Shown here one piece after another: positions 1 through 64,000 of a stretch of 64,000 nt of DNA (positions within the stretch are counted from its first letter, which is position 1; each line of letters starts with the position of its first letter). The notes under the pieces are model-generated. The model was given only the letters and a program-made list of their open reading frames with translations, did not search any database and was not told the origin of the DNA. Both the position numbers and the translations under genes were made by a program. Source of the DNA: Bryobacterales bacterium (GTDB lineage: Bacteria; Acidobacteriota; Terriglobia; Bryobacterales; UBA6623); contig OY729428.2 of the NCBI GenBank assembly GCA_963422375.2, positions 1,920,001 to 1,984,000 of the forward strand, given 5' to 3'.

Positions 1-376
1 GAGCCCGACATGGCCTCGGCAAGTTCGCTCTCCATCGTGCCGAGCCTCGCGATGGGAAGCTCGGGCAGCACGTCCGCCACCGCCTCCCGGGCCGACGCGA
101 GCAGCGCGGCCGGACTCCCGCGCGTGCGCACCAAGAACGACAGCGGCAGCCGGTTGTCGCGCCAGTTGCTCGGAGTCACTGCGGGCTGGCCTGCCTAGGG
201 CACGAACAGCAGCGGCCCCGCGCCGTTTGCTAGGAACGATCCCTCCAGGAGCGCGTCCGCCACCACGCCTACGATCTCTGCCGACCAAGACTCCCACTCC
301 CTCGTTGATCACGACGGTCTGTCCCAGCGGGTTCAAGTTGCCGGGGTAGGCTCGCGCGAATGCGCCGCTGACGATG

Positions 377-1921
377 GAGCCTTTTGCAAAATTCAGAAAA
401 GAGGGCTGACCGCCCCATGAACGACTAGTTTCCGGGCTGTTATTCTCGCCGAAAAAGACCCCCTGCAGCTGGGCTTGCTCGGCTTCGGGGCGCTCCTGCG
501 AGGAGCGGCCCGGTGCAGGCGCAGCTCTCCCGGCCCGGCCCTGCGGGCGGGCGCTCTGCCCGGCTGTCCCGGCGGCCCGGGCTCTCGGAGCGCCAGGCGC
601 GGGAGCTGCTCCACCGTCAGCGCGAGCACGCCGAACAGGAGGTGGCACAGCACCTTGCCGCGGCCGCGGACGCGCACGTGGCGCCCGCCGCAATCGTCCT
701 TCAGGCGGCCGTTGACACGCTCCACCGTCGAGCGCTCGCGGTAGCGCAGCTTGGCGGGATCCGCCCGCCCGGCGCTGCGCAGCGCCTTGGCCTCCCGTTC
801 CAGATCCGCCTGCAGCTCCGTCCGGCCGCGCGGGTTGACAGCGATGAGCGGCACGTGCCCGAGCCGCTTGCTGAAGGCCCGGATCCCGGCCGCGTCGTAC
901 GCGCTGTCCATCCGGTCGTACAGGTTGTCGACGCGGCCCGCGGTCCGTGTCGCCAGCGGGATCGCGGCCTGGCTGTCGTGCAGCGAAGCCGCGGTGAGCA
1001 GGCAGCTGACCGGGATCCCGCCGTCGATCGCGTCGATAGGCAGCTTGTAGCCGCGCCAGCTGACGGTACGGCCCTTGGCGTTGCGCTTGGTGCCGGTATC
1101 GCAGCCCTGCGGCAGGTCGTGCAGCATTGCTTCGAGATTCATGTCGGGCTGCCGCGCCAGTCGGCGCGGAGCGGGCGGCCGCTGCTCGCCCTTGCGAGGG
1201 CGCCCGCGCTTGCGTTTCGGCTGGGGTTCCGGCGCGGGCTTCCCGGCGGGCCGCTCGCGGCCCTCGCTGGCGGTCGAGTCGCGGGAGACGCGCCCTGCCA
1301 AGCGGCCGTCGAGCGTCCGCGCGAGCAGCGCCTCGTGCAAGCGTCCGGGCAGTTCGCCGGCGGCGAACTCGGCGAAGGCGCGCGAGAAGGCTGCCTCGCC
1401 GGGCACGGCCCCGGCCAGGTCCCGGCCGCACAGGCGGCGCAGGGTGCGATCGGTCTGCAGGCGCTCGACCAGCGAGCGCGTAGCGGGCTGGTCGAAGACG
1501 GCCTTGGCGATGCAGGCGCGCGCCATGGCGGCGCGGCTTGCGCGGGGGCGGCCGCGGCCGCCCTGCCCGACGGGCAGGCAGTCCTCGACCTGCGCCAGTT
1601 CCACCGCTTGAACGAAGCTGCGGCAGCGCTCGCCGAGGGGGCCGAGTTCCTGCTCGAGCCAGGGGAACAGCCCCTGCTGGAACGTGAACCAGTACGCGGA
1701 TACGGTTTCTATCAAGGACATATTCGTTGAATCCTGCCAGCTGCTTACTAGGCTTGCATTACAATAATAGCACGGAGGGCAAGGGATTGCCAGGAAACTC
1801 AAAACGCATGACAAGCCATTAAAACTACATTTACTACAGTTCTATTCCATTGATTATATCGAATACTTAATAGACTAACTAAATGATAATGCTATGAGCT
1901 CGGGATTTTTGCAAAAGGCTC
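377..1921 (-). mobile_element. IS5/IS1182-like insertion sequence (1545 bp)
   Basis: Perfect 15-bp terminal inverted repeats GAGCCTTTTGCAAAA (377-391 and 1907-1921), 4-bp target duplication GATG (373-376 and 1922-1925), single DDE transposase. Confidence 0.93.
393..1721 (-). CDS. DDE transposase (IS5/IS1182-like), probably degenerate
   Basis: DST, GYKL, HDSQ, MDSAYD and RSTVERVNGRLK motifs. The low-complexity C-terminal tail suggests a lost stop codon. Confidence 0.85.
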   Translation of the reverse strand: MSLIETVSAYWFTFQQGLFPWLEQELGPLGERCRSFVQAVELAQVEDCLPVGQGGRGRPRASRAAMARACIAKAVFDQPATRSLVERLQTDRTLRRLCGRDLAGAVPGEAAFSRAFAEFAAGELPGRLHEALLARTLDGRLAGRVSRDSTASEGRERPAGKPAPEPQPKRKRGRPRKGEQRPPAPRRLARQPDMNLEAMLHDLPQGCDTGTKRNAKGRTVSWRGYKLPIDAIDGGIPVSCLLTAASLHDSQAAIPLATRTAGRVDNLYDRMDSAYDAAGIRAFSKRLGHVPLIAVNPRGRTELQADLEREAKALRSAGRADPAKLRYRERSTVERVNGRLKDDCGGRHVRVRGRGKVLCHLLFGVLALTVEQLPRLALREPGPPGQPGRAPARRAGPGELRLHRAAPRRSAPKPSKPSCRGSFSARITARKLVVHGAVSPLF

Positions 1922-3686
1922 GATGGCGACGCCCGCTCGGTCGGACGTCGTGAAGCGCCGGCCGCGAATCGGCGGAAACCCCAGCGCGCGGAAGTACGAG
2001 GGCGACACGGCCTGGATCCGCGAGAAGCGCTGGCCCATCTGGGGGCCCGCGGACTCCTCGACGGCCGTGCCGCGACAGCAGTGCGGGGGAGCCAGCGAGC
2101 AGAGGCCTACGGCGTCAACGCCCGGCAGGGCGGCAAGCCGCTCCGCGAGCTCGCTGGCCCACCGCTTCCACGATGGGGAGGATCGTCCATATGCGCCTGC
2201 CGCCGACCACCTCTCCCATTTGGGCGTACTGGTTTCGCGGCGACTCCAGTTGCACGAGCGCCAGCCGTTCCGAATCGAAGCCGAGTTCCGCGCGCTGGAT
2301 GCGCCTCAGCTCGCTGAGCAGCAGGCCGACGCCGACCAGCAAGGTCATGGCAAGGCCCGCTTCCATGAAAACCAGGGAGTCCCGCAGGAAGCTTCGGCCG
2401 CCCGCGATGCGCCCGGCCCCGCTCATGCGCGAGGTCAGGCGTGCCTGCGACTGGGCGACAGCCGGCAGGGTGCCGAACAGGATGCCGGTCCCTGCGCTGT
2501 CCGCCAGGGCGAATAGCAGCACCGGACCGTCGATCGAGAAGTCCTGCACGAACGCGGGCATGTCGGTCCATTCGGTGCGCGCCAGTATGCGGACCAACGG
2601 GCCCATGGAGATGCAGGGTGAGTCCTACGCCGGCCGCACCGCCCAACGCGGCTAGCAGCAGGCCTCGATCAGGAACTGGCGGACTAGGGCTCCGCGTCGC
2701 GTGCCGAGAGCCGAGCGGATGGCGACCTCCTCAATGCGCGTCGAACGCCTGCCGAGCATCAGGCCCGCCACGTTGCTGCAGGCGATCGGAAGCCCGCAGC
2801 CCGCAGCGAGCCAGACAATGTACAGCCCGGATTCGCTGGCGGCGGCGAGGGTATCGCTCAGCGGCTGCAGCACGACCGCGCGGTGCTCGTTCGTCTGCCT
2901 GTACTGCTCGCGGTTCCTGGCTGCGACGATCTCGAGACGCGCCCGGGCCTCCTCGACGGTCACGGAGGGATCCAGGCGAGCGATGACGCTGAGCCAAGTG
3001 ATCTGGCGCCCGTGCGACTCCACCGCCCCTTCTTGGGAGAAGGGGACCCACAGCTTGGGGCGGGGCTCTCGACGTGGAAGTCCGCAGGCAGCAGGCCCAC
3101 GATTTCGGGATCGCCTCCGAACCGCTGCATCCAGAAGCCGTGGGTCAGCAAGACGACCCGCCGGGCGCCCGGCTGGACTCGCAGGAGCGGCAAGAGCGAG
3201 GATGACATGCGCTCGCCGAGAACCCTCTGCGGCTCGGCGTCCAGCCCGCTGACGTTGAACCGACGGCGCGGACGGAAGTAGCCGAGCCCGGAAAACACTC
3301 CGTCCTGCTGTCGCCAGTCGAGCATGTCGGGGCAGGATGATGGGAAGGGCCGCCCGGACGAGTCGCGCAGGTCCCGCGTCCAGATCGAAACGAGCCGGTC
3401 CGGCTGGTCAATCGGGGCCGCCTGCCACAGCGTGGACTTGACCAGCGTGAAGATCGCCGTGTTGGGTCCGATTCCGAGCTCCAGCGTCGCAGCCACGACC
3501 GCGACGAACATCGGAGCGCGTCAGAGAACGCGTATGGCGTAGCGGAGGTCCTGCAGCAGGCTCGCCAGGGTCACTCGGGGCCGGGGACCGCCTCTCGCCC
3601 GCCGGGGCCCTACAATCTTCCCGGCGTACTCCAGCGCGCGTGTCCCCGGGGAGCGGATCCGTCGGCGGGACCCGCGCTGGAGCGAC

Positions 3687-5033
3687 TCAGCGGTTGGCCT
3701 TCGTGTCCTCCAGCCAGGCCTCGAACTCCTGCCACAGGCGCCGGGCGACCTCCGGTCTGCCGCTCGCTACGTCCGTGGTCTCGACATGGTCGACCGACAG
3801 GTCGTAGAGCTCGATCGGCCCGTCTGCCACCGGGCGGACCAGCTTCCAGCGGCCTTGTCGCATCCCGCTCGCCTCGCGGTAGCGGAAGAAAAGGCTGTGA
3901 TGCGGCGAGGGAGCTCCGTCGCGGAGCACGGCTAGAGGATCCCGTCCGTCGATCACGCGATCCTCGGGCATTTCGATCCCTGCCGCGTGCAAAGCCAGGA
4001 CGAACAAATCCATGTTCGACAGCGGCTCGCGCACGACGGAATGCTCCGGAATCCTCCCGGGCCACCGCAGGATGCAGGGCGTGCGCACACCTCCTTCGTA
4101 GACTGTCGTGCGTCCGTCGCGGAACGGCGCGTTGGACGCGACTTCGAGAGCGGGCTTCCGCGGGCCGACCCAGGCGCCGTTGTCGGAAGCGAGGACGACA
4201 AGCGTCGATTCGGCCAGCCCCTGGATGTTGAGTTGGTCGAGAATGCGCCCGACCCCCGCGTCGAGCGCCGTCATGACGGCGCGATAGCCGTGCTCGGCGA
4301 CTTCCGTGTCCGGGGCGTAGCCGTACAGGCGGAAGAATTCCGCCGGCGCCTGCCAGCGGAAGGGCTGCCCGGGGGCCTTGTTCCTAGGGTTGGGATAGTG
4401 CGCTGCGTTGAATGGCACGTAGGCGAGAAACGGGCGACCCGCGTTTCGGCGAATGAAGTCGCAAGCCGCGTCGGCGAAGATGTCCGTCGTGTAGCCCTCG
4501 ATCCTTGCCGGATCCGCGCCGACGTACATGTCGTGGCGACCGTTGTAGGAATGGGTGAAGTAGTCGCAGTTGCCCGAAATGCAGCCGATGTACTCGTCGA
4601 AGCCGCGATCGGTCGGCCTGCTCCCGACCGCGAATCCGATGTTCCACTTGCCGAAAGCGCCCGTCGCGTACCCGCGCTCTTTCAGATATTCCGGCAGGAT
4701 CTTCTCGCGATGGGGCAGTCCGACGCCGGTCCAGTTCTCCTGCGCGGACAGCTGCTGGGTCAGGCCGTTCCGTCGGGGGTAGCGGCCGGTCAGGAGCGCG
4801 CCGCGGGAAGGCGAGCAGGAAGACGAAGGGATGTAGAAGTCGGTGAGCTTGGCGCCTTGGGCGGCGAGCCGGTCGATGTTCGGCGTCTTGATGACGGGGT
4901 TTCCGTAACAGGCCAGATCACCCCATCCGACATTGTCGATGTAGATCAGGACGACGTTCGCCTCTCTCTCGTCCTGCGCCGGGGCGTGCGCGGCGAGGCA
5001 GGCTCCCAAGGCGGTCGCTAGCAGTCGGCTCAC
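3687..5033 (-). CDS. Arylsulfatase-like sulfatase with signal peptide
   Basis: NVVLIYIDNVGWGD, CSPSRGALLTGR formylglycine motif, GKW, SDNG, YEGGVRTP. Confidence 0.93.
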   Translation of the reverse strand: MSRLLATALGACLAAHAPAQDEREANVVLIYIDNVGWGDLACYGNPVIKTPNIDRLAAQGAKLTDFYIPSSSCSPSRGALLTGRYPRRNGLTQQLSAQENWTGVGLPHREKILPEYLKERGYATGAFGKWNIGFAVGSRPTDRGFDEYIGCISGNCDYFTHSYNGRHDMYVGADPARIEGYTTDIFADAACDFIRRNAGRPFLAYVPFNAAHYPNPRNKAPGQPFRWQAPAEFFRLYGYAPDTEVAEHGYRAVMTALDAGVGRILDQLNIQGLAESTLVVLASDNGAWVGPRKPALEVASNAPFRDGRTTVYEGGVRTPCILRWPGRIPEHSVVREPLSNMDLFVLALHAAGIEMPEDRVIDGRDPLAVLRDGAPSPHHSLFFRYREASGMRQGRWKLVRPVADGPIELYDLSVDHVETTDVASGRPEVARRLWQEFEAWLEDTKANR

Positions 5034-5045
5034 GCTGGCACTCTA
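5034..5045 (-). promoter_or_regulatory. Candidate -10 box for a leaderless sulfatase transcript
   Basis: TAGAGT (TANNNT) lies 6 nt before the GTG start; no Shine-Dalgarno. Confidence 0.4.
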
Positions 5046-5378
5046 CTACACGCTGGCCGGGCATCCCGAGGCGCGCCAGCGCGCGACCCGTGGTTCTAGC
5101 CGCAACCGGCGGTATCGCTGCCGCCCCGCCGTGCGCTCCGGGCGCTGTTGCCTGCCCGCAAGGCAAATCGGTCAATCCCGGGGTCCGCGACGGCACGCCG
5201 AGCGGGACTTGAATCGCCCGGGAGCTCGGCACTGTCGCGAGCACGCCTCGCGACGAATTCGGCTGGACCGGGTCCGTTGGGATCCGGTCCAGCCCGAAAT
5301 CACCCGACCGAGGCCCTGCTCCCGCCGGATTCCGGCGGGAGCAGGGCCCGGCGGCGGCCCGAACGGCTCGGGGCGCCG

Positions 5379-8300
5379 CTAGAAGTACAGCTTCAGGCCC
5401 AGCTGCCCGATACGGGCCGCTTCCGCTGCCGTGATGTTGCCGAAATTATTGTTGCCGAAGCTCGTGTTCGGCCGAAGGAACACCGTGTTGTTGAAGAAGT
5501 TGAAGAACTCCGCCCTCAACTGCAGCCGCACCCGTTCGCTGAACGGAAAGTCCTTCAGGATCGACACGTCCCAGTTGATGTAATCCGGCTCGCGGGCGTC
5601 CGGAAGGAAGTTCCCCATGTTGCCGAAGGTGAAGTCCGGCGGCTGCTCGAACGCGTCGGCGTTGAAGTAGGGCTTGCCCCCGAACCGCCCGCCCAGCCGC
5701 TCGGTGACATTGCCTGCGGTCTCTGGCAGCTGCCCGAGCACACGGTTCGGCGTCTGGCGTCCGCCGAAGGCGTTGAGGTTGTTGAACCGCGAGGTGATAC
5801 CGACAGGCAGCCCGCTCTGCATCGTGGTGACGCCGCTGATGTTCCAGCCGCCGAGAACTTGGTTGACCCAACCGCCCCGGTTGAGCAGGCGCCGTCCCTT
5901 GCCGAACGGCAGGTCGTACTGGTAGTTGATGACGAGCCGGTGCGCGACGTCCAGGCCCGAGAGGGTCCGGTCCAGGCGCTTGTCGTAGTGGTTCGTGTAT
6001 CCGGGATTCTGCGCGCCCAGGAAGCCGGCCACGGAACTCACGTCGTCGATCATCTTCGACCACGTGTACGCGCCCAGCAGCTGCAGGCCCCCGGCGTAGC
6101 GCTTGCGCATCTTCACCTGCAGCGCGTGATAGCTGGAATGGAACTCGTAGCCACGAGGTGTGTTGAGACCTGAGTAGTGCGGATACGGGCGAAGGAGTTG
6201 GCCAACGGCGATCGTCTGTCGGCCCAGCCCTAAGTTGCTGGGGATAACCCCGAAGAAGGGATTGTCCACCCGGTCGTTGAGCCGGTCGCCCATCGACTGG
6301 TACTGGTTCGGCAGCTGGTTGAACTGAACGCCTGTGCCGAGCAGCTTGACCCCGGAGTTGCCGGCGTAGGCCACGTCGATCAGCCAGCTCTCCGGCAGCT
6401 CGTACTGGACATTGAAGTTCCACTGGATCGAGTACGGCGTGCGGTCCGTCCGTACGATGGCGGCCGGTCCCTGCCCGAGAAACGTCGCCGACCCCTCGGC
6501 GCCGTTCGACGGAGCGACGAAGCCTAGGGGGAATGGATCCGCTATATCCGCGAAGGGCGTGCGCCCGCCGTCTTGGCTGCCGATGACGGGCGAGATGGCG
6601 TTGAAGCTCACCGCGCCGACGGTGGAGGTACCCGGCCCGAACCCTGTAGTGGGGTTGTAGAAGAAGCCGGCCCCGGTGCGGATGACGAGCTTGTCAGTCA
6701 GCTTGTAGGCCAGCCCGAGGCGAGGCGCGACGTTGTTGTTGTCGTAATTCTTGATGTGCCGGGGCTTGCCGCCGACGCCGGCGAACTCGAGGCCGCCCAG
6801 CACCTGGCGCTCCATGCCCGCGGTGTCGATCGCGAGCTCGGGCTGCTGCAGGTTGAAATCGAACCAGCTGGCTCGGTTGTACCGCTCGGTGATCGGACGG
6901 TCCTGGTCCCACCGCAGCCCGACGTTCAGCGTCAGCCGGTCGGAGACTTTCCAGTCGTCCTGAAGGTAGAAGCCCCAGTAGGGCGTCTGCTGCGAGAGCG
7001 ACGGCTCGAAGCGCATCCGGCCGCCGTTCATCAATCCGAGCAGCATGCTGGCGACAGAGTTCCCCTCCTGACCGCGGTTGAAGCGCTCGCGCGTCCAGTT
7101 GCGGTTGAACTGGAAGAAGCCCGCCGGGTCGGCCGGCCGGTGATTCGACACGCGGTTGAGGCGGAACACGCCGCCGAACTTGATCGTGTGGTCACCGAAC
7201 AGCCGCGACATGTCGCCCACCCAGGTGTGCGACTCGAACTTGTTGCCGATGTACCAGAACGCGTTGTTGCCCATCTGCTGGAAGTCAGCGACCTGGACGC
7301 GCGGGAAGACCGGGAACTGGGCCTGGCCGTCGAGGGCGGACGGGAGCCCCAGAGACGAGAGGGCGACGTCCTCCTCGATGTAGCGCCGGGGGTTTGCGTG
7401 GTAGGAGTAGCCGTAGTTGCCGTGCATGACCCAGCCGTTCCAGAGGTAGGTGTCGTCCAGCGTGTACGAGCGGTTGATCGAGCCGTTCCATCCCGAGCCC
7501 GGGGACGCAATGCTGTTCCAGCGGCTCGGCAGGGTGTTGAGCGTCTTGTTGAGCGAGACGCGCACGAACAGATTGTTGCGCTCGGTGACGCGGTAGTCCA
7601 CCTTCGACGACGTGTCCCAGGTGTTCGGTCGTGCGCCGAGCTGCGAGAAGAAGTTGTTGCGGATTCCGGGGGCCGTGGGTTCCGGGTAGTACGACAGAAA
7701 CTTGAGCGCCGTGGCGTTGTGGCGGTCTGCGGGAACCTGGTTGTTAGGGAACGGGTCGCGGGTGCCGTCGCCCTTGATCGTCAGCGGGTCGTGGACGATG
7801 CGGTTGTCCTCGCCGAAGTCGCCCCGCTTCATCCGCGGTGTCGGCACCGACTGCGTGACCGAGGCGGGATTCACCTGCCTGCGGAACTCGACGCTCTGGA
7901 AGAAGAAGAGGCGCTGCCGCGAGCCCGACAGCGGGCCTCCCAGCGTGCCCCCGAACTGGTTGAACCGGAACGGCGCCCGATCGCGTCCGTTGGCGTTGGC
8001 GAACCAGTTGTTGGCTTGGAGCTTGTCGTTGCGGAGGAATTCGTACAGCACGCCGTGGAACTCACTGCCGCCGGACCGCGTGACCATGTTGACCACCGCG
8101 CCTGCCGTCCGGCCGTACTCGGCGGAGAACGCGTTGGTCTGGACCTTGAACTCCTGCAGGGTGTCGGGGGAAGGGATGTACGACGGCTGGTTGTACCCCA
8201 TGACCTCCTGCGATGAGCCGTCGAGCATGATCGAGTTGGCCACGTTGCGGCCGCCGTTGGCCGAGAACGCGACCGCGGAGATCGATCCGTTCCCGCTTGT

Positions 8301-8828
8301 AGAATTGCGGAAGTTGCGCGTCGTGTTGATGCCCGGCGTGAGTCCAATCAGCTGCAGGACGTTCCGTCCGTTCAGCGGGAGGGACTCGGCGGTGCGGGAA
8401 TTGACCACCTCGCCGAGGTCCGACGTGGCGGTCGCCAGCAGAGGCGCCTCTGCCGTGATCTCGACCGTCTCGGTCACCTCGCCCACCTCGAGCGGGATGT
8501 CGATCTCGGCAACTTGCGCGACCTGCAGGATGAAGCTTGGACGGATGTAGCGCTTGAAGCCGTCCGCGGCGACCTCCAGGGAATAGCTTCCCGGCGGGAT
8601 TTGCTGGAAGACGTATGCGCCCACCGCATTGGATTCCGCGCTCCATGGGCGGTTCTGGTCCACGTGCGTCAGCGTGAGCGTGGCGCCCGGGATCACCGCG
8701 CCGGTGGAGTCGGTGACTGCCCCGCGCACGGTGGCTGTCTGAGTCTGGGCGGACGCCGGCTCGACAGCGAGCGCGGATGCCAGCAGGGTGGCAAGCAGCC
8801 ATCCCGAGAGGTTAGAAATTGATCGCAT
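5379..8828 (-). CDS. TonB-dependent receptor, Oar-like, with carboxypeptidase-regulatory-like N-domain
   Basis: Signal peptide, GAVTDSTGAVIPGA, LPLNGRN, EFKVQTNAFSAEYGR, YEFLRN, C-terminal GLKLYF. Confidence 0.93.
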   Translation of the reverse strand: MRSISNLSGWLLATLLASALAVEPASAQTQTATVRGAVTDSTGAVIPGATLTLTHVDQNRPWSAESNAVGAYVFQQIPPGSYSLEVAADGFKRYIRPSFILQVAQVAEIDIPLEVGEVTETVEITAEAPLLATATSDLGEVVNSRTAESLPLNGRNVLQLIGLTPGINTTRNFRNSTSGNGSISAVAFSANGGRNVANSIMLDGSSQEVMGYNQPSYIPSPDTLQEFKVQTNAFSAEYGRTAGAVVNMVTRSGGSEFHGVLYEFLRNDKLQANNWFANANGRDRAPFRFNQFGGTLGGPLSGSRQRLFFFQSVEFRRQVNPASVTQSVPTPRMKRGDFGEDNRIVHDPLTIKGDGTRDPFPNNQVPADRHNATALKFLSYYPEPTAPGIRNNFFSQLGARPNTWDTSSKVDYRVTERNNLFVRVSLNKTLNTLPSRWNSIASPGSGWNGSINRSYTLDDTYLWNGWVMHGNYGYSYHANPRRYIEEDVALSSLGLPSALDGQAQFPVFPRVQVADFQQMGNNAFWYIGNKFESHTWVGDMSRLFGDHTIKFGGVFRLNRVSNHRPADPAGFFQFNRNWTRERFNRGQEGNSVASMLLGLMNGGRMRFEPSLSQQTPYWGFYLQDDWKVSDRLTLNVGLRWDQDRPITERYNRASWFDFNLQQPELAIDTAGMERQVLGGLEFAGVGGKPRHIKNYDNNNVAPRLGLAYKLTDKLVIRTGAGFFYNPTTGFGPGTSTVGAVSFNAISPVIGSQDGGRTPFADIADPFPLGFVAPSNGAEGSATFLGQGPAAIVRTDRTPYSIQWNFNVQYELPESWLIDVAYAGNSGVKLLGTGVQFNQLPNQYQSMGDRLNDRVDNPFFGVIPSNLGLGRQTIAVGQLLRPYPHYSGLNTPRGYEFHSSYHALQVKMRKRYAGGLQLLGAYTWSKMIDDVSSVAGFLGAQNPGYTNHYDKRLDRTLSGLDVAHRLVINYQYDLPFGKGRRLLNRGGWVNQVLGGWNISGVTTMQSGLPVGITSRFNNLNAFGGRQTPNRVLGQLPETAGNVTERLGGRFGGKPYFNADAFEQPPDFTFGNMGNFLPDAREPDYINWDVSILKDFPFSERVRLQLRAEFFNFFNNTVFLRPNTSFGNNNFGNITAAEAARIGQLGLKLYF

Positions 8829-8917
8829 GATAGCCCCCAAGTCCGGTAGCACCGGCAATACATCAATTCGGGCCGGCGGGAACCCCAATATCCCGCGCCA
8901 AGCCCCCCAACGCGACC

Positions 8918-8946
8918 ATTGTAGGATGCCTCGCGGGTCATGTCAA
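8918..8946 (-). promoter_or_regulatory. Sigma70-type promoter for the TonB receptor
   Basis: TTGACA (8946-8941), 17-nt spacer, TACAAT (8923-8918), about 90 nt upstream of the ATG. Confidence 0.7.
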
Positions 8947-9509
8947 CGGGAAACGCCGGCCGCCCGTCACCGCTTGGCCCGGTCTTGTGCGTGACACGGG
9001 CGGACCATTCCCCGAGGGCCGAACGCGGGGCCTAGGCCACATTGCGCCGCCAGCGAAGGCAGTGACCGGAGGCCCTTGGCGGCTTCGGGGCGGCTTCCCC
9101 GGCGCGCGGACGCCACACCTTCTCCGACGACTCCGTCTGGCATGCGCTCAGCCGTGCCCGTGGGCCAAGGTTGACTGGCGCTTGGCGCGAATCGGCACGG
9201 AGGTGCCCCGCCATTGGGTGTCAAGCGCCGGGAGTGAGGAGTTTACTCGCCGAGTCAGGGCTGCAAGGAGGGGGTCCGCCTTGCAGGACTCCGCGGCAGT
9301 CTCGCGCCGCACCTACCGTGTCCGCGAGTGGACTCGAGCGAACCCGGAGCGAGCCTGCCTCTCGCGGCGGACAGGCCTGGAATGCCCTCTCGATGTCAAT
9401 TGGGTTGGCCTATCCGCAGCGACTAGCGCGCGAATCGGTCCTCGGGCTGGCGGCCCGGTTCGGATCGCGGCAGCGGCGCGCCGCCACGCGCCCTGCTACC
9501 CCGGCACCG

Positions 9510-9836
9510 TCAGCCCTTGCAGAGATCCGAGTCCTTGCAGAGCACGGCGGACTCGACGGTCTTGATCGCCTCGCCCTCGACCTTGCCGGTGACCGCGACC
9601 ATCTCGCCAGCGAACTTCCTCACCCTCTCCTGCTCGGAGATCGAGTAGATCCGCCCGTCTTCTGTCACGAGCACAGCTGTCGCCCCGCCGTTCACGCAGT
9701 TCTTCGCGCAATCCGGGTTGCGGGCCTCGCCCTTCCGGGCGCATCCCTCGTCGGAAATGTAGCCGGTCAGCGTGGCACCGAGGCATAGACCGCTGGCCAG
9801 CAGCGCCAGAGCCAGCAGCGTTGCGATTCGTCTCAT
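9510..9836 (-). CDS. Small secreted Cys-containing protein (DUF5818-like)
   Basis: Signal peptide, GYISDEGC..CAKNCV.GG..VLV pattern; AGGAG Shine-Dalgarno upstream. Confidence 0.75.
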   Translation of the reverse strand: MRRIATLLALALLASGLCLGATLTGYISDEGCARKGEARNPDCAKNCVNGGATAVLVTEDGRIYSISEQERVRKFAGEMVAVTGKVEGEAIKTVESAVLCKDSDLCKG

Positions 9837-10071
9837 CGAGGTTCTCCTTCGTGGATTCGGGGCCCAGATCTGCCCTGGTGCCTTGATCGTAGCCGGTCGC
9901 GGCCTCGGAAGTCAAACTCGCGGGCGCGCGGCGAGCGCTGGGGCGGGATCGACCAGTTGCTTCGGATGTGTCCTGTCGCGCGGGGCCGCCACGATACCTC
10001 AGCGGCGCGGCTTCCTCCTAGAGCAGTAGCGGGTTGCCCTCCATACTCTGCGGATCGGCCGTCTCCGCGAG

Positions 10072-11340
10072 TCAGTCGTCGAGAAGGCGGCGCAAGGTGC
10101 CGAATGGTCTCGGAATGGCGCGGGTCCCCCGCCAGATCTTACTGCTCGTGACGGTCGTCTCGCACGAAGTAGAGCTCCTCCGAAGGCCGCCGTCCGCACC
10201 GTTCGACGATCGCCCGCGCCTCCCGATCGGTCTCGGCCGCATCCTTCTATGAAGGCCGGCAGAATCGGTCCGACCGGGGAGTGCCTCGATTGATGTGCGA
10301 GGCGAACTGGAACTCGGGGCGCAGGTTGCGGATGGACTTCCACGCTGCCGTTCGTGCAGCGCGCGTTGGATGGACGTTGAAGTCGCCGTCCCCGGTAAGC
10401 GTGGCGTAGAGCACCTCCCGGTGGCTGTTGGATGCGCCCCGGAGGACCGGCCGTCGATCCCCGACCGATTCGCCCCGCCTCCAGCCTCGACCGGCGTCGA
10501 CAGGATGTCGATCCGCTGGACCATCGACTTGGTGCGGGTTCCGCGGCGGGTGCCCCCCGGCCAGACGGCAATCATGGGCGTTCGGATGCCCGCGTGGTAG
10601 AGATTCCCCTTTTCCACACAGCATCTGGAGCCCGTGGTCACAAGTGTGCAGGAAGGGCGGGTCGTCGGCGAACTTCGCGCGGGCCGCGTCGTAGACCTGG
10701 CCCAGTTCGCCATCCTTGTTCGCGACAGCCGCCTAGTAGCGTATCCGCCCCACTCGCGTGAATGGCGCGTCGACGTGCGTCGGGGGAGGTAGCACCGCTG
10801 CCGGGCGGCACCGATTGTGCTCCGCGGGCCACGTCACGTAACGCCAGTTCGACCCGACGAAGAGGCGGAGCGCCGGTTGCCGTCGCAACCGGCCAGATAA
10901 CGGAGCGTCGCCGGTATCGCAGCGTGCTTGTGGGTTCCGGCGTGCGCCAAGTGCTCGAGTCCGTAGTCCGAGGTGTGCTCGTAGTGCGAGATCTTGCCGA
11001 CCGCGACGACCGTGCAGCCGAGTTGTTGCAGATGCGACGGCACCTTGCGCAACTCACTTCGCGGCGTGGCATGGTTCGCCTCGGCTCCGTTTCTGGACGG
11101 GTGCCGCCCGGTCAGCAGGGCCGCGCGCCTCGGCGCGCAGGCTGGCGAGTTCACCTAGGCGCGCTCGAACAGCAGTCCGTCTGCCGCCAAGTGCGCCATC
11201 TTGGGCGTCCGGACATCCCCTGCGCCGTAGGCGGAGCTGTTGATCGCTCCGTGGTCGTCGGAATGAATGATCGCCAGATGGGATGCCTTGCCGGGGCGGC
11301 GGACGGAAGGACCGCAAGGCACGGGACAGCGAAGGCGAGT
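10072..11340 (-). pseudogene. Degraded sulfatase
   Basis: IIHSDDHG..RTPKMAHLAADGLLFERA* (TAG 11155-11157) followed by VNSPACAPRRAALLTGR. KGNLYHAGIRTPMIAVWPG lies in another frame; multiple frameshifts. Confidence 0.8.
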
Positions 11341-11812
11341 AGGTGGGTTTCCTGCCGGGTCTGCTCGGGTCGGCCAGCCCGGTGTCGAACTTGGCAGCTC
11401 GGCGCTTGGCAAGGGCTGCCCGGAACATCACTGCGGGGCCCCGGCGATCTTGGCGAAGAAATCCGTCATCACTTCGTCCCGCAGTACGCGGGTCGCGACG
11501 CGCATCCTACGGCCGCGCTTGACCTCCTGCCAGGACAGGTCGTCGCCGAGGGCCGGGCTCGGCACGGTGATCGACTCGACCCAGCGCGGCTCGGCCAGCC
11601 AGGCAACTGCTGCCAGATCCCAGATCGCCAAGGTCCGCGACGGACGGTGCGGGGCGTGCTGCGCGGGGCTCCGCTCTTGGACCAGCTCGTACAGGTAGTC
11701 GCCCGCGGCCGAACTTCCGCTCAGTCGGCGCTCCAGCTCGTCCCGGCTCGCGCGCAGGTTCTCGGCCACTCCGGGAGCCGGTACTTGCATCAGACCGGCC
11801 CCTGAATCGAAA

Positions 11813-13306
11813 GGGAATTATATATCTGAGTGCCGACAACGCCATGGTCCGACTAGAACTGCTGTGAGCAGGGAGGTGGGTGTCGAGCTGGGGTCATTCG
11901 AGTGCGGCCGCGGCGGGCACAGAGGGGTGGGGTGTGGGATCGTATCTGAATCGAGCCTGCCAGCGGATTGGACGAGGAAGGGACTAGAGAGGCCGCCTCG
12001 CATGCGCCGGTTGCCCCGGTGGAACCCGGTTGGCGGTGGCAGGGCACGCCTTGCAAGCCGCTTGCAGGCCCTGCGAGGGCCGAAGACAGCGGATCCCCGG
12101 CGCTCGACGGCCTGCATGGACGGTCCGGACCGGACCGGGGTCGCGCCGGGGCATGCCGGATCCGGTGCGACCCTCGTACCGAGCGTGAAGCGCGCGCCCG
12201 CAGCGGGCTGCCGCGCTCGGCGCGGCGGGCGCCGCTCAGGCCGCGACCGCGGCCTGGCCGGTCAGCTGCCGGCAGGTCAGCGTCCGGCCGACCAAGCCCC
12301 GCGCCATGCGCCGCATCCGTTCCGCCGTCCCGCGAACTCCGTGAGGTAGCGGCCGAGATGACGGACGCTCATCCGGTGATAGGTGCCGTACAGGCCGCGC
12401 TTGAACAGGGACCCAAACGACTCGATGCCGTTCGTATGCGCCGCCCCGCGCACGTACTCGCCGCCGGAGTGCCTGACGGCTTCGTGCGCGAACTCCGCCA
12501 TGCCGGCGCAGGCCGCCGCCTCGTCGGAGCGGACCTGCGCCCCCGGCGCGACCCGGCCGCGCACGAAGCCCTGCAGGTCGCCCTCGGCGGTGCCCGGCAG
12601 CGGCCGCGCGGCCGCTGCGTTCGTGGCGCGGTCGCGCGCCCCCGCCACGGGCGTCTTGCCGACGGGCCCGCGCCCGGCGCGGGCCTTCTTCCTCTCGTGC
12701 TGGTTGCGTTCCTTGCCGCCGACGTAGGTCTCGTCCACCTCCACCGGGCCGGCGAACAGGCCCCGATCCCGCTCCCGGCACGCGCGGATGCGGTGCGCCA
12801 GGTGCCGGGCCGACTTCCGGCTGATGCCTAGGTCGCGGTGCAGCTTCATGCTCGAGACACCCTTGATGCCGGTAGTCAGCAGGAACAGGGCGACAGCCCG
12901 GGTGCGGTAGCCGAGCTTGGTGTCGGCCATCACGCTGCCGGTGCGCACCGAAAAGCGCCTGCCGCAGCCGCGGCAACGGTACGGCATCGAAGGGTGGGCC
13001 GCGTCGGACTGCACGCTGGAGCCGCGGCAGCGGGGGCACGCAGGACCGTCCGGCCAGCGCATGGATGCGAACCACTTTTCCGCGGATTCGTCATCGGGGA
13101 ACATGGCGATCACTTCGATCATTGTGATGCCTTTACGGAACCACTTTCCGGGACCTTGTTTCTTCATTTACGGTATCCCCTACTGGAACTATTCTACCAA
13201 GAAACACCACAGAATGTCAACGGAAATTCGGAAGAAATATGAAATCTTATTATGGCTTGATAATTTTGCCGACTTGATTCCCTCGGCACTCAGATATATA
13301 ATTCCC
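11813..13306 (-). mobile_element. IS1595-family element (1494 bp), copy A
   Basis: Perfect 24-bp inverted repeats GGGAATTATATATCTGAGTGCCGA; 8-bp target duplication AATCGAAA (11805-11812 and 13307-13314). Confidence 0.95.
12236..13167 (-). pseudogene. IS1595-family transposase, frameshifted near the C-terminus
   Basis: CPRC..YRCRGC zinc ribbon, VEVDETY, HTNGIESF. A 25-bp deletion between ACGG repeats relative to copy C shifts the frame. Confidence 0.88.
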
Positions 13307-14001
13307 AATCGAAAAGCGCTCGGGTGGCGGCGAGGTCTTGGCGCAGGTTGAATTCCTCCGCCGACGCGAAGTGGTGCGGCGTGCCGCCGAGCCAGACGAC
13401 CGTGGTTCTGGATCCGACCTGCGGCTCCAATCGCAGCGCGGCGGCCACGTTCGTGGGCGCTCCGATCGCAACCAAGTAGTGAATCGCGGGCCCGCCGCCC
13501 ATGACGCGTTCGACGATGTGCTCCGCGGCTGGGCTGGCGACCGGCCTGCCTCCGACGCTCGTCCACGCCTTCGCTCCCTTGAAGACCGGGATCTCGCCTC
13601 CGATGCGCACGGCCTCGAGCACTGGTCCGATCTCGTCGTAGCTGCGCTCCATGCCGTCTCCCGGGTCGCGGACCCTTCGGTTCACGAAGGGCGCGGCGCA
13701 TGTCGCTTCGATCTGGATCGACTCTCTCGACAGGGCGGCGTACGCTAGGGCGAACTGGTCATCGAAGTCGTTCCCTGCGTCCGTGTCGATCAGAATGCGA
13801 GACTTTCCGACGGGCTGGGGTGCCGCGCTCCGTTGGCCGGACGCCGACCGGGCGGAAGCAGCGACGGAGCCGCCCAGCACCGCGAGGCCGCGGAGCGAGG
13901 AGAGCATCTGCCTCCTTGACGGGTGCCGGGGCCGCTCGGAGCGGGCGCGCAAACCGGCTACGCCTTGGACGGCTGGCCAGGCTACCCGCCAGTGCCGCCC
14001 G

Positions 14002-14907
14002 TCAGCGTTCGATCCAGCGGTAGGCAGACTTGCTGTTGAGGCGGAAGTACTTCTCCCGGGCCTCGTCGCTCTTGCCGTCGAAGTACTCCCGGACGATGCC
14101 GATGACTTGCGCGTAGGTCCCGAGAGGGTCGCTGTTCGGCCAGTCGCTGCCGTACAGGACGCGGTCCTCGCCGAATGCCCCCGCGATTTCGTCGATCGTC
14201 GATCGGTAGTCGTCCAGCGAGTACGAGACCGTGCCTCCTCTGTCTAGCAGTACGGCGGAGATCTTGACGTACGTCTGCGGTCGTGCGGAGAACTCGCGCA
14301 GGATGCCTTCGTAGCGGCTGCGCTGCGACCGCTCGACCTGCATCTTCGGAAGATGGTCCACGACGATGCGCAGGTCGGGCACTTGGTCCGAGAGCCGCAG
14401 CAGGCCGTCGAGCAGGTCTAGGTTGGGGTTCGCGCTGTCCAGCGAGAATTCGCGCTCCGCAAGCAGGCGCATGTCTCGGATGAACTGCGGGTTGTCGAGC
14501 TGCTGAACCAGGTCCCGCCCCCAGAGGTCGCCGTACCGGATGCCTCGAAACAGCGGGTTCGCGCCGAAGCGGCCCAGATGCCCGCCGAATCCCGGCTTGC
14601 CTGCGTCGAGGAATCCCACCAGACCCACGACGGAGCGCTCCTCCGCTGCGACATCGAGGACCCATTGGTTGTCCTCGATGCGCGGGCTGCATTCCACCAC
14701 GACCGCACCCGCAACACCGTGGCTCCTCGCGACGCTGCGGAAGCGGGCCGGGTAGGTCGGCTTGGAGCGAATCGGGTCGTCGGCGGGCGGCCACGGAATC
14801 CCGCCCGGGCGGTACGGGTCGAACAGGTGAATGTGCGTGTCGATGGCTGGGAAGGGAAGAGGGGTAGCGGCAGCCGCGGCGGAGAGCAGGAATGTCCGGC
14901 GGGTCAC
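14002..14907 (-). CDS. Amidohydrolase-2 family protein (sugar lactonase-like) with Tat signal
   Basis: TRRTFL, IDTHIH, VVDH, YVKIS, YGSDWP. Confidence 0.88.
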   Translation of the reverse strand: MTRRTFLLSAAAAATPLPFPAIDTHIHLFDPYRPGGIPWPPADDPIRSKPTYPARFRSVARSHGVAGAVVVECSPRIEDNQWVLDVAAEERSVVGLVGFLDAGKPGFGGHLGRFGANPLFRGIRYGDLWGRDLVQQLDNPQFIRDMRLLAEREFSLDSANPNLDLLDGLLRLSDQVPDLRIVVDHLPKMQVERSQRSRYEGILREFSARPQTYVKISAVLLDRGGTVSYSLDDYRSTIDEIAGAFGEDRVLYGSDWPNSDPLGTYAQVIGIVREYFDGKSDEAREKYFRLNSKSAYRWIER

Positions 14908-14912
14908 GCCAA

Positions 14913-14932
14913 GAGTATATGGGAGTATATGG
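14913..14932 (-). repeat. 10-bp tandem duplication containing a TATACT -10 box
   Basis: GAGTATATGG occurs twice in tandem; the proximal TATACT sits 6 nt before the GTG start. Confidence 0.7.
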
Positions 14933-15229
14933 GGGCGGCCCTCCTGGCGTCCCCCGCGGCATCCGTTTCAGCGGCAGGCCGCCGCGCCGTCGGCCTCGCA
15001 GAGCGGGTCGGCTCGAGCGGAGGACCTTGCCAGACCGCCTGCCGGTGCAGGTATCTCGCGGCGGAGCAGGCGATTGCGAGCCGAGCGCCGCGCCGGTGCG
15101 GCGCTCGGCCCCGCGGTCTGTATCAAGATAAACTCGGGCTGGTGCGCCAGGCCTCCGTTTCCGGGAGTTGGCTGCCTTCGCCCGGGCCGCGAGGGATCCT
15201 GCTGCTGAGCCCCTGACGAGGCCGATTAA

Positions 15230-16645
15230 ATGGAACCTGTGGAAGACGCTCAGCGCGCGGCGACGCTCCGCTCACTCCCGAGTGTCGAGGAAGTGCTGCG
15301 ATCAGCCGACGCGGCCAGCTGGATTGCGTTCCTGCCGCGCGAGCGCGTAACGGACTTGGTGCGCGCAACGCTTGCGGAGATCCGCGGTCAGGTCCTGGCC
15401 GGCGCCCCGACCCACGGCGAAGACCCGGCCGAGGAAGTGAAGCGGCGGGTCGGTCGCACTATCGACGGCCTGCTGCGCAGCACGCTGCGTCCGGCGATCA
15501 ATGCCTCGGGCGTGATCCTGCACACGAACCTAGGGCGGGCCCCGCTCAGCCGGGCGGCGATCGAAGCCATCGTCGAGACTTCCGGCTGCTACACCAATCT
15601 CGAGTACGACATCGCGCTGGGCCGTCGCGGACGGCGGGACGTCCATTGCGGCGAATTGCTTAGGAACCTGCTGGGGGCGCCCGCCATCGTCGTCAACAAC
15701 AACGCGGCCGCGGTCTTTCTCGTGCTGAGAGAGCTGGCCGCGGGCGGAGAGGTGATCGTGTCGCGCGGCGAGCTGATCGAGATCGGGGACGGGTTCCGCA
15801 TTCCCGAGATTCTCCAGGCGTCGGGAGCGGCCCTGCGCGAGGTGGGCACGACGAATCGCACCCGTCTAGACGACTACCGGCGCGCGATTGGCCCGGAGAC
15901 CAAGGCACTGATTCGGATTCATCCCAGCAATTTCCGGCAGGTGGGATTCACGGGTCGGCCATCGCTGAAAGAACTGGCCGGGCTGGCGCGTGCCGAATCG
16001 ATACCGCTGATCGAAGATCTCGGCAGCGGGTGCCTGGGCGGACTGGAAGGAACCGGCATGGAAGGGGAGCCGCGCGCGATCGACAGCTTGGGCCAGGGGG
16101 CCGACGTGGTGACGTTCTCGGGCGACAAGCTGCTCGGCGGTCCCCAAGCCGGCATCATCGCGGGCGAGGCAGAGACGGTGGAGCGGATCCGCCGCAATCC
16201 CCTGTTCCGCGCCCTGCGCGTGGACAAGCTCACCTTGGCGGCACTGGCGGCCACGCTCAGGAGCTTCGTGACGGGCCGGCCCGACGACGTGCCGGTGCTG
16301 CGGATGGCGCGCACGTCGGTCGAGGAACTCGCCAAGCGGGCACGGCGGTTCGTCCGGCGGCTCGAGATGCTCCACATGCCGCACGCCGAAGTGGTCCACG
16401 GCGAATCGCTGCTGGGTGGCGGCTCGACGCCGATGCAGACTCTGCCTGCGGCACTGGTGGCCGTCAGCGGTCCCCCCGGGCTTGCGGTTCGCAGGATCGA
16501 GGCGGCCCTGCGCGTGAGCGACCCTCCTGTGATCGCCCGGGTCGAGAGGGACCGTCTGCTGCTAGACTTGCGTACGGTGCGGGAGACCGAAGAGGACGAC
16601 CTCCTCGCAGCGGTCCTGCGGTCCACCGGCGCGACGGACGTCTAG
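15230..16645 (+). CDS. selA: L-seryl-tRNA(Sec) selenium transferase (selenocysteine synthase)
   Basis: LRSLPSV, INASGVILHTNLGRAPL, VNNNAAAV, SRGELIEIGDGFRIP, EVGTTNRT, EDLGSG, PLP lysine motif FSGDKLLGGPQAG. Confidence 0.97.
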   Translation: MEPVEDAQRAATLRSLPSVEEVLRSADAASWIAFLPRERVTDLVRATLAEIRGQVLAGAPTHGEDPAEEVKRRVGRTIDGLLRSTLRPAINASGVILHTNLGRAPLSRAAIEAIVETSGCYTNLEYDIALGRRGRRDVHCGELLRNLLGAPAIVVNNNAAAVFLVLRELAAGGEVIVSRGELIEIGDGFRIPEILQASGAALREVGTTNRTRLDDYRRAIGPETKALIRIHPSNFRQVGFTGRPSLKELAGLARAESIPLIEDLGSGCLGGLEGTGMEGEPRAIDSLGQGADVVTFSGDKLLGGPQAGIIAGEAETVERIRRNPLFRALRVDKLTLAALAATLRSFVTGRPDDVPVLRMARTSVEELAKRARRFVRRLEMLHMPHAEVVHGESLLGGGSTPMQTLPAALVAVSGPPGLAVRRIEAALRVSDPPVIARVERDRLLLDLRTVRETEEDDLLAAVLRSTGATDV

Positions 16646-16649
16646 CGCG

Positions 16650-17057
16650 ATGAAGTTCAGCGTGTCGACGCGAGGATTCACCGACATCCTTGACATCACC
16701 GCGAAAGTCAAGGAACTGGCGGCTGGCTCCGGAGCGGGGGACGGCGTGGTCCACGTGTTCGTCGCAGGATCGACCGCGGCTCTCTCGACTATCGAGTTCG
16801 AACCGGGCGCGGTGCGTGACCTGAAGGAGGCGCTCGAACGCATCGCCCCGATGGACGCCGCGTACCACCACAACGAGGCGTGGCACGACGGCAACGGCTA
16901 CGCGCACTTGCGGGCGGCGCTGATGAAGCCGTCGCTGTCGGTGCCAATGGAAGGCGGCCGGCTCGTGCTCGGCACATGGCAGCAGCTCGTGCTGCTTGAC
17001 TTCGACAACCGTCCGCGTCGGCGGACAGTTCATGTCAGGGTGAGCGCGTGCGCCTGA
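16650..17057 (+). CDS. yjbQ: YjbQ/UPF0047 family protein
   Basis: DIT, GSTAAL..IEFEPG, Y.H, DGNGYAHLRAAL, LGTWQ and DFD motifs. Confidence 0.9.
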   Translation: MKFSVSTRGFTDILDITAKVKELAAGSGAGDGVVHVFVAGSTAALSTIEFEPGAVRDLKEALERIAPMDAAYHHNEAWHDGNGYAHLRAALMKPSLSVPMEGGRLVLGTWQQLVLLDFDNRPRRRTVHVRVSACA

Positions 17058-17119
17058 CGGGGCGTGCCCGCGCGTAGGCCCGCGCAGGCACTCGTCTGCA
17101 ACCATGTTGCATTTTGAGC

Positions 17120-17133
17120 TATACTCGATTCCT
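17120..17133 (+). promoter_or_regulatory. Candidate -10 box (TATACT) for a leaderless selenoprotein transcript
   Basis: TATACT at 17120-17125, 8 nt before ATG 17134; no Shine-Dalgarno. Confidence 0.45.
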
Positions 17134-18453
17134 ATGCCTGGTCACCTCGCCGCCCCTGCGCCGGGGGCCCCCGCGCGGGATCGATCTCTCCGGTTGTCGG
17201 CATCGCGGACGGCGCGCCGCTGCTTGGCCTGCTGCGCGCTTGCCTTGGGGCTCTGCTCCGCGGCCGCGGCGCGTGCCTCTGAGGCCGTCACGTGGATCGA
17301 GTCCTACGACGAGGCGCTCGCGGAGGCCCGCCGGACGGGCAAGCCGATCTTCCTCGAATTCCGGTGCGCGCCCTGAAGGGCCGGGAGGGAATTCGACGCA
17401 CAGGTTGTGCTGACCGACGAAGACACCAAGCGGGGGCGCCTGCTGCGGCAGTACGTAACCGCGCGTATCACGCGGATGGACCGAATCAACATCGGGCTAT
17501 TCGACTTCGACCGGTACAACACGCTCTACTTTTTCGCGCTCAACGCGGACGAGCAGATTTACCTCCGATACGGAGGTCGGGACGAAAGGTCTGCCACGAC
17601 CTACCTGGACCTCGAGAGCCTAGAGCTTGCGCTCGAGAGGGGGCTCGATCTGCATCGTCGCTATCTCGTCGGCAAGCTGCCCCGGAAACCGGTGCCGCCA
17701 GCCCGGTACCCCCGCGAAATCCCAGCCCTGCACGAGCGCACGGTCCAGCGCGGCCGCTGCGTGGAATGCCACCTGATCGGCGATCTCGAGAACGTGCAAC
17801 GCGAGCGGGACGGAACGCTTGACAAGCTGACCCACCTATACCGCGCGCCGGAGATCAGGCGAATCGGCATTGAACTGGATATCCCGAAGGGCCTTCGCGT
17901 GGAGCAGGCCAGCGGCGGCGCAGCCGCCGCCGGAATGCGTCCGGGGGACGAGATTCGCGCCGTCAACGGAGTCGATGTCTGGACGTTCGGGGACCTGCAG
18001 TGGGAGCTCGGCAAACTGCCCCACACCGCGAAGGATCTCGGGATTGGCGTCCTGCGGGACGGAAGGCGCGAGCCGCTCCGAGTGGGCCTACAGCCATTCT
18101 GGTGGCTAACGGATCTGACGTACCGCAACCTCTCGGTGGATCCCCGCGTCTATTTCACTTCGTCCGCCTTGGACGAGCGGGAAAAGGTCGAGCTTGGCTT
18201 CGACCCCCGCGGATTTGCCAGTCGGGTAGTATCGATCGATCCGCTGGCCGAGCTCCTCGGCAGCCACCAGCTCCGGGAGGGTGACGTAATTTACGGTGTG
18301 GACGGCAAGTTCGTGGATGACGTCGCCGATACGGCCCACTTGTACATCAAGCTGCGCAAGCAGGCTGGATCCGAGGTAACTTTGCAGGTCCTGCGCGGGC
18401 GCCAGCGCATGGCACTTGCGCTCAAGACGGAGAGGATGAGTTTTCGGAAATGA
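17134..18453 (+). CDS. Secreted thioredoxin-like (Trx7)/PDZ selenoprotein, Sec at TGA 17374-17376
   Basis: ORFs 17104-17376 and 17407-18453 are in the same frame, separated only by TGA. Joined: W..SYDEALAEARRTGKPIFLEFRCAP-U-RAGREFDAQVV (CxxU), IYLRYGGRD, CVECH, two PDZ-like repeats (GMRPGDEIRAVNG, LREGDVIYGVDG). Adjacent to selA. Confidence 0.9.
17392..17421 (+). promoter_or_regulatory. Bacterial SECIS-like hairpin
   Basis: Stem GCACA/TGTGC (17398-17410) with apical loop GGT starting 26 nt after the UGA; possible lower pairing TTCG/CGAA. Confidence 0.75.
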
Positions 18454-18995
18454 ATGCGCTCTGCCGAGCCGTCGCTGCGCTGGCTGTCACGGCCAGCCTC
18501 TGGGCCGGCGACTGGTCCGAGCCAGTGGAGGCCACTGCCCGTGACGGCACGGCGCTCGTCACGTGTCGCGCGAGGGTCGCCGGAGAATTTCTCGTGGTTG
18601 AAGTCACCGCCGCCGCCGGCTGGCACGTCTACGCCATGGACAACGAGCAGAGGGCGAGGGAAGCGCTGGCCGGGAAGATGTCGCTGGGCGTCGAGCGGAA
18701 TACGGAGGTCTTGGTATCGGGCGGCTTGGAGCAGGTCGGCGTCTGGTACCAGAGCACTCCCGACGACCATTCGCAGCCCGAGTTGCGGTGGTACTCGTAC
18801 GGTTTCGAGGGGACGACCCTGCTGGCTAGCCGGGTCCGGCGCACGGGAGGCGAAATGGCGAGCGTCGAGGTCCGCGCCCAGGCGTGCGACAGCGCCAGCT
18901 GCGTTAGCGTCGAGGCCGAGCTGCGGGTGAAGGTGCCCGGCGGCGACGGCGCGGCCTTCGCCTTGGATGGCCTAGTCCCCGTGCGGGGTTCGTGA
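18450..18995 (+). CDS. Secreted DsbD N-terminal (alpha)-like domain protein
   Basis: Signal peptide, GWHVYA, QACDSASC Cys pair near the C-terminus; ATGA overlap with the selenoprotein stop. Confidence 0.72.
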   Translation: MNALCRAVAALAVTASLWAGDWSEPVEATARDGTALVTCRARVAGEFLVVEVTAAAGWHVYAMDNEQRAREALAGKMSLGVERNTEVLVSGGLEQVGVWYQSTPDDHSQPELRWYSYGFEGTTLLASRVRRTGGEMASVEVRAQACDSASCVSVEAELRVKVPGGDGAAFALDGLVPVRGS

Positions 18996-19014
18996 GGCCG
19001 GGCGGCCGGCTCCA

Positions 19015-20181
19015 TTACAGGGTCGGGGGGTCCCAGTGGTGCTCGCTGGGCAGCGGCAGTCGGACCGTGCGCCGCTCCGCGTACGACCGGTAGCCCGCCT
19101 GCACGACTTCCAACGCCCTGAAGCCGTCGGTTCCGTCCGCCCGAGGCTCCGCGCCGCTCTGGATGGCGACGAAGAACGCGCGGAACTGGTCTTCGAACGT
19201 CCTGCGCCTCGGCGGCCAGATATCCACCCAGCCGGGCTCGAGATCTCCCCACCAGCGCGCGGGCCGGGTCCACGCAAGCACTTCTGGAGGCAACACTGTT
19301 GCAGGATCGGACTCCAAATACAACGACAGCGGGGCCGACTGGAACGGCGCGGTGATGAACGCGCTGCAGCATAAGGCCGCCTGCGTCCCGTACAGTGCGA
19401 GCGGGGAAGCGAACGGGCGGGAAAAGCGATGCCAGCCGAGCGATCCGATCGCCCCTGACTGCATCCTGAGCGTCAGGACCACGCTGTCGTCCCTGTCGTG
19501 GCATGCCAGCACGGATGCCATCTCGCAGGAGACCGAGCCAATCTCGCCCAGCAGGTCCCGGATCTGATCGATGCGGTGCTGCCCGACATCGACCAAGGTG
19601 AATCCGCCTCCTTGCTTGACGTCGAACCGGTAGTTCCGCAGGCCTCCGGGAATGACGTCGATGGGCTCGGAAATCGTTCCGCTGAAGGCTCGAACCTCGC
19701 CAAGGATGCCGGCTTCGATCAGGCTCTTGGCGCAGGCATGCTCGGCGCTGAAGCGATGGTGGAACCCTAGCTGGAGCACGACTCCGGCCCTCGCTGCCGA
19801 TTCGTTCATCGCGCTGGCGTCCGCAAGGGACAGGGCGATCGGCTTCTCGCACAGCACGTGGCGGCGCGCGTCGAAGGCCAGCTCGGCTTGTTCGCGGTGG
19901 AACGCATTCGGCGACGCGACGAGCACCGCCTCGACACCCGCTGCTTGGATGGCTTCCGCCGCGCTGGAAGCGACCAGCGGGATGTCGAAACGCTCGGCGA
20001 CGGCCAGAGCGGCGTCACGGCAGGGATCGAACACGCTGACAGCCTTGGCCCCGACGGTCCGCAGGGCGGGAAGGTGGCGCTCGGCGACGACGGAGCCCGC
20101 CCCTATGATTGCGAACGATGGACGTAACGCTGCCATTTCCGCGACGACTGCACCAAGAACGGCTCTTGCCACTATAGCCAT
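19015..20181 (-). CDS. Gfo/Idh/MocA family oxidoreductase
   Basis: IIGAGSVV, ASPNAFH, HVLCEKP, GFHHRF, GGG.LVDVGQHRID. Start may be about 20136. Confidence 0.9.
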   Translation of the reverse strand: MAIVARAVLGAVVAEMAALRPSFAIIGAGSVVAERHLPALRTVGAKAVSVFDPCRDAALAVAERFDIPLVASSAAEAIQAAGVEAVLVASPNAFHREQAELAFDARRHVLCEKPIALSLADASAMNESAARAGVVLQLGFHHRFSAEHACAKSLIEAGILGEVRAFSGTISEPIDVIPGGLRNYRFDVKQGGGFTLVDVGQHRIDQIRDLLGEIGSVSCEMASVLACHDRDDSVVLTLRMQSGAIGSLGWHRFSRPFASPLALYGTQAALCCSAFITAPFQSAPLSLYLESDPATVLPPEVLAWTRPARWWGDLEPGWVDIWPPRRRTFEDQFRAFFVAIQSGAEPRADGTDGFRALEVVQAGYRSYAERRTVRLPLPSEHHWDPPTL

Positions 20182-21888
20182 CCCGTCATAACCGAATCTG
20201 GCGGCGTGGCCTACTCACGTGTTCGGCAGGGATCAGGAGTGGTGGTCCGTGCCGTTCCGTATTTGACCCGGGTGCCTTCCAGACCGGTCGCAGGCTGGAT
20301 TGCCGCCTGCTGCTCGGCTGCACGAGGCCGCCCGCTGGCAGGCCCTTCGCGCTTCGACGGAACCGGGCAGAGCGGGCTTCCTCGCCTGAAGGGCGACTCT
20401 CGCGTTTGCGGCGGCTGGGCAACTGCGACCAAGGTCGCCGTCAATAGGAGGCACAAGGTACGTCAAGGCGCGCTGACCGTCTTGGCGCGCAGCCAGATGG
20501 AAGCGGTAGAACCGCCAAGTCGAATCTGTCCGGCTGCCAACTGCGACTGATTCGGGCGGGTCACGCTAGTCGCTCGCAAGGAGCTCGAGAGTGGCGTCCT
20601 CACGAGCAGCCCCTCGGTCATCCGTCAACATGCGTTCGACGGCGGTCGCGCAAGGCGAGCGACAGGGCTGTCCTTGCCGAAGCCATGCCACGGCAAGTCC
20701 CAGACCAGCAGGCGAGTCCACCGCACGGCGTGGTACGGCGTCCAGGACATTGCGGGTCCCCCGGGGTCGCTGATGCTCCGTCCGCGACGGTCGTGTCAGG
20801 TGATCGCCGGGACCGGTCGACCGTCCGGCGGTTGGATCGCCGGAGTGAGCCATCAGCGGACGAACACAAGGCCATTTCCAAGCCCATTCGGTAATACTAT
20901 AGGAGGTCGAATGCTTCGATGAAGGAATGCAGCAACTTTCGGTCCCTGCGGTCCATCTCGCGGCGATTTCTATACTTCTCCGGTTCGCTTATGATCTTGA
21001 TCCTTCGATTCCGTGGTGTTGATTGGCCAGAAGAACGGGGCAGGCGGACGTGATCTCCGCCATGATCTCCAAGGAATTCAGGAGAACGATTTTCCTCTCG
21101 TGAGGCTGTCTCACTCTTCCGTCATTGAAGAAGTCATCCCTTGCCCCCTCCCAGCCGATAGCGAAGCGATGCGACCTGGAGCATGACGGCATTCTGTCTC
21201 GGTATGCTGCGCGTCTTGAGTGATCGCCCGTCATGCTCTCGTGCTACGAACATCGTACTTGTGTCTGGGCCTAGCCGAGTCGGATCAATTTCGGAGAACA
21301 TGAGTTGAACTGTCATTTCAGGCCGATCAACGAGGCAGGGCCCGGAGGGCCCGCCGATCAACGATAGGACCGCTAATGACCAGAATGTCCGCACCGTGGT
21401 TGCTGGCTATCATCTCGGCGGCTGGAGTGATTGCCATGCGAGGATCTTCCTCCGCGCGATTTCAACGTGTTATGGCCAGGTTTCAGTGTCCGGCAATTCA
21501 AATGGGGCGATGCCCTTGGCGGGGAGTCCTGTTGCGTGTCCGCCCGCGGGGCGCGGGGTCTTTCACCGGACAGGCCCCTGCCGTTCGTCCTAGGCTAAGT
21601 CTTGCTAGTGACCGTGGTTGATACGGCCGTCAGCCGTCCACGGCACTGACCGAATGGCTCCCAGCTTTCCGCGAGGCTCCGACCTGTGGCCAGCCCCGCT
21701 GCCGTGCTCGGACCGGCGGCCCGAAACGATTGCCGTGCTCGGCCATTTCGCCGGCCGGTGCCTTGGCATCCGATCCATCGAACCGCGGTCCACGACCCGG
21801 CTCTTGAAAACCGCCCGCAGCGAGTGATTGCGCTAGACTCAGGGAGGGGGAGGTCGCGAGGCTGCCCGGCTCTCCAACGCCGAACTGG

Positions 21889-22473
21889 ATGAACAAGTAC
21901 GTGATCATCGGACAGCAGTCCGCGGGCAAGTCAACGCAATGTCGCATGCTGTCGGCCCGTTTCGACTTCGTCCACATCTCGGTCGGGGACATCATTCGCT
22001 GGCATCTGGAGCATCGCACGAAACTTGCCTCACGCATCCAGGTGATCCTCGATTCGGGCAACCTGATTCCCGACGAAATCGTGATGGATCTCGTCCGGAG
22101 GCGGCTGCAAGAGCACGATTGGAACTTTGGATTCGTCCTCGACGGATTCCCGCGAACCAGAGCGCAAGCGGATTTCCTGTGGCAGAACTGGGACATCGAC
22201 CAAGTCCTCTACATCGACCTTCCCGACGACATCGTGTTCCAGCGCGTATGGGAGCGAGGCCGGGCCGGGTGGGGGTCAGGCTACACCAAGCGCGCTGACG
22301 CCCATCCCGATGCCGTGCGACGCAGGATTCGCAACTACCACGCACGGACCAAGCCCCTGCTCAGCCTCTACAGGAGCCTCGGAATCCTGACCGACATCGA
22401 CGGAAACCGCACGATTACAGCGGTTTTCTCGAGAATCACGCGGTCTCTGGGGTTGCTTGAAGGTCCCGTTTAG
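21889..22473 (+). CDS. Adenylate kinase-like nucleoside monophosphate kinase (short form)
   Basis: P-loop GQQSAGKST, HISVGDIIR, GNLIPDE, GFVLDGFPRT, Y...TKPL. Confidence 0.85.
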   Translation: MNKYVIIGQQSAGKSTQCRMLSARFDFVHISVGDIIRWHLEHRTKLASRIQVILDSGNLIPDEIVMDLVRRRLQEHDWNFGFVLDGFPRTRAQADFLWQNWDIDQVLYIDLPDDIVFQRVWERGRAGWGSGYTKRADAHPDAVRRRIRNYHARTKPLLSLYRSLGILTDIDGNRTITAVFSRITRSLGLLEGPV

Positions 22474-22485
22474 GGCGCTCGGAAG

Positions 22486-23922
22486 CTAGAGCGCCTTCGC
22501 CTTCGACCATTCGTATTCCACTCCGCCGTCCACGTTGTGCAGGCGGAAGGTGATGCGGCTCTCGTCGTACACTTTGTCCGCCAGCACAGAGACGAAACCG
22601 CCCTTCACCCGGTGAAAGCGGTGGTAGGCATCGTCCTCCCCGGGCGTGCCGCCGGCATGCTCGTCCGTGGCCGGACCGCTCGAGAACTCCTGGACGCCGG
22701 TCCGCGGGTGGACCGAGTGGTACTGCCAGTGCCTGTCGCCGCAGACGATGAAGAAGTTCTCGGGCAGATTCTCGGCGAACCACTCCCGGATTTCGTCGCC
22801 CTCGTGCTGGAAGCCCCGATTCGCATGGTTGTCGTTCTTGCTGCCTCTATCCGGTCCCACGATCGGTGTCGGGCTGACTAGGACCTTCCAGTCGGCGTCG
22901 CTAGTCAGCAGCGATCCCTTGAGCCACTGCTTCTGCTCCGCTCCCCAGATGGTCTTGTCGGGTCCGTCCGGCATCGTGTTGGGCGACCGGAAGTCACGGC
23001 CCTCGACGACCCACACCTGCAGCCCCTTGCCCCAGCGGAATGTCCGGTAGGGCAGATCGCTCATCGGCACCTGCTCCGAATAGACCTGCAGCCCTTGCTC
23101 CCAGCTGAACGTACCCATGTAATCCCGCGACATGCCCGGCCAGTTGTCGTTGTGGTACGAGTCATGGTCGTCCTTTTCCCAGTAGCCCGGCACGCTCAAA
23201 TGGAGCCGGACGAGGGAAGGGAAGCTGTACATCCTGTGCCAGTGGTACCGGGCCAGCGCCAGCGACGTAACGAGAGGGGCATCGTTATCGTAGTAGACCG
23301 TGTCGCCTGTCGGCACGATGAACTTCGGCGCGAGATCCAGCATCGACTTGTAGATCTTGAACCCGTCCGGCGCGTCGTGGTCCCGGTTCGCCTGGCCCGT
23401 GACCGCCGTGAACAGCACCGTGACGTACTGGTCGGGGGGCGGAGCCGTCTCGAAGCGGCCGTTGATCGGCTTGTGCCGGACAGTGCCGTCCAAGCTTCCC
23501 GTCTCCGCCTCGAAATAGTAAACGGTCGAGGGCTCGAGGCCGGCGAGGCGGAAGTGCTGCGTGAAGTCGTTTGCCGGGCCCGCCTCAACCCATGCCGTGG
23601 AGCGAGGATCGAAAAAGTTCACGTTGTCCGCGTAGCGCAAGCGGACGAGGCCGGGCGCTCCGGGTACAGAGCCCTGCAAGTCGCGCGGATCTAGCTGCTC
23701 GATCTCGGTGCCGGGCTCGGGCTTGTCGGCCCGGCCGCGGAACGCGATTCCGTCCGACCGGCGTTCGGCCGATTCGGTGATGCGAGTCCAAATGATCGCG
23801 GAGTCCGACGAGACCTCGCCGACCTTCACGCCCGTGGCCTGCCTAGACTCGTCCAAGTACGTGACGCTAGGGTCGCAGGCGGTCTGCGCCAGGAACAGAA
23901 GCGCTAGGAGGATGCGTGGCAT
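22486..23922 (-). CDS. Alkaline phosphatase D (PhoD) family lipoprotein
   Basis: Lipobox-like QTAC, IIWTR, TGDTVYYD, KDDHD, QKQWL, GDRH. Confidence 0.88.
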   Translation of the reverse strand: MPRILLALLFLAQTACDPSVTYLDESRQATGVKVGEVSSDSAIIWTRITESAERRSDGIAFRGRADKPEPGTEIEQLDPRDLQGSVPGAPGLVRLRYADNVNFFDPRSTAWVEAGPANDFTQHFRLAGLEPSTVYYFEAETGSLDGTVRHKPINGRFETAPPPDQYVTVLFTAVTGQANRDHDAPDGFKIYKSMLDLAPKFIVPTGDTVYYDNDAPLVTSLALARYHWHRMYSFPSLVRLHLSVPGYWEKDDHDSYHNDNWPGMSRDYMGTFSWEQGLQVYSEQVPMSDLPYRTFRWGKGLQVWVVEGRDFRSPNTMPDGPDKTIWGAEQKQWLKGSLLTSDADWKVLVSPTPIVGPDRGSKNDNHANRGFQHEGDEIREWFAENLPENFFIVCGDRHWQYHSVHPRTGVQEFSSGPATDEHAGGTPGEDDAYHRFHRVKGGFVSVLADKVYDESRITFRLHNVDGGVEYEWSKAKAL

Positions 23923-23932
23923 TGTCTCTATA

Positions 23933-24304
23933 CTAGCGACCCCCCCTAGCTCTCAGTCGCGCCAGCTGGCGCTCCACCGAGATCAGCCTCTCGAGCACGG
24001 CGCGCTGGCCCGGCCCCCCGCAGTCGCAATTGACGGGCCGGTCTTCCAACTGGATCACGCGCACCTCCAAGCGGTCGAGCTTGAGCTCGGACAGCGGGCC
24101 CAAGCCCTCCGGCCGGGCTTGCTCGGCCGTCAGCCGTTCTTCCGCGGCCCGGGCAAGCCCGTCCTCGATTGCGTCCAGCCTCTCTTCGATCGCGCGCAGG
24201 CGGTCGTCGTACGTCGCGCGCACGGGAAGGCGGCCCTGGGCTAGGAGAATGGCCGCCGAGGGGACCGCGGCGAGCAGGAGCAACGCGCATCGGCTGCGCG
24301 GCAT
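23933..24304 (-). CDS. Hypothetical secreted coiled-coil protein
   Basis: Signal-like N-terminus and repeated RL..IE.RL heptads; fits between nadA and phoD on the same strand. Confidence 0.55.
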   Translation of the reverse strand: MPRSRCALLLLAAVPSAAILLAQGRLPVRATYDDRLRAIEERLDAIEDGLARAAEERLTAEQARPEGLGPLSELKLDRLEVRVIQLEDRPVNCDCGGPGQRAVLERLISVERQLARLRARGGR

Positions 24305-24420
24305 GGCGGGCGACATGCTGTGAGTCTCGCATACCCGGGCGAGACGGCTGGACACCTCCCGCGTCGCGCGGAGAGCCGCTGCGGTCGACGGGACCCCTCT
24401 CTAGCAGCGAGGCGAGAGTT

Positions 24421-25476
24421 TCACTGGATGGTCAGCATGCGATCGATCGCGCGCTGGGCCTTGCGCGCGACGCCCGGCTCGATCTCTACCTCGATTCGGT
24501 CCTGCTCCAGCGAGACGAGCAGCTTTTCCAGCGTATTCATCTTCATGTACTCGCAGACGGCGTCCGGGCTCACCGGGTGGAAGATCTTGCCTGGCAGACG
24601 GCGGCGAAGCCTGTATACCATGCCCATCTCGGTCCCGACGATGAACTCCCGCGCGGCGGACGATTCGGCGTGCCGGACCATGCCCTCGGTGGACAGGAAG
24701 AAGGCCCTCTGGTAGGGCGAGGTGCCCTGCATCACCCTGGCCATGCAATGGGACGCGCATCCGCACTCCGGATGGATGAGGAGTTCCGCTTCAGGGTGGC
24801 GCTCGAAGGCCTCCTCGAGGGCGGTTTCGCCGATTTTGGCATGCACGTGACAGAAGCCGTCGTAGAGATCCACTAGCGCCGGGTCCACGACCTTGCTCTG
24901 GGCGATCGACACCGATCCCAGGAACTTGTCCGGCAGGAACAGGATGCGCTGGCCCGGGTTGCGGGATGCGGCGTGGTCTAGGACCTGCGCCGCGTTCCTC
25001 GACGTGCAGATGTAGTCGCTCAGGGCCTTTGTGGCCGCGTCCGTGTTGACGTAGGAGATCACGATGCCGTCGGGACAGGCCTGCTTCCAGCGCCGTACTC
25101 GCTCGCGGTCGATGGACTCGACCAGAGAGCATCCGGGCCGGTCCGGCATGTAGATCTTGGCGCGGTCGCCGACGATCGTCTTGGCGGTCTCGCCCATGAA
25201 CCACACCCCGCAGAAGTCGACGCGCGACGCGGGCTGCCTGGCGACGTAGCGGCTGAGGCCGAGCGAGTCGCCGACCTCCGCCGCGACTTCCTGCAGTTCT
25301 GGGAACTGATAGTTGTGAGCGACGATCAGCGACCGCTTGCTCTTCGCGAGTTCGCGGACCTTTCGCCCGGTCTCGACCAGCCGGGAAGTGTACTCGTGCG
25401 TGTAGCGGCCGGGGTACAGGTCGCCCGCCGCCCGGTTGAATGTGTCGTACCACGCAGGGTAGGGCAGTCTCTGCAT
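24421..25476 (-). CDS. nadA: Quinolinate synthase
   Basis: AHNYQ, GDSL, FCGV.FM.ETAK, GCSL, YVNT, CTSRNA, FLPD, C.VH, HPEC, C.YMK. Confidence 0.95.
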   Translation of the reverse strand: MQRLPYPAWYDTFNRAAGDLYPGRYTHEYTSRLVETGRKVRELAKSKRSLIVAHNYQFPELQEVAAEVGDSLGLSRYVARQPASRVDFCGVWFMGETAKTIVGDRAKIYMPDRPGCSLVESIDRERVRRWKQACPDGIVISYVNTDAATKALSDYICTSRNAAQVLDHAASRNPGQRILFLPDKFLGSVSIAQSKVVDPALVDLYDGFCHVHAKIGETALEEAFERHPEAELLIHPECGCASHCMARVMQGTSPYQRAFFLSTEGMVRHAESSAAREFIVGTEMGMVYRLRRRLPGKIFHPVSPDAVCEYMKMNTLEKLLVSLEQDRIEVEIEPGVARKAQRAIDRMLTIQ

Positions 25477-25544
25477 CCCTCTATGCTCCGCTGGCAGCCA
25501 GCCTCAGTATGACCGAACGGCAAGGCGCTCGCACCTCCCGAGAG

Positions 25545-25865
25545 TCAGACTTGAAATGACTTCCCGCATCCGCAGTTCCTCTCCGCGTTCGGGTTCTTGA
25601 AGAGGAACCGCTGTTCCAGCAGTGTCTCGACGTAGTCCAGCGTCATGCCGTCCAGGTACCGGTAGCTCTTCGGATCCACGCACAGGCGCACGCCCTCGAC
25701 CTCGAAGACGCTGTCGGTGGCGCGGGCGCTGCGTTCGTACCTGAATTTGTATTGCAGTCCGGAGCAACCGCCTCCGATGACGCCGAGTCGCAGCAGGCCG
25801 CCCGGATTCTCTGACGCCAGCATTCCCCGGATTCTGCTAGTCGCGCTGGGGGTTACGTCGATCAT
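25545..25865 (-). CDS. Iron-sulfur cluster assembly accessory protein (IscA/ErpA/HesB)
   Basis: GGGCSGLQY and NPNA..NCGCGKSF. Confidence 0.95.
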   Translation of the reverse strand: MIDVTPSATSRIRGMLASENPGGLLRLGVIGGGCSGLQYKFRYERSARATDSVFEVEGVRLCVDPKSYRYLDGMTLDYVETLLEQRFLFKNPNAERNCGCGKSFQV

Positions 25866-26006
25866 CGCTCCTAACCATCATACTCCCGCCGGGATTCCGT
25901 GCGCCGGAGCTGGCATGCCGCGCCGCGGCGTTGGCGGCGGCGGGCATACCCGCGCTCGAGGCGCGGCCGAGCCCTGCTAGTAGAATGGCTGTATCCGGTC
26001 GCGCGC

Positions 26007-27020
26007 GTGTTGACGGACAGCTATTGCCGGCCCTTGCAGGATCTGCGGATCTCGGTCACCGACCGCTGCAACTTCCGCTGTACCTACTGCATGCCGCTGG
26101 ACCAGTACGACTGGATTTCGCGGGACCAGATCCTCACGTTCGAGGAAATTGGCCGCTTGGTGCGCATCTTCGCCGGCCTCGGCGCGACCAAGCTGCGCAT
26201 CACGGGCGGGGAGCCCCTGCTGCGACGGGACTTGGCCGACCTAGTTTCCATGCTGGCTGGAATCGACGGGATTGAGGATCTGTGCCTGACCACCAACGGC
26301 TCGCTGCTCGAGGGCTCGGCCGTCGCCTTGCGCCGGGCGGGGCTGACCCGCGTGACGATCAGCATCGACTCAGTCCGACCCGCTACGTTCCAGCGCATGG
26401 CGCAGCGGGGCAGCTTGGATGATGTCCTCGCGGGGGTGGCGGCTGCCCAGCGGACAGGACTCGTTCCCGTCAAGCTGAACGCGGTCGTGGAGCGCGGAGT
26501 GAACGACGGTGAAATCCGGGAACTCGTCGAATACGCTAGGTCGGAGCGCGTGGAAATCCGCTTCATCGAGTTCATGGACGTCGGCAACGTCAACCAATGG
26601 TCCTCGCGGAAACTCGTGCCGAAAGCCGAGATCCTAGACCGCGTCATGGAGACCCACCCGTTCGCGCCGGTCGCCGCAGCGCGCGGGAGCGCTCCGTCCC
26701 AGCGGTATCGCTACTTGGACGGGCGCGGGAGCTTCGGCGTGATCGCCTCGGTCACGGAGCCATTTTGCGGAGCGTGCACGCGAGCGCGGCTGACGGCCGA
26801 CGGCCGCTTGGTGACCTGCCTGTTCTCGACGCGCGGCCGCGACCTCAAGACGCCGCTGCGGGCCGGAAGCACGGACGCCGACCTGCGCGAGACCATCGCC
26901 GCCGCGTGGAGGGACCGGGATGACCGCTTCTCCGAGGAGCGGCTCGTCGCGATCGCATCGGCCGAGGGGTACAGGCCGGAGTCGGTTCGGAAGCTGGAGA
27001 TGATCAGTCTCGGCGGCTAG
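26007..27020 (+). CDS. moaA: GTP 3',8-cyclase (radical SAM)
   Basis: LRISVTDRCNFRCTYCMP, TGGEP, FCGACTRARLTADG..TCLF, C-terminal GG. Confidence 0.96.
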   Translation: MLTDSYCRPLQDLRISVTDRCNFRCTYCMPLDQYDWISRDQILTFEEIGRLVRIFAGLGATKLRITGGEPLLRRDLADLVSMLAGIDGIEDLCLTTNGSLLEGSAVALRRAGLTRVTISIDSVRPATFQRMAQRGSLDDVLAGVAAAQRTGLVPVKLNAVVERGVNDGEIRELVEYARSERVEIRFIEFMDVGNVNQWSSRKLVPKAEILDRVMETHPFAPVAAARGSAPSQRYRYLDGRGSFGVIASVTEPFCGACTRARLTADGRLVTCLFSTRGRDLKTPLRAGSTDADLRETIAAAWRDRDDRFSEERLVAIASAEGYRPESVRKLEMISLGG

Positions 27021-27086
27021 CGTCGAACCGAGGCATGCAGTGGCCCCTCGCCACCGGGCACGACCGATTTCGGCCGGCCAGGGCCG

Positions 27087-28085
27087 TCAGGAGTCGACGT
27101 GGCAGCGGAAATGGCTGTCCAAGGCCTGCTTGTTGAAATCCGACATCTCCTGCGAGAACCGGCCCATTTCCTCCGGATGCATCGGCTTGAAGTTCCTCGC
27201 AACCTCGGTGTTCTCTTGGATGAATTCGAGCGAGGGCATCCCGACGACCGCGGATGTGACCGGCAGCGAGAGGGCGTAGCGCAGGAGTGGTTCGATCCCG
27301 GCCCGGCCCTGGCCGTCGCCCACCAGAGACTCCTGGCCGGTCACCTTCATGGCGAGCACTCCCATGCCCTTGCGGACAGCGACCGGCAGGGCGACGGCCT
27401 CGAAGCTGTCCTCGGGGGCGTTGTCCACCGGATCTCTCGAGTTCCGGCTGCGTCCCTGCCTCGCGGCGTTGAGCGCCATCTGCGTGCAGTCGAAGCCGTG
27501 GCGCTCCAGTGCGGTCGCGAGCACGTCCGGATGGGTGTGGCTCGTGATCCCGGCGAACCGGCAGACGCCCTCGTCGCGCAGCTGCATCAGCGCCTTGAGA
27601 GCCCCGGCCTCTATCTCCGCCAGATCTGCCTCGTCCCCGAGGCTATGGATATGGATCAGGTCGATTCGGTCCGTCCGGAGGCGCTGCAGGCTCCGCTCCG
27701 TTTCCCGCATGGCTTCGTCTCGGTCGCGCACGCGGATCTTCGTAGCTAGGAAGACCTCGTCCCTACGCCCGGCCATCACCTTCCCGACCCAAGTCTCGCT
27801 GGTTCCCCCGCCGTATCCCTGGGCGGTGTCGAGGTAGGTGATGCCGAGGTCGATGGCAAGCTCGAGCGCCTCGACGGCCTTGTCCTCCTCTTCGTACATC
27901 GCTAGTCGGCTCCCGCATCCCATCGCGAGGACGGAGGGCTCCGCGCCGGTGTTCCCGAGAGGCCGTGACGGCAGGGCCGCGGGTGCCGCGCGCGCTTCTT
28001 CGCGCTCCTGCGTCGGGGCGGCGCATCCCGAAGAAAGGGCGACGGCCCCTCCTAGGAAGTGGCGGCGTGTTAGATCGATTGCCAT
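27087..28085 (-). CDS. Aldo/keto reductase with Tat/lipoprotein signal
   Basis: TRRHFL, GITYLDTAQGYG, FLATK, SLQRLRTDRIDL..IH, AMK. Confidence 0.9.
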   Translation of the reverse strand: MAIDLTRRHFLGGAVALSSGCAAPTQEREEARAAPAALPSRPLGNTGAEPSVLAMGCGSRLAMYEEEDKAVEALELAIDLGITYLDTAQGYGGGTSETWVGKVMAGRRDEVFLATKIRVRDRDEAMRETERSLQRLRTDRIDLIHIHSLGDEADLAEIEAGALKALMQLRDEGVCRFAGITSHTHPDVLATALERHGFDCTQMALNAARQGRSRNSRDPVDNAPEDSFEAVALPVAVRKGMGVLAMKVTGQESLVGDGQGRAGIEPLLRYALSLPVTSAVVGMPSLEFIQENTEVARNFKPMHPEEMGRFSQEMSDFNKQALDSHFRCHVDS

Positions 28086-28163
28086 GCTGGGCGGCCTCCT
28101 CGGCGCGCACTCACTCTAATACCCCGTCGCGCCCGCCCGCAATGGAGTGAGACTGCGGGACCA

Positions 28164-28177
28164 TATAATGGGCGTCC
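28164..28177 (+). promoter_or_regulatory. Consensus -10 box for a leaderless dehydratase transcript
   Basis: TATAAT at 28164-28169, 8 nt before ATG 28178. Confidence 0.55.
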
Positions 28178-29904
28178 ATGTCGCAATCCAACTCGAAGTT
28201 GCGGTCGCAGGAGTGGTTCGGGCGCCGCGACAAGCTGGGTTTCCTCCATCGCTCCTGGCTGCGCGCGGAGGGCTTCCCCGGCACCGTGTTCAGCGGCAAG
28301 CCCGTCATCGGCATCTGCAATTCCTGGTCCGAGCTGACGAGCTGCAACGCCCACCTGCGGCAGGTCGCCGAAGCCGTGAAGCGCGGGGTCTGGTCGGCCG
28401 GCGGGTTCCCCCTCGAATTCCCGACGATCTCGCTCGGCGAGCCCTTCATGCGGCCTTCGAGCATGATGTTCCGCAACCTGATGGCGATGGACGTGGAGGA
28501 GTCGATCCGCGCGAACCCATGGACGGCGTCGTGCTCCTCTGCGGCTGCGACAAGACTACGCCCGCGCAGCTGATGGGGGCGGCCAGCGCGGATCTGCCGT
28601 CGATATTCGTGACCGGCGGGCCGATGCTCAAGGGCATCTGGCGGAACAAGGAAGTGGGGTCCGGAACGGACGTATGGCACTACTGGGACGAGTTGCGGGC
28701 CGGGCGCATCAGCGAGGAGGACTGGTGCGAGATCGAGTGCTCGATGTCGCGGTCCGCCGGGCACTGCATGGTCATGGGCACGGCCTCGACCATGACGAGC
28801 CTGACGGAGGCCTTGGGCATGACGCTGACGGGATGCGCGAACATTCCGGCCGCGGATTCGCGACGCTACGAAATCGCCCATCGCAGCGGCGAGCGGATCG
28901 TTGAAATGGTGCGGGAGGACCTGCGGCCGTCCCGGATCGTCACTCGAGAGGCCTTGGAGAATGCGGTGCGCGTGGACATGGCGATCGGCGGATCCACGAA
29001 TGCCATCATCCACTTGAAGGCCTTGGCCGGGCGCCTCGGGATCGACTTCCCTCTGGAGCGGTTCGACGAGATCTCGCGCGAGACGGCCGTGATCGCGAAC
29101 ATCCGGCCGTCGGGCGAGCATCTCATGGAGGACATGTTTTATGCCGGGGGGATTCCTGTCGTCATGCGCGATCTCCTGGACCAGCTCCGCGGCGATGCAC
29201 TCACGGTGACGGGCAAGACGGTGCGCGAGAACGTAAGCGGGGCCGAGTGCCACAACCGCGAGGTCATCCGCACCAAGGACCGCGCCCTGCAGCCGGAGGG
29301 CGGGACCGTGATCCTCAAGGGCAACCTCTGCCCGCGCGGCGCGGTCCTGAAGACCAGCGCCGCGTCGCCCGAGCTGCTGCAGCACACGGGCCGGGCACTG
29401 GTCTTCGAGGATCACGAGGATCTGATGCAGCGCATCGATTCGCCCGATCTCGAGGTCGACCCCAGTTCGGTTCTCGTCCTCAAGAATGGCGGACCGGTCG
29501 GCGCTCCCGGCATGCCGGAATATGGCAACATGACGATTCCCGCGAAGCTGCTCAAGCGCGGCGTCAAGGACATGGTGCGCATTTCCGATGCGCGCATGAG
29601 CGGCACCAGCTACGGCACGGTGGTGCTGCACGTGAGTCCCGAGTCGGCGGTCGGAGGGCCGCTCGCGTACGTGCGGACGCGCGACGAGATTCGGCTCGAC
29701 ACCGCGGGGCGTCGGCTTGACCTGCTTGTCGACGACGCCGAGATGAGCCGGCGCCGGGACGCGTGGCGCCCGCGCGAAGCGCACTACGACCGGGGCTACG
29801 GCAGGATGTTCCTCGAGTCGGTCCTGCAGGCGGACGAGGGCTGCGACTTCGCCTACCTGCGAGGGACTGGGCGGGCGGAGAAGAGGCTACCCCTGGCGTT
29901 CTGA
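28178..29904 (+). pseudogene. IlvD/Edd-family sugar-acid dehydratase (L-arabinonate dehydratase-like) with a single-base frameshift
   Basis: N-half LRSQEWF..CNSWSELTSCNAH..RNLMAMDVEESIRANP; C-half MDGVVLLCGCDKTTP..GGSTN..SDARMSGTSYG. One base is missing at the CCC 28516-28518 (could be a sequencing error). Confidence 0.88.
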
Positions 29905-30065
29905 CGGAATCCGGAAGCTCTCCGCGCCGCTGCACACCTCCCGCACGGCCTTGGGTCCGCTTGGGGTCTCACGCGGACCGTCACACGCCGCCGGCCGGCA
30001 CTCCAGATTCTGAATCAGGCCGCAGTCGCGCCTCGAAGGCAGCCGCGACGGCGGCGATGGGCTCG

Positions 30066-30545
30066 CTACGGGGCGCTGGGCGGAGCGGAGAATCGCAGCC
30101 AGACCGCCCGGCCCGCGGCCGGCAGCCCCGCCAGCACCAGGAACGGAATCAGGGCGTAGGCAATTACGAACGGCGGTCCGAGCAAGCCTCCCACCAAGCT
30201 CAGGCAAACGGCGAAGGGAGTCGCGACCAGCGTCCCGCCGATCACGAATCTCCTCCAAGCCCCGCAGCTGTTCCGGAGCATCAGATTCGCGAGCAGGCCG
30301 ACCAGCAGGCCCGCAACGAAGAAGAGCGCCATGCCCGGAATGATCCGAGCGAGGGTGGCACCGTCGCCCTGCGCAATAGCCAGGCCGGTCGAGCTCCCGA
30401 ATCGCACAAGCGCGACGACGGCCTGGATCGCTGCGAAGGCCGCTCCGAACAGGACCGGCAGCTTCAGCCGCCTCCGCGCCCTATGGCACGAGCACCGCCC
30501 GATGGCGGAGCTCTCCCGTGCAGAGTTGGTCCCAGTCTGTTCCAT
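30066..30545 (-). CDS. Hypothetical membrane protein (about 4 TM)
   Basis: Hydrophobic segments; starts right after the acyl-CoA dehydrogenase stop. Confidence 0.6.
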   Translation of the reverse strand: MEQTGTNSARESSAIGRCSCHRARRRLKLPVLFGAAFAAIQAVVALVRFGSSTGLAIAQGDGATLARIIPGMALFFVAGLLVGLLANLMLRNSCGAWRRFVIGGTLVATPFAVCLSLVGGLLGPPFVIAYALIPFLVLAGLPAAGRAVWLRFSAPPSAP

Positions 30546-30549
30546 TGGC

Positions 30550-31692
30550 TCAGTCAAGCAGCTGCTTGGCAATCGTCTGCAGCTGCATGTTCGAGGTGCC
30601 CTCGTAGATGGTGCCGATCTTGGCGTCGCGGTAGAGCTTGGCGACGGGGTAGTCCTCAGTGAAACCGACACCTCCGAAGAAGTCCACGCAGCGGGCGGTG
30701 GCTCGCACCGCCATCTCCGAGGCGTGGTACTTCGCCATGGCAGCCTCCTTCAGGAAGGTCTTGCCGCTGTCCTTGAGCCGCGCCGCGTTCCAGACGAGCA
30801 ACCTGGCCGCCTCGACCTGCGTCGCGAGCTCCGCGACCTGGAACTGAATGCCTTGGAAGTCCGCAAGGCGTCGGCCGAACTGCTTGCGCTCCCGCAGGTA
30901 GGCAAGGGCGTGGCCGATGGCACCCTCGGCGATGCCCAGCATCTGCGCGCCGATCGCGATGCGCCCCTCGTTGAGCGCTTGGATGGCGATCCTGTAGCCC
31001 TTGCCGACCTCGCCGACAACGTTGGCTTCGGGCACGAAGCAGCTGTCGAGGAGGATCTCGCACGTCGACGACGCCCGGATGCCGAGCTTGTCCTCTTTCT
31101 TGCCGACGGTGAAGCCGGGGAACTCTCGCTCGACAAGGAACGCGGTGATGCCGCGGTACCCGGATTCCGGGCTGGCGTTCGCGAACACCAGGAAGAGTCC
31201 CGACTCCTTGGCGTTGGTGATCCAGAGCTTGCGGCCGTCGAGGACGAACCCGCCGTCGCAGCGCTGCGCGCGCGCCCGCATCGCGAACGCGTCGCTGCCG
31301 GAGCCTGTCTCCGAGAGAGCGTAGCTGCACACGGTGTCGCGGCATGCGCGGGGAAGGTACTTGCGCCTCTGCTGGACGGAGCCCCAGCGGAGCAGCGCGT
31401 TGACGACCAAGGTGTTCTGGACGTCGACTACCACCGAGACGGACGGGTCCACCCTCGAGAGAGCTTGGACCGCCAACACCGCGTCGAAGAACGTGCCGCC
31501 TTGTCCGCCCAGATTCTCGGGCACCTCGATGCCCATCAGGCCGGCCGCGAACAGCTGGTCGACGACATCCGGGCGCAACTCGCACGCCTCGTCCATGGCG
31601 CGAACGTGCGGGCTGACCTCCCGCTTTGCGAACTCAACAACGGAATCGAAGAATGCGGACTCGTCTTCGCTCAGTACGGAGAGGGCACCCAT
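30550..31692 (-). CDS. Acyl-CoA dehydrogenase (short/branched-chain type)
   Basis: YALSE..SGSDA, KLWITNA, KLGIRASST, LNEGRI, RKQFG, IYEGTSN.Q. Confidence 0.95.
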   Translation of the reverse strand: MGALSVLSEDESAFFDSVVEFAKREVSPHVRAMDEACELRPDVVDQLFAAGLMGIEVPENLGGQGGTFFDAVLAVQALSRVDPSVSVVVDVQNTLVVNALLRWGSVQQRRKYLPRACRDTVCSYALSETGSGSDAFAMRARAQRCDGGFVLDGRKLWITNAKESGLFLVFANASPESGYRGITAFLVEREFPGFTVGKKEDKLGIRASSTCEILLDSCFVPEANVVGEVGKGYRIAIQALNEGRIAIGAQMLGIAEGAIGHALAYLRERKQFGRRLADFQGIQFQVAELATQVEAARLLVWNAARLKDSGKTFLKEAAMAKYHASEMAVRATARCVDFFGGVGFTEDYPVAKLYRDAKIGTIYEGTSNMQLQTIAKQLLD

Positions 31693-31712
31693 CGACCGTG
31701 GTACGCCCTCCC

Positions 31713-32465
31713 TTACGACGCGATGCCGACAGGGCCTTCGTCCTCGCCTTCGTCCTCGCTCGGCGCCGGGAAGTAGACGATCAAACCGCAACTCTCGCAG
31801 GTGAGCACGCCCTCCTCGAGCTGGCGAAGGTCCTGCAGCACCTTCGGGCGCAGGCGAACGTGACAGGCCCCGCAACTCTCGCCGTTCACGGGGGCAGCGG
31901 AGATGCCTCGGGCCTTGCGTACCCGCTCGTAGATTCGCAACGTCCCCGCACCGATCCGAGCGACAACCGCCTTCCGGTCCTCTCGTCGCTTAGCGCGCTC
32001 CTGCTCGTCCGCAGCGATGCGCTCCTTCGTGAGCTCTACTTCCTCGGCGACCTTGGCGGTCTCGATCTCCAAGTCTGCCTCGGCCTTGGCGACGCTTGCC
32101 TCTAGGAACTCGGCCTGTTCCATCCTGTCAAGGATGTGCTCCTCGACCTCGTCGATCTTGTCCCGACAGAATTGGATCTCGTGCTGGAAGGCCCGGTACT
32201 GCTCGTTCGTCTTGGCAGAGTTGATCTGCTCCAGAAGCTTCGAGATCTTCTGGTTGCAGTCCGAGACCTGCCCCTCCAGGCTCCTGTGCTCCTTGGCGTT
32301 ATCGTCCAGCCGAGCGCGCTTCTGCGCCAATTCGTCCTTATGCGAGGCGAGCGTGGCTTCGATGCTGGCGATCTCCTTCGGCAGCCCGTCGATCTCGCGC
32401 GTGAGCACGTCGATCCTTCGGTCCACTTCCTGGAGCTGCAGTGCGAGCGAGAGGTCGGAGCCCAT
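31713..32465 (-). CDS. C4-type zinc ribbon coiled-coil protein (DUF164-like)
   Basis: LQEVD, long coiled coil, CGACH..TCESCG. Confidence 0.9.
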   Translation of the reverse strand: MGSDLSLALQLQEVDRRIDVLTREIDGLPKEIASIEATLASHKDELAQKRARLDDNAKEHRSLEGQVSDCNQKISKLLEQINSAKTNEQYRAFQHEIQFCRDKIDEVEEHILDRMEQAEFLEASVAKAEADLEIETAKVAEEVELTKERIAADEQERAKRREDRKAVVARIGAGTLRIYERVRKARGISAAPVNGESCGACHVRLRPKVLQDLRQLEEGVLTCESCGLIVYFPAPSEDEGEDEGPVGIAS

Positions 32466-32916
32466 CGATGCCGGAACCCGTCAGGCCGATTCTAGCACGC
32501 TCGGACAGGCTGGCGGGGTTGCTCTCGCCCGGTTCCAAACAGAGGCTTGCATGGTCCGGTCCGCACGCCGGCCGGCAGAGCGGGAGGCATGCCTGATCTC
32601 GGCCCCAGCCGCCTCATTGGACGGTCAGCTGGCGGTGCCCTAGCTGTCAGGCTGCGAGGCGTGACGCGGGTTCAGACTCGGCGAGACGCCTCGAGCTACG
32701 GCTAGGCCCGATTCGTCAGGGAATCTGCGGTCCACCGACTTCCGCCCCGCTGCATGGATCACGAGCCGTGCCGTCGCAGGAGTCTCGGTAAGGGGCCAAG
32801 AGGAACTCATTGACGCTTGGCTGCCCGGATCAGCGCGCCAAGGTAGCCCCCTGCCCTAAGCCGGCGAATCGGGAGAATACTTGCAGGCAAGCCAAGGCAA
32901 CCGCACACCATCGACC

Positions 32917-33348
32917 ATGGCGACTCGGATCATTCGTCCCGCGCCCATTCTCTTGGGAGGCTTGATCGCTGGCTCGCCCTAGAGGCAGTTGGTTCCGACC
33001 CAGCCTTCCGAGACGGGCGCTTGGGAGATGGTGAGCCAGAAGGTAGCAGGCGTTAGCGGAACTGAAGGCGCTCCTTCGACCGCGCCGGAGGGGACGCCCG
33101 GCAAAGGCGTGTTCGGCGACCTCTTCCTGTACAACAAGAAGACGGGAAAGATCTACCGAGTCTGGCAGACTGTTCCAATTCGATTCCAGAAACAGGCTCA
33201 CATTTCCCGAGATCGAGGGGTGGAGAGAGGCCCGGTCCAGCCGAAATTCCTTGCACAAATTGCACGGTCGTCTCCGAGCGTTCGCACCGTCCAATCGAAA
33301 TCTCGTGGTTTTCTGCTACACGCGCCTGCATGGAGGACAGGACTCTGA
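32917..33348 (+). pseudogene. Possible degraded small secreted protein
   Basis: MATRIIRPAPILLGGLIAGSP, in-frame TAG, then ..GDLFLYNKKTGKIYRVW. Confidence 0.3.
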
Positions 33349-33856
33349 AGTCACGCTTGACGCACCGAGAAAATTCACAAGCAATTCCCGAGATCGGCGG
33401 AACGACGCCCGTCTCGCTTGCTCTTTCGCGGTTCCGAGGCGGGCCCACTCGGCTGGAGCCCTCATCCTAGCCGTCGAACTAGCCGTCGAACGGTCACGGC
33501 CGGGCCGAGAGCCCGTTCCGGGGCTACTGGACGGGGTGTCACGCGCCTCAACGACGGCGAAACCGGTCCGTTCCGTTCCCAGCCAAGGCCGCTTGCGCCT
33601 GCCGGGATTTTCCGGTCTTTCGGAGCCGTCTCATATCGCGGTATCGCCAGTGAGACGACGACGGGGCGTCTGAGGCTGGAAGGACTGCACGGCGGCGCTC
33701 CATGTAGAATCGGACGATTTTCCAAGCCTGTAGATCCCGATTCCCCAGTCAAGCGATAGCCCCAACGTGAATTGGCAAGCGCTTTCCCACCTCGCAGACG
33801 TCTCCGTCGGAGGACTTGGATCTATTTCTAGACGTGCCGACCAGTATCGGCCCTAA

Positions 33857-34876
33857 TCAATCGCCGGCCCTGGGCTGCATGGAGTACCGGGACAATGTTC
33901 TGATTCCAGTTCCGGCAACCGAAAGCACTCCCGGCAGCACCTTGGCTGCGAGCGGCAGCTGGCCGATGGCCTCTCCGTCTACTTCGGCTAGGACGGGGTC
34001 ATCGGATGTCGCCTCAACGGCCCGTACCCGGTAATGGCGGCACTTGGGGTGCGAGTAGATCTTTCCTGAGTAGAGAAGCGGAATCGACCTGAGGAAGCTC
34101 GGAATGCTCGTCTGCTCGATCACAGTGACGTCGATGTGACCCGAGTCGAGTTCCGCTAGCGGGCACATGTTCATGCCGCCACCTTGGTGCGAACCGTTGC
34201 CGATGGCTACCTGAAGCACTCGAACATGCCTGCCGGGAACCTCCCCGTCCAAGTTCAGGCGAACCTGCGTGGGGCGGAAGCGGAAGAATGTCACTGCCGT
34301 CGCCCACAGGAACGCTGCACGCCCGTCGACTGCCGTCAGGAAGTTGCTCTTCGCAGCGAGGCTGACGACTCCGCCCATGCCGAAGCTTGTGACATTCGCG
34401 AAGCACCGTTCGACCGTCGCGCCGTCAGGACCTGCCAAGCGAACCTGGCAGGCATCGAACTTGCGCAGTGGATTCGAGGCGATAGCCTTGACCGCCTCTT
34501 GAGGGGAAGCCGGGATCCTCGCCGAAATCTTGAAGTCCCCGCCCGTCCCCAGCGGGCACAGGCCGAGGGATGCGTTCGGATTGATCGGGCTTCCCCGGCT
34601 GAGATAGCCGTTAACGACCTCGTTGAACGTGCCGTCGCCGCCGACGGCGACCACTAGCTCGGCTCCGTTCCGAATCGCTTCGCGGGCCAGCGCGGTAGCG
34701 TGATTGGGGGCCTCGGTGAACCGGACGTCCACCGGCCCTAGGACCGCTTCGAAGATCGGACGCAAGCCTGGCCAGCGACGCCCGGCCCTTCCGCTCGCGG
34801 CCCGCGGGTTCAGAATCGCGCAGGGCCTACCGAACCGGCGGCCGCCGACGGGCCGACCTATTGCGGCGCTGTCCAT
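33857..34876 (-). CDS. Diacylglycerol kinase family lipid kinase (YegS-like)
   Basis: ILNP.AASG, AVGGDGTFNEVVNG, PLGTGGDF, GNG..GGG, VDGE. Confidence 0.92.
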   Translation of the reverse strand: MDSAAIGRPVGGRRFGRPCAILNPRAASGRAGRRWPGLRPIFEAVLGPVDVRFTEAPNHATALAREAIRNGAELVVAVGGDGTFNEVVNGYLSRGSPINPNASLGLCPLGTGGDFKISARIPASPQEAVKAIASNPLRKFDACQVRLAGPDGATVERCFANVTSFGMGGVVSLAAKSNFLTAVDGRAAFLWATAVTFFRFRPTQVRLNLDGEVPGRHVRVLQVAIGNGSHQGGGMNMCPLAELDSGHIDVTVIEQTSIPSFLRSIPLLYSGKIYSHPKCRHYRVRAVEATSDDPVLAEVDGEAIGQLPLAAKVLPGVLSVAGTGIRTLSRYSMQPRAGD

Positions 34877-35073
34877 CCGGGGCGGCCGCCGCACCGGAGG
34901 CAGCGTACGTTCGAGAAGATCTCGTCCCAGTCGCCGTCTTCGGCGACGTAGTCCAAGATGCATCGCAGGGCCTTGTCCCGGTTCCGCAAGCCGTACTGAC
35001 GCGCTGCTTCGTCCAGCATCTGGAGCAGGTCCGCCTGCATGTCGAAGGTGGTTTGTTGTTTGATGCCGGCCAT
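34858..35073 (-). CDS. Small hypothetical protein (ribbon-helix-helix-like with CxxC)
   Basis: MAGIKQQTTFDMQAD..KALRCILDY..RCLRC; GGAGAG upstream; operonic position. Confidence 0.7.
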   Translation of the reverse strand: MAGIKQQTTFDMQADLLQMLDEAARQYGLRNRDKALRCILDYVAEDGDWDEIFSNVRCLRCGGRPGWTAPQ

Positions 35074-35093
35074 TTCGGTTCTCGCAATCTCTC

Positions 35094-36083
35094 CTAAGCC
35101 ACGCCTGCCGACCTCAGAAATGCAACCGTGTCTCGCAGCGTCTCGTCGGCGGGTCTTGTCTCGAATCCCAGTTCCCGTTGCGCCTTCGCTGAATTGCAAT
35201 ACCAAAATAGCGAAGACATGCGGATCGTGGCGTCGTCCAGCTCAAAGGTCTTGCCCATGAGGGGGTAGAGCGCCCTCAGGGCCGACGCGCCCATGCGCGC
35301 GGCACGCTCGGGGAGCTGGAAGCGCGGTGCCGACACGCCGGCGACCCGCGCCGTCTGGGCGATCCATTCCCTAAAGGTCAGGTTCTCTCCGCCGAGCAAG
35401 TAGCGCTCGCCGACCGCGCCCTTTCGCATGGCCCCGACAAGGCCCGCCGCAGCGTCGCGCACGTCCACGAGGTTGAGGCCCCCTGAGGGGATCACCTTGA
35501 TTTGGCCCTTGAGGAAGAGACGGATGTCGTTTGTCGACGAAAAGCGGTCGTCGCCGCTCCCGAGGAGCAGGCTTGGGTTGACAATGACGACGGGAAGCTT
35601 GCGATGCTCGCAGTACCAGAGCGCCTGCTTCTCTTGGTAGATCTTGCTGAGGTAGTACGGCCACGGCTGCACCACCGCCTGCTTGAAGCCGGATTCCTCC
35701 GTGTGGATCACGGCCTCCCTGCTGACCGCAACCGTGCCTGAAGACGACACCACCACGCATCGCCGGGGCCCCGCGGACCGCATGGCCTCGCACAGGTTGC
35801 GGGTGCCGTCCACGTGGAGGCGGAAGGCCGTCCAAGGATCGCTCGGGGAGCGATCCACGTGGCCGGCGCAGTGGTACACCTCGTCGGCGCCGGCAAGCGC
35901 GGAATTGATATCGGACGGCCTCGTGATGTCGCCGCGCACGCTCTCGACGCGCCCGTCGCTGTCCCCGGCGAACGCGGACCTGGAGAAGGCCCGGACACGC
36001 AAGGTGGAATCCGACTCCAGCAGCAGCCGGACTAGGTGCTTGCCGAGAAAGCCGCTGGCACCGGTAACGAGAACCGTATGCAT
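35094..36083 (-). CDS. NAD-dependent epimerase/dehydratase (HpnA/dihydroflavonol reductase-like)
   Basis: VTGASGFLG, HCAG, SS, YYLSK, VDVRD. Confidence 0.9.
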   Translation of the reverse strand: MHTVLVTGASGFLGKHLVRLLLESDSTLRVRAFSRSAFAGDSDGRVESVRGDITRPSDINSALAGADEVYHCAGHVDRSPSDPWTAFRLHVDGTRNLCEAMRSAGPRRCVVVSSSGTVAVSREAVIHTEESGFKQAVVQPWPYYLSKIYQEKQALWYCEHRKLPVVIVNPSLLLGSGDDRFSSTNDIRLFLKGQIKVIPSGGLNLVDVRDAAAGLVGAMRKGAVGERYLLGGENLTFREWIAQTARVAGVSAPRFQLPERAARMGASALRALYPLMGKTFELDDATIRMSSLFWYCNSAKAQRELGFETRPADETLRDTVAFLRSAGVA

Positions 36084-36110
36084 CCAACCGAACCGACTCC
36101 TAGCGGAATC

Positions 36111-36863
36111 TCAGCCGCCCGCCAGCTTCTTGAGTCCCTCGAATGTGAATTCCGGGGACCGGCAGTAGTCGATGATGCGATGCTCGCGCTCGAAAATGCG
36201 AGCTGCTGCATCGGGGATCTTAGCGGCCACGGAGATTGGCACCAAATGTACCCCGTGACGGTCGGCGTGGACCAGGTCTCCCGGCTTGACGGTAAGTCCA
36301 CCGACATTCACAGCCTTGCCGAACTCCACTTGGTGGACGTAGGCGTGGGAAACGACGACGTGACGGGCGTAGTAGTGAAAGCCTATCTCGCGAACTTCCT
36401 TGAGATCGCGGACTCCGCCGTTGGTCACGACGCCGAGGCACCCGAGCGCTTGGTGGATGCTGCCGTTCACCTCGCCCCAAAAGGACCCAACGCGCGCAGG
36501 ATCGTCCACATCCTCGATGACGACGACACGCGGCGGCGGAATGGAGACGATGAAATCCCACCAGTCCGTGCGTTGCACGTAGCTGGCCGACTGCGCGCGG
36601 GGCTCGTTGGCTTGGATCTGGCAGGTCACCGCGTATCCGGCGATCGACGGGAAGTCCGGGAAGACCGATCGGATCTCCGGGCTCATGAAGCCCTCGTTCC
36701 GCGACCTGACGTCGAAGGTCTCAATCGCGTTCGCGACTGTCGGCGTATCGAGTCGGGCGACGGCGAGCGAGAGCGGGGCCGCCGGGGTGGAAGCTGAGAC
36801 GGTAGCCGTCGCGACGGCAGCGACGGTAGCCGCAGACATCCCAACGAATCTCCTTCTCTCCAT
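36111..36863 (-). CDS. RraA / HMG-aldolase family protein with twin-Arg leader
   Basis: DTPTVANAIE, GYAVT, WGEV, VTNGGVRD, PGDLVHADRHG. Confidence 0.88.
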   Translation of the reverse strand: MERRRFVGMSAATVAAVATATVSASTPAAPLSLAVARLDTPTVANAIETFDVRSRNEGFMSPEIRSVFPDFPSIAGYAVTCQIQANEPRAQSASYVQRTDWWDFIVSIPPPRVVVIEDVDDPARVGSFWGEVNGSIHQALGCLGVVTNGGVRDLKEVREIGFHYYARHVVVSHAYVHQVEFGKAVNVGGLTVKPGDLVHADRHGVHLVPISVAAKIPDAAARIFEREHRIIDYCRSPEFTFEGLKKLAGG

Positions 36864-37640
36864 GCAATGGGCCTCCCTGCCCCACACCCGTATCACATGA
36901 GTCTACAACAGGGTGGCAGAGCTCGGCTGGACGCGTGCGTCTCGCAGCTTGGCTCGGCTCACGGCCGGCTGTCCGGAAGGGCAAGCCGGTGCCCGGGGTG
37001 CCGCCGGGCGCCGTGGGTCGCGACACGGGTCGGGCTCGAACCGCGCAAGCAGGGCTGCCGAGCGCCCGCATCCTGAAATCCACCCAAGTCGCGCCGGCGG
37101 AGGGAGTCCTAGTGAGCCTGTCAGCTCGATCCCCGCTGAACTTCACCGATCCTTGGATTCGACTGCCCGTAAAGTATTCCTATACAACGGGTCACAGAAA
37201 CTATGCGGGTGCGGGCGGCGCTACGAGGCTTTCGATCAGCCGCTTGCGGATCGGTAAACCCGACAGCTGCTGCCGGTGCATCGCAGGCTCCTCTCCCGCC
37301 GTCCGCGCGGCCGCTGTCGGCGGGCGCGTCTCTTAGCGGTTCCCGGTGATGCGAGCACCGAACCTCCGCGAGATCATTGGAAGGCCGGGCGACCTAGTCT
37401 TCGAGCCCCTCGCCTAGCACGTGAAGATCGCGTCAAGCCCGGACTCCGTCGACACCACGGCTAGCGCGGGTGCCGCGCCAACCTCCGGAACGCATCCTCG
37501 CATCATATCGCGACACGAACCCGGTGAGGCCCGAACGTCCGGCCTGCGTGAGATTGGGTCGGCTAGTGGAGATTGGAGATTGCTATACTTCGTGCGCCCG
37601 GGGAGCTCGGCTCTCGGGGCTCGTCAGGCAGGGAGGCTCC

Positions 37641-40600
37641 ATGCACCGCACTGTTTCAATGCTGGCCATTCTAGCTGCGCTCGCGGGCGGCATCGCTCGC
37701 GCGCAGTTCAGCGGTGGCGTCGAGGGCTTCGTGAAGGACGGGACGGGCGCTGTGATTCCCGGCGCCGATGTGCTGGTTACCGACGAGAATCTAGGCCTCG
37801 AGCGCGAGATCAGTTCCAACGAAACCGGATTCTTCCGGGTGGGTGAACTCCCGGCCGGCTCCTATGCCGTCAGCGTAGCCTCCCCTGGATTCGTCACCTG
37901 GTCCACGACCGGGCTGCCGGTGCGCAGCAACGAGACGCGGACGCTCTACCCGGAACTGCAGATCGGCGAGGTGACGACCTCGATCACGATTGAGGCGGAT
38001 ACGAGCGCGGTCAACACGACCGAGGTAGACAACACCAACTACATCGACGAGGAGTCGCTGAAGAACCAACCCCTGCCGCGCAACACGATTTGGCAGCTGT
38101 CGACCCTCGTTCCGGGCGTCACCGGGTCGGGCGAGACGAGCGCAACCAACGGTGCATTCGTCGACAACTATCAGGGAGAGATGGGATTGCGCATCAACGC
38201 CTCCGGGCAGCGGCAAGGCGCCAATCTCGTCATGCTGAACGGGAGCTACGCCGAGGTGCCGTCGCGGGACGGCACGTTCATGGTCAGCCCGATCCCGGAC
38301 TCGCTCCAGGAATTCCGTGTCGAGGCCCAGAACTTCTCGGCGGCGAAAGGCCGGTCGTCCGGCGCCTTCCTAGAACTGGTCACCAAGTCCGGGACCAACG
38401 AGCTGCACGGAACCATGGGCTACCTGTACACCAATAACAGCCTGACTGCTCGCACGATCGCCCAGGGTACGATCACGGACTTCGCCCAGAAGAACTTCTG
38501 GGCGACCGCGGGCGGGCCGATCAAGCGCAACCGGACATTCGTGTTCGGAGCCTTCGACTTCCTGCGAGCAAGCACCTCCACGACCACGGTTGGGGTCGCC
38601 GAGACGCCGGAGTTCCGAAACTACGTGACAACCAACTTTCCGCAGTCTACCGCTTCCAAGATATTCGCGCTTTCCCCTGCGATCGACCCGTCGAGCGACG
38701 TGATCACGGTGGGTGAACTCAAGCAGCGCAATCCCGGGCAGTTCGATGCCACGTCCACGATTCCGGATTCCCTCCCGGCCGTCGGCACGGTCAATGCAAA
38801 CGCCTCCGTGCCGCGACAGGGCGAGCAGTTCCAAGTTCGGGTGGACCATCACTTCGGCGCTAACGACCGGCTGTTCGGCTATTTCTACAAGTCCGACGGG
38901 AAAAGGCAGTTTGCCAGCCTGATCCGCCCCGCATACACGCGGTGGTCGCCGGTGCTCAACACGTGGACAAAGTTCGACTGGAATCACGTCTTCTCGGCGA
39001 CCTTCATGAACAGCATGGGCTTCCGCTACTCGAGGCAGACGGGCGAGCAGCAGGCCGCCCTGGGCGACGGTGCCGTGGACGTACCGAATATCGGCATCTC
39101 CGGGACGCAGGGATTCGGCGCCTGGGGACCGGGCGGATGGACGACGCCGACTTGGGAATGGCGCGACATGGCCACCCTGAACAAGGGCAAGCACACCCTG
39201 CAGTTCGGAGGCGAGTACGTCCGACCGGACGACACGGTTCCGTGGCGCAAGACGCTGACCCGGCCCACGTTCAGCTTCGCCAGCCTGCTCGACTTCGCGC
39301 AGGACAAGCCGACGTCGCAATTCGGACCCGCGGTCAACCTAGCGACCGGCGAGGTGGGCGGAGCGTATCTCAGCTACCACACGTCATTCACCGGCCTTTT
39401 CCTGCAAGACAACTGGCGCCTGCGGCCCGGCTTCTCGCTGAACCTCGGCATCCGGGTCGACAACTATGGCGAGGGCATCCGCTATACGGAGGCATCGGAC
39501 CAGGGCTGCTACCTGTTCGCGGGGCAGGGCTCGGACTCGATGGAGCGGATCGCGAACGGTTACGCCGAGTGCAGGCAGACCGCCACCGACAAGCTGCCCT
39601 GGCTGATCAGCCCGCGCATGGGGTTCGCCTGGGACGTGTTCAACAACGGTTCGCTGTCGGTCCGAGGCGGGTACGGCATGTACCGCGACCGAATCGCGCA
39701 GAACTGGTTCTCGACGCTCAACCTGCTCGGCCCGCCTGCCACGGCGACGCCCAGCTTGAGCGTGCTGCAAGGCGACGCGCTGACGTATGGTCTCGGGAAC
39801 TGGGGCGACCTCGACGCGCTCGCCCAGGACGCCGCCCCGGACATCTGGCCGAAGCCGAACGTGACCTACGAGCTGAACGAGAGGGGCGGCGTGCAGGGAC
39901 TGCGCTCTAGCATCCTGAGCGTCGACCAGAACATGAAGATCCCCACGGCGCACAGCTGGATGCTTAGCGTCCAGAAGCGTCTCGGGCCGGATTCCATGGC
40001 CGAGGTGAACTACACCGGTTCCGCGGACCACAACCTGACCGTCCACAGCGATATCAACCGCTTCGCGGGAGACCTGCTGGACGGGCGCCTGGACCGGCTC
40101 AATCCGTTCTTTGGCTCCGTGCAGCGCCGCTGGACGGGGGCCAACTCGAATGCGCACCTGCTCTCGCTGATGTTCCACAAGCGCCACACCCGAGGCCTCT
40201 CGATGCGCGCCGTTTACACCTATGCCAAGGTCTTGGACCACTTCAGCACGAGCGGCCTGCCGCAGGCGTCGGTCCCGTCCACTCCGGTCTTCGATGTCTG
40301 GAACCTGCGTGCGCAGCGCGGCCGGGCCGATTTCGACATCCGGCAGCGCCTGACGTTCGACGCGATGTGGGAGGTCCGCGTGGCCGAGGGCGCCATGGCT
40401 CCGGGCTTGCGGTCGATCATCAATGGCTGGCGTCTGGGCACTGTGGGCGTGATGCAGTCCGGCCTGCCCTTCTCGGTCCTGACGTCCGCTTCCTATCCCG
40501 CGGGCGACTTCAACGCCGACGGGCTCAACAGCGATCTCCCGAACGCCCCGGCGTTCGGCAATTCCGTCAGCGGCGCGTCACGGAGTGGCTACCTGACCGG

Positions 40601-40895
40601 GCTTTTCCGGGCGTCGGACTTTCCTGCGCCCTCCGGGGGCCAGCAGGGCAATCTGGGGCGGAACACGTTCTCGCACCCGGGCCTTTTCAACGTCAGCCTG
40701 TTGATCTCGCGGGAATTCGGATTGCCGGGCCTTTCCGAAGACACGATCCTGCAACTGAGGGGAGAGATATTCAATGTCATCAACCGGGCCAATCTCGACC
40801 GCGTCGTCAACAACATGACGAGCGGGCTGTTCGGCAGGGTCACGAATTCCATCGGCCCGCGCTCGGCGCAGATCGGATTGCGCCTGCAGTTCTGA
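37641..40895 (+). CDS. TonB-dependent receptor, Oar-like
   Basis: GGAGG Shine-Dalgarno before the ATG, G.VKDGTGAVIPGA, EFRVE..FSA..GR, TKSGTN..HG, C-terminal GLRLQF. Confidence 0.92.
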   Translation: MHRTVSMLAILAALAGGIARAQFSGGVEGFVKDGTGAVIPGADVLVTDENLGLEREISSNETGFFRVGELPAGSYAVSVASPGFVTWSTTGLPVRSNETRTLYPELQIGEVTTSITIEADTSAVNTTEVDNTNYIDEESLKNQPLPRNTIWQLSTLVPGVTGSGETSATNGAFVDNYQGEMGLRINASGQRQGANLVMLNGSYAEVPSRDGTFMVSPIPDSLQEFRVEAQNFSAAKGRSSGAFLELVTKSGTNELHGTMGYLYTNNSLTARTIAQGTITDFAQKNFWATAGGPIKRNRTFVFGAFDFLRASTSTTTVGVAETPEFRNYVTTNFPQSTASKIFALSPAIDPSSDVITVGELKQRNPGQFDATSTIPDSLPAVGTVNANASVPRQGEQFQVRVDHHFGANDRLFGYFYKSDGKRQFASLIRPAYTRWSPVLNTWTKFDWNHVFSATFMNSMGFRYSRQTGEQQAALGDGAVDVPNIGISGTQGFGAWGPGGWTTPTWEWRDMATLNKGKHTLQFGGEYVRPDDTVPWRKTLTRPTFSFASLLDFAQDKPTSQFGPAVNLATGEVGGAYLSYHTSFTGLFLQDNWRLRPGFSLNLGIRVDNYGEGIRYTEASDQGCYLFAGQGSDSMERIANGYAECRQTATDKLPWLISPRMGFAWDVFNNGSLSVRGGYGMYRDRIAQNWFSTLNLLGPPATATPSLSVLQGDALTYGLGNWGDLDALAQDAAPDIWPKPNVTYELNERGGVQGLRSSILSVDQNMKIPTAHSWMLSVQKRLGPDSMAEVNYTGSADHNLTVHSDINRFAGDLLDGRLDRLNPFFGSVQRRWTGANSNAHLLSLMFHKRHTRGLSMRAVYTYAKVLDHFSTSGLPQASVPSTPVFDVWNLRAQRGRADFDIRQRLTFDAMWEVRVAEGAMAPGLRSIINGWRLGTVGVMQSGLPFSVLTSASYPAGDFNADGLNSDLPNAPAFGNSVSGASRSGYLTGLFRASDFPAPSGGQQGNLGRNTFSHPGLFNVSLLISREFGLPGLSEDTILQLRGEIFNVINRANLDRVVNNMTSGLFGRVTNSIGPRSAQIGLRLQF

Positions 40896-40978
40896 GCGCG
40901 ACGCGGCGAATCCCGTGAAGGCCGTGCGCGCAGCCGACGCGGCTCCCGAGAGCGGTCGCAGCCTTGGCGGAAATCGTG

Positions 40979-42703
40979 ATGCGCCCTTCTAGGCGGGACT
41001 GGCTGGCCCTTCTCGCCCCGGCACTGGCGCGCGGGCAGGGCGTGGCGACCCGTAACGTGCGCCCGCGGCGCCGAGCCGCGGCATCTGGAAGGCCCTTCGC
41101 GGCGAACTTCGTGGACGTCGCTGCGGAAGCCGGCTTGCGCCATCCGACCGTCTACGGGCCCTTGGACCACAAGGACTACATCGTCGAGACCGTCGGCTGC
41201 GGCTGCGCCTTCCTCGATTACGACAACGACGGATGGATGGACCTGCTCGTCCTCAGCGGCTCACGTGTCGCCGGCGCGCCCCCGGGCACGAGCAGCCGGC
41301 TTTACCGGAACAATCGGGACGGCACGTTCACCGACGTAACCGAGGAAGCGGGGCTCCTGCGGGAGCTATGGGCCTCGGGCGTGACCGTCGGCGACTACGA
41401 CAACGACGGCTACGATGACATATTCATCACCGCCTTCGGGCAGAATGTCCTGTACCGCAATAACGGCGATGGCACGTTCACGGACGTCACCCGGGCAGCG
41501 GGCCTGATCGACGCTAGGCCGCGCTGGGGAGCGGGCTGCGCGTTCCTGGACTACGATCTCGACGGACACCTCGACCTGTTCGTGTCGAACTATTGCCATT
41601 TCGATTTCGACACGGCGCCCAAGCCCGGCACGGCTACTTGCAACTGGAAGGGCGTTCCCGTCCACTGCGGGCCGCGGGGCCTGCCCTTCTCCCGACACTC
41701 GCTGTACCGCAACAACGGCGACGGCACCTTCCAAGAGGTCAGCGAGCAGGCGGGAATCGCCCGGGCCCGGCCCGGCTACGGCATGACGGTCGCAGCCGCC
41801 GACTACGACAACGACGGCTGGCCCGACATCTACGTGGCATGCGATTCGACGCCCAGCCTGCTGTTCCGCAACCGGCGCGACGGGACGTTCGAGGAGATCG
41901 GCTTGGCCCGGGGCGTCGCATTGAACGAGGACGGCCAGGAGCAAGCCGGCATGGGCGTTGGCGTGGGAGACTTCACCTTGAGCGGCGATCTCGATATCTT
42001 CAAGACGCATTTCGCCGACGACACGAACATCCTCTACGTGAACGACGGCGCGGGCCGGTTCAAGGATCGCACGCTCGCGTCCGGGCTTGCCGTGGAAGTG
42101 CGCTACGTTTGCTGGGGCGCGGGGATCGTCGACCTCGACAACGACGGCTGGCCCGACATCTTCTACGCGACCGGCAACATCTATCCCGAAGTCGAATCGA
42201 GACTGCCCGGCTATCCCTTCAAGACGCCCAACGTCGTGTTCCGCAACCTCGGAGGCGGCCGTCTCGAGCAGTTGCATGACGAGGCGGGACCCGCGATGGC
42301 CACGGCGCATTCGAGCCGCGGCTGCGCCTTCGGCGACTTCGACAACGACGGCGACATTGACATCCTCGTAGTCAACCTCAACGAGCCGCCGTCGCTCCTG
42401 CGGAACGACATCGAGGGCGGCGGCAACTGGCTGAAAGCGAAGCTGATCGGGACGGTCTCGAACAGCAGCGCGATCGGAGCGAGAGTGATCTGCTCGTACG
42501 GCCCCCGCCGTCAAGTCCAAGAGGTGATGTCACAGTCGAGCTACTATTCGTGCAACGACCCGCGACTGCATTTCGGCCTAGGGGACCATGCGTCCGCCTC
42601 GTTGCGCATACGATGGCCCAGCGGAGTCTCGCAAGCCTTGGACGACCTGCCTGCCAACCAGATCGTCACGATACGCGAACCGAGTGAGCAGGACGAGGGC
42701 TAG
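40979..42703 (+). CDS. CRTAC1 family protein (FG-GAP repeats plus ASPIC/UnbV)
   Basis: Repeated DYDNDG.D and YRNNGDGTF motifs; AIGARV, LHFGLG, IRWPSG; SRR leader. Confidence 0.93.
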   Translation: MRPSRRDWLALLAPALARGQGVATRNVRPRRRAAASGRPFAANFVDVAAEAGLRHPTVYGPLDHKDYIVETVGCGCAFLDYDNDGWMDLLVLSGSRVAGAPPGTSSRLYRNNRDGTFTDVTEEAGLLRELWASGVTVGDYDNDGYDDIFITAFGQNVLYRNNGDGTFTDVTRAAGLIDARPRWGAGCAFLDYDLDGHLDLFVSNYCHFDFDTAPKPGTATCNWKGVPVHCGPRGLPFSRHSLYRNNGDGTFQEVSEQAGIARARPGYGMTVAAADYDNDGWPDIYVACDSTPSLLFRNRRDGTFEEIGLARGVALNEDGQEQAGMGVGVGDFTLSGDLDIFKTHFADDTNILYVNDGAGRFKDRTLASGLAVEVRYVCWGAGIVDLDNDGWPDIFYATGNIYPEVESRLPGYPFKTPNVVFRNLGGGRLEQLHDEAGPAMATAHSSRGCAFGDFDNDGDIDILVVNLNEPPSLLRNDIEGGGNWLKAKLIGTVSNSSAIGARVICSYGPRRQVQEVMSQSSYYSCNDPRLHFGLGDHASASLRIRWPSGVSQALDDLPANQIVTIREPSEQDEG

Positions 42704-42776
42704 ACCGGCAGTGCAACGCCTTGCCGAGATCGTCGCGCGACCGGAGCCAAGCAACCGAGTGCCAACGAACGCCCCC

Positions 42777-44414
42777 GTGAAGGCCAAGTCCGTCACTCCG
42801 CCCGCCCGTCGCTGTCCCCGGTGCCTTCGAGGACGGCGAGATTCGGTACCTGCACGGGTTCTGCTGGGAGGCGCGGTCGTCCTCGCGACCGTTGCCGGAG
42901 GCGTTCCTGCAGTCCGTGCAACGGAGAGCGCCGCAGGCTTGGAGTACCTTCGCGCTGGTCGCGCGGACGAGGCCTTGGCCTTCTTTCGAAGCGTGCTGGC
43001 CGCGAATCCGGACGAACTGACCGCATTGAACATGGTCGGCGCGATCCTCTGCATCCAAGACGATCCAGAGGCCGCGACGGGTTACTTCGAACGCGCGCTG
43101 CGCATCTCCCCGGACTTCGTCGCGGCTCGAAAGAATCTCGCGATCGCGGAGTTCGAGCTCCGTCACTACGCCGCCGCCGAAGAGCATCTGCAAGTGCTGC
43201 TCGAGCTGCCGGAGGCCCAGGGGCAGGCCCGGCTGTTCCTGGGGATGATCGCCTCGGAGTCCGGCCAGCACGAACGAGCCGTCGGGCTGCTCCGAGCTGC
43301 GGAGGACTGGATGGCCAGCCAACCGCGAGCGCTCATCGCATTCGCCCGATCCCTGCGGCATGTCGGACAAAGGGACAAGGCATTGGAAGTCCTGGACCTC
43401 GCTCGGTCGCGAGACGACCTGACAGGGGCTGATCTGGTCGATGCCGCGCAGGTCGCCGTGGCGGCCGGTCGCTTCGATCAAGGCTTGGCCGATCTGGAGC
43501 GCGCCGAGGCACTTGATTCGGATCTATCGGGAATCGGCGTTCGGAGGGTCGAGATTCTTGTCCAAGCAGGTCGGCACGAGGATGCGCTGGCGCTGGCCCG
43601 ACTGCTTGCGGAAGAGACTCCCGGCGGCGCCCTGCTGTCACTGATAGCCGAGCTAGCCGAGGCCGCCGGAGACCTCGATGGCGCGGTCATGGCGCTGCGC
43701 AGGGCGATTCAGGTCGAACCCCACAGCGAGGACCGCTACATCGAACTCAGCGAGTTCTGCGTTCGCTATCGCAACTCAGAACTGGCGCTCGAGATCCTGG
43801 ACCTCGGGTCGCGCCGCATAGCGAACTCGTACAGACTTCTCGTGCAAAGAGGCATCACCCTCGGCGAGGTCCAGCGGTACGACGAGGCCCGAAAGGCCTT
43901 CGCCACGGCCATCGGGTTGACGCCGGACCATTCGGTTGCGCTGACGGCGCTGGCAGTGTGCCTGATCCTCTCCGAGGAAATGTCCGAGGCATTGAAGGCG
44001 CTAGGAGCGGGAGTGGATCGATTTCCGCACGACTTCTATATGCACTACATCTACGGCTTCGCGCTCGACCGCGCTCGCGCCGAACAGGGCGGCCGAGCTC
44101 GGGAGGCACTTGCCGAGGAGCACCTGAGAAGGTCGATCGAGCTGAACAAAGCGTTTCCTTCGGCCCATTACCGACTGGGCAAGCTGCTGGCCGAGAGAGA
44201 GCCGGCCACGGCGACGCGCCACCTTGAAGCGGCAGTACGCCTCGATCCTCAACTGACCGCGGCCAAGTACCAGCTCGGGCAGCTGTACTTGGACAGTGGC
44301 CGGCTCGAAGATGGCGAGCGGCTCATGCAGGAAGTCGGCGAAGCGAAGCAGCGGGCACTCGAGCAGGAGCAGGTGCCTCAGTTCCGAGCGGTTAGGACCG
44401 CACCTGCGCGTTGA
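42777..44414 (+). CDS. Tetratricopeptide repeat protein
   Basis: Multiple TPR-like helices (FERALRISP, AHYRLG, AKYQLGQLY). Start uncertain. Confidence 0.85.
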   Translation: MKAKSVTPPARRCPRCLRGRRDSVPARVLLGGAVVLATVAGGVPAVRATESAAGLEYLRAGRADEALAFFRSVLAANPDELTALNMVGAILCIQDDPEAATGYFERALRISPDFVAARKNLAIAEFELRHYAAAEEHLQVLLELPEAQGQARLFLGMIASESGQHERAVGLLRAAEDWMASQPRALIAFARSLRHVGQRDKALEVLDLARSRDDLTGADLVDAAQVAVAAGRFDQGLADLERAEALDSDLSGIGVRRVEILVQAGRHEDALALARLLAEETPGGALLSLIAELAEAAGDLDGAVMALRRAIQVEPHSEDRYIELSEFCVRYRNSELALEILDLGSRRIANSYRLLVQRGITLGEVQRYDEARKAFATAIGLTPDHSVALTALAVCLILSEEMSEALKALGAGVDRFPHDFYMHYIYGFALDRARAEQGGRAREALAEEHLRRSIELNKAFPSAHYRLGKLLAEREPATATRHLEAAVRLDPQLTAAKYQLGQLYLDSGRLEDGERLMQEVGEAKQRALEQEQVPQFRAVRTAPAR

Positions 44415-45371
44415 GCCGCAATCGAGGAACGCACATCCTGCCTCTTGCTCTTGGGGCCCCAACCGTCCGCCACGCGAGGGAGGAAATCCTGACGGGCGGC
44501 TGAACCAGAGCGTTCGACATGGGCGGCACTCCCCAGCGTGCAACGCAGGCTCCCGGAGTCGCGGTCTGGCATTCGGCCGGAGGCGCTGACCGTGATCTCG
44601 AGAGTCGCCTTGTCCTTGCGCTTGGCGACAATACTGGCAGGCCAATCGTCGATCAAGTCAGTGCCCGAGGTTGCCTTCTGCCGAGCATCGGCGCATGCTA
44701 TGGGTGTTCCAGCCGGTGGCACATCTCGAGATGCCCGTCGCGATGGAAACCTGCCCGGTCGACACGCACGTCGCGGCGCGCTTGGCCGAGATGGGCAGCG
44801 GACCGGGCCCGCGGGATGACAGGGGGCACGCTGATCCGGCGTGCGACGTTCGATCTCCGTGGCCTGGTTCCGTCCACCGATCGCGTCGACGATGGGCTAA
44901 GCCCGATTGTCCCAGCGACCTCGGCATCCGGTGAGAACCCCGGGGCCGCTTGTGCCGGGAGCTCCGCAGAATTATTCGGAGCAACCCGCACCACGAAAGC
45001 CGACGCGCACGGCCCTATGACCTAGGGTTGCACAGTGGCCGAGCCGCCAGGAATCCAGCACCCCGACATGTCCTCAAATTTGTGCGGCGGACTTCCAATG
45101 ACCGGCATGCGCGGGAGGTTCGGTGCCCAACGCCAAACTTATCGCAAGGCATGCTTGGGCAGCGATTCGTTGGATCGAATCTTGATTGAGGCGCAGCGAC
45201 GATGGCCGGAACGTGTGGCAGCGATCATGCACGTTGGTGCGTGGCCAAGGAGGGAAGAGATATAGCGCGAGCGCAACCTGAACTGTGGCAAAGGTGTGAA
45301 GATTGCCCCGAGTGCGGCTGCCGAAACTGTTCTCTCTGCATGTCCCGGTGTCGGGGATACACTTGCTAAAT

Positions 45372-48316
45372 GGAATTATATGTCTGAGTGCTTAGGCAGC
45401 CAATATGGCAAATTATCAATCCATAAATTGATTTGATATTTCTTCCATATCTCTGTTGGAATTCGCTGAATTTTCTTGAGAGAATAGTTCCAATATATGA
45501 GATCCTATTTGAAGAAGAAGTCCCCCGGGAAGTGGTTTCGTAAGGGCATCACTTTGCTTGAAGTGATCACGATATTCCCCGCTGACGAATCCGCGGAAAA
45601 GTGGTTCGCCTCCATGCGCTGGCCGGACGGTCCGGTATACCCCGACTGCCACGGCTCCAGCGTGCAGTCCGGCACGGCCCACCCTTCGATGCCGTACCGT
45701 TGCCGCGGCTGCGGCAAGCGCTTTGCCGTGCGCACCGGCAGCGTGATGGCCGACACCAAGCCCGGCTACCGCGTCCGGGCCGTCGCCATGTTCCTGCTGA
45801 TCACCGGCCTCAAGGGCGTCTCCAGCATGAAGCTGCACCGCGACCTGGGCATCAGCCGGAAGTCGGCCTGACACCTGGCACACCGCATCCGCGGGCGCTG
45901 GGAGCGCAGCGATTCTCAATTTGGGCATTTTGGGATTTCCAGAGTGTCTGAGAAAGGTGTCGAAGGCAGTCTGGCACTTGACTTTTGCTTGCGGAATGTG
46001 TGAGCTAGGGTGCATGCCCCATGTCCTGGACCCGCTGCTGAGCGCCTTCCGCGGGACGGCCGCCGGCCGGCCCGACCGGCGCGACGGTCGCAGCAACAAG
46101 CGCTACGAGGTCAGCGACGCCGCCGGTTGCGCCCTGGTGCGCCCCGGCCTGCTTCTTCACCCGGTGCGAGTCGTTCCTTGCGTTCCAGCGGCGCATGGAG
46201 CGGGACGGCTCCCGCTGCAACTGCCGGACCCTGTTCGGCGCGGGCCGCATCCCCTGCGACAACCGGACCAGCGCCTCGACGAGCGCCTGCCGGCGGCTCC
46301 GGACGGCGTCCGGTTCCACCGCTCCGACAAGGTGCATTGCCCGCAGTGCTCGGTGCGGCGCGCCGGCAGCGAGCGCCGGCCGCATCACTTCCACGCCATG
46401 GCCGTCGGCCACCGCGGTGGCCGACGGCCACGCCACCGTCCTGCCGCTGATGCCCGAGTTCGCGTGCCCGCAGCAGGACGCGGCCGCGACCCGCGCCGAC
46501 ATGAGCGAGGACGAGCGCAAGCGGGACTGCGAGCGCAACGCCGCCAAGCGCCGGATCGCCGCTCGCGGCGCCTGGCTGCAGGCCTACCGCCCCGTTCTGC
46601 CGGGCGACGACCTGTACTGCTGCCAGCCGGTCTGCGAGGCCGCCGCGGCGGCCGGCATGGACTGCATCCGGGTATGCAAGCCCGGATTCCACAAGCACTT
46701 GCACGAGGAGCTGGAGAGCCGGCGGGCGAGCGGCGCGGTGCGCTCGACCGGCTGGCTGCCGCGGCGCGGGAAGGGCAAGCGGTCCGAGCGGCACCGTTTC
46801 CGCCGGACGGCCGCGGTGCCCCTGCGCCAGGGCCGCGACGCCCTGCGGGGCACTTGGCTCGAGTACGCCGTGGAGCGCGACGGCAAGCGCACCTGCGCCC
46901 ACAGCTTCTTCACCGGTCTCGCGGTCACCGCGGACAACGCGGAGCCGATCGCGCGGGCCGGCCGGGCGCGCTGGAAGATCGAGAACGAGGGCTGCAACTG
47001 CCTGGCGCGGCACGGCCGCAACTGCAAGCGCAACTTCGGGCACGGCAAGGAAGGGCCGGCCAACGCGCCGGCCGTGCCGAACCTGTTCGCTTTCGCGCTC
47101 CACGCCGTGGTGCAGTGCGTCTGCGCGCTGCGGCAGCAGTGCCGGCGCCAGCCGGTCACGCGCCGCGCCCTGTTCCGGGAGCTGCAGGTCGCGCTGCGCT
47201 GGTTCCGCTTCCCGGACCGGCCGACGCTGCTGGCGGCGGTGCGCGACGGACGCGCGCCTCCGGGCTGCCAGGCGGCCGGGGCCTGGACTCCGCGCAGTTT
47301 CGTGCCGGCAGCGTCCGGCCAGCGGCCGACCGTCAAAGCCGGCTACCGCCGGAGTGCGTCCGGCCGCGGGCTCGGCACTCGGCGGACCCGCGACGCGGGC
47401 CGCGCCACGGCCCTGCCCGCCGTCCGACGCTCCCGCGGGGCGGCCTCGGGAGCGCAACCTCTCGGTCAACTTATTCACCTCATCCTCCGAAACAACCTTC
47501 ACGCACCCCCTTGACGGCCAAATTTAGAACCGCTGCTGGGAGCGGGACGAGGACCTGTTCGCGGGACCGGTGGAAGTGGACGAGACCTACGTCGGCAGCA
47601 AGGAGCGCAACAAGCACGAGAGCAAGAAGCCCCGCGCCGGGCGCGCAGGTCCGCTCCGACGAGGCGGCGGCCTGCGCCGGCTTGGCGGAGTTCCCGCACG
47701 AGGGCGTCAAGCACTCCGACGGCGAGTACGTGCGCGGGGCAGCGCATGCGAACGGCATCGAGTCGTTCCGGTCCCTGTTCAAGCGCGGCCTCTACAGAAC
47801 CTATCACCGGATGAGCGTCCGTCATTCGGGCCGCTACGTAGCGGAGTTCGCGGGACGGCGCAGCGCCCGCAACTGCGACACGGCGGAACAGATGCGACAC
47901 ATGGCGCGGGGCCTGGTCGGCCGGACGCTGACCTACCGGCAACTGGTCGGCAAGGCCGCGGTCGCGGCCTGAGCACGGCCTAGCCGGTCAGCTGCGGCCT
48001 CTTTTCACGCACGGCGCGAAGGGCGCTGCGGATCCGGGATCCCGCGCGGCGACCGCTGTCCAGCCCGGACAATTCATACACGCAGCCGGCTTGGAAGAGG
48101 AGCCTTTCCACGGCAAACCGGGCTCTGCCGGCGTGTCCGAGGCGGCCTCTCTCATCCGTGCGCCTTGAAATCCGCTTGCCGGTGCGATTCAGATACGAAC
48201 CGACTTTTCGGTGCCCATCTCGGCCGCACACAAATGGCCCGAGCTAGACGCCGACGTCCCTGATCAGAGCAGACCTAGCCGGATATGGTGTCGTCGGCAC
48301 TCAGATTCATAATTCC
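45372..48316 (+). mobile_element. IS1595-family element, copy B, degenerate and interrupted by a nested IS
   Basis: Imperfect inverted repeats GGAATTATATGTCTGAGTGC and GCACTCAGATTCATAATTCC. Transposase halves 45497-45906 (TGA at 45869-45871) and 47536-47972. No target duplication seen. Confidence 0.88.
45907..47535 (+). mobile_element. ISNCY-like insertion sequence (1629 bp) nested in IS1595
   Basis: Inverted repeats CAGCGATTCTCAATTTGG and CAGCGGTTCTAAATTTGG (16/18); 9-bp target duplication CTGGGAGCG (45898-45906 and 47536-47544); frameshifted transposase with DCERNAAKR, GDDLY, GRARWKIENE, NFGHG. Confidence 0.9.
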
Positions 48317-48859
48317 TCTCTGAATGATCCTATTCATCCGGCATATGGAATTACTCGGTGCGGTCTTGGTGCGACAGAAAAACCGAGTGTGCCCGAGAAT
48401 CGGCGCCAGAGAAGCGATTTGTGGTGAGTATAACAGACGGATTCATCGAATCATTTCGTAGTGCTCGAGTTGGTCTAGATCGCATTAGGCAGTGCTTCGC
48501 CAGAGGAAATGGAAGCCATCCCCAGTTCCACGCGGCGTGGCGCAATTCGCTCCAGAGACGGGAGTTCACTGCAAGTCGAACGTTCTGAGACGCACCACCA
48601 CCCCCGGGATGTGAGTGGGGATTCCGAGGCAGCCGCTTGTCCCCGTCGGAGACTCGGGTCTGTCGACGCGAATCCGTGCTTCGCGCTGACCCCGTGCAGG
48701 AGGGCCGCGTTCGCCCGATTTGATGGGGTTGCGATCAATCGGGCGAAGCGGACGCTTCGGCTGACGCCCCCGCTCGACTGCGCAGCGGCAGGGGCCAGAG
48801 CAACTGGCTAGCTCGGTATCGAGTCCTTGCGGGAGCCTCGCAGCAGCGGGCGGGCGCCA

Positions 48860-49705
48860 CTACCCTCTTCGGCGACGCACCGTGTTGCTGAGCACACCGA
48901 TTCCGGTGACTTCGACTTCGCAGACGTCGCCGGCCTTCATTGCGCTGGTCGAGCCCGGAGTCCCGGTGAAGATCGAGTCGCCTGGAGAGAGGCGCACGTG
49001 CTGACTGATGAAGCTGACGACCTGCTCCGGCCTGAACAGCAGGTCGCTCACTTTCTGGTGCTGCTTCGTGTCGCCGTTCAGCCGCAAGCTGATATCGGAC
49101 TCCATGTACTCGAGGCCGACTGCGATGGATGGCCCCATGGGCCCGAAGGTGTCGCAGCCCTTGGCGCGCCACCACTGCAGGTCGTCCTGCTGCCAGTCGC
49201 GCTCCGAGACATCGTTGCCGCAGGTGTATCCGAGGATGTGATCGGCCGCCTGGCTCTCGGAGATGCCCCTTCCCCCCTTGCCGACCACGATGACGAACTC
49301 GGCTTCGAAGTGCATGTTCTGGGAGCCGGGAGGAATGAAGATCGGGTCACCGGGGTTCTGAAGCGAGGTCGTGGGCTTGAAGAAGATCTCCGGCTTCGTT
49401 GGCGCTGGCCGCTCTCCGAGGTGGCTCTTGTAGTTCAGGCCGACAGCGAACACCTGTTGCGAGCGGACGGGATACAGCAGCTTCACATCCGACAGGGCGA
49501 CCTTCTCCCCCGTGCGCTTGCGGGTTCCCAGAACCGATCCGTCGAGCGGGTAGATCGCGTCCCCTTCAAGCTCGCCGAAGTTGTTGTTGCGCCTGCCCTG
49601 CCGGTACCGCACGTAGTGCTTGACGCCGGACTGGGCTCTCAGGCCCGGCAGCACCGTTGCGGCCACCGCGGCGCCGGTGATCAGGTTGCGTCGAGTCATG
49701 GACAT
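48860..49705 (-). CDS. Fumarylacetoacetate hydrolase family protein with Tat signal
   Basis: TRRNL, VGLNY..H, FFKP, HFEAE, GNDVSERD, AKG.DTF.P, TGTP; AGGAGG Shine-Dalgarno. Confidence 0.93.
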   Translation of the reverse strand: MSMTRRNLITGAAVAATVLPGLRAQSGVKHYVRYRQGRRNNNFGELEGDAIYPLDGSVLGTRKRTGEKVALSDVKLLYPVRSQQVFAVGLNYKSHLGERPAPTKPEIFFKPTTSLQNPGDPIFIPPGSQNMHFEAEFVIVVGKGGRGISESQAADHILGYTCGNDVSERDWQQDDLQWWRAKGCDTFGPMGPSIAVGLEYMESDISLRLNGDTKQHQKVSDLLFRPEQVVSFISQHVRLSPGDSIFTGTPGSTSAMKAGDVCEVEVTGIGVLSNTVRRRRG

Positions 49706-49844
49706 GAGGTGTCCTCCTAACGGGGACTACTCTAGCACCGATCGCGGGCGCGGGGCGCTTCCGCCGCGGGGGGCTCGAGTCGCGCAGGTCTACCGGTGGG
49801 CGGAGGTGCTTGCGATGGGCTCGGCTCGAATGAAGGGGCCGGAT

Positions 49845-50645
49845 GCCCGGGTCCTCGTCGCCTCGCAGGGCCGCCTCGTGCATCAGGCCGCGCACGGCGA
49901 AATGCGCCAGCATGAGGCCGTAGAATTCCTGCTCGACCAGGTCCGGCGTCTTGCTGCGCAGCACGATCCGCGCGCCCCGCAAGTGCGTCTTCAACTCGTC
50001 GAGGGCGGTCTCGATCTCCCATCGCTCGTGATAGAGGGCGGCCAGCTCGCGCGCCGGGGCCGGCTCGGGACTCGGCGCCGTGGTGACCAGCCGGTACAGC
50101 GGCTCCGCCCCCTCGACCCCTTCCAGGCGGTATTCGATCACTCGCACCTCCCCGTCGTCGAACAGGCTCAGGCGGGACCCGTCGGCCAGCCGCCGGCGGC
50201 ACGGCATGCCCTGCGATTTCTTGAGACGCCACAGCTGGTCCGCGCCGGTGGCGCACGCCAGCCGCCACGTCTTGCGTCCGAAGAAGCCCCGGTCCGCCAG
50301 GCAGAGCATGCCCGGCAGCAACTGCGGCAGCACCTTCCGCGCCAGGGCCGACTTGCTGTCCGTGCACGGCCCCATGCGGGTTCCGAACAGCACGCGCGTG
50401 CCGGCTTCCACGAGGGACACGACGCGCACCTTGGGGAACGCTCCGGGCCCGCGACCGCCCGAAGTGCGCCTCGTTGGCTGGCTGGTCGGCGACATCGAGC
50501 GTGCTCCCGTCCACGCTGATCACCCGCCAGCCCCGGTACCATGCACCGCGCGTCCCGCCACGGCCACCGGCCGCACCAGCTCGTCGTGCAGCTCCCGCAG
50601 CGACTTCGCGCCCAGACGCGCGCGCGCCTGGGAAATGGCCGACTT
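49845..50645 (-). pseudogene. IS4-family transposase remnant (both ends missing)
   Basis: KSAISQARARLG, SVDGSTLDVAD, LADRGF, YHERWEIETALDELKTH, LRSKTP; frameshifted. Confidence 0.85.
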
Positions 50646-51719
50646 GCCGGTCAGCTGCCGGTAGGTCAGCGTCCGGCCGACCAGGCCCCGCGCCATGCGC
50701 CGCATCCGTTCCGCCGTGTCGCAGTCGCGGTCGTTGCACCGTCCCGCGAACTCCGTGAGGTAGCGACCCGGATGACGGACGCTCATCCGGTGATAGGTTT
50801 CGTAGAGGCCGCGCTTGAACAGGGACCGGAACGACTCGATGCCGTTCGCATGCGCCGCCCCGCGCACGTACTCGCCGCCGGAGTGCCTGACGGCTTCGTG
50901 CGCGAACTCGGCCATGCCGGCGCAGGCCGCCGCCTCGTCGGAGCGGAGCTGCGCCCCCGGCGCGACGCGGGCGCGCACGAAGCCCTGCAGGTCGCCCTTG
51001 GCGGTGCCCGGCAGCGGCCGCGCGGCCACTGCGTTCGTGGCGCGGTCCCGCGCCCCCGCCACGGGCGTCTTGCCGACGGGCCCGCGCCCGGCGCGGGCCT
51101 TCTTGCTCTCGTGCTGGTTGCGCTCCTTGCCGCCGACGCAGGTCTCGTCCACTTCCACCGGGCCGACGAACAGGTCCCGGTCCCGCTCCCGGCACGCGCG
51201 GATGCGGTGCGCCAGATGCCAGGCCGACTTCCGGCTGATGCCCGGGTCGCGGTGCAGCTTCATGCCAGAGACGCCCTTGATGCCGGTGGTCAGCAGGAAC
51301 AGGGCGACGGCCCGGGTGCGGTAGCCGAGCTTGGTGTCGGCCATCACGCTGCCGGCGCGCACGGAAAAGCGCTTGCCGCAGCCGCGGCAACGGTACGGCA
51401 TCGAAGGGTGGGCCGCGTCGGACTGCACGCTGGAGCCGCCGCAGCGGGGGCACGCGGGACCGTCGGGCCAGCGCATGGAGGCGAACCACTTTTCCGCGGA
51501 TTCGTCATCGCGGAACATGGCGATCACTTCGATCAATGTGATGCCTTTACGGAACCACTTTCCGGGACCTTGTTTCTTCATTTACGGTATCCCATACTGG
51601 AACTATTCTACCAAGAAACACCACAGAATTTCAACGGAAAGTCGGAAGAAATATGAAATCTTATTATGGTTTGATAATTTGCCGACTTGATTCCCTCGGC
51701 ACTCAGATATATAATTCCC
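50640..51719 (-). mobile_element. IS1595-family element, copy C, truncated and fused to the IS4 remnant
   Basis: Upstream end matches copy A, including the same inverted repeat (ends 51719). Transposase from 51581 reads directly into IS4 sequence at LTG-KSAISQ; the second inverted repeat is absent. Confidence 0.9.
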
Positions 51720-52175
51720 TTGCGAATCTGCGACATTTGCCCCGACGTGGAGGATGCCATGTGCATCGTCGCCCTGTACGCCTCGTTCGTGCGACAGCTC
51801 ATGTGGCAGGACCGGGAGGGTGAGTTGCCGCCTGATCCGCCAACCGAGATGATTGCGGAGAACCGCTGGCTGGCCCAGCGCTACGGCGTGTGGGTGTTTC
51901 TTGGTGACCCGGTCGCGGGCGGGCGCATGGACATCAACGACCACACGGCGCAACTAGTCGAGGACCTAGCCGAAGACGCTCTCGCACTCGGCTGTGAGTC
52001 CGAGCTGCGCCGCACGCTGCGAATCGTGCGCGATGGAGCTGGCGCGGACCGGCAGCTTGACCACTATCGGTTGCGTCGTCTGCAAGGCGACGAGGAGTGC
52101 CAGGCGCTGCACTCCGTGGTCGAGTTGATGGTCTCCGAGACCGACAAATCGTGCGGAGCAGCGAGCGACCGGTAG
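51720..52175 (+). pseudogene. C-terminal fragment of a carboxylate-amine ligase (YbdK/GCS2 family)
   Basis: LRICD, ENRWLAQRYG, GAGADRQ; 5' end cut exactly at the IS1595 inverted repeat. Confidence 0.8.
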
Positions 52176-52381
52176 CGTTTCGGCCGCAGGAATCGCCTAG
52201 ACAGAGCCAGCCGCTTCAAGCGGACACGGAGCTGCCCTCGGCCATCGAATCCGCCGGCGCGTTGGGTGCGCCCTGCCGGCCCGGCTGGGAAGGCGAGTTG
52301 CGGCCAATTCCAGCGAACAGGGAATCGAAGTATGGACGGCCGGTTTCGTCCGCCCCCGGCCGCGCCCTTCCATTTGGCCGG

Positions 52382-54995
52382 CTACCAGATCACCTTGAGC
52401 GCGAGCTGGAGGATCCGCTCCTTGTTCTGCGTGCCCGATACCGCGCCGAAGTTCGGATTCGAGAAGTTGTTTCCCGGCTGCGCGAAGACCGGCGAGTTGA
52501 ACGCGTTGAAAGCCTCTGCCCGGAAGTCGATGCGCATGCCCTCGCGCAAGGCGTTCAGCGGGAACTACCGGAACACCGAGATATCGAAGTTCGCCGTGCC
52601 GTCCCGGCGCAGGATGTTGCGGCCCGTGTTGCCGAACGTGAATGGCGCAGGCGTCTCGAAGGAGCTGGTGTCGAACCACCTTTCCGGTATGGGGTTGTTG
52701 AACACTCCGTTCCCGCTGACTAAATTCAGCCGCTCGTAGAAGCCGCTGCAGCAGTTGAAGTTGCCCGTGTTGGCGATATCGCCAGACACGCCGACAGTGT
52801 AGGGCGAGCCGGAGAAGAAGGACGCGATGCCGTTGAGCTGCCAGCTGCCGATGATATGGCGGAGCACGCTGCTCGCTGGATCCCATGTCTTGCCCGGCCC
52901 GAAGGGAAGCTCGTAGACCCAGTTGATCGTGACGATGTGCGGGACGTCGATCGCGGCGACGCTGCGGTCGCCCGATAGGTCGTACGGGTTGGGAGTGGAG
53001 CACCCCTCGACTCCGAACCAGCCGTCGCAGGCCGTCGATATGGTCTTCGACCACGTTTACGACACCAAGTAGGCCAAGCCGTTGGAGAACTTCCGGTCCA
53101 GCGAGAACTGGAACGCGTTGTAGTTCGAGTTGCCGATGCTCCGGTCGTAGAATGTCGGAATCGAGAAGGGCCATGGCTGGCGCTCGGTGATCGGTCCGGG
53201 CCCGGGAGTGACCGCCGTTTTGAAGTATTCGCCCACGCCCAGGCGCGTGCCGCTCGAGCCGACGTAGTTCGTCGCGATCACCGTGTCGTCCCGGAGCTGG
53301 TGCTGGAGACCGATATTCCACTGGGCCGAGTAGCCGTTCTGATAGTGCGGATCGATGAACCACTGCACCTGATTGAACGGCGTCGGCGACGGGAACCCGA
53401 CGCCTTCGATGGGGTCCTTCCCGGAGGTGGTTGGCATGGGCTGGTCAGCTGTGGGGGGGTTGTTTAGGTTGTTGGCCAAGATCTCGCCCACGCCCGGCCA
53501 CGTTGCCGAGTAGTTCTGCGCCAGCTGGACCACGGCCGACCAGCTGTCGAAGAACATCCCGAAGGAGCTGCGCAGCGCCGTCTTGTCGCCCAGGCGGTAC
53601 GCGAGGCCGAATCGCGGCTGCCAGTTGTCGGTGTAGTCGTGATAGATCTTGCCTCGCGGCTCCACCTTCACGTGCTCTGGAAGCGAACCGTCCGGCGTCG
53701 GAATGCACGGCGCCGCCCCGAGCTGGTCGCACGGTCCCGGGACCTTCTGGACGAGGTACGAGTTCTCGCGCTCGAAGTCAAACGATCCAGCGTAGATGTT
53801 CCCGCCGGGATCGTCTTCCCGGCCCAGCGGAGGCACGAAGGTGCGGTCGTAGCGCAGCCCGATGTTGATGGTGAGCTTCGGCGTGGCCTTCCAGCTGTCC
53901 TGCGCGTAGAATCCTGCCACGCCGCCCCAGCGGTGCGTGGTCGCCCGGTTGCGGAAGCCGGCTCCGTCCGGCACGTCAAGGAGGAATGACGCCAAGGCGT
54001 TTCCCGTTCCGGAAATCGGTGGATTGCCCGTCTGGAAGGCCCGGTAGGTCGCGCTCGCGTTCTGCGGCGCTTCGAGAAAGTTCGCCACGCTATTGAGCTC
54101 GGCCCCGAACTTGAACGTGTGGTTCCCGACGATCTTCGAGTAGCTACCCTTGTACTATCAGACCTGCGTCAGGTCGTTGGACGAAGCGGCCTCGTTGCCG
54201 CTGAACCAGCCGTCGACATTTAGACCGGGGACGAACACCGTTCCCAACCCGAGCGGGCGGAAGCTGTAGCAGAACCGGCTGGCGAAGCCGACCTGGCGGG
54301 CAAAGGCGGCGTTGTCGCTGACGTACCCCTCGCGGTACAGGGTTGAAGACGGGGAAGTGCCGTAGATGCGCCCGAATTGCAGTTGCATCACGCTCGACGG
54401 GCCGAAGGTATGCACCCAGCTCGCGCCGATGTTCCGCGAGAAGACTTCGGCGAGACGGGCCAGCGACGGCAGCAACGCGACCGAATCGGACTTGAGTCGA
54501 GCCTCGCTCCAGCGGAACCAAAACGTGTCCGTCTCGCTCATGTGATAGTCGCCGCGCAGGCTGAATTCATTCTGGTCGCGCTTCGTCGGGTCGGTGTTCA
54601 GGGCGTTGGTGCCGCCCGGTCCAGAGACGGACGGCTTGGGGAGCAGCGTCTGGGCGTAGGCGACATTGCCTTGGTCGATCCGTGCCAGGGGAATCCGCGC
54701 ATTCTGGAACGCGTCGCGCAGGAAGGTGTCCGGGCTGCTGGGATCGACGCGCGTGGACGCCGGATCGAAGATCTCGCTGGCGGTGTCGGTGAGGTCGCCG
54801 CCGAGATTGGCTGCGGTCGGCACCTTCAGATAGGACTCGCCGGAGCGCCGGTACTTGAATCCTTGGAACGACCCGAAGAAGAACACCTTGTTCCGCGCGA
54901 TCGGGCCGCCTCCGGCGACGCCGTACTGGTTCTGCGTGAAGGGCGTGACGTTGGGCTGGAAGAAGTTGCGGGCGTCGAGGTTGTCGTTGCGCAAA
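52382..54995 (-). pseudogene. TonB-dependent receptor (Oar-like) pseudogene, 5'-truncated
   Basis: LRNDNLDARNFF..NQYG..GGPI, QDSWK, PRFGLAY, QLALKVIW. In-frame stops TGA 54158-54160, TAG 54155-54157, TAA 53057-53059, TAG 52565-52567; N-terminal domains missing. Confidence 0.9.
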
Positions 54996-56460
54996 TACAA
55001 GACCGGCCCAGCCCGTTGGCATGCACCGCGTGCCTTGAATGCCTGGCGATGCCCCACATCCCGCGCTCGCAGTGCTTCTGGTCCGATGACAGGAAACCAC
55101 GACGGCTCGACATTGTGCCCCGGGGCGTCCCGCCAAGCCCTCTCCTGCTGCATTCGGGGCGAAGTAACAAGGGTCGTCGCGGCGAAAACGGGTTCCGTCC
55201 GGATGGTAGTTCCAGAAGATGTACTCGGCGCAGTCCGACACGATTCCCGGGATCCACTGGTCGAAGAGGCGCTTGCACTCGTCATCCAGCTGGGCGCGCA
55301 CCGGCTTCAGGTAGTTGCGCAGCAACCCGTCGATCTGAGGCAGAGTGGGGATCCAGCCGTTGATCGTATCCAAGGACATGATCTCGGGATGCCCGTAGCC
55401 TTGGATTTCCGACGCGCAGGGATCGGCGACCGCCCGGAAGTGGTTGGTCCCGTAGACGGGACCCTTGTAGGGCCCGATACTCTTGGACTCGATGATCCGT
55501 CTCCAGAGCGCCCAGCGAACCGAGGTTGGGCGTCGTGCCGGTCTCTTGGCCCTCCCCGGCCAGCGGGGCCCAGTACGGCTCCTTGTAGCCGAAGGACGCG
55601 TCTAGGAAGTGCGAGTCGCCTCAAACCCCGTCGGCGAGCTTCAGGTCGAATGCGCGCCGGCGGAAGATGTAGCGCCTTGGGCTGCTCTCGGGGATGAGCA
55701 GCGGCGTGTCGACTGTCGGCCGATGCGGCTGCGTGCGCTCCTTGGGCTCGCCTTCGTCGGACGCCAATCCCCGTCGGAGATCCCGCGCATGGCTTGAAGC
55801 TCTCGCCTCGTCCCGCCGAGGCCTTGGAACTCATTCGCGCGGATGATCCAGTCGTCGAACGCTAGGTCGGACGCCTTACGCTAGCGACCTGCATCAGCCT
55901 TGTTTGCAAGTTGCATCGTTCGTCTCGCCGCAACCGATCCCGGAAGGAGACGCTCCCCGCGAGCGACAGGCCTAGCTGTCCAAGGTCAGGCCTATACCGG
56001 GACTAGGCTCTCGGGGAATCAGGTTTCCTCATTCTCAGCAATGCCCCCGCGGTCTTCCGGGCTGCCTCGGCCCCCAGATGAGGAGTGCCGGTCCCTCTGG
56101 AAGTCCGCTAGGACTCGGCTGACCGCCCGCCGGTCCCCGGCGCCGAATCGCTGCTAGATGTTCCCGCGATGCTGCACGACGTCCCAATGCCCGTCGGATC
56201 CTGCGGGCCGGTCCTCAGTGCGGCACTCTGAGTCTTGCCCAGCGAGTGGGGGGCCAAGCTGCGAGATCCCCGGCGAATGAGGTTGTCCCGAGGAATGAGC
56301 CGATGGAAGCGCGCCGTCGGAGGCTGAGTCCCGCTGCAGGCGGTGCATCAGGCCGCGGGAGCGGCTGGGATGGGTGCCGAAACCCTAATCGGGGTGCTCG
56401 CGTCTCCACTGGCAGGGAGTCCGCGTTGGAACCTCCTCGGGCAACCCTGATTGCATAGGC

Positions 56461-58881
56461 GTGTCCGACTCGTCGCCGCCGAAGTCCGACCGGGCTACGA
56501 TTGCAGAGATGCGTTGCGGTCTTGTGGCGGTCGCGGTCGCCCAGTGCGCGGCTCTGTGGCCGCAGCTCGGGGCTGCCCCGGGCCTGCTTTCCGTCGGCGG
56601 CGGCCGAGCGGTCGTTCGACCGAGCCCGCGGGTGGCTCTCGAGGCAGGCGAGGGGTTCACACCGGTTTCGGGCGCAGCCGGGATGGAATGGTCCGGCCGG
56701 CTGACCATCAGCAGGGCAGGGGAGTACCGATTCTTCGTGCCGTCCGGTTCGCTGCGTATAGCTGGTTCCGAGATAGGCCCCGGTCCGGTGAGCCTGCCGG
56801 CCGGGAAGCACAAGTTCGAGTTCCGGCACGAACGCGAGCCCGGCCCCAGGCGCGTCGCCGTTGACTGGGAGGGGCCCGGTTTCCGGCGCGAGCCGGTTCC
56901 CGCCCGCCTCTTCTCCCACGGCGAGGGAGGCCCGGATGCTCTTGACGGACGCCAGCTCTTCGAGGACTTGGGCTGCTCCAACTGCCACCTTTCGGACTCG
57001 CAGTCGGTCGCGAAGCGACCGGGTCCGGTGCTGACAGGCCTCGGATCTCGCGTCAATGCATCTTGGATCCGCCACTGGCTCGACGCTCCCCAGGCCTTCC
57101 GCAGCTGGGCGACCATGCCGACCATGCTGTCCGCATCGGAGCGAGCGGACGTAGCGGCATTCCTTTCCGCGCAGGCCGGCCCGGCCGTGGAGGAGCCTCG
57201 CGCCACCGAGACCCACCTTAGGAGCGGCCGGACGACGTTCCAGTCATTCGGATGCGCGGCATGCCACGGGGACGATCTGCCGCTGGACGGCTTGGGCTCG
57301 AAGGCAACAGTCGGGAGCATCCGGCAGTACCTTCTCGACCCGCTGCGCTACTCGCCCGACGGTCGAATGCCATCGTTTCACTTGGACGGGCAGGAGGCGC
57401 TCGAGCTGGCGGCGTTCCTGGCGGCGTCGCGGAACGAGGCTTTCGATGATGCGGTGTCCGGTGGTGATGCGGCCGCGGGCCGGGGGCTGGTCGCGAATTC
57501 CGGATGTCTGGCATGCCATGCGCTTGACGGACTCCGGTCCCGGAGCAGCGCGCCTCCGCTCGCGTCGCTGGACGAGACGGCGGGCTGCTTGGCCGACAAC
57601 CTTGCTTCGAGCTTGCCGCGCTACCGCTTGGACGCTCCCCAGCGCGACGCGCTGCGCGAATTCGTTTCCGGCTACCGCGCCCGCCCGGACGAGGTGCCCG
57701 CTCCGACTTTCGACCTCCCGCGACGCCTGAGACAGCTGCGCTGCCGCGCCTGCCATGAAATCGACGGCAGGCCTCCGGCCGGGTCCGTGCCCGAAGCGGC
57801 TCCTCCCCTGACGGGCGCGGGCGACAAGCTCCGCGCGGAATGGATCGAACGGGCCGTCGAAGGGAAAACGCGAACACTTGACTGGCTGGAACTGCGGATG
57901 CCCGGCTTCGGGCCGTCCCATGCCGCCTGGCTGGCGGACGCGCTGGCCAAGGCCAGCGGCGTCATTCCCGGTGATGCTGGCGGGTATGTGCCCGACGGCG
58001 CCGCCGCGACCGGCCGCCACCTGCTCGGCGTGGACGCATCTACGGGTGGAATGGGCTGTATAGGGTGCCATGGCTGGGGCGAGTACCCCCCGCTTGGCGA
58101 GAACGGCCCCAATCTCCTCACGGCTGGCCGCAGGCTCCGGTCCGGCTGGTTCCGGCGCTGGATGATCGATCCGTCCCGGATTCTCGCCGGCACGTCCATG
58201 CCTAACATGTTCGGAGGGATTGAGAGCCCGGCGACGCTGCGAGCGATCAGCGACCTCTGGGCGGCATTCCGTGCCGCTCCCGACCTGGCGCTGCCGTTCG
58301 GCTTCGAGGCGGACGCTGCGGCCGACGAGGAGTCGCTGCCGGTACCGACCGACCGCCCCATCGTCGTGCGCTGGGATATGCCCGAGGCGACCCCCGCGGC
58401 GATCGCGGTGGGTTTTCCGGGCGGTTTCTCGTATTGCTTTGACGCGGGGGAATCGAAACTGATCTATGCGTGGCGCGGAGGATTCGTCGACATGGCGCCG
58501 GTCCTGCTCGCGAAGAAGAACAGGCAGACCAACCTGACCGAGACAGCGGCGATCGTAGGCGATATCTTCTTTCGCGAGGGCCGGTTTCCGATTCGTGTCG
58601 GCGAGCGCATGCGCATTCCGCAGCGGCGGTTCCGGGGGTACCGGTTGATCGACTCGGTTCCGGAATTCCGCTACGAGCTGGATGGAGTGGACGTCTACGA
58701 GCGCATCGTCCCGACCGAGGGTGGCTTCTCGCGCGAGTTCCGGCTCGAAGGGGTCGACAAGCCGATGCGATTCGTGCCCGCGGAGACCGACGGCGTGGAG
58801 ATTCGCTCCTCGCTTGACGGGAATCTCATTCCGCCGGGCGAGCGAGTCCTGTTCGAGGTCGCCGTTGTCGCGGCGCACTAG
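56461..58881 (+). CDS. Multiheme c-type cytochrome (5 CxxCH) with PA14-like N-terminal domain
   Basis: CSNCH, CAACH, CLACH, CRACH and CIGCH, several followed by MP axial-ligand motifs; WSGRL.I..G.Y.F..GKH..W.GPG segment. Confidence 0.85.
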   Translation: MSDSSPPKSDRATIAEMRCGLVAVAVAQCAALWPQLGAAPGLLSVGGGRAVVRPSPRVALEAGEGFTPVSGAAGMEWSGRLTISRAGEYRFFVPSGSLRIAGSEIGPGPVSLPAGKHKFEFRHEREPGPRRVAVDWEGPGFRREPVPARLFSHGEGGPDALDGRQLFEDLGCSNCHLSDSQSVAKRPGPVLTGLGSRVNASWIRHWLDAPQAFRSWATMPTMLSASERADVAAFLSAQAGPAVEEPRATETHLRSGRTTFQSFGCAACHGDDLPLDGLGSKATVGSIRQYLLDPLRYSPDGRMPSFHLDGQEALELAAFLAASRNEAFDDAVSGGDAAAGRGLVANSGCLACHALDGLRSRSSAPPLASLDETAGCLADNLASSLPRYRLDAPQRDALREFVSGYRARPDEVPAPTFDLPRRLRQLRCRACHEIDGRPPAGSVPEAAPPLTGAGDKLRAEWIERAVEGKTRTLDWLELRMPGFGPSHAAWLADALAKASGVIPGDAGGYVPDGAAATGRHLLGVDASTGGMGCIGCHGWGEYPPLGENGPNLLTAGRRLRSGWFRRWMIDPSRILAGTSMPNMFGGIESPATLRAISDLWAAFRAAPDLALPFGFEADAAADEESLPVPTDRPIVVRWDMPEATPAAIAVGFPGGFSYCFDAGESKLIYAWRGGFVDMAPVLLAKKNRQTNLTETAAIVGDIFFREGRFPIRVGERMRIPQRRFRGYRLIDSVPEFRYELDGVDVYERIVPTEGGFSREFRLEGVDKPMRFVPAETDGVEIRSSLDGNLIPPGERVLFEVAVVAAH

Positions 58882-60391
58882 AAGCCGGCTCCGGCGCGGA
58901 TGCGCTGTCGCGGTCGTCTCTGCGTGGGCTGTCGCGGCCGTCGCGCAGGTCCCGGGCAGCTCGTACAGGGTCGAGACGGTGCCGGGGCCGCGGAACGTCG
59001 AGCCCGAGATCAGCGCGGTCGCATTCGGGCACGACGGCAGGCTGTACGCGGCGTTTCGCCGCGGCTACATCTATTCGTTCGACCCCGGCTCGAATCGCTG
59101 GAGGCGCTTCGCCGAGGGCCTGCACACCCCGCTCGGCATCGTGCGCGGGAAGCGCGCCGGCGAGTTCCTCGTGGCGCAGGTGCCCGAGCTCACCCGCGTC
59201 GCCGACACGGATGGCGACGGCGAGGCCGATCTCTTCGAGGCCGTTGCAGACGGCTGGGGGCTGTCCGGGAACTATCACGAGTTCATCGCCGGCCCGGTGC
59301 TCGACGCCGCGGGCAACCTTTACGTGTCGCTCGGCTTGGCGTCAGGGAACGCCGACCCGCGGCCGCCGGCGCGGGGCGAGCTCGCCAAGGGCCCGCGCAC
59401 GGCGGCGCAGCCGGTCGAGGGCAAGGTCAACCGAGTCGGGCACTACTCCCCGGTGCCGTATCGCGGCTGTGCGCTGCAGATCCGGCCGGACGGCAGCGTC
59501 CGGCCCTTCTCGTGCGGATTCCGCCAGCCGAACGGCCTTGTCGCGAGTCCCGAGGGCGAGATTTTCGCCACGGACAACCAAGGTGACTGGGTCGGCACCT
59601 CGCCCCTGCACCACGTCACCGAGGGTGCCTTCCACGGCCATCCGGCGTCTCTCCGCTGGCATCCCGAGTTCCTCGAATCGAATCCCGTCGAGGCCGACGT
59701 GGCGGACCTGGACCGTCGGCGCAAGCGCCCGGCGATCCTCTTCCCGCAGGGCGAGATGGGCGGCTCCACGGCCGGGCTGGCCTTCGATCTCACCGAGGGG
59801 GCCTTCGGGCCCTTCGGCGGGCAGCTGTTCGTGGCCGAGTGGACCTATCCGCGAGTGCTGCGGGTCGACCTCCAGAGGGTCCGGGGACAGTACCAAGGGG
59901 CCGCGTTCCCCTTCGTCGACGGCGGCGGCCTGCGCATGGCGAACAATCGCCTCGCCTTCGCGCCCGACGGGCGCAGCCTCTACGTCGCCCAGACCTCGCG
60001 GATCTGGGGCTCGACCGAGGGCCTCCAGCGAATCGCATGGCAGGGCCGGGAGCCCTTCGATATCCTCTCGATGCGCCTCACGCGGGCGGGCTTCCGCCTG
60101 CGCTTCACCAAGCCGGCCGATCCGGAGACCGCGGCGGACCCTGCCCGCTACTCGATGACGCGCTACTACTACCGCTACCACGCTGCCTACGGCTCGCCGA
60201 AGACCGAGGTCACGCCGGTCGCCGTGAAGTCTGTCGCGCTCGCCGACGACGGCCTGGCGGTGTGGCTGGAGGTCGAGGACCTCCGCGAGGGCTGGCTCTA
60301 CGACTTGCGCCCGGTCTCGATTCGCAGCCGGGAGGGCGAGCCGCTTGCCGCGAGCATGGCGGCGTACACGTTGAACCGCCTCGTCGAGTAG
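58865..60391 (+). CDS. Secreted beta-propeller protein (sugar dehydrogenase-like)
   Basis: EGLHTPLG, DTDGDGEAD, GNYHEF, GFRQPNG, DNQGDW, F.GQLFV; likely TTG start 58865 after GAGG. Confidence 0.8.
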   Translation: MSRRTRSRLRRGCAVAVVSAWAVAAVAQVPGSSYRVETVPGPRNVEPEISAVAFGHDGRLYAAFRRGYIYSFDPGSNRWRRFAEGLHTPLGIVRGKRAGEFLVAQVPELTRVADTDGDGEADLFEAVADGWGLSGNYHEFIAGPVLDAAGNLYVSLGLASGNADPRPPARGELAKGPRTAAQPVEGKVNRVGHYSPVPYRGCALQIRPDGSVRPFSCGFRQPNGLVASPEGEIFATDNQGDWVGTSPLHHVTEGAFHGHPASLRWHPEFLESNPVEADVADLDRRRKRPAILFPQGEMGGSTAGLAFDLTEGAFGPFGGQLFVAEWTYPRVLRVDLQRVRGQYQGAAFPFVDGGGLRMANNRLAFAPDGRSLYVAQTSRIWGSTEGLQRIAWQGREPFDILSMRLTRAGFRLRFTKPADPETAADPARYSMTRYYYRYHAAYGSPKTEVTPVAVKSVALADDGLAVWLEVEDLREGWLYDLRPVSIRSREGEPLAASMAAYTLNRLVE

Positions 60392-60402
60392 GCGCCCGCG
60401 AG

Positions 60403-61038
60403 CTAGCGGGGCGAGAGCCGCAGGACGCGGATGCGACGGTACGCGACGCGCATGGGCTCGCCGCGATGAAGCTGCATCGCGAATACGCCGCGGAGCGCGC
60501 CCGGTTCCAGCACGTCGTTGGCGAGGCTGCCGTTGACCCAGATACGGATGCGGTGCCCCTCGCAGCGGATCGCGACGCGATTCCAACCATCCTTCACCGT
60601 GAATTCGGCCTTGTCCTGCCAGCCGTCCAGGATCAGGCCGCCGGGGATCCCTTCCCCGTGCAGGTTGCCCCAGCCCTTGCCGGCGGCGAGGTCGGCTTGG
60701 TAGCCCCGTACCGTCCAGCCGTTCGTGCGCTCGCTCCGGAACTGCATGCCGCTGTTGCCGTTGCGCAGCTTGACCTCAAAGCGCAGCTCGAAGTCGTCGA
60801 ACGCCTCCTTGGAGATCAGGAAGGAATTCCGAGCGAGGGGGCGGCCGTCGGTCGAGCCGACGACCGCGCCGTCCGCGACGCTCCACAGCGTGGGGTCGCC
60901 GTCCCATCGTTCCAAGTCCTTCCCGTTGAAAAGGGGCTCGAAGCCTAGGGCGGCTTCGCCGCGGTCCAGAACGCGCCCGGCCGGTGGACCGGGTGCCGCG
61001 GCCGCGAGAGACGCTAGGAGCAGCGGTAGGACGAGCAC
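60403..61038 (-). CDS. DUF1080 (3-keto-glycoside hydrolase-like) secreted protein
   Basis: LFNGKDL..W, DFEL.FE.K, NSG..FR, GYQAD, WN, NG, Q.H, RI.V. Confidence 0.9.
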   Translation of the reverse strand: MLVLPLLLASLAAAAPGPPAGRVLDRGEAALGFEPLFNGKDLERWDGDPTLWSVADGAVVGSTDGRPLARNSFLISKEAFDDFELRFEVKLRNGNSGMQFRSERTNGWTVRGYQADLAAGKGWGNLHGEGIPGGLILDGWQDKAEFTVKDGWNRVAIRCEGHRIRIWVNGSLANDVLEPGALRGVFAMQLHRGEPMRVAYRRIRVLRLSPR

Positions 61039-61069
61039 GTCGTCGACACCCCGCCTGAGGGAGATCGGC

Positions 61070-62143
61070 TCACGCGGCCTGCGCTGCCAGCGCCTCTGCC
61101 TGGCTGGCGGCCGTGAGGGGCTCGATCATGACGTCGAGACCGCCGTTCAGCACGTCGCTCAGCTGGTGGACTTTCAGTCCGATGCGGTGGTCGGTGATCC
61201 GCATCTCGGGAAAGTTGTAGGTGCGGATCTTCTCGGAGCGATCGCCCGTGCGCACCATGGCGCGCCGCTGCTCGGCCTGCTGCGAGTGCTGCCTCTGGCG
61301 TTCGATCTCGTAGAGTCGCGACCGCAGCACTTGCAGGGCCTTCTTCCGGTTCTTGATCTGGGACTTCTCGTCTTGGCAGGTCACGACCAGCCCGGTCGGC
61401 ACGTGAGTGATCCGGACGGCGGAATAGGTCGTGTTGACGGACTGCCCGCCGGGCCCGGACGAGCAGTAGGTGTCGACGCGCAGGTCATGCTCGTCGACCC
61501 GCACGTCCACCTCGTCCGCTTGGGGCAGGACCGCCACGGTCACCGCCGAGGTATGCACCCGTCCTTGGGACTCCGTTTTCGGCACGCGCTGGACCCTGTG
61601 GACGCCGCTTTCGAACTTCAGCCTGGAGTAGACCCGCCGCCCGGTGACGATGGCGATCAGCTCCTTGATGCCGCCCATTTCGGAATCGCTGCGGTCGGTC
61701 ACCTCGATCTCCCACGACTGGACTTCGGCGTACTTGCAGTACATGCGGAACACCTCGGCAGCGAACAAGGTCGCCTCGTCTCCGCCGGTACCGGCGCGGA
61801 TCTCGAGCACGGCGCCCTTCTCGTCCGCCGGATCCACGGGCAGCAGCAGGGCGCGGATTTCCTCGGCGAGGCGTGCTCGCTGGTCCTGCAGCGACGCGAT
61901 CTCCTCGCGGGCCATCTCCGCGAGATCGGGGTCGCTGTCCTCGAGCATGGGGCGGGTGGCGTCGACCTGCCTGCCGGCTTCCTTCCACGAGCGGTACTTG
62001 TCGACGACCCGGGAAAGCTCGGCGTGCTGCCGGGCGAGCCGCTGGTAGGCCGCATGGTCGCTCAGAACGGCCGGGTCCGCGAGGCGCTCTGACAGGCCGT
62101 CGAAGCGGTTCTCGACTTCCTCGATCTTGCGGATCCATTCCAT
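61070..62143 (-). CDS. prfA: Peptide chain release factor 1
   Basis: EIRAGTGGDEA, ESGVHRVQRVPKTE (PxT), GPGGQ, DRSEKIRTYNFP. Confidence 0.97.
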   Translation of the reverse strand: MEWIRKIEEVENRFDGLSERLADPAVLSDHAAYQRLARQHAELSRVVDKYRSWKEAGRQVDATRPMLEDSDPDLAEMAREEIASLQDQRARLAEEIRALLLPVDPADEKGAVLEIRAGTGGDEATLFAAEVFRMYCKYAEVQSWEIEVTDRSDSEMGGIKELIAIVTGRRVYSRLKFESGVHRVQRVPKTESQGRVHTSAVTVAVLPQADEVDVRVDEHDLRVDTYCSSGPGGQSVNTTYSAVRITHVPTGLVVTCQDEKSQIKNRKKALQVLRSRLYEIERQRQHSQQAEQRRAMVRTGDRSEKIRTYNFPEMRITDHRIGLKVHQLSDVLNGGLDVMIEPLTAASQAEALAAQAA

Positions 62144-62206
62144 GACAGCCTCCGTGCCGCGCGGGCCGCCTCGAGCGCTCTCCGCCTCGACCCGGGCCCC
62201 GCGCCG

Positions 62207-63193
62207 CTAGGCGACAACCGGCCGGCCGCCGGACCGGCGCTCGAAGTCCAGCGCGGCGGTGAGCGCGTGGATCGACACCTCGACTTGGTCGTCGTCGGGC
62301 GGCTTTGTCGTGATCCGCTGCAGCCATAGGCCCGGCCGCACGATGAGAGCGAATGCGCTGTGGGTCTTCCTGGCAGCGAAGCGGATGATCTCGTAGCTCA
62401 CGCCCGCGATCAGCGGCAGGAGGGCGATTCGCGCAAGGAACGAGCTGGCGAATCCTTCGAACGGCAGCAGGGCGTAGGCCGCGATTGCGACCACCATGAC
62501 CACCATCAGGAAGCTTGTGCCGCAGCGCGGGTGCCAGGTTTCGAACGACTGGGCGTTGGCGACGCTCAGGTCCCGGCCGGACTCGTAGTTGAAGACGACC
62601 TTGTGCTCGGCACCGTGGTATTCGAACACGCGACGGATGTCTTTCAGCTTGGAGAGGGCGAACAGGAACGTCAGGAAGATCGCCAGCCGAATAGAGCCCT
62701 CGACGACGCTGAAGCCGAGGCTGTTGTCGAGGACCGGCTGCCATTCCTGCAGCTGCCGGGTGGCCGCGAGCGGCAGGAACTTGTACATGACGATGAAGAA
62801 GCCGATCGAGAAGGCGATGTTGAGCCACATCACCCAGGCCGGGAGCTCGGACTTCTGCTGCGGGTCGGACTTGCCCTCGGCTTCCATGGCCTTCTCGGTC
62901 GAAAAGTTCAGCGCCTTCATGCCGAGCGCCATCGACTGGCCGAGCACGCCGCAGCCCCGGACGACGGGCAGCCTCCAGAACCTGCTTCTCTCGGACAGCT
63001 TGGGCGCGCTCTTCTCCTCGGCAACTATCTGCCCGTCAGGGAGCCGCACGGCGACGCAGTAGGACCGCGGCGTCCGCATCATCACGCCCTCCATCACGGC
63101 CTGCCCGCCGATCAGGGGGTTGTCGCCGCTCTCGAGGGCCGGCAGGAGCTGGCTGCGAGCCCACAGCCGGGCGAAATGGCGAAGTCGGCGCAT
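62207..63193 (-). CDS. DUF1385 family membrane protein
   Basis: GGQAVMEGVMM, F.YHGAEHK, HPRCGTSF, PGLWLQ.ITT. Confidence 0.93.
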   Translation of the reverse strand: MRRLRHFARLWARSQLLPALESGDNPLIGGQAVMEGVMMRTPRSYCVAVRLPDGQIVAEEKSAPKLSERSRFWRLPVVRGCGVLGQSMALGMKALNFSTEKAMEAEGKSDPQQKSELPAWVMWLNIAFSIGFFIVMYKFLPLAATRQLQEWQPVLDNSLGFSVVEGSIRLAIFLTFLFALSKLKDIRRVFEYHGAEHKVVFNYESGRDLSVANAQSFETWHPRCGTSFLMVVMVVAIAAYALLPFEGFASSFLARIALLPLIAGVSYEIIRFAARKTHSAFALIVRPGLWLQRITTKPPDDDQVEVSIHALTAALDFERRSGGRPVVA

Positions 63194-63263
63194 GTCGGTC
63201 CTACTCGAGGCCCGGTCGCTGCCGGGTTCCTCGGCGTCTATCCGCTTAGGATACACTGGGGCC

Positions 63264-63626
63264 GTGAGCGGGCGAGTCTGGGCTCGAGTGCGTCCTGCGA
63301 TCCTCTGGGAATACCGGCGCGGGTCGTGGCAGTACGACATCATCGTAGCGCTCATACTGGCGGTCATTTTCCTGATCCCGCGAAGCTGGTTCAATGATCG
63401 TCCCAGCGCGCCCGTGTTCCACGAGGTCGGGCGCGCGGACGAAACCACCCGGGTGTTCTGGATCGATCCCGGCGCTCTGGACCGGGCGAATCCGGAATCG
63501 GCCGAGTCGCGCATGAAGGACCTGCTGCGAACCTACGCGGGGGAGGACCTGCAGATCGTCCGTGCCGAGCCGGCCCGTGATCAGGCCGGCAACGTCCGCG
63601 CCTACGTGGTGTACGCACGGAAATGA
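63264..63626 (+). CDS. Hypothetical membrane-anchored protein
   Basis: W.Y.RGSWQYDI..ILA.IF..PR..F.D.P; TACACT -10 box 6 nt before the GTG. Confidence 0.7.
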   Translation: MSGRVWARVRPAILWEYRRGSWQYDIIVALILAVIFLIPRSWFNDRPSAPVFHEVGRADETTRVFWIDPGALDRANPESAESRMKDLLRTYAGEDLQIVRAEPARDQAGNVRAYVVYARK

Positions 63627-64000
63627 GTCGGGAGCCGCGCTACCGGTCACATCGCAAGCACGTCGGGCGCCCGGCTCTTGGCAGTCGCGCCCGGGCGACA
63701 CGGGGTCCTGCGCTGCTGGCAGCCATTCTCCTAGGGCTGGCAGCGGTACCCGCCGCCGCCGCCACTCTCGCGGAAATCCTAGCGGGCATGGACGCGGCGT
63801 CCGCCGGCTGGAACGGGATGCGCGCCCGGGTGCGCTGGATCAGCTACATGGCGCTGGTCGACGACCGGAACGTCGAGTCGGGCACGGTCGCCGTCAGGCG
63901 CGCCAAGTCCGGCCAGATTTCGATGCTGCTGGCGTTCCGCGAGCCGAGCACCTATTTCCTCTCGATTCGGGGCGCGAAGGTGGAGCGGTACAAGCCGCGG
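63623..64000 (+). CDS. LolA-like outer-membrane lipoprotein carrier (partial, runs off the window)
   Basis: ATGA overlap with the previous stop; open to the window end; signal peptide, then LAEILAGMDAAS..ESGTV..F.EP..Y.P. Confidence 0.65.
   Translation, partial: MSREPRYRSHRKHVGRPALGSRARATRGPALLAAILLGLAAVPAAAATLAEILAGMDAASAGWNGMRARVRWISYMALVDDRNVESGTVAVRRAKSGQISMLLAFREPSTYFLSIRGAKVERYKPR

Follow-up and report, generated by a model that had tools for sequence, protein, structure and literature searches.

A predicted exported Trx7/PDZ selenoprotein of Bryobacterales is encoded with a DsbD-alpha-like partner and has an unusual active-site register

The Trx7/PDZ (seleno)protein family NF041199 appears with the motif CxxU as a table row in PMC13188914 and PMC9312934, whose accessible text credits the family to Zhang and Gladyshev 2008 (PMC2398784); by elimination, we infer that it corresponds to the "putative secreted serine protease MucD", likewise with CxxU, in the accessible part of that paper. 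In what is accessible of the three papers, NF041199 is accompanied by no function, partner gene, CxxCH motif or remark on the register of Sec, and the literature searched yielded no experiments on any family member. The same search yielded no description of the two-gene module reported here, and it returned thioredoxin, PDZ domain, CxxCH and DsbD together only in the accessible text of PMC13188914, in table rows. Two other systems come close in part. The DsbD/ScsB systems, as far as the accessible text of PMC3322552 describes them, likewise combine two exported parts, a gamma-like thioredoxin (Trx) domain and an alpha-like Ig domain with a catalytic pair of Cys residues; ScsB-alpha acts as donor to Trx-fold proteins of the periplasm, and DsbD-alpha feeds isomerases and sulfenic-acid reductases. 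MccSep (ExtKL), a multiheme polysulfide reductase, is likewise an exported selenoprotein, carries c-type heme and has an invariant Cys next to its Sec, the Cys serving as a heme ligand and Sec as the catalytic residue (bioRxiv 10.1101/2025.11.18.688581). The gene analyzed here is a member of the catalogued, functionally unstudied Trx7/PDZ family of exported redox proteins and is still cut by annotation; what is added here is its two-gene module, undescribed in the literature searched, and the corrected active site.

Within the window (the whole stretch of 64,000 nucleotides analyzed; the features of the selenoprotein locus lie on the forward strand), the Trx7/PDZ selenoprotein gene occupies 17134..18453, running from an ATG at 17134 to a terminal TGA at 18451-18453. 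An internal TGA at 17374-17376 is followed by ten open codons up to a GTG at 17407, which gene callers chose as the start of a 348-aa fragment, and readthrough of this TGA gives 439 aa with U81. The full-length product matched NF041199 over the whole model (395.5 bits against a cut-off of 300, profile positions 2-389 of 390), with the same architecture of Thioredoxin_7 followed by PDZ domains, the same Sec position, and Sec/Cys pairing among homologues in the CxxU/CxxC motif. The gene is single copy in the genome, and assembled contigs from 4 runs of 2 studies showed no differing letters or indels over 17000-19000, although 3 of these runs may be the source sample. A probable signal peptide covers approximately residues 1-48 (17134..17277, exact start uncertain), with a hydrophobic stretch at residues 30-41 (mean hydropathy 2.0-2.5) and an A-R-A cleavage site of the A-x-A type, and N-terminal hydrophobic leaders are also present in relatives. 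Among the 120 best database matches, 119 were fragments of 303-359 aa or had no N-terminus. An AlphaFold2 model of residues 52-439, built on a 62-row alignment, was compact (pLDDT 93.4, pTM 0.89), and the TGA position falls inside its thioredoxin fold. The first-pass annotation of this DNA had described two same-frame ORFs split by one TGA with ten codons open after it, a 439-aa readthrough product with Sec at codon 81, a secreted Trx-fold protein with CxxCH and tandem PDZ domains, membership of the Trx7/PDZ family, and a gene split by standard annotation; the coordinates proved exact, and each of these claims was borne out, that of secretion by the hydropathy, the A-x-A site and the leaders of relatives.

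The UGA at codon 81 is almost certainly recoded as selenocysteine, to judge from its retention across loci, the occurrence of Cys homologues, the constraint on a SECIS-like hairpin and the presence of selA, selB, selC and selD; the first-pass annotation had asked whether homologues align through the TGA, having Cys or Sec there, and whether the Sec machinery is encoded, and both proved to be so, leaving its selenoprotein claim unrefuted. Of 159 confirmed genome loci, the best 80 served as a comparison set; they come from Bryobacterales and other Acidobacteriota at 50-76% identity, and 79 of them carried TGA at the Sec81 codon and none carried any other codon there, the remaining locus (L051) having no alignment over this codon. 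The internal codon was never TAA or TAG (79/79 loci), whereas the terminal stop varied. Cys occupies position 81 in 23 of 29 sequences of an alignment of distant members, and single-chain Cys homologues include P0109 and P0124. Within the order, the gene was found in 42 of 101 genomes; each of the 40 full-length matches has a single TGA, joined in one case by a TAG, the other two being broken or partial copies, and 41 of the 42 genomes had a selA match, the exception being G366. In a phylum-wide sample, the family scored above its cut-off in 2 of 301 genomes. The genome itself encodes selA (15230..16645; TIGR00474, 516 bits, cut-off 267.9), selB (345.6 against 242), selC, a tRNA-Sec with a TCA anticodon (73.9 against 47), and selD (299.7 against 125), the last as an Ndh-SelD fusion with CxxC (G000:C1 about 1373100-1375400, locus L096), a form described in the accessible text of PMC2398784.

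A SECIS-like upper stem-loop, GCAC-AGGTT-GTGC (17398..17410), consists of a 4-bp stem and a 5-nt AGGUU loop, the loop beginning 25 nt after the UGA. It agrees with the bacterial consensus in the accessible text of PMC13188914 (a 3-9 nt loop with G in its two leading positions, a 4-16 bp stem, 16-37 nt after the UGA, energy at most -7.5 kcal/mol), its own energy of -7.5 kcal/mol, calculated in a 48-nt window with the stem enforced, being borderline and not the free minimum. Synonymous codon choice was strongly constrained in the hairpin, where Ala was encoded by GCA in 79/79 cases (9% elsewhere in the gene) and Val by GTT in 70/80 (13% elsewhere). Among 83 columns that could be compared across 71 indel-free sequences, the codons of the SECIS-like hairpin took the four highest constraint values (0.86-1.0), as against a median of 0.53 and a maximum of 0.80 for the other columns. 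The stem occurred in the minimum-energy fold of 41 of the 71 loci. The region did not fold better than its shuffles (z +0.67), and folding energy, not being significant, was discarded as evidence for recoding. The GTG used as the fragment start (17407-17409) forms the 3' arm of the stem. The codon on the 5' side of Sec81 (17371-17373) was likewise constrained at its silent site: T preceded the UGA in 69/71 loci, and Pro was encoded by CCT in 49/51.

The N-terminal part of the mature protein is a thioredoxin-fold domain of the DsbD-gamma type (17287..17670), as indicated by Pfam Thioredoxin_7 (PF13899; residues 53-113, E 1e-7) and by its best structural match, the DsbD-type C-terminal domain 3f9u (Z 13.7, rmsd 2.3, 114 aligned). 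Direct BLAST of this domain against the genome's own DsbD-gamma gave no alignment, but a distant-family profile did find the match (E 9e-10) with no gap at the motif, and placed position 81 on the first Cys of CxxC, 84 on the second and 78 on a Gly. Distant full-length homologues read CxxCxxC in 15 of 28 cases, and 7 of 28 distant loci encode the Sec form C-x-x-U-x-x-C. Because of this profile register and the CxxCxxC homologues, we assign Sec81 (17374..17376), on sequence comparison, to the nucleophile position of thioredoxin's canonical CxxC; Gly84 stands in place of the canonical resolving Cys, and Cys78 (TGC, 17365..17367), three residues before the nucleophile position, is extra. The subfamily reads C-x-x-U-x-x-G instead of C-x-x-C/U-x-x-C and has a coupled DsbD-alpha-like gene. 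The first-pass annotation had equated the Sec residue with the second Cys of the thioredoxin site, which is right for the C-x-x-U string itself but not for the fold, where it aligns with the first Cys of CxxC; its description as a classic CxxU redox motif was abandoned, since Sec stands at the nucleophile position and the resolving Cys is Gly84. A second departure from classical dithiol oxidoreductases, in which the resolving Cys follows the nucleophile by three residues, concerns the cis-Pro before the beta-hairpin that is typical of thiol-disulfide oxidoreductases: the corresponding loop reads D-R-Y-N-T, with no Pro in the consensus there, and S-T-P in the genome's DsbD-gamma. Cys78 was conserved in 29/29 sequences of the distant alignment, as compared with 23/29 for Cys at position 81, and in 92/92 sequences having an N-terminus. 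One distant locus of the 28 (L168) has two in-frame TGAs, reading U-x-x-U-x-x-C, with the first at the position of Cys78, and this replacement of Cys78 by Sec suggests that Cys78 is chemically active. The first-pass annotation associated the family mainly with Planctomycetes; the close relatives here belong to Bryobacterales, and one distant member is named from a Gemmataceae bin.

Directly downstream lies the partner gene (18450..18995), predicted from fold, neighborhood and fusions to encode an exported 181-aa Ig-fold protein resembling DsbD-alpha and ScsB-alpha; it has a leader sequence, and its ATG overlaps the selenoprotein stop (ATGA). Its C-x4-C motif (Cys146, Cys151; 18885..18902) was present in 76/77 partners and invariant in 54/54 aligned sequences at 36-50% overall identity, and this Cys pair occupies the position of the DsbD-alpha catalytic motif. 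Pfam DsbD_N scored 21.7 bits on the partner, below the cut-off of 25, and was precomputed in 24/100 partner homologues among the matches listed, while alignment against PDB sequences gave 0 matches. When the partner model (pLDDT 93.9) was compared with 48,161 chains, the top three were ScsB-alpha (6c29; Z 12.3, rmsd 3.5, 140 aligned) followed by two DsbD-alpha structures (1jpe, Z 9.6, rmsd 3.3, 110 aligned; 2k0r, Z 8.9), the next chain scoring 7.2.

Comparison across genomes indicates that this DsbD-alpha-like gene is coupled to the selenoprotein gene, co-inherited with it and sometimes fused to it. The partner was adjacent in 77/80 loci, the three misses stopping at or near the end of the gene, and in 31/31 further loci that partly overlap the 80. 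Of 101 genomes in the order, 42 had both gene and partner and the other 59 had neither, in lists compared by eye and among related genomes whose counts are not independent. Fusions of selenoprotein and partner were found in 4 of 270 database proteins screened, namely P0124 (from a Verrucomicrobiales bin), P0125, P0161 and the degenerate P0129; in P0129 and P0130, the degenerate partner has no Cys pair. Screening of 8000 candidates for longer proteins fused to the partner gave none, which is weak evidence. In the distant subfamily, no partner was found near any of 28 loci, 16 of which had at least 700 nt downstream, and the family can apparently work without it, since none of these 16 informative loci carries it. 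Two of the 16 also lack the resolving Cys, and the idea that loss of this Cys requires the partner was rejected on account of these two CxxCxxG loci. In two loci the partner is set apart from the selenoprotein gene, by about 1.9 kb in L037 (6245-8170) and by about 0.7 kb in L055 (6212-6903). The module differs from DsbD/ScsB in having no transmembrane beta domain and in that its alpha-like unit is free-standing or C-terminally fused; the Sec, CxxCH and PDZ domains are in turn foreign to DsbD. The genome's single DsbD_TM match maps outside the module, to C2:2294416, and the genome contains a complete DsbD with alpha, beta and gamma domains.

The selenoprotein also carries CVECH at residues 209-213 (17758..17772), a putative heme c attachment motif formed by Cys209, Cys212 and His213. 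CxxCH was present in 282/282 aligned sequences and in 118/119 cluster representatives spanning the site, and the genome encodes candidate maturation genes, comprising two further PF01578 genes and a CcmF/NrfE-like gene, which scored 454 bits where the TIGR00353 cut-off is 569; an exported protein with CxxCH thus coexists with maturation genes, as in c-type cytochromes. No Pfam heme domain was found in the selenoprotein, an Atlas search with the CxxCH segment gave no usable match, and the fold searches barely covered model residues 145-194. No invariant His or Met was available as a sixth ligand (His174 in 269/282), and magnetochrome-type bis-His ligation was rejected because the upstream His200 is not conserved. 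Coevolution was analyzed over residues 105-432 (328 columns), a range chosen because N-terminal gap artefacts dominated a fuller run, on a shallow alignment (Meff 187). The top pair was M115-I215 (rank 1 of 52,003), whose signal represents one M/I to L/V swap, the L/V alternative having arisen about 8 times on the tree; among the distant members the pair came only 83rd, and M115 is, besides, frequently mis-called as a start. Couplings linked the Trx domain, the CxxCH helix and the inter-PDZ linker. In thioredoxins, the loop after the third strand adjoins the active site. M115 lies in this loop and I215 two residues past His213, so that the coupling places I215 near the loop and it is probable that the heme helix rests against the face of the active site. 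Taken with the conservation of the motif, we consider it rather likely that CxxCH carries a heme c packed against that face.

Two PDZ domains of the HtrA/RseP type follow, at approximately 17869..18096 and 18145..18435, and were recognized by structure and as two PDZ_2 stretches in Pfam. HtrA/DegP proteases have the same PDZ type, but no trypsin-like protease domain (HtrA/MucD) was found here, the matches covering only the PDZ stretches and scoring far below cut-offs; because of this, the two PDZ domains more likely form a cap or scaffold than regulate a protease. MamP and MamE, which combine PDZ domains with small heme motifs, gave weak PDZ-only matches far below cut-offs.

Given these features, we put at about even chances that the protein is a periplasmic selenoenzyme, probably with one heme c beside its active site, that is re-reduced by the DsbD-alpha-like carrier; here we infer the binding, the direction of electron flow, the heme and the substrate. 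Electrons from the cytoplasm would pass through the genome's full-length DsbD, which would hand them to the C146-C151 pair of the partner; the partner would in turn re-reduce an oxidized Sec81/Cys78 center, a service that DsbD-alpha and ScsB-alpha perform for thioredoxin-fold enzymes of the periplasm, and the selenolate might attack a small oxidant next to the heme, such as peroxide, polysulfide or a similar S-S/S-O bond. The missing cis-Pro and the apparent cover over the active site argue against ordinary protein-protein thiol exchange, which a DsbD-alpha donor needs. MccSep might serve as a model for possible roles of Cys78, Sec81 and His213; it has five hemes and another architecture, whereas here there is one CxxCH on a thioredoxin scaffold with putative ligation, and no homology is claimed. 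By this analogy, Cys78 as the sixth heme ligand is a tentative suggestion. The complete arrangement, in which a heme c at C209-x-x-C212-H213 has Cys78 for its sixth ligand, Sec81 is the nucleophile beside it and the DsbD-alpha-like carrier is wired to it, appears unlikely. If true, it would form a direct periplasmic junction between a two-electron thiol relay and one-electron heme chemistry, with the chemistry of MccSep/TsdA rebuilt on a thioredoxin scaffold. A family of unstudied function is in any case made testable through a named redox partner, a corrected active-site register and a specific heme hypothesis, and the heme-cysteine reading, if it held, would mean a new link between the Dsb thiol network and cytochromes in the envelope of widespread uncultured Bryobacterales.

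The wiring could also run in reverse, the gene pair being a "DsbD without its membrane domain" in which the selenoprotein acts as gamma; the heme would exchange electrons with periplasmic cytochromes and Sec81 with the alpha-like partner, providing reductant for envelope clients without cytoplasmic thioredoxin, or oxidizing thiols into the respiratory chain. Gamma and alpha are a natural pair, the best match of the Trx domain is DsbD-type (3f9u) and that of the partner is the alpha domain of DsbD/ScsB, and the accessible text of PMC8782879 reports a cytochrome c replacing DsbD function. This reading is nonetheless unlikely: a complete DsbD is already in the genome, distant members have no partner, and Thioredoxin_7-type folds serve many non-DsbD proteins (structural ranks 2-10). 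DsbD-gamma, moreover, needs both CxxC cysteines, the second of which is Gly84 here.

A role in envelope protein repair appears improbable. In such a scheme, the PDZ domains would bind unfolded proteins whose oxidized cysteines Sec81 would reduce or shuffle, Sec81 would be recycled by the partner, and CxxCH would be a plain heme-free disulfide or metal site. The DegP/DegQ/RseP type of the PDZ domains and the feeding of isomerases and sulfenic-acid reductases by DsbD-alpha (accessible text of PMC3322552) would suit such a role, whereas the lack of a cis-Pro would not; His213 is, in addition, as invariant as both Cys residues (282/282), as expected for heme c, and the compact single-unit model (pTM 0.89), with couplings among Trx, CxxCH helix and inter-PDZ linker, points away from it. 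More doubtful still is that the selenoprotein works alone, with the partner only a stabilizing or structural subunit or a co-regulated passenger: its absence near 16/16 informative distant loci and the degenerate fused copies without the Cys pair are in keeping with this, but C-x4-C is invariant at 36-50% identity in the DsbD-alpha catalytic position. That the TGA is a true stop, leaving either a pseudogene or two products, a peptide of 80 aa and a protein of 348 aa, in line with the annotation of all close database entries as the fragment of 325-359 aa, we regard as extremely improbable, given a codon fixed in 79/79 loci while the terminal stop varies, Cys homologues (P0109, P0124) that are single proteins, a break inside the modeled Trx fold and synonymous constraint on the SECIS-like hairpin. 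The terminal TGA was also considered as a second Sec codon and rejected, as it is TAA or TAG in 5/77 complete loci and overlaps the next ATG.

Upstream of the module, the adjacency of selA, which the first-pass annotation had highlighted, turned out to be lineage-limited: selA lay within 5 kb upstream in 23/80 loci, all among the closest relatives. It was dismissed as functional evidence, many loci with a full 5 kb lacking selA and some upstream flanks being short. Between selA and the selenoprotein gene is a yjbQ-family gene (16650..17057; TIGR00149, 91 bits), found near the selenoprotein gene in 16/80 loci and not a conserved part of the module. A TATACT at 17120..17125, 8 nt before the ATG, is a weak candidate for a -10 box and faintly suggests a leaderless transcript; a similar arrangement precedes the ATG in 23/71 loci, a count that has no chance control, and a promoter/terminator scan at the locus found no site. 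Farther away we take 12277-13167 (-), upstream of selA, to be a transposase-like ORF (IS1595-like), 5379-8888 (-) a TonB-dependent-receptor-like ORF, and 24421-27020 presumably nadA-, iscA- and moaA-like ORFs.

Broken copies of the gene were seen as two pieces 7.5 kb apart (G305:C3:2788514-2797191) and as partial copies (G337:C5:897397-898128 and L051), and in L063 the partner frame ends early; these cases could reflect decay or assembly error. Elsewhere in the genome, L108 (G000:C2:884406 +, about 770-1914) encodes an exported peroxiredoxin-like protein; its frame contains a TGA (W-U-P-F-C), and a DsbD_N domain carrying C-x4-C is fused to it, so that a Sec thioredoxin fold and DsbD-alpha again occur together. 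Six further in-frame TGA candidates in G000, at C1:502794 (-), C2:1527603 (+), C2:3299315 (-), C1:944698 (+), C1:457253 (+) and C2:3590723 (+), have coding-like sequence on both sides; labels among them, which we presume, are peroxiredoxin-like T-G-G-U and AhpD-like C-H-Y-U, while two of the six carry no label and two are paralogues with A-P-D-L-U-S-F-F-W.
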